Source: the human T2T-CHM13v2.0 reference genome, Homo sapiens. From it: a DNA stretch of 64,000 nucleotides. The notes below the pieces were generated by a model that made no database searches, had not been told where the DNA came from, and saw only the letters and a program-made list of their open reading frames with translations. Each line of letters opens with the position of its first letter. Positions within the stretch are counted from its first letter, which is position 1. The position numbers and the translations under genes are program-made. Below are positions 1 to 64,000 of the stretch, in pieces. The stretch is taken from NCBI RefSeq assembly GCF_009914755.1, contig NC_060927.1, one strand, 5' to 3'.

Positions 1-179
1 CCATAAGTCTGAGCGGCTTTGGGCATGTTATTGGGAGTGGCTAGTGGAGCCAAGACATAGGGAACTCTAGTCTGGGTGGGAGACACCTTGTCCAACCAAT
101 ATGAACAGGCACAAGGAGCTGTAGGGGGAAAGCAGCCAGCCATCAACCCAACTGAGGAAAAAAAATGACTAGAAATGAT

Positions 180-360
180 GTTGGACTACTTATAGCTTTG
201 TCGTTGTGGACAACTTTCTTAGCCTCCCTGAGTATTGGGTTTCTTTGTAGAAGGTAGAAGATAGTATCAACATCTCAGAGGAGTTGGGTTCACACAAGGT
301 AATGCATATGGTTCCCCTAGTGCTGGGCCTGGCACACCATAATTATTCACTATGTTAGTT
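180..360 (+). mobile_element. MIR SINE fragment
   Basis: Degenerate MIR core and tail (agcctccctgagtattgggtttc...gggcctggcacacc). Confidence 0.5.
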
Positions 361-430
361 CCTTCCGGACCCTACAGTTCTAGTGTGAACCACCCCAGAG
401 ATGAAAGGGCCGCATCCCTAGAGGTTCTTT

Positions 431-726
<296 letters not shown>

Positions 727-1031
727 CCCTAGGGGTTCTTTAGCTCCTGCATTAGGGATGGTAGAACTGCTTTTAAAACTCTAATGGAGGAAAAGCAAAT
801 GAGAACCTAACAATTGACCAAAAAGAGAGACCTATTAGAGAAACGTAGGATGGGGATCAAGCTGACGATAGCCCGTCAAGTGTACCAGGAGTCCTTGTTA
901 CATACAGCTCCTAAATATTTGGTATACCTAATACATGTTTATGATTTACAGTTCATCTATCTCTTTGCTTTATAAATAGAGAAGCCATTTGATATAGAAA
1001 GCTATGTATTTTTAAGAGGAACTAGAGGAAG

Positions 1032-1082
1032 AAGTCTGACATTTATGGGGTCTGGGTGCCAGACCCCATAAATGTCAGACTT
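1032..1082. repeat. Perfect inverted repeat, 24-bp arms with 3-nt loop
   Basis: aagtctgacatttatggggtctgg - gtg - ccagaccccataaatgtcagactt. Confidence 0.97.
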
Positions 1083-1099
1083 TTTTTTCCTGTACCTTC

Positions 1100-1275
1100 A
1101 TTATTTTATTTGACTTTCACAGCAACCTTGTAGAATAAATTATTATCCTTGTGTAACGGAAGAGGAAATCGAGGCCAAGAGAGGACAACTGAGTAGCCTG
1201 AGGTCATCAGCTCCTAGCAGGCAGAGCCAGACGTGGACCCAGGTCTGTCAGGTGTTAATGACAGTGCTCTTTATT
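1100..1275 (-). mobile_element. MIR SINE fragment
   Basis: cacagcaacc...gaggaaatcgaggc...ggcagagccag...cccaggtctg. Confidence 0.7.
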
Positions 1276-1349
1276 GGCCCACATTTGCTGAAATTCAGAA
1301 ACGCTTCCTAGCAGGAGAGGTTTGAAGAGCAGGCACAGCAGCCCCTCTG

Positions 1350-1455
1350 CACTGTGAGTGCTTGGAAGGCCAGGGCTGAGTTCTGCTTGGTAACCCCAGA
1401 GCCCAGGAACATCTGGCATGTGGCAGTCTTTTCAGTAAATATTTACTGAATGAAA
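1350..1455 (+). mobile_element. L2 3' end fragment
   Basis: Ends in agtaaatatttactgaatgaa, a typical L2 tail. Confidence 0.6.
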
Positions 1456-3379
1456 GTCACAAGTTAAGGTAGAAAACTATTTCAGACAGTGATAGATTGT
1501 CAGCAGTATGAAATTTATCATCTTTACAACATTGTTGAATTACTGAAAAATACGTGACATTTATTAATACAGGCTCTACTCAAGTGGCTCTCCAGCAGTT
1601 CAAAGATCTGTGTTTAGAATTGGACAATACATGAAAAACTGACACTAAATAAGATTCAAAATATGCCAGTAAGTTTTCTAATGACTAAAGAGACAAATGC
1701 TGCCTTTGGAGAAAAGTAAACTGATCACAAGCCTAAAAGTATATTTTAAAAAGTAATGTGATATAAATTTTGATTCACGTATTCTCTTCTTTTCTCTCAA
1801 AGTTTAAATGTTTGAAAGTTACCATTATGGAGATTATAAAAAGCACTATTTGTCTTTTACTAAATGTAAAGGACAGCACAAACAACTTTCAATAGATGGA
1901 AAATTAAAGTAAATGTAATAATTTAAAAAGTAAATATACTATGCCAGTTCTTGGCCAAATAAATGAAGCTATTAGCTGTGTGCTTTATAAGGATTTTGAT
2001 GGTAAAAATATAAATGAACGAGCAAGCTAAACATTGGTATTTCATTAGTAACCAGAGAACCATGGATTTGTCAAGCCTGGGATCCGATGGAAATTCTACT
2101 AGGCTAAAGAAACCAAGTTGTAGTCCAATGAAGATTTTTTGCTAAAAGTAAAAAGGTCGTGGAGTGTCTCCGCTCTGCACAACTGTATTGGAATTGGTTG
2201 AATAACTCAGTTCCTCCTTCCCCAGTAAACAGGGGCTTCAACACAAGAGCCAGATACATTTAAAAGCAAAAGACATCTTTTTCTTTTAATTTGGTCGGGG
2301 TATATTTAGAACCAACAGAAACCAGTTCTGTCATGGTGAAGGAAAGAGCGCTTTAAGCACCCTTTCATGTGAGTGCCTTTAGTGCTAGTTGACTTTTCCT
2401 TAGAAATTCATTTCACAGTCTTAGTGAAGATACACCAAGTATTTTGCAGTTTCATACAACTTTTGTTGAGATTGACCATTTCCTTTTCTTGAGGGAAATG
2501 GAATCCCTCTTGAGTTCTATGAAGCCATTGCTGACGGTGGCTGCGGTCTGGGTAGTCTTTTCAGTGGACAGTGGCATCGGTTGTCAAAAGGAACTTGACA
2601 TTTATGATTACCACAGGTTGAAAGAAGCTACCATCTTTTTTTTGGCTGTGTCTGTACTGCAGTTCTATAAATGGTATAATGTTGTGGCCTTCAGGAACTA
2701 CAAATTATTTTTAAGTGGTTATCCTGACTGAGCAAGCTGATTTGTATCAACTAGGTAGCTGAAAGTGAAATGTAATTTGCATCTATTAAGCCTTTAAACT
2801 TTCAAGCAAAATATGCTTTTCATAACATGGAGGAAAAAAAAGGTATTCATCATTTTCATAAATTAACCTGGTTGTAATATTAGTTTTTAATTCCATTTCA
2901 AGTTATATTTGTGTCCTAGCATACATTATAGCCTCTTAGATACTATCAGGCATATGAGGTCATTTAAATAGTATTTGATGATTTATTTGGTCAATTATTA
3001 TAGAGATCTATAATAGATGTCTATAACAGAGCTGTTTTTGTTCTCTCTCTCTCACTTTTTTGAGAACAGTTGTAACATTGCTTTCTCTTTATGGCATTTG
3101 GGGTGATTTGAGGTGAGTGAACACTGGGATTTTTAGCAATTATGTTCATTTGTAATTTTTAAAGGTGTAAGACCTACAAAATGTTATTCTTCCAAAAAAA
3201 TTTATATTGGCCTCATTTACATATATGAATGATAGTCCCTCTTTCCAGATACTCATTTCTGAGTTCAATGAATATTTGGTGAGTGCTTTCTTTGGGCAAA
3301 GCACCACATTAGAAAAGTCAGGGTGAATTTGGAATTAAAATATGACAAGTCCTTGCCCTTAAAAAGCTTATCATCTAGA

Positions 3380-3684
3380 CCTGCACTGTCAGATACACTA
3401 GCTGCTAGCCCCGCTTTGATTATTGAGCACTAAAAAATGTGCGCAGTCCAAATTGAGATGTGCTGTAAATGTAAAATATGGTGGATTTCAAAGACTTGAA
3501 AAGAATCCAGGTATCTCCATAACTTTTATATTGACTACATGTGGAAATGATAGTATTTTGGATATTTTGAGTTAAATAAAATTATTGAAGTTTATTTTAC
3601 CTGTTTCTTTTTAGATTTGTTAATGTGACTAGTAGAAAATTTTCAATTACATATGTGGCGCTCATACATTTTTGGACACCATTG
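3380..3684 (-). mobile_element. MER33-like hAT-Charlie DNA transposon fossil
   Basis: ccaaattgagatgtgctgtaa...gatttcaaagactt...aattacatatgtggc, with degenerate TIR-like ends. Confidence 0.75.
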
Positions 3685-4124
3685 ATGTAGACATTGTCTC
3701 TGCTTCCTCCCAATACTGTCACTAAGGGAAAGTATTCATCTACCCAAAGATAATTAAGTGTCCACCCCATAAATACAAATGTTTATAACCACAAACAATA
3801 GCAATAGAAGCATAATGATTTCTTGTTAGCCCTTTAATTGGCCCATTATTATGTAAATATGTAGCTAGATAGCGTAGTTTTTTTTTCACTGTATGATAAA
3901 AAATAGTAGTAATGCTGAAACCAAGGTTTGTAGGTGCTCAGACAGGATAGGAATAATAAGAAAGGAAAGAGGGGAAAGGATGGCCATTCTCATCTAATAA
4001 TGATTGCCTGAAGCATGTAAAGATGTCAAGGAAGCGTATCTGAGATTGTCACTCAACTGGGAATGATATAGGCAGAGGAGATAGCTCTGATCAAATCCTC
4101 ACAAAATGCATTATATAGGAGAGA

Positions 4125-4166
4125 ATGATGAGGATGACGATGACGATGATGGTGATGATGATGATA
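4125..4166. repeat. Imperfect (GAT)n microsatellite
   Basis: atgatgaggatgacgatgacgatgatggtgatgatgatgata. Confidence 0.85.
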
Positions 4167-4189
4167 GCAGTAGTAATGTCAACCACATT

Positions 4190-4375
4190 AATTATACTTG
4201 ACATTTATTGGGAGCATCAGAATCTTTAGTGGGCATTTCTACCTTATCTTGTTTAATAACAACAACCCTAGGATACAGTACTATTATTGTAGTCCCTGTT
4301 TTAGGGTTAGCTACACAGGAAGGGCTGGTGCAGAAGACAGACCAGAGCCTGACACCCAGTCTTTTTCACTTAGGT
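4190..4375 (-). mobile_element. MIR SINE fragment
   Basis: acatttattggg...aacaaccctagg...tactattattg. Confidence 0.55.
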
Positions 4376-4669
4376 ACTCTATAAAGGGCTGCCTGAGTTC
4401 ATGCATTTTAACTCCCTTCTGCATTGGTGGTCAGAGGCCCTGCGGAAGCATTAGAGGCATCAGCCAACCAACTTTCCTTTTATGAGAGACCAAAGTGTTT
4501 GTAAGCTTGCAATGAGCTCTTAAAAGGCAGCTTTGTGTAGTTTTTACTATTTAGGTCCAAGAGATTAACTTGGAAGTTAATTTCAGTGAACTCCTTTTTG
4601 CCTTTCCAGTAATTCCAGTAAGTAAGACTCGAGGACTTGTAATGTAAAAATCTTAGTTAGGTCAGCCTC

Positions 4670-4815
4670 TACAGCGCTTTCATATTTATTATCTCCTTTG
4701 TGCCTTATCAAACCCTTTAAAGTAATTAAGAACAAGTAGTTATTTTCTTCATTTTATAAAATAGCAGCTGAGGTTTGGAGAGGTTTATTGACTTCCCAAG
4801 GCTGCACAGTTTGAG
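4670..4815 (-). mobile_element. MIR SINE fragment
   Basis: ttcattttataaaatagcagctgaggtttggagaggtttattgacttcccaagg. Confidence 0.6.
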
Positions 4816-4821
4816 CATTGA

Positions 4822-5245
4822 GTCACTCGGGGTCCAACTGGAAAAAGAACATTTAAAATAGAGATAATTTAATATAAGGAATTATTACAGGTAGTGGAAG
4901 AACCAGGAGGCCAAATGAGATTGAGATTGGTGATGCCACCCAAAGGTTGTCAACAGCAGATAACTATCCCCACCCACAGGATAGAGAGACAGGGAGCAGG
5001 TGATGGGGCTTTGGGAACTCAGAGGGGATGCAGCGTTTGCTGGAGACACTCACCTTGCCCTGCAGAGAGAGGAGGAGGGAACCACCCATTCCCCGGCTTT
5101 GCCCTTCTTCTTACCCAGCCTTCAGTCTGCTGTCAGAGCCTCATGTGCATAACCCAGTGGGCATCCAGCTGAGTTGGGATCTGAAGAAGTCTTCCATGAG
5201 GGCTAGCCCTGTGGCTACCGAACAGAGCAGGGGAGGAGGAGGAGG
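4822..5245. mobile_element. Old ERVL/MaLR-type LTR fragment (subfamily uncertain)
   Basis: aatttaatataaggaattattacagg...acagagcagggg resembles ancient LTR33/MLT-type sequence. Confidence 0.4.
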
Positions 5246-6370
5246 AACTGACCTGCCTGGGTACTATTTAACCTCTGAAATGGGATGATAGGTCCTGCTT
5301 CACAGAGTTGAGGATTCATAATAGTAGCTCAGTAAAGGTTAGCTCACCTCCTTTCCATGGGCACAACTGCATTTAACGGCAGACAGTAGTTACCATGTGG
5401 CTTGAAAAGCTGAGGTATGTGGTGGTGAGAATTATTAGGATTCTGATCACCTCTCTGAGTGCTGTGAGCTACTGTGGATTTTTCTGGATCATGGGTTTTA
5501 TTCTCCATACTTTATTCTCTTCATTCTTTTTGAAATGTTCTTTTTAATTCTTAAAGAAAAATTAATTGATAAAGAAAATCCATTATATCTTCTAACTCAA
5601 GGAACCTTCCAGTTTTGTCTGGAAGTATGGGGTAGTGGGTCACAAGATGAGACTGCCCCTGGAGAATGGATACAGGCCATGGAGAGGGTTGGTTTTCCCG
5701 TATTCCTGGTTGTATCTTATTTTTTATAGCCTGTGTTTTCAAGTTTTAGTCTTATTAAATTAATGCTTTCAAAGTAATGCTTTCAAAAGTACAACTAAAT
5801 TACTTAAAAAATAAATTTATAATTGGAATAAAACATGGTTTAGCTAAAACTCCAGTTCTTTCCAGAGGACAAAATGTGATTTCTGTGTTGCCATTATAAT
5901 TTTCAGTAAACCCAAGTGAATTTTACCATCATATTTAGATTGAGGGAGGAGGGGAGATGATTCAAATTACATTAAAAGATAATCTAATTTTTAGGTGCAT
6001 TTCTTAAGTGCCATGAGCCACAGACTCAACTCAGCAGCCCTGCAAAGAATTTCTGAACTTGAAGAGTTGAATTTTCAGATGATGGAGGGATATTAGAGAG
6101 TCCAAGATTGTCAGTGGTGACATGTGATAGTAGTGATGTCATATGTGTGTAATATATTAGTGTTTTGACTTAAAATGAGAGATACAATACACATGCATAT
6201 GAACAGGGCAGAGGGATTGGGTGGTGATCGGGGTGGAGTGGTGATGGCCCTGATTCAATCATCAGAAAAACTGACCAGTGATCTCTTAAGAAGGTCACCT
6301 GGAACAGCCCAGCCATCAGTGCCTTCACCCTTCCTGGCACCTCACCTCCTTTCTTCAGCTCTGAGAACTC

Positions 6371-6767
6371 ACATTTAACTTCTAACATCCGCCTTCTACC
6401 ACTGTGTTCCCTTTGTGAAGGGAACCACTAACTGCCCTCCACAGTGCTCACCACACCTACGTTATCACATCCAGCAAATAACCCCCATTTGCATCTCTTC
6501 CCCATTTGTGGGCTATACAGGCATTGTGGTGAGATAGGTGAGAAGGCCAGAGTGTGGGAGAGGCAAGAGCTGAGATTGGAGAATCTGAATTACAGCATCC
6601 AAAGGTGTGTGGTGAGCACAGGCCAGTGCCTGCAGGGCTCCCCTTCCTGGTAGCCAAGCAAGAGCAGGATCCTGCATAGCGAAGCAGGTGGCCACATTGT
6701 CCTCCCCACAAGATCCATGCCCATCAGAAGGAAATTCCAGCCAAGGGCTGGGCAAGGACTCAGTTCT
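6371..6767 (+). repeat. Local duplication, copy A (397 bp)
   Basis: Aligns without gaps to 8772-9168 at offset 2401; 26 mismatches by hand count (about 93.5% identity). Confidence 0.96.
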
Positions 6768-7210
6768 AGCCAGGCAGGCTAAGGATTGGATTAAGGATCC
6801 ATGCCCATGAAGGGGCAGAGGGTAGGGAGAACTGTAGCCAGCCTCAGGAAATAAACAAAAAGCAGTCATAAGGATTCAGCCACCATGCCCAAAGATACAC
6901 ATGGCTGTTCATCTCCTGGGTTCAAGGCAGCAAGACTAAGCCAGACTTCACAAGCAGGTAGAAGTGGGTTCCTGGCCTGGGTAGCATGGACTCCCAGACT
7001 GGACAAGGTGAAGCCTACAGGTTGAAAGGTGAGGAGACCTTTGGTGAAGCCTACGAGTTGAAAGTGTCCAGACAGACTAGAACTGGCAACCTGCCTGACT
7101 GCCAGTCAGGATGAGAATACCCCTGTAGCTGAGATTATACTTTGATTGTACCTGCATTTCCAGTGCCTGGGACTTAGAACTTAACACATTATTAATAAGG
7201 TCACTTTCAG

Positions 7211-7325
7211 GTAGGATGATCATATGTTTCAGTTTGCCCAGGGCAGTCCCTGTTGATGTGGCATGTTTATTGATACCCACATTCACTCTTTTTAACTGTC
7301 CCACTTTAGATGTCATTCTACCTTG
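7211..7325. mobile_element. MER94-like hAT-Blackjack fragment
   Basis: taggatgatcatatgtttcagtttgcccagggcagtccc...tgtcccactttagatg. Confidence 0.5.
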
Positions 7326-8771
7326 GGTAATATAGTTCACCAGTTGCTGGTGGTTCCAGCCATTCCTGTGGTTTGCAGGTGCCGGGGACCTCATGTGTTC
7401 CCTCCTGTCAGAACCTTCTGTTGGGACACCATTTCATTCCCAGTGCTCTCTCTCCAAAGGTCTCCTCTCTAAGTAGCTTGAACTTTAGTGAGTCAGTATA
7501 GAGTTGCGTAATGGACTGAAGGGTCAGCTTCAAAACTCTGGAATTAAAGCCTTGTTAGAATTGGTAATTGGTATGGCAGCCTGACTCTTGGAATAAGGAT
7601 AGCATCCTGCTTATTAATAAGGGGATTTGGTAATTAGCTTGCAGGTAGAATTTGTCCATGTTTTTATTTCTGGATAACTTTAATGAAATAAAATACAGTA
7701 TAATTAGATGTGGCATTTTAAGCTTGCATTATAATACTTTTATGTAAAATCTAAGCATGACTTATAAATGCCTATATTTTATTCTCACATCAGCATCCAT
7801 ATTAATGCAAGGCCCTTCCAGTTCCAACTCTCAAAACTACTACGCAGTGTGTACTTTGTAGGATTGCCTGAGCTTCTTGGTTTTATAGTCTATATAAAAT
7901 GGTATAGAGACCCTCTTAATCATATGTTCTGTGCCATATTATTTAAAACATGAGCTAGGTTCAGGAAGCTGTATTTAGAATGAATTTGGTGCCTGTGTGA
8001 AATTAATTGTACATTTACCCCTGGTAATTTTCTCTCAGTAGATGGGACTTAACAGCAGTGAGGCCTGGTAATGGTGACACAAGATTCATTGAAGCAGTTA
8101 AATTGCTTTAGTCACTGGCAGCATATGCCACTTAAAATACATTAATGATGAGATTTTGCTGGTTTTTAAAACTGCTTTTTATTTTAGTTTGATAAGCTAA
8201 TTAATTTGGAAGGGACTTATGGTTTTAGAAAGGTATACAGTGATTCAGGAAAATGGCAGAACTGGACCTTCTGCAGTCCAAATTCACATTACTCTATTTT
8301 GCAAATGCTTTAGATTAATCACTTGAGTCTTCTGGATTCGGGCCATGCAGATATTGACATTTTTATTGATTTCTTAACCCAAGCATGGCTTTTAATTAAA
8401 AAAAAATGGAGCTTACTATGGGTATGACATAAAGTGGATGTATATTGTTGCTCTCTGCCAAGTAGATACAAAGACTGTGAGCATGTCTGTGCCACTTCAG
8501 CAGATGTTTGTGTTAGGAAATCTTTCATTTGCATATAACACCTCTAAGTAGAAAAGCAGTGGATTTGAGATTTGCTGGAATTTTTAAATTACTCATTAAT
8601 TTTGCAAAGTGGATTTACAGCAATGCATATTATAACATTTTGAGATAATTGTAATTATTTTAAAACTGTTTTTAAAATATATAGATTTCTACTTGGTGTT
8701 TGAAATGGTGATCCTACAAGTGGTGCTCTTTGAGTTCATTCATTCATTCATTCGGGGGCTCAAGAGACTTG

Positions 8772-9168
8772 ATATTTAGCTTCTGACATCCCCCTTCTAC
8801 CACCGTGTTCCCTTTGTGAAAGGAACCACTACCTGCTCTCCACAGTGCTCACCACAGCTCCGTTATTACATCCAGCAAATAATCCCCATTTGCATCTCTT
8901 CCCCATTTGTGGGCTATACAGGCATCGTGATGAGATAGGTGAGAAGGCCAGAGTATGGAAGAGGCAAGAGCTGAGATTGGAGAATCTGAATTAGAGTGTC
9001 CAAAGGTGTGTGGTGAGCACAGGCCAGTGCCTGCAGGGCTCCCCTTCTTGGAAGCCAAGCAACAGCAGGATCCTGCACAGCTAAGCAGGTGGTCACATTG
9101 TCCTCCCCACAAGATCCATGCCCATCAGAAGGAAATTCCAGCCAAGGGCTGGGCAAGGACTTAGTTCT
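8772..9168 (+). repeat. Local duplication, copy B (397 bp)
   Basis: Direct repeat of 6371-6767; explains the paralogous short ORFs 6457..6711 and 8849..9112. Confidence 0.96.
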
Positions 9169-11554
9169 TGGGAACTTGATCCCCTGCATGAATTTTTCCA
9201 GCCAGAGGCTATTTAAACATCATATGTCCTTTAGTGTAGTTTATTTAGGGTGTTAAGGCAGAAACAAAATAAATGCCTACATGTATAAGCTGGTGATTCT
9301 TAGTGTGGTAAAACAAAAGAGACTTCTTCCGTTTGTTGACCTTTTAAAACAGGTGGTGAGTTGTATTTGCACACAAAGGGGAAATGCAGATGATTATCAG
9401 TTTTGTACATATTTGTATTTGTTCTGTCTGCAGCCCAGGAACGTGCACTCTCAGGCCGCAGGGCCTTCTCTAAGGAGGTGCTGGCTCCCCTCACAACAGA
9501 GGCAGGCTAGCTTTTTTCTGATCCTTCCCCCAGGCTTGTGAGCTTCTTCCAACATTGCAGTCTCTTTACTACCCCAAATCCATGTAATTGTTGTTCACTC
9601 TGATTGGCTTTCTCTTCTCCACATAATATATTAAAATCTAATATTTGAAGTTTTGTATTTTAAACCATTTTGATTTTAGCACTTTAGCTGTAGACTTTGG
9701 ATTACATTACTAAAATTGGGCTTATTTTTTTTCCATTGACAAGTATAATCTGCTCTTTTTTGTGATGTATTAGACAACTCTATGTGTAATGTGGCCGTAG
9801 GCTCCGTGGAGGATTCAATAAGCCAAAAATAAATTTTTTCAGCCTGAATTCTGCTTCTTAAAAGTGTATACTCTGGTTGGGAAGGTTTACAGATTTTACA
9901 AACATGTGTTGTCTCTATGGTACTGACTTTAAGCACAAAAGGATTTAAGAGAAGAGAGGTTAGCCACACTCAAGTAAAGTAAACCCTTTCACCGAAGGCC
10001 TAGGGTTTCAGCCAGACCTCTAGGATGGGGCCACATTTGGAGATGAAAGGTTAGGACAGAGAATAATATGGGCAGGGAAATCAGCACTGGCCCCAGAAGT
10101 GGCTGAGGAACATAGATATCCTACTCTGGGAAGCTGCAATCTAACCTGGAACAATTAGGTGAGCACACCTACTGAGTTGTTTTGAGGAATAGAAAGAAGC
10201 AAAACACTGAGTCCCAGGCTTAGCACATGGAGAGCACTCAAGAACTGGCAGAAGTAGCCATTGTTGCAGGAATGGTTATAGTGAGAGGAGTGGGCTGCGA
10301 CTCAGGGCATCAGGAGACTTAGGCCTTCCCGTAGGCGAGACTGACACCACATCCTGCCCTGGACTCAGGGCCTTCCTACCCAGGAAGGAAGAGAGTAGAC
10401 CACTCTCTTCCCTTCCAGCCTCCAGCTGGACACCTGTAGGCAAGTTACCTTATCTCTCTGGAACTGAAGATCTTGATAATACTCGTGTTATAGGATTGTT
10501 GAATACATAGTAACTGTGTAATTAATAAATTTGAGCTATATATGATTCCAAATTCCTAGGCCAGAAGATTCAGACAGTGGGACCATAAGGGAAATGGGCC
10601 AGTGACATAAGGAAGCTGGTCAGGAAGCCAGGGTGAATTTGGTTTTACAGGAATTTGAGGAAAGAGCTGAAAAAGAGATATGGTAGAGACCCAATTTATA
10701 AGTCAGAACACAGAGGATGCTGTTATCAAAAAAAAAAAAGTTTTGTTAACAGATTTATCTCCATGTGGCCGTTTGGTAGGCAGTGAACATTTTGTTACAG
10801 AAATACTCATTTGAACATTGACTGGTATTGCTATAGAATTGTAATTATTTGATTTTTAAATAAATATTATAGATAAAACAGCCAAAGTTGAAAAATCTTA
10901 AAATTTAATTATTTACCTATCTGTCCTTGTACTATCAACTTTGTCTTCATACTATTTTACATCCAAAAGACCTCTTGTACTGAGATGTTTCGAAAAATTC
11001 TTTTGAAGATGCTTGATATAAAAGTTATATGATCTGTCACCCCTCAATTGAAGAAACAAAAAAATGACTTATGCTTCTTTTAAAAACACATATACCTTAC
11101 ATAAACAGTTATTTTGATAAGTTAAAGAATTAGCTTATTTTGTCTTTCTTTTAGTTCCAAGGCCATCATTGGCTTTATTAAGATGACCAGTTCATTGAAA
11201 AGATTTTCTATTCTGACTATCAAAATTGGTCCGGCCAGAGGCTATAGAAGATAAGGCCCATTCCCTTTAAAAGTTTACCTTCTACTTGAGGAGATAAGAC
11301 TGACCCACATAAAACAATTAGATAACTGAATAAGACTGTAATTAATTATGCTAAATTACAGGGTAGACACTATAAATACCGTAAGAGTTTAGAGAAGAGA
11401 GAACACTGAGGGCTGAACTAGGGTGGCTCATGAATGGTTTGGAACTTATGAGTGTTTTGTAGAAAGCTGAGTTTCCCTTTTATGTAATTCATTATTTAGT
11501 TTCTTTTCTTATTTTTCCAATCTAATTGTCCCCCTCCACATACACATTAATTTC

Positions 11555-11864
<310 letters not shown>

Positions 11865-13469
11865 ACACACATTAATTTCATATGCAGATAAACCATTTGG
11901 TTAAAAAAGGCCCCAGGAAGAAGTTATTTTCCTACAAGACAAGATAGGAAATAATAAACAAAGTGATCACATAATAAATTGTCAGTGGGGCAATTCTCCT
12001 TAATTTTAAAATAATTATGGAATTATTAAAATTTCTGACTTGAAGAGTTACTATTCTTTGTTTGCTCTGGTGGATGTGATGTGTCCCAGGGCAATAGCTT
12101 TGCCCCTGCATGCTGATGGATCTCTAAGAAACTTTCCTTCTCACTCCTGCATCAACCCCTGGATTGCATTTTTTCCCTCAACCCCAAGCAGTGCCAGAGT
12201 TAAAGATTAAAAAATGAGGAAAATAATTTTTTTTTTCAAAGTTATCCTGAAATAGTGAAGAACCAGCACAGTGTAGGGGAAAGAAAATTAATGATTGAGA
12301 AGTTACTCTTAGAATTGATCATATTTTTCGCATTATGTGATTCAACTTGCATACCTTTTAAAATTCAATGCAATTTACTAGACAGTTATTACCAATTAAA
12401 GTTATATAACTACATCTTTAAATAGCTCTGTAGTATAGGAAGTCAGCAGGCTCTGTAATGTGCTGAATATGAAACTACATATCCACAGTTGAGAAACACA
12501 GTTTTCACACCAAATTTTGCCAGCCACTTAAGTACCATTATAATAGATCATAAATTAAAATGTATTAACATCATTATTTTCACTAGAATCTAAAGGATCA
12601 CTAGTGTAATTTATAGGAGCTCGGTGCTTACCGTTAAGTTTTTCACTACTGGAGAAAACTGTGAATTTTATTGCAGTTTGCACTGGACACAGATGTAGAC
12701 TGTGGCTTTATATATTTACTTTCAGGAAACATTTTGGTAGTAGTGAAAATGCTTTGCCAAAAGAGTGTTGTTGTGAAAGCAGTATTGTATGTCATTATGG
12801 TCCTATGATTTCACAATTAGAGATACCCTTGTTTTAAAGGCAGATGTAACCCATTACATATTTGAATTATTTGGAACCTTTAACCTGACTTTGAAAGCTT
12901 CCTGTTACAGAAATTGGAAATTTGTTTTCTTCACATGTAGCTGTTTTGGGTGCTGTAGGTTTATCCACATTGCAAATAACAGGAGAGTGTGAAATGGAAT
13001 CATCTGAATAATTCCAGTCACAAAGTGCTTTGAGTGAGGTCATTTGATCATTTTTTAGATAAAAATATTCTGGAGATTATGGGGATCATTGCTTCAAATT
13101 TGTACTCTTATGTGAATACTTATACAAGACTTAAATGATCATTTTAATTAAATTGATGGGCTTTAAAATTAACACAAGACTTTGAGAAATGGTTTTTTTT
13201 CCCTATGGGTGTGGGGATGCAGCCTTCTGAAGCTTTTTGAGAGGGCAGCTGGCTATCTTTGACAGTTTCCTAGTATATCTTGGGCATCACATACGTTTGG
13301 TTGTGCATCAGTTAAACAAGACTCAGAGAGGGTGACGTTCATTCTGTTTCTTCTGTGATAGGATTATCTTTCAACAAATCCTAAGTGTTTAGAGTATTGC
13401 AGTGACACATTTATGATGGTATTTGTCTTTGTTATTCTTCCATGAAGAAATAATTTCAGACTGAAATGT

Positions 13470-13670
13470 ATTTATTGAACAGGATCTAATGTACAGTGTA
13501 CCAAATTCCAGGCAGTGTTTAGAGCAGTTTTCAAATATGAACTCATCTTATCATTGTAACAACCCTGTGAGGTAGGTACCATAAATAACATTTGGGGAAT
13601 AGGTATTATTTTGATGGCTATTTTACAGGTGAGGAAACCGAGGCACAGAGGACATGCAGTGCTAGCTCAC
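13470..13670 (-). mobile_element. MIR SINE
   Basis: aacaaccctgtgaggtaggtac...ttttacaggtgaggaaaccgaggcacagag. Confidence 0.8.
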
Positions 13671-14327
13671 ATCTTGTGGGGCATAGTATTTCTGTGGGTG
13701 ATTCCTAAACTAGAAAGTTGATAAACTATTGAATTATTTTGTTCTACTCTGGTATAAAGAAAACCATTTCACAGCTATCAATAAAAGTTTTTTGTGTGCT
13801 TGATTTTGCTGTTTTTATTAATAAAATTGTGTTACTTATATCTATAAATTGTGTAGTTTTCATTTCTTCCCTGTTTCCCAGATTGTCATTTCTCTTTTGG
13901 ATAGCCTTAAAATTTCCTTCACAACTCTGTAAAACATTTATTCTCTGCCTTTACTCTGGCATTTAAGGTTGACATTTTCTCTTAGGAAGTGATAATCTTC
14001 CTCTTTGTCTTCTAAAGTTTATGTTAATAAGGCCATGATTCTAAACTTCTTAGAGGAAGGGAGGTGAGTTTGCAGATCCCTTTGAGAATCTAATCACAGT
14101 CTTGTAGAGCCTCTGAAACTCCCCTGTGACCTTTCAAAGACTAACATCTAAGTTAGAGATGCCTTTGTCTTTGAAAGCACAGGTGAATTTAGGGACTACA
14201 GTCCTTTAAAAGAGAATAACTTTTCCCATAAAACTGTCCATTATATGTAGTACATTTGCAGGCTGGTGGCCAAGTAAACAACTTGTAGATATAAGTGGAT
14301 CACCTGTAATCCATCTGAACTAGAATT

Positions 14328-16499
14328 ATCTTGTATTTTTTTCAATTGATACATTATTATTATATATATTTGTGGGAGTACATGTGATATTTTGATACAT
14401 GCATACAATGTAAAATGATCAAATCAGGGTAATTAGGACATCAGTCATGTCAAACATAATTTCTTTTTGTTGAGAATATTCCAAATCTCCTCTTTTGAAA
14501 TATACAATAAAGTATTAATGACTATAGTCAACCTACTGTGCTGTCAAACTCTAGAACTTATTTCTTCTGTCATTTTATACCCATTAACCATCTTCTCTTT
14601 ATTCCCCCTCCTTCCTGCCCTTCCCAAGCCTCTGATAACCACCATTCTACTCTCTACCTCCATGAGTTTAAGTTTTTTAGCTCTCACCTATGAGTACATG
14701 TGACATTCGTCTTTCTGTGTCTGATTTATTTAATGATGTCCTCCAGTTCCATCCATGTTGCTGCAAATGACAGTATTTTGTTCTTTTTATGGGTGAATAA
14801 TATTCCATTATGTATACTTACCATATTTTAAAAACCTATCCATCCATTAATGGACTCTTAGATTGAGTCCATATTTTGGCTATTGTGAATAGCACTGTGA
14901 TAAACATGGATGTGCCGGTATTTCTTCAATGCACTGATTTCCTTTCTTTTGGATATATATCCAGCAGAGGGATTACTGGATTATATGGTAGTTCTATTTT
15001 TAGCTTTTTTGAGAAACTTTCATACTGTTTTCCAAAATGGCTATACTAATTTACATTTCCACTAACAGTATACCTTTCTTCACATCTACACCAGCTTTTT
15101 TTTTCTCTTTTTGATAATAGCCAATTTAACAGGGATGCGATGATATCCTCATTGTGGTTTTGATAAGCATTTCCCTGATGATTAGTGATGCTGAGCGTTT
15201 TTTCATATACTTGTTGGCCATTTGTATGTATTTTTTGAAAATGTCTATTTAGATAATTTGCCCATTTTTAATTGCTTTTTTTTGCTGCTGTTATTAATGC
15301 CTCATTGGACAGTTTGCACATATTTTCTCCCATTCTGTAGACTCTCTCTTTTCACTCTGTTGATTGTTTCTTTTGCTGTTTTTACAAATGTAATCCCATT
15401 TATTTATTTTTGTTTTTGTGACTTGTGCTTTTGAAATCTTATCCTAAAAAACATCTTGCCCAGCTGAATTGTTTCCCCAGTGTTTTCTTCTAGTAGTTTC
15501 ATAGTTTCAGGTCTTACATTTAAGTCTTTAATCCATTTTGATTTGATTTTTGTATATGGTAAGAGATAGGGATCTAGTTTTATTCTTTGCATATGGATAT
15601 CTGGTTTTCCTAGCACTGTTTATTGAAGAGACTGTCCTTTCCTTAATGTATGTTCTTGGTGCCTTTGTTGAAAATTAGTTGGCTGTAAATGCATTGATTT
15701 ATTTCTGGGTTCTCTGTTCTGTTCCATTGGTCTATGTGTCTGTTTTGATGCCCGTACCATGCTGTTTTGGTTACTATAGCTTTGTAGTATATTTTGTAGT
15801 CAGGTAGTATGATGATGCCTCCAGCTTTGTTCTTTTTACTCAGTATTGCTTTGGCTATTTGGGGTCTTTTGGGGTTCCATATGAATGTTAGGATTTTTTT
15901 TTTACTTCTGTGCAGAATGTCATTGATAAGTATTGCATTAAATCGATAGATCATTTTGGGTAGTATGGACATCTTAACAATATTAATTCTTGTAATGCAT
16001 GAACACGGGATGGCTTTCCATTGTTTTGGTGTATCTTCTTCAGTTTCATTAGTGCTCTATCATTTTCATTGTAGAGATATTTCACTTCTTTGGTTACATT
16101 TATTCCTATTTATTTTTATAACTATCATAAATGTGATTGCTTTCTTGATTTCACTATTGGCATATAGTAATGATACTAATTTTGATTTCACTGTTGACAT
16201 ACAGTAATGATACTATTAGTAAAGATACTAATTTTTTATCTTGCAACTTTGCTGAATTTGTTTATCAGTTCTAAGAGTTTGTTGATGGAGTCTTTAGATT
16301 TTTTTAAATATAAGATCATGTCATCTACAAACAAGGACAGTTTGACTTATTTCTTTCCAATTTGGATCCCCTTTCTCTCTTTCTGTTGCCTAATTACTCT
16401 GGCTAGGACTACAAATACTATGTTGAATAAAAGTGGTAAAAAATGGACATCCTTGTCCTGTTCCAGATCTTAGAGGAAAGACTTTGAATTTTTCCCCAT
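14328..16499 (-). mobile_element. 5'-truncated L1 (L1MA-like): 3' UTR plus decayed 3' part of ORF2, with TSD
   Basis: Minus-strand ORF2 remnants ([21 protein letters not shown]; [12 protein letters not shown]...DQWNR). 16-bp TSD catctgaactagaatt at 14312-14327 and 16500-16515. Confidence 0.93.
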
Positions 16500-16529
16500 C
16501 ATCTGAACTAGAATTCTTATTGATCTTTT

Positions 16530-18290
16530 TCTGTATGTGACTTTCTTTTTTCTTTGGCTGCCTCAAAGCTTTCTCTTTAATTGGTTTTCAGCAGTGTAAC
16601 TATGACATATCCAGGTGTGTGTGTGTGTTTGATCCTGCTTGAGCTTCTTATTCTTGAGCTGCTTAACTTGGAAAATTCTAGGACATTATCTCTTCAAATA
16701 TTTTGTTGCCCTATTATCTCTCCTGTTTTTCCTACAGGGACTTTGTTTTCACGTATGTTAGATAACAGCTCTTAGATGCTCTGTTTTGTTTTTCTAAAAA
16801 AAATATGTATATACTCTTCTGTTTCCTTGTATTTTCATTTGGATAATTTCTATTGACCTATCTGCAAGTTTACAGATTCTTTTCTTGACTGTATTTAGTC
16901 TGCTTATTACCCTATCAAGGAATTCATCATCTCTGATGTGGGTTTTTTTTTTAACAGTATTTCCTTTGGACCATATTTTATAATTCCCATCTTTCTGTGG
17001 AAATATACCATCTGATCATGCATATTGTCCACTTTTTCCACTAGATCTTTTAACATATTAATCATAGTTGTTTTAATCTTCCCATTTAATAGTTTCAGCA
17101 TCTTCTGAGTCACTTCTAGAGTCTGGCTCTGTTGATTGCTTTATCTCTTGACAATGTTTTTTCGTTGTTTTTGTTTTGTTTTTCTTTTTACTTTTTTGGT
17201 ATGACCTGCAATTTTTATTGGATACAAAAATCATGGTTAATAGAGACTGAAGTAAATGATGTGCTCAGAAATGGGCATATCTCTTCTTCCAGGTCATTAG
17301 TGTTGGGAAGATTGAGTCAGTAATTGAGCCAGGTTTGGGATTTGTGTTGCCATTGTTACCTTCAATGTACCACTGGCTTCAAATTTCTCCACTGGTGGGC
17401 TACTGTTACCTTGTGTTTTGTGTGAAGGAAGCAGGTAGCATACTAGAGGGTTTACTCAGAGTTCCTGCTCTGCCCTCAGCTCTCACCTGTGAATGCCTGT
17501 GTCAGAAAGGGGTCTCTTCCCATGTTCTTGTCCCTCCTGTAATGGTAGACTGCTTGCATTTTGGTGCTAGGCTTCTGGTAGGGTCAGGGAGAAGTTTTGG
17601 TCCTGCTGATCCAGTTTCAGTCTTAGGCAGCCCTATGCACCTGGGCCTCAGGAATGGGCCTTCTCACCTGTCCTAACCTGCCCTGCTCCCTGTGGCAGCC
17701 AAACTCTGCCTGTATCTGTTTAGAATTTGGGCAGGTGATAGTTTTCTGCCACTCTACTGGTCATAGCAGAGCTGTGCTTTTGTTGATGCAAGCTCCTGAT
17801 TACAAGAGGTTCTGCTACCCCCTGGGGCAATGGATCTTTGCCTGGTTCCAGAGGTGGATGGGTTCTGCTTCTACCCTTTTCCCAGTGGCCCTGCTCTACC
17901 CCCAGTTTTTCTCAGGAGCACCCATGGAGAAGATTTACAAATGAGTGCAAACTCTTCCTGTGTCTGGCACTCCCGGTTACCCTAGATGGATACACTGGGT
18001 CACACTTGGCTTTTAAGAATTCCTTAAAATTTTATCTGATTTCCTCTTACCTGCTTCCATGGTGGCCACATCTTCTTCCCACGCTCTACCAAACCCAGAA
18101 CAGTTTCTTGTGTCCTATTTCTCCTTGGAGGGGCGTGTCACTCTTTGAAATTCCGTTCCCTTGGTTTCTGTGTGACCGTGGCTCTCTGATGCATACAAGA
18201 ACAGTTATGATTTTATAGATTATTGGGCTTTTTCTTGTTAGGGTAGAAGTGATATTCTGTTTTGGCTTTCTGTGTTGTAAACCGCCATCT
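16530..18290 (-). mobile_element. Older L1M-type fragment (ORF1 / 5' region)
   Basis: ttggaaaattctaggacattatctcttcaaatattt; minus-strand remnant IKTTMINMLKDLVEKVDNMHDQM resembles the L1 ORF1 coiled coil. Confidence 0.7.
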
Positions 18291-21192
18291 AAACTTTACT
18301 TGCCCCCACTTCATGACTTTTTAAGTCACCCATAGGCTCCTAAGATCTGAGCCCTCATAGACTCTGCAAAGCTAGGGCAGGGGTGAGCTTTTGGAATACA
18401 GAATACTGTAGAGGACATGACAGAAGAGGAGCGCCCATGGAGGAGAGGCATCCACAGGCCAAGGAGTTTCTGTTACTTGCAATAAAGGGCCTTTCCACAT
18501 GAGCAAGAAGCAGCATTTAACTGTACCTAGCTTTCCTTTATATTATTTTATTCTTTTTCATTTCATTTTATTTTATAAAATGACCTTCAGAGTGACTGTC
18601 TTGCTCCAAATTCCCCCTTTTCTTCTTTTTTCTCATCTTAAAGAGCACATCAAAGTTTTAAAGATGTGTGAAAAACTTTGCAAGGTAGCCCTTATGTGCC
18701 TGGCATGACTTATTCTTTCAATTCAGAGTTATTGTTATTGAGCTGAAGAAAGGTCAGGCCTTGCTGTGCTCATTTAATGGACTTCAAGTTCTTTCTTGGG
18801 TTTTTTTGTTTAGTTTTGTATTGTTGTGTAAAAGAGAAATTTTTCTAACCCCCAGTTTCTCAACTCTAATTCTAAATCCCCCTTGATAAACATGGTGATC
18901 CCCTACCTTTCTTTAATGTTATTTATATTTCAGATTAAATAACTTGATTCAAGCAAACCAGAGAGATAAATGGCTGCTTTGTTTTCATACTACACCCTCT
19001 CCCCATTCTGAGCCACCCCATGCCCACACCTAGCCCCACACCAGAATGACTGCTTAGACTTGGTGACTGTTTTGCCAGGGTATTGAATCTGGATATTGAA
19101 ACATCATTTTCTCATGATGTTTTTTGAGGAATAATCAAACAGAAAATGGGAACAAATGAGGCTTGAAAGACAGGAGTCTTTCAAGTGGAAGTCTTTCAAG
19201 TCTTTCAAATGGAATAGGAAACAGGAGGTAATTTTCTTCCAGCAGGGCATTAACTATCTGTGTGCCCTTAGACAAGACTGCAGCTCCACAACTTGGTTTC
19301 TTGTTCCTCTTCTCCAGAGCGAGCTAAATCGATTGAATCAGTGCCAGACACTTTGTTGCCAGCCGATGAAATGAGGTTCACCTATTCCTTATCCCCATTT
19401 CAGGATGAGAATTTATGAAATTACCCATGCCCATTTATGAAATTGCCACTACCTAAGTATCCCAGATGGTAATTTTAGTGGCCTCCTATTTTTAGTGACA
19501 GCCTTCTATTAAATAAAGTAGGCAGTTATGTTAGAAAGATGTATGTTTTTCCATAGGACTCATTATGGCTATTTATGTTTTTAATGCTAAATATGAGTCG
19601 TATAAACATTTCTATTTTTCCTGAATTTGCTGTGGTGCAGAATGTTTCCCTAGCCTCTTTCTAGTTCATTGCTTTATCTAAAATCATTCCCGGTATGAAA
19701 TTGTTATTCTGTTGGCTAATGTACAAATGAACCTTTGTTTCTTTCTAGTTCTAAATTTTAAGATTGTCAAGAAATGCAAAATTTCAGGGTTGATATGGAG
19801 GTAGGTTCTTTGGAAGCCGGTTTTCTTGCAGTCCGGACATTGTTTGTGTATTCTTTCTCTTGAGGTTACTAAGTTCTAATAGAGTAGCAGAATTGCACCA
19901 AGTTTCCCTTCTGTTGTATTCACCACTCAGAAGCTTTGGGTGATGAGTACTCCTTCACAGTATAACAGCCAATTCTGAGAAATAGTTTATACTATTTTTT
20001 AAAAGTATTTTGAGGCACAAGTGTCTCAGCAGAAACCTGCATTTTTTCCTCTGGTTTTAGATGGTTAATGCATGTGAGTATTATGCATTTAATGTTCTTC
20101 CAGTTAAAAAGGTATATGTATAGCACATGTAGGTTGAATAATCTTCATTATTTAGTTTAAACTAACTTGCATTACAAGGCAGCATAAACAATAGATCCCA
20201 GCTCTCTGCTTCTGACCAGCTACTTAGCTTAGGCAAGTATTTGATCACTGCCAGGCTGAACAATGAAAGACAAGTTGAAATGAGTAAGAGTGGGATAAGG
20301 ATTCCAGGAATTAGGCAATTTGGGGCTCAGTCTCCTGCCATTGAACACCAGTTCTCCTTCCCTCCCACACAAGTGCTTCTGTCCTCCCCTTCCTTTTCTG
20401 CTGACTGTGGAAGACCATTTCGCCAGCTTCTCCTGTATTCACATCCACTTGTTGCTCCCAGCCAGAGATTCTGGTCCACCCATTAAGGAGTGCAAGCTCA
20501 CATCTGTTCTCTTCCTTATTGGTCTCTAAACAAGCATACTCCTCTATTGGTGTTTTCTGATCACTTTATCTGCTAGTGAGGAAGGAGAAGCAGATTCAGG
20601 CCTTGGTGTGCTATGGAGACAGTTCTAGGCAACAGCAGATGGAGGGAGAGGAAGAGACAGGAAGTCTCTGCTAAGGGGTGTCCTTGATGTCATTATATCT
20701 GCCCGTGGTTGGGTGGTCATCATGTTCATGTGTCTGCAATTGATAACCAGAAGTCTCCATTCAAAGCCTGGGCTGGTTTGTGAAAAGCATGGCAATGTTC
20801 TTAAAGCCACAGTGTGGTGTTTAAGCTGCTGCCTGTTCCACATACATGGGTATGTGAGCATGTGTGTATGTTATTAACTTACTTTGCTATTAGGCCTTTT
20901 CCCTCTTAATAAAAAAGAAACCTGTTTATCTGAAATGTATCATTTATAACAAATTAGAAAGTGTAACAATATTAATCAGCCTGTAAAAATGAAAGAATAA
21001 AAGATTACAATGTTGAGAAAATACTATATATTTCTTAATGGATCAGTGGATAAACCACATCCATATATTTTTGTAATTGTTCTACTAGTGTCATCTTTGA
21101 GACACGATATATAAAGATTATAAAATTCCCTAACTGAGTCAGTATGTTGTCTTTATCAAAGGTAAATGCGTCTTTTAAAAACTAAAGACATC

Positions 21193-21317
21193 GGTCAGGC
21201 GTGGTGGCTCACACCTGTAATCCTAGCACTTTGGGAGGCTGACGCAGACGGATCACGAGGTCAGGAGATCGAGACCATCCTGGCTAACATGGTGAAACCC
21301 CGTCTCTACTGGGAAAA
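21193..21317 (+). mobile_element. Left arm only of a young (AluY/Sc-type) Alu, flanked by TSD
   Basis: ggatcacgaggtcaggagatcgagaccatcctggctaac diagnostic; TSD aaaaactaaagac(a/g)tc at 21177-21192 and 21318-21333; tttt|aaaa target. Confidence 0.92.
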
Positions 21318-22476
21318 AAAAACTAAAGACGTCATTCTGAAAAATAGAAAATTATACATTTGTTTCATGTCCTTATGCATGGCTGATTACAAAACTAATT
21401 TCATGCTAACTCACTCAAATTGATGTAATACAATCTATGCTTTAGGGATTTGAAATGGCTTTAATATAATGTATCTTACAGATACAATTACCACAGTTTT
21501 TATGTATTTTGCACTTTATTGTTCTGAGGATATAATTGTAAAGAAATATTCTACCTTGTGGCTTTTATGTTTTGTCTTGGCACCCAGATCACAAAAGCTT
21601 CTATGGTTCATTTTGAAACTTTGAGGAAAATGATACCCATATGATTTAAAGTTTAAGTTTAATTACCTTCTGCAAATTGCTTTTGGAAGTATAGGTAGTT
21701 AGAAAGTAAAAGTGGTTTTAAATTTCAGAGATAGAGTATAGCATAATAGCTTTTTAAAATACAGATATTTTCTATCCAGAGCAGGAAAATTAGAATTGCC
21801 TTTGGATAATATTCAACAATGTTCTTTTCTTTGTCATGAAAGTGATATAATTCCAACTCCCATCCCTATTTCTTATTTATAAATACAATGAATACTGAAA
21901 ATTTGTCATAGATTTTATACACATACTGAAAGGCAGTATCATCTTTTAGGTTTAAAATTGTGAAAGATCTTTTGAGGTAATTTGAGCACTCTTTTCAAAT
22001 AATAAAGGTCTCCATACAAGGAAGGACTTAAATACACACACAGATGTGGATGTCAGCCCCTTAAGATGAGAACATGTTACCTTAAGCAGGAAAGTTGAAC
22101 AGTGCCTTACTGGTGATGCTAACTTCTTTAGAAATAAGTGCTGCCTGAAGTTTTAAACTTAGTCCTTTTAATAATCTATTAATATTAAGGTACAAGGTGA
22201 CATTGTTCTGAGCATTGGGGCATAGTAATAGGTTTTAATAAATCCAACTCTACGATTTTAGGAGCTCCAACAGCTATAATCTAGCCCTTCATCTCAGACT
22301 TACATGTCTATCTGATGTATACTGATGACTGATCTAGTATGAGACTTTGGAGAGAGGAATTTCTGCTGGAATTCCCATTTAACAGTTACTTAATTGGTTT
22401 CTACTTAGCTGTTTCTCATCATTTGGTGCAAATAGTTTCCAGAAATAGTCTAGACGTCTTAGCCCAAGTAGTCAGG

Positions 22477-22655
22477 AAATGGTTTTTAAACTTTAGTGTA
22501 CATCCTCCGTCACATGGAGTGCTACCTTGATGTAAATTCCTGGGCACCAGCCCCAGGGAGCTGGTTCCATGGGCCTAGCAATCTGCATTGTAACCAGGTA
22601 ACCCAGATGATTCTGAGGCAGGTGGTCTGGTGACAAGCCTTTGAGAAGTATTGGT
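22477..22655. mobile_element. MER5-like hAT-Charlie fossil
   Basis: tggtttttaaacttt...aatctgcatt...gatgattctg...tttgagaa. Confidence 0.65.
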
Positions 22656-22675
22656 GTAGGAGGCGTACGTAGAAA

Positions 22676-22835
22676 CAGGGCCTGTTTCATGGTGTATGAC
22701 CTGTACAGTTGCACAGGCTTCACACTGACTCAGAAGAGCCCTGGGCTTCACTTAGCTCCTCTGTCACCTTGAAATTCTTAATAATTTTTAATCAGGGAAT
22801 CCTGCATTTTCACTTTTCTCTGGGCTCTGAAAATT
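22676..22835 (+). mobile_element. MER91-like hAT-Tip100 fossil
   Basis: cagggcctgtttcatgg...gacctgtacagttgcacagg...ttgaaattcttaataatttt. Confidence 0.6.
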
Positions 22836-22841
22836 GTTTCT

Positions 22842-23442
<601 letters not shown>

Positions 23443-23694
23443 TGAAATTGTTCTTCTTGATAAATATGAATTGCAATTATTCAATAATGATTTCATACCT
23501 GTTGGTATTAGGCTGTCAACTCCAAGGCCAATTCTGAGCTTTAGAGATGAATGAGTATCATTCATCACAGGAATCTAGAATAGGAAATCTTAATAGTATG
23601 ATTTTTTTCTAGGAAATTAAATTTCTATTCATAATCTTGAACATAGAAACCTATATTTATGTTATTCTAATATACGGTCTTTTTTTCCTCTCAG

Positions 23695-26181
23695 GATGGT
23701 ACAAAACAGAAGAGGGAACGGAAAAAGACAGTCTCATTCAGCAGCATGCCAACAGAGAAGAAGATCAGCAGTGCAAGTGATTGTATTAATTCAATGGTTG
23801 AGGGTTCAGAACTCAAAAAGGTTCGCTCCAACTCTAGAATTTATCATAGGTACTTTCTACTGGATGCTGACATGCAGAGCCTAAGGTGGGAGCCATCTAA
23901 GAAGGATTCTGAGAAAGCCAAGATTGACATTAAATCCATCAAGGAAGTGAGAACAGGAAAAAACACAGACATATTCCGCAGCAATGGCATTTCTGACCAG
24001 ATATCTGAAGATTGTGCGTTTTCCGTCATATATGGAGAGAATTATGAGTCACTGGATTTGGTTGCCAACTCCGCAGATGTTGCAAACATCTGGGTTACAG
24101 GACTGCGGTACCTAATTTCTTATGGAAAACATACACTTGATATGTTAGAAAGTAGCCAAGATAACATGAGGACTTCTTGGGTTTCACAAATGTTTAGTGA
24201 AATTGATGTAGATAACCTTGGACATATAACTCTGTGTAATGCTGTGCAATGTATCAGAAACCTCAATCCTGGTTTAAAAACGAGCAAAATTGAGCTTAAG
24301 TTCAAAGAATTGCATAAATCAAAGGACAAAGCTGGTACCGAGGTCACAAAGGAAGAATTTATTGAGGTTTTTCATGAGCTTTGTACTAGACCTGAAATTT
24401 ATTTCCTTTTAGTTCAGTTTTCAAGCAATAAAGAATTCCTTGATACCAAGGACCTTATGATGTTTCTTGAGGCAGAACAGGGTGTGGCACATATAAATGA
24501 GGAAATAAGCCTTGAAATTATTCACAAATATGAACCATCCAAAGAGGGTCAGGAAAAGGGCTGGCTCTCCATAGACGGGTTCACTAATTACCTTATGTCA
24601 CCTGACTGTTATATATTCGATCCAGAACATAAGAAGGTCTGTCAGGATATGAAGCAACCTCTGTCTCATTACTTTATAAACTCATCTCATAATACATACT
24701 TAATAGAGGATCAGTTCCGAGGTCCCTCCGACATCACAGGATATATTCGAGCTCTTAAAATGGGTTGCCGGAGTGTTGAATTAGATGTATGGGATGGGCC
24801 GGACAATGAACCTGTAATTTACACAGGCCACACCATGACCTCTCAGATAGTTTTCCGCAGTGTCATTGATATTATTAACAAGTATGCATTCTTTGCTTCA
24901 GAGTATCCTCTTATCTTGTGTTTAGAAAACCACTGTTCCATTAAACAACAGAAGGTAATGGTTCAGCACATGAAGAAACTTTTAGGAGACAAGCTCTATA
25001 CAACATCACCCAATGTTGAGGAATCTTATCTACCATCCCCAGATGTCCTGAAAGGGAAAATACTAATTAAAGCAAAGAAGCTGTCCTCAAATTGCTCTGG
25101 GGTAGAAGGAGATGTTACTGACGAAGATGAAGGAGCAGAAATGTCTCAGAGGATGGGAAAAGAGAACATGGAGCAACCCAATAATGTGCCTGTGAAGCGA
25201 TTTCAGCTTTGTAAAGAACTGTCTGAACTGGTCAGCATCTGCAAATCAGTTCAGTTCAAAGAATTTCAGGTGTCGTTTCAGGTTCAGAAGTACTGGGAAG
25301 TCTGTTCCTTTAATGAAGTGCTTGCCAGCAAGTACGCCAATGAAAATCCAGGGGACTTTGTAAATTACAACAAACGTTTTCTTGCTAGGGTTTTTCCCAG
25401 TCCAATGAGAATTGATTCCAGTAACATGAATCCTCAAGATTTTTGGAAATGTGGTTGCCAAATTGTAGCCATGAACTTTCAGACACCAGGACTGATGATG
25501 GACCTGAATATTGGCTGGTTTAGGCAGAATGGAAACTGTGGCTATGTCCTCCGGCCAGCCATCATGAGGGAGGAGGTCTCCTTCTTCAGCGCCAATACAA
25601 AAGACTCTGTCCCAGGGGTCTCACCTCAACTTCTTCACATTAAAATCATCAGTGGGCAGAACTTTCCCAAGCCCAAAGGATCAGGTGCCAAAGGTGATGT
25701 GGTAGATCCTTATGTCTATGTTGAAATCCATGGAATCCCTGCTGATTGTGCAGAACAAAGGACAAAAACAGTGCACCAGAATGGAGACGCTCCCATTTTT
25801 GATGAAAGCTTTGAATTTCAAATCAACCTGCCTGAACTGGCCATGGTGCGCTTTGTAGTGCTGGATGATGACTACATTGGGGATGAATTCATCGGCCAGT
25901 ACACAATTCCCTTTGAATGTTTACAGACGGGCTACCGCCATGTCCCCCTGCAGTCCTTAACTGGAGAGGTCCTTGCACATGCTTCTTTATTTGTCCACGT
26001 GGCTATTACTAACCGAAGAGGAGGAGGGAAGCCTCATAAAAGGGGCCTTTCTGTGAGAAAAGGGAAGAAATCCAGGGAATATGCATCTTTGAGAACACTG
26101 TGGATTAAAACCGTGGATGAGGTATTCAAGAATGCCCAGCCCCCTATACGGGATGCCACAGATCTGAGAGAAAACATGCAG
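23695..26181 (+). CDS. PLCL2: PLCL2 giant internal coding exon (exon 2): RVxF motif, PH, EF-hands, PLC X and Y boxes, C2 domain; catalytically inactive PLC-like protein
   Basis: Acceptor tcttttttttcctctcAG|GAT at 23694/23695 and donor CAG|GTGCGT at 26181/26182. Length 2487 nt = 829 codons, phase 0-0. Translates as [17 protein letters not shown], then the listed ORF from MPTEKK to RENMQ. Hallmarks: [63 protein letters not shown]2 [10 protein letters not shown]. Confidence 0.97.
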
Positions 26182-27304
26182 GTGCGTGCTTGTGTTTAAT
26201 CATTTACTCAATGGTTTTCCTACTTTGTACATGTCCATAGTTTATAAATATATTGGTTTTTTAATAATAGTATATTTAAGTAGTTTTTAAATTCTGATTA
26301 GTTCTTAGAATGTTTGCCACTAGTCTGTTTTTTATCATTTAACTTCCTAAAGGTACAGTTGATGTTGAAAATATTGATTACATATTGGGATAAGTGAGTC
26401 TCGTTGCTGTGTTACACACCTTCATCCCAGTCCCTGTTAATGACTGCTGAACAGTTCCTTGTTTTTTTCTAATAGTATACATGGGAATCTCTGGGATTTC
26501 TGAATATTCCTTACCTGGAACACAAATTGATGATCTATCAAAATAAAAAGGATATAGGTCAAAGTAAAATGGATGTGATCCAGTCCTTTCTTACGAAGCT
26601 GTAATGCTGAGGAGATGGGAAACCTTTAAATGAGCCATAAATATATGTGTATGCATAGTGAGCCTCCTTTTGATTTGAGAGGATAGCTAATTCTGTAAGT
26701 AAAAGAGATGTCTGTATTTATTAGAAGTTTAAGATAATAATTACCTCTGAAATATATAATGGCTAAAAGCAGTCAGTTAGGAATTACATATTTAATTAAG
26801 GATCGCCCACACATCTAGCCATACGCTAGGACCCCTGAGTGACACAGAGCTAGACAGCAAGGGCCTGCCTCATGCAGACAGCAGCCCTAACCTGTCATAG
26901 TGTGTGAGAAGTGGTGTGTGTGTGATAAGTGCTCCATGTCTGTTTATTTTGTATTTTAAAAATTATATTTTAAAATGACCAATGAGAATGATGCCAACAA
27001 ATAAAATCTGACTGAGAAAATTCAACGTTTTTTCCCTATCAACTAATTCTATGTGTACTTCGTGAATAAAAGACCTTCCCACAATAAGGAAATTTGTTTT
27101 CTTTCTCTTAAAGTAAAAGCATAACAGACATATGAAGGGCTTTTCCCTGTTTTTGAGGGTGAAAGTGGTTTGGTAAACCCTCAGCTCTGAGCAAGCGCAT
27201 TGTCCACTGCCCAGTGGCTGCTGTGGTGTGTGTGACACAGAATTCCTTTGAGGATTTGTCAGAGCTCAAGCATTGTCTTTTCCAAAGCCTCATCTGCACT
27301 GAAC

Positions 27305-27550
27305 CTGACAAAGCAGTCGGTAGTGATACTGAATGAGCACCTGCCATGCACAAGCAATCTAGGCCATGAAGATGCAGTGGTGAACAAACAGATTGACTGC
27401 CTGCCTTTAAGGGGCTTGCATGCTAGTTGGGGGCAGGCAGTGGGAAGGGGAAACAGACAGGAGGCAGGCAGATAAACAAATAGAACAACTGCAGGTATGA
27501 GTAAGTGGTGTAATAAGAGTGACTGGGGAACTGCACTTTAAATATCACAG
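27305..27550 (-). mobile_element. L2 fragment
   Basis: gaatgagcacctgccatgc...gatgcagtggtgaacaaacag. Confidence 0.6.
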
Positions 27551-27854
27551 TCATGATTGATTTCTGTAACTGTCAATATCAAAGTGATTTGAGCCAATGA
27601 TCTATAGTTTGATGTCCATATTTAAAGCAATATTAATAAAAATGAAATGTTTAAATTTAAAACTAAAGTGTTCATTCCCAAGAACCTGCATTATTTGAGA
27701 GCAGAAGGCACAGGCCTGCAGGGCCTAGGTCCACCCCCTCTGCCCGCATGCCCGGCCTAGACCAGGACCCAAGTGTGCCTGAAATAGCCCACCTGACTCT
27801 TATTATGATTATAATTGGCCTGTTATTACTCACGGTGACTCAAAGCATGGGCCT

Positions 27855-28045
27855 TAACATCAGCAGCTTTCAGGTAAAATCTTGACTCCTTCACTTACTA
27901 GCTGTGTGACGCTAGACAAACAGAGAAGGATTATAGCTAAGGCTCAGTCTTCTCATCCATAACATGGCTTGCTGTGTGGATTAAATGGAAGTAATGTGTA
28001 ATAAATATGCCTAGTATGGCTTAGCACTTAGTAAGTGTTCATAGA
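27855..28045 (+). mobile_element. MIR SINE fragment
   Basis: cacttactagctgtgtgac...ctcagtcttctcatc...ggattaaatg...tagtaagtgttca. Confidence 0.7.
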
Positions 28046-28728
28046 AGGCCAGCTCATGGCATTTTATAGTGTTGAAGGTTTTTCTTTAATGGGTATTTAA
28101 ATGGCATATCTCTGGTGATTAGAAAAAAGAGAGAGAGAGGCATTGGGATCAGCAGTGACACTAATAGGGGAAGGTCACAGGTAACCAAGGTCCCTGCTGG
28201 GCAGACTCAACAGAGAACAGTAGCATCCTCAAAGGTTCTTTAGATTTTGAGCCAGCAGGCATAAATAGATGAGAGATTCAGGTTTCTACCTTGCAAATAT
28301 TTCTTTCCCTTTTGTATGGCTGGCATATTTGATACTTATTTTAAATCTGATTTGATTTTTTTTTCTCCTAAATCTTTACCCTCTTTGAATGCAGAAGCTA
28401 TTCGCTCTGTTTGCTCATAGTTGCATATCCGCATCAGCACTACTATGAACTTTGGGCTGAAAAGAAGCCTTGCCCTTCAGAAGAATTTGACTTATTTGCA
28501 TTTTCAGTACTTTTGATAAATTGGTGTTACAAATGTCCATAACAGCATTTACTTTGGATAACAGCCATTTTTCCCAGGATAAAACAATCATTAGCCAATT
28601 CTGTTATAACACTGTTAATAACTTTTGTACCAGGTGGTTCAAGCATAATCAGATATATCAAATATAATATCCATGAGAAAGTAAAACCCCCAGTTAATTA
28701 CAAATGCTCCTTTCATTCCATTTAACAG

Positions 28729-28932
28729 AATGCGGTGGTGTCATTCAAGGAGCTGTGTGGCCTCTCCTCTGTGGCCAATCTCATGCAGTGCATGTTGGCG
28801 GTGTCTCCCCGCTTTCTGGGGCCCGATAACACACCCCTAGTGGTCCTAAATCTCAGCGAGCAGTACCCCACAATGGAGCTGCAGGGAATTGTGCCGGAGG
28901 TTCTGAAGAAGATCGTAACAACTTATGACATG
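28729..28932 (+). CDS. PLCL2: PLCL2 coding exon 3 ([12 protein letters not shown]...KKIVTTYDM)
   Basis: Acceptor tttcattccatttaacAG|AAT and donor ATG|GTGAGT. 204 nt, phase 0-0, in frame with the preceding exon; overlaps listed ORF 28735..28983. Confidence 0.95.
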
Positions 28933-29924
28933 GTGAGTTGTCCTTTGTCCGTTTACATAGCCTGGGTGAGAGAGATATCCTAAGACAACACAGCAGACAT
29001 ACTTTGGAGCTTTTGCTGAAGTGCACTTTCCTATTTCATGCTTCATTCACCTATGCTGGAGAAGTAATTCCCCTGACCTTGCTGTATTTGAAAGAGATTA
29101 GTGTTTTGTTGTTTTTGAAAGCAGAATTCAGAGACACTCACCTCAGTTGGATTAAACATTAGTTAGCTTCTCAGCTATATCTGAATTGATTTTTAAAGGA
29201 TGCACTATTTTCCACACAGATGTAGGAACGAGTTTTTAAAAATCTTCTCCTGCAGCCAGTCATTGATTATTTGTTTTCATTTTATTTTCATTTTTTCAAC
29301 TGGTAAAGGCAAGAAATTTAACTTAAAAATGTAATGCCATGAGGGACAGGTGCCTGTATCACATGACTCTGCACTAGGCTATGGTTTCCCTTCTTACAGG
29401 AGCTGCTCTGTGATACTTGTATTTGTAATGAGCTTAACACTAATGGGGTATCCTCAGGACACCTAGAATATTACATTTTTCTACTTAAGATTTACCTTGC
29501 ATTTTCTTAATCACATCCTGCTCTTACTGTAATTTTTTTATTTATCATAACTCTAAGAGAGAATTTATTGGGTGAAGGACACCCATTTCAAGTGTATGAT
29601 GTAGTTGAAGCTGTCATTGACTCTTCAACCTATCAGGGTTAAGGGTTGGTGTTGGACACTCCCCTCCCAGATGGGCCAGTCTGTCTTCAGTACTATTTAG
29701 AGTACTTGGGGGTGAGTACCTCATCTGCTACCTCCTCCACTCCAAAAGCACAAGCTAAGACCACGAAACTCTAGGTTTCTTCTGATGTAGCTTGCTGTGC
29801 TCAAGGACAAAACAGGATCGGCATCATAAACATAAACAGAAATATTTTTGACTGTTTCATAAGTTGTCTGAAAGCTGTAATTTAGAGGGATTTATGCAAT
29901 TCAAGGGAAAGAAAAAAGACGTTG

Positions 29925-30240
29925 GGCCAGCACTTCTCAATTGTGACTACTTCGTAGGTTTCTTAGGATGTTAGTAAATATCACATAGGGGAAGGGTTTC
30001 ATAGGATGTTAGTAAATATCACATGGGGGGAAAGTTCCTTGACTAAATAATTTTGGGAAATACTAGTTTGAACAAAAGTAATCAGATATCTTTACTGCAG
30101 GATTTCTTAGAACCTTTTATTTGCTATCACCATGAGTTCCAAGATAGTGATAGAGTATTTCCAGTTTCACAAATTGACTTGACCATTGGAATACTATTTC
30201 TAAAAACAAAGATTCTAGAGAATATATTTTGGAAAATCCT
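29925..30240. mobile_element. hAT-Charlie-type DNA transposon fossil containing a 38-bp tandem duplication
   Basis: cagcacttctcaa...tttgggaaatact...tttactgcaggatttcttagaacc; the duplication spans 29957-30032. Confidence 0.5.
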
Positions 30241-32854
30241 TCTTCAGTCTTTGGATGAATAAGTCTAGAAGTACAAGTCAGAAGAATGCAGTGTTTTAAA
30301 CAGCTTATGAGTTCATTACCTTAAAAAAAGTGATATTTGTGCATTTTGTAGATTCCTATGAAGTAGTCACACATTGTAGTGGGGGCTGTTTCCTTCTTAG
30401 CATTCATGGTAACCTTAAGAGACACCAGGAACTGAATATTGGACACTGCAAGCAAACTACATAGAGTGGCACCCTCCTGCAGAGAGGAGGGAGGCCAGGG
30501 TCAGGTGTCTGATGAGCCTCAGGTGCTGAGTGCCACTGTGCTGAGTGCCAAAGGGGTCCACAAAGACTCATATGAACAGCCCCATCCTCGGGGAGCCATC
30601 AAGTCCACCAGGAGAGAAAGTGAGGCTGGGGACCAACATCAACACAGGAAGCATGCTGAGATTCCTTTGGTGGGGAAATAGAAGAAGGGGTAAAAATGGA
30701 AAAGTCTGAAGATCTTTTACATGCTATGAACCAGACTGCCTAAATAGTTCTTGACTTAAGTTTTATGAGATGAAGCCAAAAAAGTATCTGATATTTATAA
30801 ACGCTTTTTAAGCATAAGCCACAAATAAAATCACATACCTGTTTCATTGACCAAAATCTAATATGATTTACCCCCTAAGACATTTGCTTGATTTCTATGA
30901 CAGTCATACAGTGACATTTCTTCATGGCGAGCTTTTTAACAGGGACTTCTTGAGGGTGGGGTGGTAGTACCCCGTGGAGGTGATAACAGCATAACAGGGC
31001 AGGCCAAGTTCAGGGGCTGATTTCTGCTCTATCAAGAGTGTGTGATCATAGCTGGTTTCTCATGGTCTATGTTAAAAATCCTCATGGCCACCAGCAACCT
31101 TTATGGCACTCATAGCAATATTCGGCTCAGGAATGGCTCATTGCTCCTTGGTTCCCTGCCTCTTCCTCTTGGATTGGTAGATGCTAGCTCTTAATATGTA
31201 ACTCTTATTTGCGTCTAACTGTATCATTATGTTGTTATAGATTTGGCAAGACAGAATATGCTAGCTTGCTTAAAATTTTTAAATTATAAAATTACTCTTT
31301 TATAATGTATAATTGAAATAGCTGTGCAGCCTTATACTGCCTAATTTATCGATATGTTCTGTTAATTCCATCTGATAAAATAAGCTAATAAAATATTTAA
31401 AATTAAATTTAAATTATGGCTGCAGCAATATTATAACTCTTGTAATATTTTGCAGTTCTTTTTAGTGACTTAATGGTTTCTTACCTTGTGACAATTTATT
31501 AAAGCTAGCCAGAATAGATTAAATATTGATGGGAAATGTACTAAAGGTCTCGGACAGCCCGTAACTCTAAATATAGCTCTTTATTTTTGTAATGTTATGT
31601 TGAGCTTGCCCCAAAATTAACCTTAGAAATAAGATCTTATTTCATTCTGTTGACTTCCCATGTATAATGTATGGAGGCGAATGAGAAGTAAAGGCAAGTT
31701 GAGAAACTCCTCCAGAACTCCTGTGTCATGGCCAGTCTACATGCCTAAAGTGTGTCTTCCTGTGAGGACAGTGCCATGGTACCTCCTAAAATGTACAGAT
31801 GTGTATTTATGCTATCAAGATTGTGATTACTTTTCAATATCTAGACTGTATTAATAGTATTTCAGAAGTGTGCTAGTTTCTTTGTGAAAACGGAGAATGC
31901 AGATCGTTGTCCTAATGGCTGCCGTGATTACTACCAACAAACAGGCCTTGAAAACTGCCAGAATTGTGCTTTTACAGGACTTGTGGTGCTCTCGTGGCTC
32001 CTGTGGTGGGGTGAGCCTGGGACCTAGCTCAAGAAGACAGGTATCAGAGCCATTCAGGAGTGGAGAAGAAGAGAAATTCACACACCTCCTTAGACTAGGC
32101 AGATTAAGGGAGTTTTAGTAGGAACTGGACTGGGATGGAAAGTGGGAATGACCCTATTAGCAGTGCTGGAGTCAGAGACATGAGTGTGGGATAGAAGGCA
32201 CCTGCTGAACTTGTGCCTGGAGGCCTGGGGCACACAGATGACCCTTCTTCCTCCCAATGGTGAGCAAGGGCCCTAGAGTCCTCTCCTGCTAGAACCTAGA
32301 GCACAAAAGCTGCACATAGCAACCCTAGGTAGGGAAATTGTAGCAGGGCTGGAAGGGGGCCTCATGCAAATGGAGGCTTACAGGGCATTTAAATGAGGCG
32401 TCTTTGTCCCCTTAAGCTCAGTGTCCTTAAGTACTTCATCCCATGATTTTGGGGCTCAACCTGTGAGGGCTCATCTTCCTCCAGTCAGCTTGTCCTCTCT
32501 GCCTCTCTTAATGGAAGTGACCCTTGAGTCCCTTTTTTCATACCTATCTACTTTTTTTCAACAGATGGGGCCTGGGCTCCATTATTAAGCCATGTGGTTG
32601 GGCTTTTGCCCACAACCCCTTATTTATTGCATTGGACAGCATACATGATTATATCATACATCATGACCATAAAGTCAGAGGGTCAAACTTTTGAACCAAA
32701 TAATTGATTTGCTTTAAAGATGTCACATTTGGTTGTTTTGAAGTGGCATATAATAGAAATTTAATTGGTTTATTTCAATAAAACAGATACAAAATAAGTT
32801 ACTGTATTTTTGGTGATGAATTCAACACCCATTTATAAGCTCTTAGCATGTGCA

Positions 32855-33350
32855 CTGCTCACTCATCAACAGCAAGTATTTATTGAGTGCCTACTGTGTA
32901 CCAGTGACTATTGTAGGCAACATGAGGTAATATAAAGATGAAAAAGACTTTTTTTTTCCTTTGAGGAGCTTATAATTTAGTTGAAGAGATGCTGCAGTAT
33001 GTTTATAGATAACTGATAAGATGATAGACAATAGATAGTAAATAGATATTTTAAAATATATAAATGAATTATTTGAATCTTCAAAGGAGAGAATGGTTAG
33101 TTTCAGGTTCAGAGATTAGGAAGACTTCAGTGAAACATCGGCCTTGAACTAGACCTGTAAGAATGAGTTGGAATTCAACTGGTAAAGAGGAGGCTATTGC
33201 AAGATGAGTTCGTAGGGTGAAACATGCTCACAGGTGAAATATGCTCAAGCACATATTCTGGGAAATCCAGGCTTGGACTGTAACAAATAGTAGGGAGTCC
33301 TTGCACATTTTTGAGCAAAGGGCTATGCTCAGAATTAGGCATTATGGACT
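32855..33350 (-). mobile_element. L2 fragment
   Basis: caagtatttattgagtgcctactgtgtaccag...ggagcttataatttag. Confidence 0.7.
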
Positions 33351-35607
33351 CTGGGAGGCTTGGAGTGAAATAGAACTCAGAGACCACCTATTGAGCACCT
33401 TTATTTTGCACGTGAGAAAATGGAAACCCTGTAGCACAACAAATTAATGGCAGAACCGGGGTTGGCACCCAAGTGGTATCTCTGTCCAATTTTTTTCTGC
33501 AATCCAGATCAGAAAAATTAACTGTATAGAATGTGTAGATGAATGATCAATGTAGCAATAAAGCCCAAGTAACTGTAATAATAATAATATACAGTTATTC
33601 ATGTGGGGCTCTTGAAGTCACAGGCACCTTATTTTTTGTTCTTGTGCCCCATAAAGATAGAAAATTCTTCATTTTGCATTTTCACATATATTAAAAGGCA
33701 GATTTAATGCACTTAAAATAAAGAAAACTGTAATCAGTAGATCAAATCCCACTCAAAGAAATGCAATCATAAATGTCTGAACACATTGTTTATAATTTCA
33801 GAAAACAAAAGTTTATTTTACTTAAAATATATATAAATGAGCTTGAATACACCCACTATTGACAATCAAGATCAAGATTGAGCTTGTTCGCTCATGTAAT
33901 TAAGGGCTGGTAAGAGAAAATAAGGAATATGTAACCTGAGTTTAAGAGATTCTAGGGAATATCTGGATACTCTTCATAGTACACAGTGTTTTTAAGAATG
34001 GATTTGCACTGGCATTTCGGTGCATCTCCTCTCCCCCATCAATGTAAGTGATCTAATTCATCATCTTTTTAAACTGAAGTGACTTTTACTATTCTTTTTA
34101 TGTTGAGAGTGATAATTCCATTCTCTAGCTATCTTTATTAGATGCAGATTTACCACCTGTTTTAAACTTGAATGTTTAAAATTGTTATGAGACCTGTACT
34201 AACATATAGAGACCAAGGAGTCAACATTCTTCCTCTATAGAGAGAAAACATTGAAAATTTAAATATTTTGTGACGTATTACATAAAAAGTAAGTTCTTTT
34301 CTAAAGTTTTTTGTTAATTTTGCTGCAGTTTTTCTGTCATGGACTATGCTTTAGTCATTGTAATTAAATTGAAGTTGTAGAGAGGAAAAAGGAGAGAAGA
34401 GGAAAAAAATAAAGAAAATAAAGCCCATCTCTCTCTTACAGGCAGTACGGTGGTTCACATACACAGCAAATGGGCAGCCCCACCTGTTCAGAGATTATAC
34501 GTGAATTCATTCTTGTCATTGCAGTTCCATTCTCTGTACTTTCCCTTTGAAATTAATTTTTTCAGTCATTTTTTTTTGCAACTTCACAAAAGTCTTGATT
34601 TTAATTGCCTTCAGGTTTAATTAAGAAAGCATACTCTGAGGAATCCATTTCCCCAGTAGAAAATAGTACTTTTTAAAGGGAAGAACAAGATGCTTTGTCT
34701 GGGAGGATATTATTTGCTCTCTCTGAGTGTTTTTATTTAAGTTGCTGAGTAGTCTCTTCTAACACATGACTTTAAATATTTCTTAAATAAAACAAGGTTA
34801 TTTAAATAAAATATGTGAAATGAAGGTTTTTTTCCTTACACAGAAATGTTGGCAGTTGACATGCAGCATCATGAACATTCTGGGTTAAGTTGTTGGTATG
34901 GTGTCATATACTTTTTCTTGTTACTTCTTAATTCAGTGAAGAGATAAATCACACTTCATAATTAATGGAGTCTGCTGGTTTGGACCAAGCCAGAGATGAT
35001 CTGTAATAAGGTTACTATTGATCCCCATCTCCTTTGTGGCTTCTTTTATCACTCTCCTGCCTCAGTCATTAAAAGCTTCTTTTAATTAGAGTTGTCGACA
35101 CTACCAACTTTTATAACTGTAGAAAAAAGACCAGATGGAATATTGTGCTTTGGGATAAGAATAAGCTAAAAATGAATGAAAGAAGGAAGGGAGGGTGGAA
35201 GGGAGTTTTGGGAAAGGTAGATGCATCCTACAGAGTGATGATTTGAAACCCAAAGGCTGTTGTTTAATCTGATGACTGGAGAGGTCCAGCCAATGTTTCC
35301 AAAATCAGTTTCTCTGAAATCATCAAAACCATTGATGAGCCATTTTGTAATGGTTCAAGTTACCAAGCCAGTGGAAGTGAAAATAAATGTTTAAACGATA
35401 CAGTGTGCTGGTAACATCACATGTATTATCAGATGAGAAGTACCAGGCCACCACACAGTGATCGGGAGCTGGGAGATTGAGAAACCTTTGGGAGATTGTG
35501 CTTCAAGCATGTAAGTGGTGGTAATTGTAAGATTTTCCTTCTGATCCAGTTTTCTAGCTTAACATGTCTCCACAGAAACCACTGAGGAACACATATTCTT
35601 AAAGTAT

Positions 35608-35611
<4 letters not shown>

Positions 35612-35645
<34 letters not shown>
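35612..35645. repeat. (AC)17 microsatellite
   Basis: Perfect dinucleotide run. Confidence 0.97.
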
Positions 35646-35647
<2 letters not shown>

Positions 35648-37352
35648 CAGATACTAAGCAAGGAACAGTTGAGGAAAGAGTAGCACTTTAGGGGATGGCA
35701 GTCTGCTTGAAAGAGACTTAATCACATAGCATCACAGAGCAGCTTTTATCCATTAAGTTGGATATCCATCTCTAAACTCTCTGGGAGGATGACTTTAATA
35801 GATTTCAACATGTTGTCAGATGATGTCCTCAGACAAGAAATGATAAATGCTATTAAGCAAGCTACTATGTCATCTGACATACTAACAGTCTGATTTAAAA
35901 TTGCAAAGTAAGCAAGGAAACAAGAGCTGGGGTGCCATCCAGCCCTATTGGTGAATGAGAAATGGGACCCGGCTGTTAGCATCACTTCAGTTCCTGGGTA
36001 GATTTCATTTGAGCCATCACCACCTAGAGAACTGTTAGGGGGCAGTGGTTTAGGGCCATGTATTTGATAGGGTCTCCATGGTTTTACTTTTCTGTTTAGA
36101 GCATTTTTATTGTTTTTTAAAGGGGCAAAGGCAGATTGCTAATTTTTCAAACACTTTAGTTCCCTGAATCTGGTAGAAAATATGAATATATCTGAAACCC
36201 AAAGCTCAAGAAAAGTTAGGGAACTTCTTTGTAAACCTATGCTTTACGCAAAAGAATACTACTACATTTTTTATAAAACTAAGATATTCGAAGTACTGTA
36301 GTCTTTTTTCTTCCTATGCAAAAGTAGAGGAGTTACTTCCTATGTTCCCATCAAATTCCACATCGAATATTGGATTTTGCTCCTGTATAATTTCTTCAAG
36401 GCTTATTTTTGATACTTTTTCGATAGTTTCTCTGTGTTTCTGCAGTGGCTGAAGGTGCCTCCTAAGTTCTTTGCTAAGTTCTTCTCTCTGTCAAGGACCC
36501 TTACAGGAAATTTAAAAAAAAGAAAGAAAGAAAGAAAAGGATTTTATGTATCTTTAAAATTCTGTTAGTGCTCTGGAGATAATATACACAGTTCTTTTGG
36601 TCAACTGGCAGTTTCCAAAGCTGCGAGGAAGCACTTAGCTTCCTTACCCCCATTTATTCAGTAAACTTTTTGTCATTACTAGACTTTGAATAAATAAACT
36701 TTAATTGAGTGGAGGAGGCAATGCTGGCTGACTTCTCATTTCTGTGGCCCTAATTCTAGTTGAGCCTTTAATCACCTTATGCTGTATGGCAGAGTTTGAG
36801 TTCAAGCTTCATACTCATCCCAGGTGAAAAAGAAAATGTAACTTTCTTACCTCTCTTATGAGGGAGGTAGATGTCCCTGGATTTTAATTCTGTTGGTAAA
36901 CTTCATCTATTGCATTCATTACGTTATTCGTTTTGGACTGTAAATGCTAAGCTCTTTAGGTAAAATGCTCAGTCTCTCTGACTTTCTCTCTTTCCCCCTC
37001 TTCCTTCACAAAGTGGCCAGTGGTTGCTTGGAGAGGGTGTGGTTGCAAACCCTTCTTTTTGTGTTCTTGGCAAAGAATGTCTAAACATCTAAAGCCACCA
37101 TCCTCTCCTCCACTTTCTATTCACCTCGAGGTGGGTACATAGTGGGGGGATTTCCCAGCTCCAACATGAGTCACTCAATACTGCAAGAGGCGTTATTTCC
37201 TCCTCTCTGTTCTCTCGTCAAGAAAGCTGCAAGAGCCAGCTCCTTTCCTCCTGCCTCAGAGCTGCAATTCCCTTGGCTCAACCTTTGTATTTGGAAGGAA
37301 GTCTCCTCCACCTTAGGGGATAACACTCTGTGATCTACGGGTTGTTTCCCCA

Positions 37353-37705
37353 TGATATGGTTTGGCTGTGTCCCCACCCAAATCTCAACTTGAATTGTAT
37401 CTCCCAGAATTCCCACGTGTTGTGGGAGGGACCCAGGGGGAGGTAGTTGAATCATGGGGGCCAGTCTTTCCTGTGCTATTCTTGTGATAGTGAATAAGTC
37501 TCATGAAACCTGATGGGTTTATCAGGGATTTCCACTTTGCTTCTTTCTTATTCTCTCTTGCCACCACCATGTAAGAAATGCCTTTCACCTTCTGCCATGA
37601 TTGTGAGACCTCCCCAGCCATGTGGAACTGTAAGTCAAATTAATCCTCCTTTTATTCCCAGTCTCGGGTATGTCTTTATCAGCAGCATGAAAACAGACTA
37701 ATACA
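37353..37705 (+). mobile_element. THE1 (THE1A-like) MaLR solo LTR
   Basis: Begins tgatatggtttggctgtgtccccacccaaatctc and ends gactaataca; TG...CA termini, 353 bp. Confidence 0.93.
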
Positions 37706-40609
37706 CTCGATATGTTGAAATAATTTAGAACATAGTTTGATAAATCCTGATTTTCAAGTCTATCATTTTGGTGGGAACCTGAGCAAAAATCTAATTTGAC
37801 CTTTAAAACTGACAAATGTCTCTGTGTTCATAAGATAGTTGCTCCTCATCCAAGCTCTGAAACTTGTCCTTTGAATAGGTGGAAAGCTCCAGGGAAAACA
37901 TGATTCATTAACTATGGCAGCATCTGTGAAAAGAAATAACTTATTGACACCATCCCCATCACACTTGTGAGACTGTTGAAGCCACCCAGCCTGCAGCCTT
38001 TCCCTCTCTGCTGCAGTTCATCCTCTGGTTTGCCTTAAAGACATTCTTCCTGAAATATCTCCCAGAGAAAGGCCTAGGTATTTCTGGGAGGGTCCAAGAG
38101 GTAGAGTTAGAAGTATGATGTGATAACTTTAAGAACTAAGCCAGCTGGAAGGATTATATTGTGATCATCAAGAACAGTGGAGCCAAATTGCTCTGTTACC
38201 TTGACTATTTTTGTTAGGTGAATAACATTTTTTCGTAGAGCATCCTGGAAAAGTGGCATCCCTTTGGTGTGTTGAGATTGATGAAGAATTTGAGTTAAGC
38301 CTAATAATTGCCAAGAGAGAGAAAAAGGAGGGTGAAGTGTGAGAGGAATATCTTTAAGAACATACACTTCATGTCTATTTTCTTCTAGCAATTGAATCTT
38401 TCCAGCATCAAGATTTTTTATTTACTGTTGAAACGTGCATCAAACACTACTGGCAATAGTATAAAGCCCTTTTTAAAAAAAGTTTTTATAGCATCTAGGA
38501 TCTGTGCAGTATCTTAAATTGTGTAATTATTTTTGTAGTATGCACAGAATAGTATTGTCTCTACATTCAGTTTTGTGGATTGTGATTGTCCTCTTTGTGG
38601 AAATTCAAACAGAAAAGCAATGATCAAAGAAACAAAGAGCTTAATTGGCTTTCCATGTGTGGTAATTTGTATGTCTTTATGCAGTTTGTGAGTTCCAAAT
38701 CTTTTCAGATTGACGAAAATGAAGACTAGCTGACCTAGAACATGTGACTCATAGCTCATTAATGCATTCAGCCTCCTCCCTTTGAGCTGGGAGCCTCCTG
38801 CTCCCTATTACTTGGGACCCAGAGGAGACCCATGTTGCTCCTTGATCCTTCAATCTGTGCTGTGGGCACAGAGGCGGCTGTGCCAGCTTGTGCTGGCTAC
38901 TTTGAAAGAAAAACAGATGTGTTCATCTTCATCCATATGTTTATGGAGACTAGTGATAGAAACCTGGGCGCTTCATGAGTGTGGGCCCCGTTTGAAACCC
39001 CAAGTACTCCTTGAGCCACACCCTATTGGAGGGCACGGGATATACACCTTTACTGTTGAATTTAATTAGTTGTCCTAATGGTGGCAACTTCTGACCAGGT
39101 AGGATGATGTGAAGCCTGTCGTGGTTGTTCACTGCACCTGTGAATGAAGATGGAACATATTCAGGTTAGAGTTTAGAAAGTGTGTAAAGTTGCAGTGATA
39201 ATATAATTTTATTGTTTAGAATCCTTATGTTCTTGATATCCTTCCTTGGCTCTATAAATGCAAGATCCATTCTTCAGGAATTAATTCAATCTATTGCCAC
39301 CCATTCTTATGTAGTTTAGAGAGGTATATACTTTTTTATGGAGAAATTTGTCAGTGTTACATGTCCAGTGGAGTTGAGTTGGGAAGACTGAAGTTATATC
39401 AGTCACTTCAATCAAATTGTTAGTGGTGAGACATGGGTTTGTTTGTAAGTGCCATGATGAGCTGCTCTATATTTGTGGACATGAGCTTTTGGGATGTACA
39501 ATCACATTTTATAAGAAAAAATGGAATAATTTGGATGGAATATACTTTATAAAATGAAGCTATTGAAATAACCAGTTTATATGAGAAATCAGATATTTCA
39601 GAACTGTTTTGTAAATGTGATTGTTGACACCTACTTGGGCCACCTTCTGGCAGTAAGGTGTGCTAATTTCTGACCCTTTTTTCTGTCTGTTATGTCCCTG
39701 GTCATGAGCTGGAAAAAAATTCTAAGGTGTTTCTTCACAACCTTCTGAATAATGAGGTAATGATTTTTCTCCACAGCTGATGTATTTCTATAAATAAAGT
39801 TTGACATTTCATAAGCTTTGAAGCTCATATTTTGTTGTTACGTTACATTTGACCTCATGTTCATAAGAGATACAATTCAGCATTGCCTCTCATTTTCACA
39901 TGAGTGGGAAGACTCACCGTCACCCTCACCAAACCTCTCAGAGCAGCGCACGTGTCTGGAGGGTGAGTCCCTTCTGCACAGTAACTGCTCTGTCAGTGGG
40001 GACTGTGGGAACTGTCACTCGTTAGTTTATTTAACAGCTCCTGTTTTTCATTCTCTTCACTTCTATTCCCCCAGATTGCTGTGAAATAATTAATGCCACT
40101 CACCCCACCAAAATAACCACTTTTAATACCAGTAAGCTGATTTTACTACCAGACGAATTTATCAGGAATAAAAATAGCATTTAATAATGGTTTTAAGCCT
40201 TTTCTAACTTAATTAGGGCATTTAAAATTCTGAGCCATAAGAAAATTACTCTCACACAGTGGGTAGACAACATGATGTGTTAAGAGTCAAGTTTAACTCT
40301 ACAAGCTTAATTACCAATTAGCTGAAAACTAACATGTTAAGGAGTTTAAAACATTTGTTTCCCTACCACATTAGTATTAGTCAGATGTTTAGGGCTAAAT
40401 GTTAGGGATTTTTATATGGAGATTTTATGTGAGATTATTCATCTACCTACAGAAATATTTAATTCAGATATTTTCTTTGAAATCAATGTTGATCATTCTA
40501 GTTTTCTTTGTAGTTATATTCTGACACTGGACAGACATCAGATGGGGCCATACCATCATTTATGTAATTCTGCGGCATGAAATAACTTTAGCTTTTAAAT
40601 CACTTATCT

Positions 40610-40903
<294 letters not shown>

Positions 40904-41274
40904 TTATCTTGTATTAGAAAAAAAAACAAAACAAAATAAATTCTATCTTTGTGAATAGAAACAGCTATTTCATTATTTAGCTAAATATAACTGGGATGGT
41001 ACGAATTTTAAGCTGTTTTCCTAAAACTAAGCCCTGTCTTTATTGTTAAACGTTAGAATTCTCCATAGCCAAAATTTTTTGGCCAACATATATCAGAATA
41101 TGTGTTTATTCTTTTAAAATACCAACTACACTTGATTTTTCATGTTCTTTCCTAAAAAGTGCATGTCGCATATCAAACTATATTATCTCAAGTACTTTGA
41201 GTCCAGTTTTACCAAGTGATGCATCATGTAACATTTTAGAGGAGGAGCTGAGAAACACATGTTTCTGTATAGTC

Positions 41275-41547
41275 TGAAAGCTGAGAATGGTTTTTACATT
41301 TTTAATTTATTGGAAAAATAAAAAATAATATCTTGTGATATGAAAGTCATATGAACTTCAAATTTTGCTCTCCATAAATGAAGTGTTTTTGGAGAACAAC
41401 CACCTCCATTAAATACTATCAATGACTGCTTTCTCACTACAGTGGCAAAGTTGAGTAGGGTAGTTGCGACAGAAACTAAGCCTAAGCCTAGCAGCCTACA
41501 ATGTTTACTGTCTGGCTCTGTACAGAACAAATTTGCCAACACTTCCA
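41275..41547. mobile_element. MER58B-like hAT-Charlie fossil
   Basis: agttgagtag...ttgcgacagaaac...tttactgtctggctctgtacagaacaaatttgccaac. Confidence 0.75.
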
Positions 41548-42481
41548 AAAGTGGATTGGGTAAAAGTCCTTAGGGTATTTTGATACAGTGATTTTCAAAG
41601 TCACCTTTGCCAACCTAAATTATGACTTTCTCTTTCTTTCTTTTCTCTTTTTCCTTTCTTTCTTTTCTTCCTTCCTTTCCTTTAAAATGTACTCACTGCA
41701 TTTTGAGTTTTGATACATAAGAATGGGATTCTAATCGTTAACCTGGAGGAAGGAGGAGACTGTTATCGTTGCCTGAGCACTCCTCTGCTGGAAAAAGCAA
41801 TGAGCCTGAATATGGTTCTACTAATTGTTACGGTCAGAAACCTAAAGAAACAAGAGGTGGAAACTAAAAGAGGAAAAAGCCAGTGGAAATTAACGTTTGC
41901 TCTGATTTTAATAGCGCCCGTGAGGCAAGCATGCTACGTCAGTGGGAAGTGGTGACAATCCACCTGAGCTGTGTGCTATAACTCAATAACATTTGTAACT
42001 AATTTAACCTCACATATATTTAGTGTTTATGTATAACCATGGTTGTGCTGCTTGGTAATGAGGCATTAAAAATGAGCCAGTCCAAGAATTGAGTTTAAAT
42101 AGTACTCCTTCTCTCAGCCAAATCAAGCATTTCTTGCTGAGGGGCTGAAGGGCTGGGTGGAGAGAAGGGAATTGGGTAGAGTTAGTGAGCAGCTCTGCAT
42201 CGTCTCTGAAAACCCCTCATTTCCTCTCACCCTTTCCTAAGGCGAGGAGGAGGACTTTCTCTCAAACTGTAAAATCCAGGCTGTGCTAACCACACTCAGT
42301 TTAAAGGAAGGGATTATAAAAGTGCTTGAGGTGGAGACTAATCCCATGAAACCCTCTCCCACCTGAGGAATGGGAAAGATGCTCTGAAGCCTCTGGATTC
42401 CCACACCTTACTGTTGTTTATGCTATTCACCTCCTTCTTATACTCGTCACAACTTATAATTATACATTCATTAGCTTGATC

Positions 42482-42766
42482 CTTTTTTTTTTCTTTTTTT
42501 TTTTGAGACAGGGTTTCACTCCTGTCACCCAGGCTGGATTGCAGTGACGAACTGTTGACTCACTGCAGCCTCTGCCTCCTGGGCTCAAACAATTCTCCTG
42601 CCTCAGCCTCCTGAGTAGTTGGGACTACAGGCACGCACCAGCATGCCCGGCTCATTTTGTTGTTTTGTTTTTTTGCAGAGGTGGGGTTTTGCCATGTTGC
42701 TCAGGCTGGTCTTGAACTTCTGAGCTCAAACAATCCACTCACCTCAGCCTCCCAAAGTGCTGGGAA
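42482..42766 (-). mobile_element. AluJ-type element, slightly 5'-truncated
   Basis: Poly-T followed by gagacagggtttcactc...cccaaagtgctggga. Confidence 0.92.
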
Positions 42767-42789
42767 TTCCTTTTTTAAAAGTACCTCTC

Positions 42790-42921
42790 TTCCTCTCCCT
42801 GAAATCTGAGCTCCAGGATAACAGGGCCCATGTGTCCTATGCAACATTGCGTTCTCAGCACCGACAGCAGAACCTGGCACACAGCAGGTACTCAAAATCC
42901 ATTTTTGGTGAATGAATGAAA
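42790..42921 (+). mobile_element. L2 3' end
   Basis: cctggcacacagcaggtactcaa...tgaatgaatgaa. Confidence 0.7.
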
Positions 42922-44111
42922 ATAACCTTGATCTCCAGGACACAGATATCAGGTGCCCTTCTTACCCTACATGTCTTTCCCATATGTCCCTGTATTCCCC
43001 GAACTTGATTTTTATTTCCATGCACACAAAATGCCTCGGGGAAGGGGGCGCAGAGGGTAGAGTGGCTGCTCTTCCAGTCTTAGGTCTGTATGGAAGCACT
43101 CATGTTCTAAGGCAGTGAGGGCTGGCTTTGCTGGTCCAAGAAGAGGAGGATGCCTGAGGTGCTTGGACAACTCCAGATGCTTGTAGGGAGAGAGGGACCA
43201 GAGGCAGGAGAGACTGGTCCTGAGAAGGAAGATCTCAGCATCCCAGCTCCTGGATCTTTCACCTCTTGTTCAGACCCTAGATGTCTCCCCAGCTTTTATC
43301 AGAGGATCCTTTATCCTATCTGCAATTCCCTCCTTAAAGATTCGTATGCCCTTAAAAAAAAGAAAGAAAGAAAGAAAAAAAAAAACAACTATATAGAAGA
43401 GCTTAGTGCAGAAGAGAGGAGGAGGAAAATGTGAGGGCCCCTAGTTATTCACCTGGCTATGATAGGAGAGAAACCTGGTTCAGTTAAGCTGCCTGAGGTG
43501 GGAACATCCCTCATATGTGTACAGTGTTTTATGATTTTTTTCCCAAGCATGCTCATAAATCAATTGTTACATGAGCTAATAGTCAGAGGCTGTGGTGTAC
43601 AATGATGTTAGCACATGGACTGGGGTCACACCAGAAAAGGGAAGCCTTGGGTAGGGATAGGGTCCGTTTGAGCTGAGCAGAGAAATTCTTGAAAGCCAGA
43701 GAGCCACTTTCCCCCAACTGCTACAGGCCCCCACTCTCCAACACCTACTGACCCTGGTGAGTGAGCCAAAACACATCTCCCAGGGAAGAAAGCCTTGGCT
43801 CCCCTTCCCCTCAACCACACACAGCATCCACCAGCTCTAGCTCCACCTTGGGAAATCCTTGTCTTCATCCTTATCTCACCTGCCACCATGAGCTGGCTCC
43901 CAGGGCAACAGAAGATATTCCCTGGCATGTTTTGCAAAGGACACATCTTAATAAGAACAGTGGTATATTCACAGACCACCCAGGTATGTATGCATGGAGT
44001 GTGAACACCTATGCACAAGACTGCACCCTAGGAAGCAGATGAGCCCCTGCTAATGAGCTAGCTCCTGCACTAGTGCTTGCTTGTGTGACTGGGGGCAAGG
44101 CTGTTTCTCTC

Positions 44112-44238
44112 ATTTTTTTAAGAAATGGGGTCTCGCTATGTTACCCAGGCTGGTCTTGAACTCCTGGCCTTAAGCGATCCTCCAACCTCAACCTCCTAAA
44201 GTGCTGGGATTACAGGTGTGAGCCACTGTGCCCAGCCC
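44112..44238 (-). mobile_element. FLAM / Alu left monomer inserted in a MIR
   Basis: Monomer-length Alu sequence; MIR-like sequence on both sides (about 44070-44110 and 44240-44350). Confidence 0.85.
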
Positions 44239-47200
44239 AAACCTATTTTTTAAACTCTACAATGGGCATTAGATCACAACCTCAAAGGATTATAAGACTA
44301 TGTACCTGTAAATAGCCTAGAACATAATAAATACTCAATAAATCATTGTCATTATGATTGTCATTATTAGTTTTCAAAGGCTGGTTGCATATAGCTCCTG
44401 AAGCTTGAAGACCTTTGTGTGAGTTTATTTTAACATCACTCCATATTCCAGAGCAGCATTTGTCATGCCCCACTTTGTTATTTATACAGAGCATGATTAC
44501 TCCATTTCATAAAGTCAGGTTTAAAGTTCAAAATGAAAAGCAAAAGGTAAGTTCTCCCATCATCTTGCTAAGCAAGTTGTCTCTCTGCTCTGAAAGGGGA
44601 AGATACCAGAACATGTGAGTTATGTGGTCAACATCAGGAAGAACGCCACACCTGGGTTTATACAGTAAATACTCTAGTAGCTGCTCAGATGCATTCTTCC
44701 AGCTCTGTTATTCCTGGAGAACTGTGGACACTCTGCTGTGTTTAAAAAAAGTATTGCTTTTCATTACAGAGAAGTCTTCAATTGCTTTCCTCTTTCAACG
44801 AACGTCTATACTTAGTTATCACAGACTTGAGAGAAACTAATGATACTTTACAGTAAGACTATGATTAAATTACCTTCTGTTAATTAGGAGTTTCTAAATC
44901 ACCTTCATCCCCTTGGAGAAAAGACTTGATGTAAATAGGCAGTAATAAAAGTGGTACTATGTTTAATTCAAATTGTATCCTTTTAAATTTAATTAATTTA
45001 GTAATAGTTTTAAATGAGCATGTCAGAACTAAAGGGTCCTTAGTGACTTGAAAGAGTTAACGTAGCATCCAGAAGTTCCTAATGTACTCTTCAGAAGTAG
45101 CTTGCTCACTGAATAATTGGGTTTAACCAGCTCAAGTTCCCCTGTCCTCCCACGGGAATGATTCAGAGCAGGTTTTGAACCATTCTCATCAGTTTTTTGG
45201 AGACACTACCCTCCATTCAGGATGTAGCGTCTGAACTCACTATCTTTAATGTTTCCAAGACCAAGGGAGAGACAGTGAGGCCATAGGCCCTCTTTCCAGG
45301 CACTTACTAGAGAGTAAGCCAGCAAAGTGGCTGTGGACTACATCCTCACTGGACTGCACCTGGCTGCTCACAGTACCTGTTGAAAGTTCCTTCTAAGTTG
45401 CTAAATCCCTTCACCTACCCACATCCCTTCCTCCTTTCATGTCTGCAGAGAATACTTGAGCACAAGGCACACATAAATTTCATGCTGTCTGGGATGGGAT
45501 AAGGATGTCGTGTAAGCATATCATTAATGTAGCTTAGAAAAGCTGAAAAGTGGCTGGGAGAGGATGGGGTTTGTGTATGTGTACATCCTTGAGGTGACCA
45601 TGGTGCAAAGCAATTTATCATGTGCTGTAAAGTAGATTGTTTAATGTGAGACTATTGTATAAGGTTTCCCACAGTAATCATGTACAAAATGATGTATAGC
45701 ATACCAAGTTCTCCCCTAACAAGACTTCTGGTCATGTAAGGTTGATAATAAACTAGAGAAGTAAAAGGATTATTATCATTTAAATGCATGTGCATGCTCT
45801 TCATATAGAAAAGCATAGCATAATAAATTACCACATAAACTGGCAGAAATTATTATATAGCTTTTCTGGATAGTTTTATAATTGCAGCAGAGTTCCTTTG
45901 CAGGGTAGTTTAGGTTCTGTTTTGTTGCTCAATTTTCACCTTTTTTTTTTTTTTTTTTTGCTTTTCCTATGAATATCAAATTGTTCAGGACCAGAAACTA
46001 CAAGATCAAATTCAAAACTCCTTCCATTTTTTGAAATTCTGTTTATTTCGTGAAATAAGATTAAATAACTTATATTTCTTAACTTAAAGTTTTGGTTAAA
46101 AACTAAAATTTGAGGTTTAGAAATTTTAAATATTTTCCAAAAATTTAGAGTAGGATAAGTATTTAACGTATATTCATTGACTTCATAACCAATCTTTTGG
46201 TACAACTGGAACCCCTCCAGCGACCTTTTCAAACTATTGCCTCTGGTCTATTTAAATGTATTGGGGACCACATGGAGACTTCTGGAAATGCTAAATCTCA
46301 ATCTAGAAATAGTAGTGAATGCCTTTTAAATCTAAGTTTGGTTGTGACTTTATGGCTCACTCACTTGTCTGCATAAAAATAAAAATTTCTTACCTGGTTT
46401 AAAAGCACAGTTTTTGGTGACATAAACCACCCTAGTGCATTCATTGTTTTGATTCCCCTAAGCTCTGCCTCTGTGATTTTGTCGATTTTTTTTCTTTTAA
46501 TCCTGTAGATGTGCTTTTTTATTTTTTGCCCACTATCCTCTTTGTGCTGTTTTTCCTTATCTTTGCTCCTTTTTCCTCTCCTCCCAGCCTAACAAATGTG
46601 TATTACTAAGGACTTCTAGTGGCTAATGTGGGAAGTGCCTCTCAGAAATACCCACAACTGTAAACAGTAGGTCCATGCAGTGCGCATTGGACACACAGCA
46701 CCTGTGGAAAGTAGGAACCAAAGGCAATAAACTGGTTCTTTTGACTACATGATACTATTTATTTCATGAATGTTATGCTGTATCCAAATGGTTATTGAGT
46801 GAATGCAGGAGACACCCATATTACACTTGTATATGATAAGCATATGCCTGTATCTTATGTTTGTATGGTGATTACATTCAGAAACTGCACTTAAAGTTTA
46901 ACCTGTGAAATATGGCCCGCTTCTAAGTGTGTGAATATGATTATATATTAATTTAGGCTGAGAAGTGATAGAGACATTGATTGTGTTAGAGGAGGCTTTT
47001 TATAATTTGAAAATTCAACTAGCTACCTACAGATAAGATGGGATGTTATTTTATAGGATTTTATCTGAAATGTAGTACATAAGAGGTTCAGACCGTATCA
47101 GGGTTTAGATAAAAGTTATGTAACAGGAAAGACACATTGATCCCTTAGGTACTACCCTAGCTCTGAAGTGAGCTTTATGAAAAGTTAGAGTATATTGGAA

Positions 47201-47477
47201 AAAGTTGAGAATAGCTAGCTTCCTACATGTGGACCCTGGGTCACTCTTAATTCATAATTCATTCCAGATTTATATAGCATTTGGCATCTGTTCTCTGGCA
47301 AGAAATGATCATTAAAATAGTTGAATACAGTGTTCAGGCAGACTTATATGACGCCAAAACCATGCTTTGAACGTGGCAGAAACTGAGAATTTAACTTAGA
47401 CTTCAAATAAAATTCCATAGAAGAATTTTGTAAACAAATTTTTTGGAAATATTTTGAAGTATTCTCCCTTCTATAGT

Positions 47478-48005
47478 AAGTTCTACTACAAATACTTGTT
47501 TTGAAAATTCAAACTTGCTTGAATGCAGTTTATATGTTAGGTAACAATTTGAGCATACCAAAAATTTTGCATTTGCGTGTGCACAAGTTTGTGTGAACTG
47601 AAATTACACACACACCCCTCAAACATCCACCATATTCTTCAATTCACAAAATGTGTTATGAGCTACACCCTCTACATCTTGTGTTACAATTTTCCGTTAG
47701 ATTTCAGATCACCCTCCTTCCACCACTTCACAGTGACTCACAAGCTGCAACTCCTCCAACACCCACTTCCACCAGCAACCTTCAGGTCTTTTTCAAGGTT
47801 AAGTGCCATGTTTATTGTAGTATTTTTTCATTCTTTAACCATTTAACATATGCAGAACTGTGATATTGTTTTTATTTGATGTCTTTTTTTATGTGTCACT
47901 GCAAAATTTTTTAGTGTTGTGCCCCTAACCCACTTTCCTTATAAGCCCTGTGGTTTTTATTGCACAATTTTGTATAGTGAGGTGAGTTTTAGGATTGCAG
48001 AACTG
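47478..48005 (+). mobile_element. MER82-like TcMar-Tigger non-autonomous element
   Basis: agttct...agaactg ends; aacaatttgagcata, ccttccaccacttcac, agccctgtggtttttattgc. Confidence 0.7.
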
Positions 48006-48019
48006 TCATACTGCAGTTA

Positions 48020-48849
48020 CAGCCGATCCTTGAATAATGTCATTTTGTTCAGCATCATTTCATTATAACACTGAAGAGGAAAAAATAATTGATTCCCAGC
48101 TGGGGCCACTTGTATGGAGTTTGCAGGTTCTCCCCACATCTGTGTAGGTTTCCTCCAGGTACACCAGGTACACCAGTTTCCTCCCACATAGCAAAGATGT
48201 GAGCTTCAGATGAGTTGGACAATCTTCAGGGTTTCAGTGTGAGTGAGTGTGGATGTGTGTGTGAGTGTGCCCTGCGATGGGATGGCATCCTGTCCAGGGT
48301 GGGTTCCCCCTTTTACCCTGACCTGCTGGGATAGGCTCTGGCCACCTTTGATAAGTGGATTGGAATAAGTGGGTTGGAAAATGAATAAATAAATGAATGA
48401 ATGAATATAAGTTATTGGGAAATAAAAAAATTTATCAGGTATTTGACATTCATCCAAATGCACGGCAATATTTGTTAACTGTTTTTGAGCTGTGTGGTAG
48501 TAGGAGGTTCCTCTGAAAATTTTCATTTTGCAAACATTTGTTGATTTAATACACCACCACTATGACTACTGTCACGAATTCACCACAAATTGAGTAAATA
48601 ATGATCTTACTTGTTTTCATTAATCTTTCTTAAATGTATGTATAGTTCACATTTATTTCAGCATTTAAAATTAGAAGTGTTTTGATCTTTATTGAGAAGT
48701 TTGATGACGTTTTTGTGACCAGAAATACGCTGTGGAAACTTAACCCTTGTTTATATCAGTTAGCCTAGGGTAAAATTGGTTTCATTGTACCTTGTTCACT
48801 GAAAGTCGCAGTTTCCAAGAAGCTGTCCATGTTAAGAGAAGACTTACTG
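48020..48849 (+). mobile_element. MER6-like TcMar-Tigger element with internal V-SINE-like segment
   Basis: TA|cagccgatccttgaataa ... gacttactg|TA; internal ggagtttgcaggttctcccc...tttcctcccaca, TG-rich tract and (gaat)n tail. Confidence 0.8.
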
Positions 48850-49277
48850 TATATTCTCCACAGTTACTCAAGATCACCAAATGACCAGATCCGCAGCTTC
48901 CAATACTGTGGACTCACTCTCCTTCCAGCACCTCTCTCTGTACACGCCTGTAAATGTTTAGCATCCTTGTTCTTTTCCTGCCCTCGGACCACTCTTGCAC
49001 CTGTCATACTAGTTATTATTCTCTCTGCTTATTCCAGTGATTCTGGAGCATCATGCAACATTCATTCATCTTTAAAATTTCTCCCTCAGAAATGTAGACA
49101 TTCTTTCATCTCAGCCACTACCTCTGTGGAGAAAATTTTCAATTATCCAGTGCCAGAAGCAAGCTGTCACATAATTTCCGGTTGTACTCGAGGTTCTTAG
49201 ACTTCCCTATTGTAACCACCAGTTCAATTCAACTAAGCTGGAAGTTCACATCCTAAATACGTTAACATACTTAAAGG

Positions 49278-49410
49278 AACCGTAAAGCACTCTATAACTG
49301 TGGGGTGTGTAACATGTTTACTTGTAAACTGTAAAGCACTCTGTAACTGTGGGGTGTGTAACATGTTTAGTTGTAAACCGTAAAGCACTCTATAATTGTA
49401 AGGTGTGTTA
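49278..49410. repeat. 49-bp minisatellite, about 2.7 copies
   Basis: Units start at 49278, 49327 and 49376: aac(c/t)gtaaagcactct(a/g)taactgtggggtgtgtaacatgttta(c/g)ttgta. Confidence 0.93.
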
Positions 49411-50735
49411 CAATTTTTCTTATCCTGACCAGTTTTCCTCTCTTATCTTGGCTCTTCCTTCTGTGCCCACAGCAAATCAGCCTTGGAGTCCTCCTCCATG
49501 TAATGTGTTCATGTCATCCTTTCTTTCCCAGCCCCTCTGCTGCCTCTCATGTCTCTCATATAGCAGTGGCCCCCACCTGCTTCCTGTTCCCACTTTTGTG
49601 CCATCTCCCATTTCTTCCTTCACACTGATGCTTGTTCATGGTTCTGAAATTTTACTTTGTTCATAACACCTCTGCTTAAAATTGTCAAGGGTTTGTGATT
49701 AAATTCAAACTCTGCAGTGTAGAAGTTTATATCTTATCCAATCTGGCCCTCACTCCTCTTCTATCCATGTTTCCTTACATTCTCTAATATGAGTTGAGGT
49801 GCCTAGAAAGCTTAACAATATTTTACATGATTTCAAGTCCTGGCCTTCCACATCATGCCTGCAGCGGGGTCCTGTGTGTGGCAGCACCCAAATATGCTCC
49901 TCTGTATGTTTGTTAACAGTTGAGTAGTGCTTTTTATCAAGCGCATGTCAAGTTCTTTCTACAACTTTCTTTTATATAGGGTTTTTTCCCCCCTATAATT
50001 TGCGTAGTGGAAGATGTGGTAGTGGAAATGAAGTTTCATAAGAAACCTAGGACAAGTTACTCTGGAAACGGTTTGTTATTTAGAAAGTGTTTTCATAGTG
50101 ACCTTGCTGGAAGGGAGGACGACCACAGCTCTTAATGATATGGCAGACCTCGGCCCCTGGATAGGCACCAGCTCTCTGTCCTCCCCACAGTGGACTGCAG
50201 CCACAATGCTCTCCCCATGTGAGATGGAAAGGGGAGCTGGGTTTAATTGTAGCGCACAGCTGGCCAAAGACCTCTACAGCAATAATCTTTCAGTATTTCA
50301 GTGTAAATTTGTGACTTATATTATGTTCAAGTATTTAAAAGTACGTTGTATTTTCCAACAATAACTTTATAAATGGTGCCTCTTCCATTAGTTCAACTTT
50401 GTAACATTTTTCTGTACTTGGAAGCTTTAGTAAAGGAAAAACTTACCTCTGGATTTCAGTTGAGAAGTCTCAAATCCCGATGTTTTAGAATCAAACTAAA
50501 ATTCTTCACCCGCACAGTAATAATTATTTTAAAGTGTTAAAAAGAGAGATTATATTGTTAACTCAGAGAGGTGTTTCTCTCAAGAGTGCAGAAAAAAGCA
50601 CCAAAGCTTACAAATTCCCAAGGGCATCTTGATCTTACTTTCTGTCCCATTCATGGCATTAGTGAACTAACTGGCTTTGCAGGGCCAAACAGCACAAGGC
50701 TGACCACCCACCAGGGACGTTGAGCTTTAAGAGGC

Positions 50736-51065
50736 TGTTTTAGTCCATTTTGTGTTGTTGAAACAGAATATCACAGCCTGTGCAATTTATAAAAACTGAA
50801 ATTTATTTTCTCACAGTTCTGGAGGCTGAGAAGTCCAAAATCAAGGCTCAGTATCTGGTGAAGGTCTTCTGAGTGGCTCCTCACGTGGTGGGAGACAGAA
50901 GGGCATGCTAGCTGAATGCTGTGTGAAACCTCTTTTATAAGGACCTTAATCCCATTGACTAGGAAGGAGCCATCATGGCTTCATCACCTTTTAAAGGCCC
51001 TGCCTGTTAATATGATCACATTGACAATACTTGAATTTTGAAGGGGACACATTTAAACCATAACA
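50736..51065 (-). mobile_element. MST/MLT1A-type MaLR solo LTR with perfect 5-bp TSD
   Basis: TG...CA ends; ctcacagttctggaggctgagaagtccaa; TSD gaggc at 50731-50735 and 51066-51070. Confidence 0.88.
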
Positions 51066-52417
51066 GAGGCTGCCATTCAGAAAATTCTGACTAGATGGGA
51101 AAAAATTACTTTGGATTGAATTAGTTCCTATTTTCTGAAAACCTTATCCATGATCACATTTGCTGTTCTGTATTCATCCCTGGAGTCCAGAGAAGCAAGT
51201 CCTGCTTTGGTCCAGTCCTCCCAAGGTCATCCTGAGCCTGGTGGTGCCTGAAGCCACATCTTGCCACCTGGGCGTTTACTGGTCCACTGAGGCCTATCAT
51301 GGATCTCCAAGGTGGTCATGGCAGTTTGGGGGGCATTCAGTGGTTAGGGCCAGGTGTATACTGCACCATTTTTGTAAGTCCATTGGCATGTTTGAGAATG
51401 ATAATCTTTTCATTTTTTGAGTTTGGAAAGATACTTCCCTGTTATGTGTCAAGTAATCATAGAATCCATGTGAAAGAACAAAGTTTTTTTACTGTCTAGC
51501 CTTTTTCTTTTATAGCAACTTAAGGACTTCTCAGACTTTGTAACTTCATTAGAAACAGCTACAACAGAAGATGCAGTAGCCACATCTGTGTTGAGCAGGA
51601 CAGGCAAAGAAAGCAGTTTAGAGGTTGGGATTTTCTATCTGAAACTGAGATTCAAAACAAGATAAAGGGGAAAAAAATCTAGAATTCAGATGTTATTACT
51701 AAAATTTCTTTCACCCAAGTATTTAAAATTATTGACAAACTACTTTTATAATTATTAGCAAAATCTGTGTTCTTAAGATGAAGGGCAATTCAGTGAATTG
51801 TCTGAAATCAGACATAGGGTCCTTATATAAAACCACAGACTTGCTTATTCTGAAAATGGAATTTTCCTAGTTGATAAGCAAGTTTCAAAACAGAATATGA
51901 AGGAGCAGTCTATAGAAATCTAGTAATATATAATATATTTATGTAATAATAACCCTTCTCATAGCTGTATCTATAAACAGAGAAGTTTACTTTACACTAA
52001 CATGGGAGTTACTTTCAAAACATAGCACTCCGATAAAAGGCATATCTGGTTTCTTTCCAGCTTAATAAAATATAAATTTTAATTTTTACTTTGCCTTTAG
52101 TTAAAATTTCCTGCTTTTCATCTGCTCAAATTCTACATTAAAATCTTATATTAGAGGTGATCAAATTTATGAAATAGATTTCTAGGCTATGTTACATCCA
52201 TAGATTTTCCAAACACTTTAGTTCCAGAAATGTAGGAGGTACTGGTAACAGGCCAGTGATATAAAATCCATTAGCAACAACTATATAAAAGCATCTTGCC
52301 CTAGAAAAAACAATATAAGCATCCATGTGGCGAGTTACTCAGGCTGGCAGCAGGGTGTCTGATTGCTGTGCCAAGACTTACACCTGTGTGTTTATAGGGG
52401 CTTGATGAAATTCATGC

Positions 52418-52435
52418 ATTTGCATTAATGCAAAT
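52418..52435. promoter_or_regulatory. Palindromic double octamer (candidate POU-factor dimer site)
   Basis: ATTTGCAT-TA-ATGCAAAT, a perfect 18-bp palindrome; function is inferred only. Confidence 0.4.
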
Positions 52436-54639
52436 AATGCTTATATAATTAACCATTCTACTTGGCCTTGCATTCTAGTGACGTATCAGTGTAATATACA
52501 CAGAGAAAACAAGATAAAGTAGTTTTTTCCTTTGGCTCATGCATCGATATTACTACCTGCACATCTGTTTTTGTCTAATCTGAGATGCTTATTCTAGTAG
52601 TTTCACATTAAATATAAATTATTTATTATTTATAATAATGAATTGTAAAATAGAGCCAAGTAATTTATTGCTGTCATTTTAAAATGTTTTCTCAAAGTGC
52701 TTTATAGAAACATTGTTCTAAAAAACAACTTTGGGTCAATGTTAGTAGCTGAGATGATATTACTATTGTAATTGTGTGTAGCACCTTTTAGGAGTTACAA
52801 AATTTCCTCTGCTTTTGTGCTTTCTTCGGATTGAAACGGCCTTTCCTCTTCACTTGTGCAGTTGCCACTCATGTGTCAAGACCTATAATGGTTTTGTGGG
52901 AAAAGCAGAGGCTTCAAGACCAAACAGAATACCAGTTTCATGACTTACTAATTACAGTTATTTTGCCTATAATACCAGATTACCTTGAAAGGTTGCTTAT
53001 GTTTCAGGTAGGTCTTCAGTGTTCACATGTGTAAAACTAACCTCATAATTACTCACCTCACATGGATAATGTGATCAGTAAATAAAATAGAAAGCACCAA
53101 GTACATACTGATGCAGAGATGTTGAATCACTTTCATCTTGATGCATTCAACCAACACTTGTACTATTTATAATCACAGCTTGTTATAAAGTAGCAGATCC
53201 AGACAGAAAGTGGCCCCTGCTAGATCAGCTGGTGGCCCCATGTTGCCTCTGCTGCATCCTCAGTGCCATGTGCACTACATTCAATCATAATTGATGGCAG
53301 AATGAAAGGGAAACATCAGCCTGCTGAGTAGGGGCCTGAAGGCCCATCGCCTAACCTGTCCTCTAAGCCTGCTGGACTCTTCACCTGGTGTTGCTATAGG
53401 AGCCCACAGTCCTGAGAGCTTCCTTAAGAGTACCTAGAGGAGCTCTTAGACTCAAGGAGAATTTATGCAATAGTGCAAAAGTTGAAGATTAATATGTGCC
53501 TGTTAAGAACAAGAACTATGAACTGTTAACCATACATTAATTTAATTATAAATATGTACCCCAAAATGATAAAAAGATACTTCCTTCTGAAGCAAGTAGT
53601 ACAAATATTTTATAACAGGTGTGACAACATGAATCATTTCTGCTGAGGTCTGGATAAGTTTTCTGCCTGCCTTGTCTAAGCTTTGCTCATTGTTTACTAT
53701 GGGCCTACCTTCTCCTAGGCTGGTTCCTTCTGGAATTCCCCTCTAATACAGTCTGCAAATGCCTCCTGCTGTTTACTTGCAAACCTAGGAGGAATGGCTT
53801 CTCACTATTGTGTTCTCCACCCTGAAGTATTAGTCATCTTCATATTTTATATACTACTCATGAATCGGGGGACGATATTCACTGTCATTATCAGCAGAGG
53901 AACTTCCTGTATTGAAATCTAAGCCACAAGTGGATCCTTCTGTGGCTGTCAACATGGATACCATTACACTACAAGTGCTTCACCATTAAATATCCTGCCA
54001 AAGGGCTGTAGCTTCAGAATATTGAATTTTATCACATCCAATAGCTCACAGGTTACAATAGCAATCCCACCTTTTTAGTTATTCTTTGTGCATCTGTTTT
54101 ATTTCTGTACCATAGTCCCAGTGCAGCAATTGTTCTTTTTTTTATATATATACTTTAAGTTCTAGGGTACATGTGCTTCATTCTCAGCCCTTAGCTCAGG
54201 GTCTCACACATAGAGGGCCTCAGTAAACGATTGTCCCAAGAATAAACAAATGATCCTCCAAGTGTTACAGAGTTTAGGAGGCAGATGAGCTTCTATATCT
54301 GGACTCTTGAGATGGATGTGCATTTATTCAGCCTTAACGTATATTTTATAGCTGGAAGGTGCATAATTATTTATCCTTTGGTGATACTTAAACTGGAAGA
54401 TGATTCTAAGAATAATAATGCAACTTGTTTCTCTGAGCTTCATCACACCCAGCTTTTCAAGTGGAACTAAAATTAGTAATGAGTATTGGAAACATTGCCA
54501 GTGAACATATGAAAGGAGGGCATTCAGCTAATTTGGGGCTACCAGAAAATGCTCTGCCAGGCCTCCTGGATAAATGGGGAGTCAGCCGTGACAGCTGCCG
54601 CTTGCAAGTGTCTTCATTGTGCCAGTCGCTCCTCACACA

Positions 54640-54790
54640 TCCTTTCATTTAATCCTCACATTATGAGGTGTAATGTCTTTAATAAGCTTATTTTATGGGT
54701 AGGAAATTAGGGTTATGAGGTTAAATATCTTGTCCTAGATGACAAAGCTAATGAGTAATAGAACCAGGATTAGAACCCATGTAAATCTTT
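54640..54790 (-). mobile_element. MIR SINE fragment
   Basis: tcatttaatcctcaca...gaggttaaatatcttgtc...ccaggattagaaccca. Confidence 0.7.
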
Positions 54791-55675
54791 GCTGTTTCTG
54801 CCGCTACACCACTCCCAAGATGAGTTTCTCATCTGCATGTGTGAGCCTCTGCTTAATGCTGCTGTTTTGTTCTCCTCCACTCCTGCTTTTGCTCCTGTCC
54901 TCATTTGTTTAATGACTGGGTTCATTTCCTTGATCATATTTTTTTTTCCTTCTCCTATTTGAATGATGGGGGCACAGTTGGCCAGTTCTTTGATACTGAG
55001 CTGTAACAATCACCATCCTTGCTTGAAGAAGTCCTTGCTTCTTTGTATCTCTCATTTGGCTTGACATCAAAGCTGAAAAAGGTTACTGATGACGGTATGG
55101 ACCTTTTCAATATGCAAATTATGTAATGGTACAAACGACTTTATATCAGTATAATAAAGTTCTTAACGATTCATTTTTATTGCTGCCTGTTCAATACGTC
55201 AAGCTGTAAAATAGAATATTTTAATTTATGGGAATGACTCAGATCTTGAAGAATGAATGTGAAAATACTGAATTCCAAAGTGCAAACTCTGCCATAGGCT
55301 GTGGACTTCTTGAGGACAGGGGTTGTATCCTGTAGGTCAGGTATCCCTGGTTTCCACACAAGGGCTGCCTGCAGTAGACCCCAGCGATGATTAAAGATAC
55401 ATTATGAAGGCGTAAATAAATGCCTGCCTTGGCCTTTAAACTTTTGATGTTTACCATTTTTTTAGAACTGTGCAAGTTGATAAATACTATCTGACTAAGC
55501 TTAAGAAGCTAGTACACTTTTTAAGAGACATGTTGGTTATATTTTAAATAAGTGTAACTTACCAAAAATGTGGTGGTTTTTGAATTATGCAAATAATCCA
55601 ACCTGCATATATTTAGTTACTATAAGATAATTACTATGGCAATTAGTGATAAATGCTATAAAGAAAAATAAGGCA

Positions 55676-55972
<297 letters not shown>

Positions 55973-56887
55973 AAAAAAAATGAGGCAGAAATGAAAGGAA
56001 TGGTTGGGTGTTTATTACTTAAAATATGATGGTCATGTAAAATAGATGAGTAATATTATAATGCAAAATATTTGGATATTTAAATACAAATATGTAAAAT
56101 TTATACTAAGGTAGATATCATAATTGTACCCATTTGAGCCATGAGACTTGTTTCTGGCTATCCCATTTCCTTTTCATAGTGATTTTAGAGCCAACAAGAT
56201 TACTTCAGAGGGATCTTTTCCTAGCTTTTTAGTGAGTAAAATAATGGATCAGCTGTTCACTGATTCTTTCCCTTCTTCAAGCTTGGGCTCTTAAAACAAG
56301 CACATGCAATTTGGAACAAGAATTCAAATTTGAACATTTTAAAAACCATTAATAGGAACATAAAAATACTAGTTTTAGAGGTACTATTAGTGATGAATGG
56401 TATCAAATAAATAAATGCTATTTTTTAATTCTCATTGTATGTTTTAAACTGAATTTCAGATGAAGACATTTTGGCTGAAATGAGTGAAGTGTGTAGGTGT
56501 TGAAGTTTTCTATAAGATGAAGTTGAAAATTTTGTTAAAATGGATAACCAAATTTTAAAACTCAGATCAGATTTGCACGCATATTTGTAGCTTTTCACGC
56601 TGAAATGAACTCAGTTCAGTATATTAGCTCAGGGTTCAAGTGCAGTGTTGTACTAGCCTCACTGCACTTGGAAAGTAATACTATTCACATCTTGTTTTAA
56701 CCATTATGTGGGGATGTGTGATGTTATCATTTTCACATGCACATTTGAAGTTGAGTAGTGGAAAGTCAGATAAAAAAGCGTTTAATATCATCACATCAGC
56801 CTGTTTTAGGAGAAGAGCCTTGTGCATGAATGCAGGAGGGGATCTAGTTGTCAGGTGTAATCTCATGTCTGGATGTTCCCTTTGCAG

Positions 56888-56963
56888 ATGATTCAGTCCC
56901 TCAAGGCGTTGATTGAAAATGCAGATGCTGTATATGAAAAGATCGTACATTGTCAGAAGGCAG
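56888..56963 (+). CDS. PLCL2: PLCL2 coding exon 4 (MIQSLKALIENADAVYEKIVHCQKA)
   Basis: Acceptor gttccctttgcAG|ATG and donor GCAG|GTAAGT. 76 nt, phase 0 to phase 1, open frame with helical character matching my recollection of the PLCL C-terminal region. Confidence 0.9.
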
Positions 56964-57105
56964 GTAAGTGAAAGTTTGTTTCCTCTCTTTAAATGAAATT
57001 AATAGCATCATATACTTTGCCCCAAAACTATTTCATTTTTTGGATGCTATATCAAGAAAATCAAATAAGAAAATTATTTTTCTATGGCTAAAGAAAATAC
57101 CAATT

Positions 57106-57251
57106 CAGTGGTTCTCAGCCTTGGGTAACAAACTCACCTGAGGGGACCATTCAAAATACATTAACATTGGTCTGAGGTATGGGGCTGGGAATTAATAACT
57201 ATTTTAAATTCCCAGGTGTTTCTAATGTACAGCCAAAATTGAGAAACTCTG
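57106..57251. mobile_element. MER5A-like hAT-Charlie fossil
   Basis: cagtggttctca ... ccaggtgtttctaatg ... ttgagaaactctg TIR-like ends. Confidence 0.7.
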
Positions 57252-60200
57252 CACTAATCTCTTCTTCAGTGTTAACTGTGTTGCCAAAGCTCCTGCTGGT
57301 CACCCGTGACTCTGGTACACAGTAGGATAGGTAAGGCTTGAGTAGAGGGAGAATGGCTTCTTGTAAAGGAGATGGATTCCAGTTACAACCTCCTGACACT
57401 TTTTAGTACACTGGCATTTTCACGTGCTGATAAATTCATTAATTTAACATCCAAATGTTATACCAGACTATAAAATTCTTCTTATATAAACAATCATCCC
57501 ATTAATTTTAGCTGTGGTAAAACCAAAAAATTCAGTATTCTGCATTGTAATAAAAATACACAAAATGGAGTTCTTTTAATTTTCTGATTTTTTGAGTGTT
57601 GATTTGGGAGATTCTATTATGGAGAATATTTTCAAGTCATAAAAAAAAAAAATTGTCCTGACTTTCTAAGGTTTTTTTCGTTGCTGTTCTTTAAAACCAA
57701 GAAACTATATTGCCTACCCTGAAAAAAAAAATCCCTTATCTCAGAAATGAACTTGTTTAAAATAGATTGAAGATAAGGATATGTGTGACATTTTTTTTCT
57801 AATATCTATTGAAAGAGTATTCATATTAGTGACTAATCAACAAACTCCACAATCCCCATCTTGTTTTACTCATCTTGTCAGCAAATATTGTTAGCAAAGT
57901 GGTCTTTCTACTTCTAGTCCTTTGCAGGCTAACTCTCCCTACAATCTACATTTAATTATTCAAACACAATTTTTATCTACAACACAATCTACAAATTATT
58001 AACACAATCTGCAAATTATTGAACAGGAGATATGGAAGTAAACACAGTAAATATATTGAATACTTACCGTGTGTTACTCAGGAGTCTCAAGTTGGTGTGT
58101 GAGGCACTGGGGAGACATTGGTGTTTGTGTAGAACAGGAGAGGGACTGAGCTTTCAGGTACTGACCATAATAGCTGTGTGCAGAGAATGTCCATGGGCAG
58201 ACCTGATGGGAGGCAGTTGGCAATAGATAAGGAAGGTGCTTCTGGAGAGTGAGGGAGGAAGGGAAGGGATGGTGAACCATCTACCCTCTGCTTTGGGCTG
58301 CCTGTCCCCATTCCCTGTGTTTCTACTTAATCAGATTTGCACACATCACTCATCTGCTGAGACTTCTTTCTCTGCCCTCTCTGCCAATCTGTACTTTCTT
58401 CTTTTTCAATTATCTCAACAGTCTTCTGGGAGACCTTTCAAGATTCCAGGATTTATGTTACCTAAAGCATTCTATTCAGCCCTTTAAACCTTTAATTTGC
58501 TTCAGTTGGTAGGGCTTCTTCAGTTATTGTGTATTTTATTAATGCATTCCATCTTGTAAACAGGATAATAACCTCCTAAAGCACTAAGATTATATATCAA
58601 GCTGCTCTCTGTATCTTACCCATGACATCTGTTCTAACATTCTGCACAGAGTAGTTGCCCAAATATTAACTAAATATGATTTTATTTTAATTATTTGATT
58701 CCATTCAATGCATGTATTGCTATGAAAATTGTGGACTTTGTGGAATTTGAAAAAAACTGTTTATCAGAAAAAAAACTATTCAACAATTTGAGTTATTGTC
58801 AATTCACTGGTTTATGAGATTTGATAATTTTCAGTATAATGTGGCTTTCTGTTTATGTTTGATTTCAGTAAGGGATACATGTGCTTGTACTTAAAAAGCT
58901 GAAGAATCTTATCTATTAGGGATTTTGATTAGGATGGGGGGAGAATAACCACTGTGTAATGGTTCAAGTTGCTCTGGGTTTAAAGATCTTTAGAAGCGTG
59001 TAAAGATTATCTTTTGGTTTCACAGTTACTGATGAACGCCTACACAGCCCTTCTGTTATCCCAAGTACTTATTTTAGAGTCCCTTGATCTTTTGTTTCTC
59101 ATGTTTACAATTATGGTAAGGACATATAGTCATTAGTCATATGAAGAATTGCTAATTTGTTTTGGGCTCAAAGACAGTTGCATAAGATCTTACTTTTGAC
59201 AAGTAATTGTTATTCTGCTTGCCAACAGATATAGGTCACCAAAGTGCTGCAAGAGAGGATTATTTTAGATGTATTTCGAATTTTAAAGCACAAACATATA
59301 TTTTTATTAGTTAAAACCTTGTTTAAATAACTGAGTGGAAATAAAGAGTCAGACATCCACCCCCAAACACATGTTAAAAAATGTCCCCAGTTCAGAAGGG
59401 TTCAGGCTCTTGGCTGTGTAATCTATTTTTTACATAGGAACATGCTATGCTGATGTTAGTACTGGGAAGAGGAAGCGTGGCAGGAGAGGAATGCTGAGAA
59501 GTGAAGACCTCCAACCAAGGTAGGCTAGGAACCTATGCATCCCAGCAGTGGAGGACCCAAAGGGACCATGGAAAGAGCAGTGGAAACAACTCGGAGATGC
59601 GCAGTTGGAGGCAGCCTGCCTGCATAGTCCTCTCTGTTAAGAAGAGAATGCAGTGACACAGAGAGTTGGGGTAAAAGAGAAATTTTAATAATAAAACCAT
59701 GTTGCTAGGAGTATATAAACGACCCAGTGAAGAGGAAGACATTAATAGATGAGACAGAGATTCAGGATGAAGGATGTGAGGTCAGGAATGAAGTACAGTC
59801 ATGAAACACTTGACCTCAGAAAGGGAGAAAGGCTCCTCGTCTGAGATAATACAGAAAGCCGTGACATTTAGAAAAATTCTGAAAAAGAGAGGAGTGTTTT
59901 CCATTGACGAGGTAAACAGGGAAGTAGTGTCATAGGAGAACACCAACTTTGGGGGTGAGGAAGTGAAAGCGGGGATTCAAGACAGGGGCAAGAGTATGGG
60001 GACTTTGCTCAGAGTCAGAGATCAGCAGTGCCAGTCAAAGGGACTGATTAAATATCAGATCCTGCAGGGGTGATATGGGATGCGTGAGTCTGGGCCGCCA
60101 TGGGAGTGAGAAGTGATGTGGCCATGCAAGAATGGGTCTCTATAATTCATAAGCCCAGGCGAACACATGCATACATGTTCTCAAGTAGGAGATTGGTAAG

Positions 60201-60305
60201 GAACACCAGCAGGAGAGCTGAACAGGAGTCTGCAGAGGGAGAAACATCATAAAAGTTCATTTGTTAGAAATGTATAAAAGTTGGGAAAAGATTTGTCAAA
60301 TTCTT

Positions 60306-60367
60306 TCAGGGCCAAAGTCTTTTCCACTTTCTAATATCAGGGCCAAAGTCTTTTCCGCTTTCTAATA
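60306..60367. repeat. 31-bp tandem duplication
   Basis: tcagggccaaagtcttttcc(a/g)ctttctaata twice, one mismatch. Confidence 0.92.
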
Positions 60368-62296
60368 TCTATGTTTTTGTCTCTTTAAATGCCAAAACTG
60401 CAGCCCATTTTTGGATTATAATTTCCTTTCTAGTCACTGAATTGGTATGCTTAATAAAGGATAGGAAGACGATCAAGAAGGAAACCCAAATGCTTTCCCT
60501 CAGTGAGCTAGGTGTTTCTATCAGGTAATTTTAAATGGAAAATAAATTGTTCTCTGGAGGAGGAAAAAAACAAATCAATGACATCCTGTTAAAGATGGTG
60601 AATTAACAAATGCTTTTAATCTCTACTCTAAAACCTCATTAAAATGACAGTAGAGGGTTTTTCTTTAAGCCACAAATCCATAAGGACAAAGAAATCGGGA
60701 GCAACAAAATTCTAGAAACTGAGTAACAGCTGAACAAGTGATAATTGGCTTAGCTGCCCACTCAGGAACCTCAATCTGAAGCTGGTCTTGGGGGGCCTGA
60801 CACAGCCTGACTCACAGGCCAACCACCAGCTCAGATCTAACCTGGTGACCAGGTACCTCTGGGAACTGGGTTAAAGCTAGTTATAAAAGACAGGAACTGT
60901 GTAGAAGCTGGATTAATTAACGCTTAGATCTCTGTGTCCTGACAGTGGGGAGGTTAAAAATAGCAAAATTCTCATTCTCCATATGGGGAATTTAATAGGT
61001 GATGCTTGAAAAACAGTTCTAAGTAAACAATATAAGCATGTTACTTGGAAATATGAACATAAATACTAAGGAAGGGAAACAATCAGCTAAAGGCATTGAA
61101 TGTGACTGCTTCTGGGGAGGGAGAATTGTGGACAATTATTTGGTTCTTTACGTACATGCATAATTCTAGCAAAAATAAAAACTAAATTCGAAGAAAAAAG
61201 AAGGAAGGAATCAAGGGGCAAAAGCTGCCACAGGAACTGAGGATGTTCCCAAAGATGTGATCCCACACCCACAAGGCCTGGGAGAGTGTTAGGTTGCAGA
61301 GGCGCAAAGAGCCCGCATAGGACACCTGCTGGCTTCCCTGCTTTCATGGGCATGCCTCAGGCAGAGGTGATGCCTGCATGCCTGGGAGGATGAGAGCGTC
61401 GTTCCTCTTCTGGCAGGAGAATCTGTTCTGTGCACTTTCAGAATGACTGTTAGGAGGGAGGATCAAACTAAATGAAAGATGACCCAGCCCTCTCCACACC
61501 TCTTTAAATGGAAGGTTCTTTGCTAAAAGCTCCAGCGTATTTTCATGCATGGCCAGGGTTGCATCTTCACTGAGTAAAGTGGGATCAAAGAAAATAACTT
61601 TCCAAATAATAAAAGCTTTAATTACCCTTCATTTTAATCAATTTAATGGGAAATTTTCAGTGGATCTTATCCATCCCTGCTTTCTTAAATTTGATTTGCC
61701 AAAAATAATTTGAACATTTGTTTTAAAGACCCAAGGTCATCTTGAGATGCTGCAGTTTAATGCAGTGATTTCTTGGAGGCTTTAAGTTTGGAGGCCCCTT
61801 AACCTGCACACACAGCAGCCTGCCTGCTGTGACTGTTCAGATCTGGACATGGTGTTAATAGTTAAATTCCATCTCCTTTCATTAAACTCTCACTTCCTAC
61901 TGCTTTGTACTGTATTTCCAACTGTCTGTTTGTATACTGCTCTTTTTTTCTCTTACATTTGCTGCTTCCAGTCTGCTGAGCAGTTGATGTCTCCCCTGTG
62001 ACCAAGCGATTTATCTTACATAAAAGAGGATGAGGCCCCGACACACTCCTGCATGGGGAAAACCAGCAGAATGTCAGGCCAGACCTACATGACCTGGATT
62101 TAATTGCTCAGAGACTTTTTTTTTTTTTTTCAAACTCCTCAGATCTCAGTGTGCTCCTAGGAGCTGAGGTTATCAGATAAGTAAGCCATCACCACCTGTC
62201 ACTTGGTTCATGCACATCATCTTGCCCAACATAGTAAAGAAAATCATCTGCGAGATTCATTCTGAAAGCACTTAACAAGTGTTCTGTTTGAAAATA

Positions 62297-63414
62297 CAGT
62301 TGACCCTTGGACAACACAAGTTTGAACAGCATGGGTCCACATATATGTGAGTTTTTTCAATAAATATACTGAAACATTTTTTGGAGGTTGGCAACAATTT
62401 GAAAAAAGACAGATGAACCATGTAGCATGGAAATATCAAAAAATTTAAGAAAAAGGCCACAAATGCATAAAATATATGTAGGTACTAGTCTATTTTATCA
62501 TTTACTGCCATAAAATATGCACAAATCTGTTATAAAAGGTTAAAATTTATCAAAACTTATGCACACACTTAAAGCCCATACATGACGTCTTTCACAGTTA
62601 AGAAAAATGTAAACAATGTAAGATGCACTATTAACTCATAACTGCTAAAATTAACTCCAAAACATACTTTGCTACTGTAATAATTTCATAGCCACCTCCT
62701 GTTGCTGTTGTGCTGAGCTCAAGTGTTGGGAGTATCTGCTTAAAACGCTGTGTGATGCTAATCATCTCTGACTGAGCAGTTTATCATTCCAGTAAGTTGC
62801 ATTCACAGTAAAAAGTGATCTCTCACAGTTACGGCATATTATTCATCATGTTTAGTGCAATACCATAAACCTTGAGTAACACCATGGGACCTATATGAAG
62901 TGCCACTGGTGATACTGTAAGTGCTCCCAAGAAGCAGAGAAGAGTCATGACATTACAAGAAAGAGTTGAATTGCTTAGTATATACCATAGATTGAGGTCT
63001 GCAGTTGACTGCTATTTCAGGATAAAGAAATCCAGCATAAGGACTGTTCTAAAAAAAAAGAAAAGAAAATTCATGAAGCTATTTTTGCAGCCATACCAGC
63101 AGGTACGAAAACCTTGCACTTCTTGTGCAAAGTTTTTTTTTATCTCACATTGAAAATACAGCTTTTAGGTGGGTACAGGATTGCTATACAAAAGGCACAC
63201 CTATAGACTAATATGATTTAAAAAAAAGTGAAGTCATTATATGACAATTTAAAGTAAAGGATCCAAAGCTAGAGAATTTAATGCCAGCAAAGGATGGTTT
63301 GATAATTTTAGAAAGAGGTTTGGCTTAAAAAATGTCAAGGTAATAGGCGAAGCAGCTTCTGTCAACCAGCAGGCAGCAGACAAGTTCCCAGATGCCATTA
63401 AGAAAATCATTGAG
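62297..63414 (+). mobile_element. Tigger2-like DNA transposon, 5' part with decayed transposase
   Basis: TA|cagttgacccttg terminus; ORF 62947..63153 begins MTLQERVELL (pogo/CENP-B-type HTH); downstream remnant gaatttaatgccagcaaaggatggtttgataatttt. Confidence 0.85.
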
Positions 63415-64000
63415 TCAAATTATCCTTGTTTGCAGATAATATGATCTTATGTTTGGAAAAGCCTAAAGACTCCACCAAAAATCTGTTAGAACTGATAAAC
63501 AAATGCAGTAAAGCTGTAGGATACAAAATCAGCATGCAAAAATCAGTAGCATTTCTATATGCCAACAGTGAACAATTTGAAAAGGAAATTTAAAAAGTAA
63601 TCCCACTTAAAATAGCCCCAAATAAAATTAAATACCTAGGAATTAACTTAAAGAAGTGAAACATCTCTATTAATGAAAACTATAAAACACTAATGAAAGA
63701 AATTAAAGAGGGCACACATAAAAAAATGGAAAGATATTTCATGTTCATGGATTGGAAGAATCAATATTGTTAAAATGTCCATACTACCCAAAGCAATATA
63801 CAGATTCAATACAATCGCTATCAAAATTCCAGTGACATTCTTCATGGAAATTGAAAAAAAAAATCCTAACATTTATATGGAACCCCTAAAGACCCAGAAT
63901 ATTCAAAGCTATCTGGAGCAAAAAGAACAATACTGGAGGAATCATATTACCTGCCTTCAAATAATACTGCAGAATTATAGTAATCAAAATCGCATGATAA
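63413..64000 (+). mobile_element. 5'-truncated L1 (decayed ORF2 RT region) inserted in the Tigger element, running off the window
   Basis: tccttgtttgcagataatatgatc encodes SLFADNMI (degenerate FADD); aaaatcagtagcatttcta, aaatacctaggaat, aaaatgtccatactaccc. Confidence 0.9.

What the first reader, a model, noticed from the sequence alone, without database searches (positions are those of the whole stretch)
23695..28932. Exons 2+3 could form a circRNA with an endless ORF and a Kozak AUG created at the back-splice junction
Seen: both exons are phase 0-0, and 2487+204 = 2691 nt = 897 codons with no stop. Exon 3 ends GAC ATG and exon 2 begins GAT GGT. Back-splicing would give GAC-AUG-G (purine at -3, G at +4), whereas linear splicing to exon 4 gives GAC-AUG-A. 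Exon 2 alone (829 codons) would also circularise without a stop. The pair sits between a >23 kb and a 28 kb intron. Established: long flanking introns favour back-splicing, stop-free 3n circles can undergo rolling-circle translation, and long internal exons tend to be m6A-rich. Inference: the circle could encode tandem RVxF-PH-EF-X-Y-C2 units, i.e. a multivalent IP3/PP1 scaffold. I recall a PLCL2 exon 2-3 circRNA being catalogued but cannot verify this here. Caveat: any block of symmetric-phase exons gives a stop-free circle, so the frame alone is weak evidence.
Basis: partly seen in the sequence, partly recalled or inferred. Interest (0 to 1): 0.8.

Follow-up and report, generated by a model that had tools for sequence, protein, structure and literature searches.

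The report
Known PLCL2 circular RNA, coding unproven
The two PLCL2 exons do form a circular RNA that is already catalogued (hsa_circ_0001274), but its stop-free reading frame is an ordinary by-product of exon lengths and nothing found here shows that it is translated.

Summary
The sequence observation is correct. Exon 2 (2487 nt) and exon 3 (204 nt) are both phase 0-0. Joined, they give 897 stop-free codons and the junction reads GAC-AUG|G.

This circle is circBase hsa_circ_0001274 (hg19 chr3:17051165-17056403, 5238 nt genomic, 2691 nt spliced). It has 34 back-splice reads in 26 samples, 18 of them from brain. One paper studies it as a miR-143-3p sponge.

The coding argument is weak:
- The ATG lies wholly in exon 3. 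The junction supplies only the +4 G.
- It is one of 29 in-frame ATGs, 8 of which have the same context.
- The Met is present in only 39 of 103 aligned vertebrate PLCL2 proteins, and PLCL1 has CTG there.
- PLCL1 has the same symmetric exon pair (2475 + 204 nt), so the endless frame is inherited gene structure.
- About 14% of human circRNAs have a host-frame rolling-circle ORF.
- A proteome survey of back-splice peptides lists no PLCL2 entry and no junction peptide.

One MeRIP-circRNA-seq screen names the circle as a candidate, which is the only hint of m6A.

Verdict: a real, known circRNA whose rolling-circle translation is untested and unlikely.

The parts
23695..26181 (+). PLCL2 coding exon 2, 2487 nt, phase 0-0. 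It encodes KKTVSF, PH, EF-hand-like, X, Y and C2. Its first base G becomes +4 of the junction AUG.
28729..28932 (+). PLCL2 coding exon 3, 204 nt, phase 0-0, 68 codons, no Pfam family. It ends GAC ATG.
23693..23694 (+). AG acceptor of exon 2, the back-splice acceptor of hsa_circ_0001274.
   Evidence: Catalogue coordinates chr3:17051165-17056403 span 5238 nt, which equals 23695-28932.
28933..28934 (+). GT donor of exon 3, the back-splice donor of hsa_circ_0001274.
28930..28932 (+). Last codon of exon 3, ATG. This is the 'junction AUG', and it lies wholly within exon 3.
   Evidence: Met in 39 of 103 aligned orthologues. CTG in PLCL1.
26182..28728 (+). Intron 2, 2547 nt, assumed to be spliced out of the circle. 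It has no repeat match to either flanking intron.
   Evidence: The spliced length of 2691 in the catalogues is derived from annotation.
22855..23441 (-). Two tandem Alu elements, ending 254 nt upstream of exon 2.
   Evidence: Sub-threshold Metazoa_SRP matches on the minus strand. BLAST pairs.
40621..40896 (+). Alu in intron 3, inverted relative to the upstream Alus and 11,689 nt downstream of exon 3. It is the candidate pairing partner for back-splicing.
   Evidence: 79.9% identity over 288 nt, minus-strand match to 23005-23291. Metazoa_SRP match on the plus strand.
42490..42765 (-). Alu in intron 3, inverted relative to the 40.6 kb Alu and about 1.6 kb from it. This within-intron pair would compete with pairing across the exons.
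24682..24689 (+). The only 8-mer site (TCATCTCA) for the miR-143-3p seed in the circle.
   Evidence: The sponge claim is in PMC9904904.
28906..28911 (+). AAGAAG hexamer 19 nt upstream of the terminal ATG. The same hexamer acted as an IRES-like element in circPFAS. It is one of 5 copies in the circle, against 2.56 expected.

Best explanation
Window 23695-28932 holds PLCL2 coding exons 2 and 3. The donor of exon 3 is back-spliced to the acceptor of exon 2, which yields the already catalogued 2691-nt exonic circRNA hsa_circ_0001274.

Back-splicing is plausibly helped by the very long flanking introns and by an inverted Alu pair. One partner ends 254 nt upstream of exon 2. The other lies 11.7 kb into intron 3.

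The stop-free 897-codon frame is an arithmetic by-product of two symmetric phase-0 exons. This exon structure predates the PLCL1/PLCL2 duplication. The terminal ATG is an ordinary, poorly conserved Met codon.

The circle is most likely a moderately expressed, brain-enriched splicing product that is not translated to any meaningful extent. Its only published role is as a microRNA sponge.

Shown here or in print: the sequence facts, the existence of the circle, and its RNase R resistance as reported. Inferred: the role of the Alus and the lack of translation.
For: - Frame and junction.
- Identity with hsa_circ_0001274: Zheng 2016 Supplementary Data 1 has the row chr3:17051165-17056403|+, 5238/2691, PLCL2, 34 unique back-splice reads over 26 samples, with brain at 13 and 5. 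For scale, circHIPK3 has 866. The Maass 2017 supplement gives the same coordinates with the circBase ID, in 4 of its tissues and 7 circBase samples.
- The overexpression insert of PMC9904904 begins with the first bases of exon 2. Its cell length of 2697 characters fits 2691 nt plus the 5'- and 3'- labels. That paper reports RNase R resistance.
- Inverted Alus.
- PLCL1 has the same layout: a 2475-nt exon and a 204-nt exon, both phase 0-0.
- 14% of human circRNAs have a host-frame rolling-circle ORF (passages of PMC9242994).
- The terminal Met is present in 39 of 103 orthologue rows that carry a residue there. 120 proteins were fetched and 110 aligned.
- No PLCL2 entry, coordinates or junction peptide appear in the 4 readable supplementary files of PMC9242994. 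File 4 lists back-splice peptides with coordinates and host genes.
Against: [quoted passage not shown]
- An AAGAAG hexamer, functional as an IRES-like element in circPFAS, lies 19 nt upstream of the terminal ATG.
- Fan et al. report that rolling-circle ORFs are over-represented among circles with mass-spectrometry support.
- A mouse Plcl2 circle (mmu_circRNA_19191) was ranked among the top predicted coding circRNAs in mdx muscle. I saw this only through a review (PMC12657405), and its exon content is unknown to me.
- The proteome negative is weak. The data come from cell lines, not from brain or B cells.
- No Ribo-seq data could be examined. The one riboCIRC supplementary file held is only 20 kb.
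Confidence: 0.8

Rival explanations
1. hsa_circ_0001274 is translated in rolling-circle fashion, preferentially from the junction AUG, into concatemers of the RVxF-PH-EF-X-Y-C2 unit that act as a multivalent IP3/PP1 scaffold.
For: - The circle exists and is stop-free in a 3n length.
- The junction context is GACAUGG.
- There is an m6A hint and an AAGAAG hexamer upstream of the AUG.
- Endogenous rolling-circle translation has been demonstrated for circPSAP, circPFAS and circABHD12.
Against: - The AUG is not junction-made, is one of 8 equally good in-frame AUGs, and is outnumbered by 46 out-of-frame AUGs.
- It is not conserved: 39 of 103 orthologue rows, with echidna, squamates and frogs differing, and CTG in PLCL1.
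- No junction peptide or PLCL2 entry appears in the Fan et al. data.
- One round would be 102 kDa against 10.5-22.4 kDa for the validated cases. The products of two of those three cases were rapidly degraded by the proteasome.
- Abundance is modest.
Confidence: 0.03
2. The circle is translated at a low level from some internal AUG, through m6A or IRES-like elements, but not processively. Ribosome drop-off or frameshifting would yield roughly one round, giving an N- and C-terminally truncated PRIP-2 core protein rather than concatemers.
For: - Same as above for the open frame and the m6A hint.
- Fan et al. saw mainly single-round product for circPSAP, which they attribute to low processivity.
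- Frameshift-terminated rolling translation is described for circ-EGFR. This detail is recalled. Only the term rtEGFR was seen, in the listing.
Against: No direct evidence of any translation. Such a product would be nearly indistinguishable from fragments of the linear protein.
Confidence: 0.07
3. The published model. circ_0001274 is a non-coding competing endogenous RNA that binds miR-143-3p and thereby raises VWF in endothelial cells and blood.
For: PMC9904904 reports luciferase, pull-down, RIP and FISH data and lower levels in trauma-coagulopathy blood (passages only). One canonical 8-mer seed site exists at 24682-24689.
Against: - There is only one 8-mer site in 2691 nt, and read counts are modest, which makes stoichiometric sponging doubtful.
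- The shRNA of that study targets 28856-28875 inside exon 3, so it would also hit linear PLCL2 mRNA.
- The paper never names PLCL2 (0 occurrences).
Confidence: 0.15

Closest known systems
hsa_circ_0001274 (circBase), called circ_0001274 in PMC9904904
   Same: It is identical: hg19 chr3:17051165-17056403, plus strand, 5238 nt genomic, 2691 nt spliced, host PLCL2. The published insert starts with the first bases of exon 2.
   Different: Nothing differs in sequence. The literature treats it as non-coding. No paper found here discusses its stop-free frame or its translation. The relevant searches were made, which cover main texts only.
hsa_circ_0001275, the 'circPLCL2' of the human literature
   Same: It comes from the same locus, is named after the same host gene and has the adjacent circBase number. 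Several array studies report it.
   Different: It is a 249-nt antisense circle at window 32024-32272 on the minus strand, inside intron 3, with its own AG/GT sites on that strand. It contains no PLCL2 exon and has nothing to do with the exon 2-3 frame.
Endogenous rolling-circle-ORF circRNAs: circPSAP, circPFAS and circABHD12 (Fan et al. 2022, PMC9242994), and circ-EGFR/rtEGFR
   Same: They are exonic circles of 3n length without a stop in the host frame. An AAGAAG element is present, as in circPFAS.
   Different: Those have junction peptides in mass spectrometry and tagged-reporter ladders, with 10.5-22.4 kDa per round. The PLCL2 circle has neither, and one round would be 102 kDa. Details for rtEGFR are recalled. 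Only the term was seen, in the listing.
PLCL1 exons 2-3, the paralogue on chromosome 2
   Same: It has a giant exon (2475 nt) plus a 204-nt exon, both phase 0-0. Its exon 2 also starts with GAT and carries KKTVSF. It would also give a stop-free circle, of 893 codons.
   Different: Its 204-nt exon ends GAT CTG (Leu), not ATG. I did not look for a PLCL1 circle in the catalogues.

Membership tests
Exonic circRNA made by back-splicing | Reads across the head-to-tail junction in RNA-seq | tested here: met
   Literature supplements: 34 unique reads in 26 samples. Four tissue rows plus 7 circBase samples. No raw reads were examined here.
Exonic circRNA made by back-splicing | Canonical AG acceptor and GT donor at the two ends | tested here: met
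   AG at 23693-23694 and GT at 28933-28934.
Exonic circRNA made by back-splicing | Resistance to RNase R | not testable with these tools
   Reported in PMC9904904 (passage). The figure was not seen.
Exonic circRNA made by back-splicing | Long flanking introns with reverse-complementary repeats across the circularised exons (usual, not obligatory) | tested here: met
   Introns are >23.7 kb and 27,955 nt. The inverted Alu pair 23005-23291 / 40621-40896 shows 79.9% identity over 288 nt. A competing pair lies within intron 3.
Rolling-circle-ORF (rcORF) circRNA, as defined in PMC9242994 | A start codon and no stop codon in one frame of the circle | tested here: met
   2691 nt = 3 x 897, 0 stops, 29 in-frame ATGs.
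Translated rcORF circRNA | Peptide or ribosome footprint across the back-splice junction | tested here: inconclusive
   Zero hits for PLCL2, the coordinates or the junction peptide in the 4 readable supplementary files of PMC9242994. Zero hits in the single 20-kb riboCIRC file. No brain or B-cell data were examined.
Translated rcORF circRNA | Concatemeric protein products from the circle | not testable with these tools
   Needs a tagged back-splicing reporter or a western blot with a junction-specific knock-down.
AUG circRNA, meaning a circle that contains the host gene's annotated start codon (family recalled, from no call) | The annotated start codon lies inside the circle | tested here: not met
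   Exon 2 is coding from its first base and the host frame enters it open. This follows from the annotation supplied with the finding and from the 100% coverage of the 829 aa by orthologues. The start codon is in exon 1, outside the window.

The most novel reading that the evidence does not exclude
hsa_circ_0001274 is m6A-marked and, in brain or B cells, is translated without termination into an N- and C-terminally truncated PRIP-2 core or short concatemers of it. Such a product would keep PP1 and IP3 binding but lack the regulatory ends, making it a circle-encoded dominant modulator of PRIP-2 signalling. The junction AUG need not be the start site.
Probability: 0.04. Interest if true: 0.6.

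Novelty: already known. Interest (0 to 1): 0.2.

Why it matters
If translated, this would be by far the largest endogenous rolling-circle unit known, at 102 kDa per round. It would encode a complete multi-domain signalling core, which would be of real interest for circRNA coding capacity and PRIP-2 biology.

As it stands, the circle is a known circBase entry. Its endless frame follows from exon arithmetic that the paralogue shares. The junction AUG carries no sign of selection.

Two things here are useful in practice:
- 'circPLCL2' in the human literature means a different, antisense, intronic circle (hsa_circ_0001275).
- The only functional study of the exon 2-3 circle used a knock-down reagent that also matches the linear mRNA.

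Tried and rejected
1. I searched paper main texts for hg19 coordinates of the circle. The first numbers were extrapolated from the antisense circle and were 5 nt off. The corrected numbers also gave nothing. Both searches returned only unrelated DOIs and numbers. The coordinates appear only in supplements and, with typos, in one table.

2. I searched for 'circPLCL2'. The 2 of 2 papers refer to hsa_circ_0001275 or to the mouse circle, not to exons 2-3.

3. Of the PLCL2 + circRNA hits (12 papers) and the PLCL2 + 'circular RNA' hits (20 papers), I opened 9. All 9 concerned hsa_circ_0001275, mouse circles, or PLCL2 as an mRNA. The rest I saw as listings only.

4. The riboCIRC paper's supplement holds one 20-kb file with no PLCL2. 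This is uninformative, because the database itself is not held.

5. An exon-2-only circle: no row ends at the hg19 position of the exon 2 end in Maass 2017 (0 occurrences). One of the 5 PLCL2 rows there shares the exon 2 acceptor but ends elsewhere, and I did not see its end. The Zheng file is cut in storage, so its absence there means nothing.

6. DRACH enrichment: 59 observed against 53.4 +/- 5.5 in 500 codon shuffles. It is not enriched.

8. The primary mouse paper (Song et al. 2020) was not opened. I did not try to fetch it. Its claim is cited only through a review.
Full report
**Observation**

- PLCL2 exon 2 is 23695-26181: 2487 nt, 829 codons, no stop in frame 0, against 44 and 74 stops in the other two frames.
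- Exon 3 is 28729-28932: 204 nt, 68 codons, no stop.
- Together they make 2691 nt, or 897 stop-free codons.
- Both exons have canonical splice sites.
- Exon 3 ends GAC ATG and exon 2 begins GAT GGT. A back-splice therefore reads GAC AUG|G, whereas the linear exon 3-4 junction reads GAC AUG|A.
- Intron 3 is 27,955 nt, and the upstream intron exceeds the 23,694 nt visible in the window.
- Pfam places PH (residues 28-141), EF-hand-like (227-310), X (319-462), Y (509-622) and C2 (646-746) all in exon 2. Exon 3 matches nothing.
- The RVxF-like KKTVSF sits at residues 10-15. That this motif binds PP1 is recalled knowledge about PRIP proteins and was not tested here.

**Is it more than chance?**

No.
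- The ATG is not created by the junction. It lies entirely in exon 3 and is an ordinary Met codon of the linear protein. Only the +4 base differs.
- It is one of 29 in-frame ATGs in the circle. Eight of them have a purine at -3 and G at +4.
- A further 46 ATGs are out of frame, opening ORFs of at most 65 aa.
- Any block of coding exons of 3n length is stop-free in the host frame.
- In the survey of Fan et al. 2022 (PMC9242994, passages read), 14% of human circRNAs have a host-frame rolling-circle ORF. The ratio of finite to rolling ORFs is about 3.4.

**Does the circle exist?**

Yes, and it is already catalogued.
- Supplementary Data 1 of Zheng et al. 2016 (PMC4823868) has the row chr3:17051165-17056403|+, genomic length 5238, spliced length 2691, PLCL2. 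It records 34 unique back-splice reads over 26 samples: brain 13 and 5, kidney normal tissue 4, the others 2 or fewer.
- For scale, circHIPK3 has 866 reads in the same table.
- The row lies near part 15 of a table sorted by reads. I estimate that as roughly the thousandth row.
- 5238 nt is exactly 23695-28932.
- The supplement of Maass et al. 2017 (PMC5660143) gives the same coordinates under the circBase name hsa_circ_0001274. It is found in adipose, LCL, right atrium and WAS2, and in the circBase samples cd_19, A549, Bj, Gm12878, H1hesc, Helas3 and Huvec.
- The spliced length in these tables is inferred from annotation, so removal of intron 2 from the circle is assumed rather than shown.

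**What is in print about it**

- A search for the ID found 8 papers. I opened two of them.
- PMC9904904 (passages and supplement) treats circ_0001274 as a miR-143-3p sponge that raises VWF, and reports RNase R resistance.
- Its overexpression insert begins with the first bases of exon 2 and has the right length. It is therefore this circle, although the paper never names PLCL2.
- The circle has one 8-mer seed site, at 24682-24689.
- The shRNA of that study targets 28856-28875 inside exon 3, so it is not specific to the circle.
[quoted passage not shown] That paper then pursued a different one. This is the only hint of m6A on the circle.
- The name 'circPLCL2' in human papers means something else. 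hsa_circ_0001275 is a 249-nt antisense circle that I located at window 32024-32272 on the minus strand, in intron 3.
- A mouse Plcl2 circle was ranked as potentially coding, by ORF and m6A-motif prediction, in mdx muscle. I saw this only through a review.

**Biogenesis**

- Two tandem Alus on the minus strand end 254 nt upstream of exon 2 (22855-23441).
- An Alu on the plus strand lies at 40621-40896 in intron 3 and is their reverse complement, at 79.9% identity over 288 nt.
- A further minus-strand Alu at 42490-42765 forms a closer, competing inverted pair within intron 3.
- Intron 2 shares no repeat with either flank. This fits the absence of an exon-2-only circle in the Maass tables.

**Tests of the coding idea**

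Conservation:
- PLCL1 on chromosome 2 has the same layout, a 2475-nt exon and a 204-nt exon, both phase 0-0. The endless frame is therefore inherited gene structure. Its 204-nt exon ends in CTG.
- Of 120 vertebrate PLCL2 proteins fetched, 110 aligned over the exon 3-4 region and 103 carry a residue at the last codon of exon 3.
- That residue is Met in 39. It is Thr in 25, Leu in 11, Val in 10, Ser in 7, Ala in 7, Ile in 2 and Gln in 2.
- Echidna, squamates and frogs lack the Met.
- Placental mammals are almost absent from this set, because the database is clustered at 90% identity.

Translation evidence:
- The four readable supplementary files of Fan et al. contain no PLCL2, neither coordinate and no junction peptide.
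- These files include the table of 2721 spectra over 990 back-splice junctions, which gives coordinates and host genes.
- Their search space drew on circBase, and circBase lists the circle in HeLa S3.
- The proteomes are from cell lines, so this is a weak negative.

Sequence features:
- DRACH motifs are not enriched: 59 against 53.4 +/- 5.5.
- AAGAAG, an IRES-like hexamer that is functional in circPFAS, occurs 5 times against 2.56 expected. One copy is 19 nt before the terminal ATG. This is suggestive at most.

Size and stability:
- One round of translation would give 102.0 kDa.
- The validated rolling-circle cases give 10.5-22.4 kDa per round.
- The products of two of those three cases (circPSAP, circPFAS) were quickly degraded by the proteasome. 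The circABHD12 product looked relatively stable.

**Verdict**

However, the circle is already known. Its open frame is ordinary and shared with the paralogue. The junction AUG shows no sign of selection. No evidence of translation was found.

I put about 0.8 on a real circRNA whose stop-free frame is incidental. I put about 0.03 on the rolling-circle scaffold model and about 0.07 on low-level, non-processive translation. The published sponge role is compatible with the main reading, but it rests on one seed site and a non-specific knock-down.

**Not seen**
- circBase, circAtlas, TransCirc and riboCIRC themselves.
- Any raw RNA-seq, Ribo-seq or proteome data.
- PDF supplements.
- The primary mouse paper.

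Noticed in passing
window 32024-32272, minus strand: hsa_circ_0001275, the 'circPLCL2' of several array studies, maps here. It is 249 nt, antisense to PLCL2 and inside intron 3, with AG and GT sites on the minus strand. The annotation supplied with the finding lists no minus-strand gene at this place, so the parent transcript of this much-cited circle is unannotated.
   Followed up: partly
window 28856-28875: The shRNA used against circ_0001274 in PMC9904904 matches the interior of exon 3, not the back-splice junction. It should also knock down linear PLCL2 mRNA.
   Followed up: yes
window 28933-32023: The hg19-to-window offset derived from the exon 2-3 circle (17,027,471) differs by 5 from the offset derived from the antisense circle (17,027,476). 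T2T-CHM13 therefore appears to be 5 nt shorter than hg19 somewhere in this stretch of intron 3.
   Followed up: no
proteins P0002, P0004, P0007, P0018: Predicted 'isoform X2/X3' PLCL2 proteins of three birds and a lizard lack the segment that corresponds to exon 3 and resume at the exon 4 sequence. This suggests the symmetric 204-nt exon is a skipped cassette exon in some models.
   Followed up: no
PMC13059625, Table 2: That table prints hsa_circ_0001274 as chr10 with spliced length 2601. The start, end and genomic length match the chr3 PLCL2 circle, whose spliced length is 2691, so these look like typos.
   Followed up: yes
PMC5660143 supplement: Five rows start at the exon 2 acceptor (17051165) but only four end at the exon 3 donor. 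At least one further circle uses the same acceptor with a different, unseen end.
   Followed up: no
window 23044-23171, 40730-40857, 42526-42653: There are sub-threshold Rfam matches to mir-1268 and mir-3135 inside the Alu elements. They look like Alu-derived similarity rather than miRNA genes.
   Followed up: no
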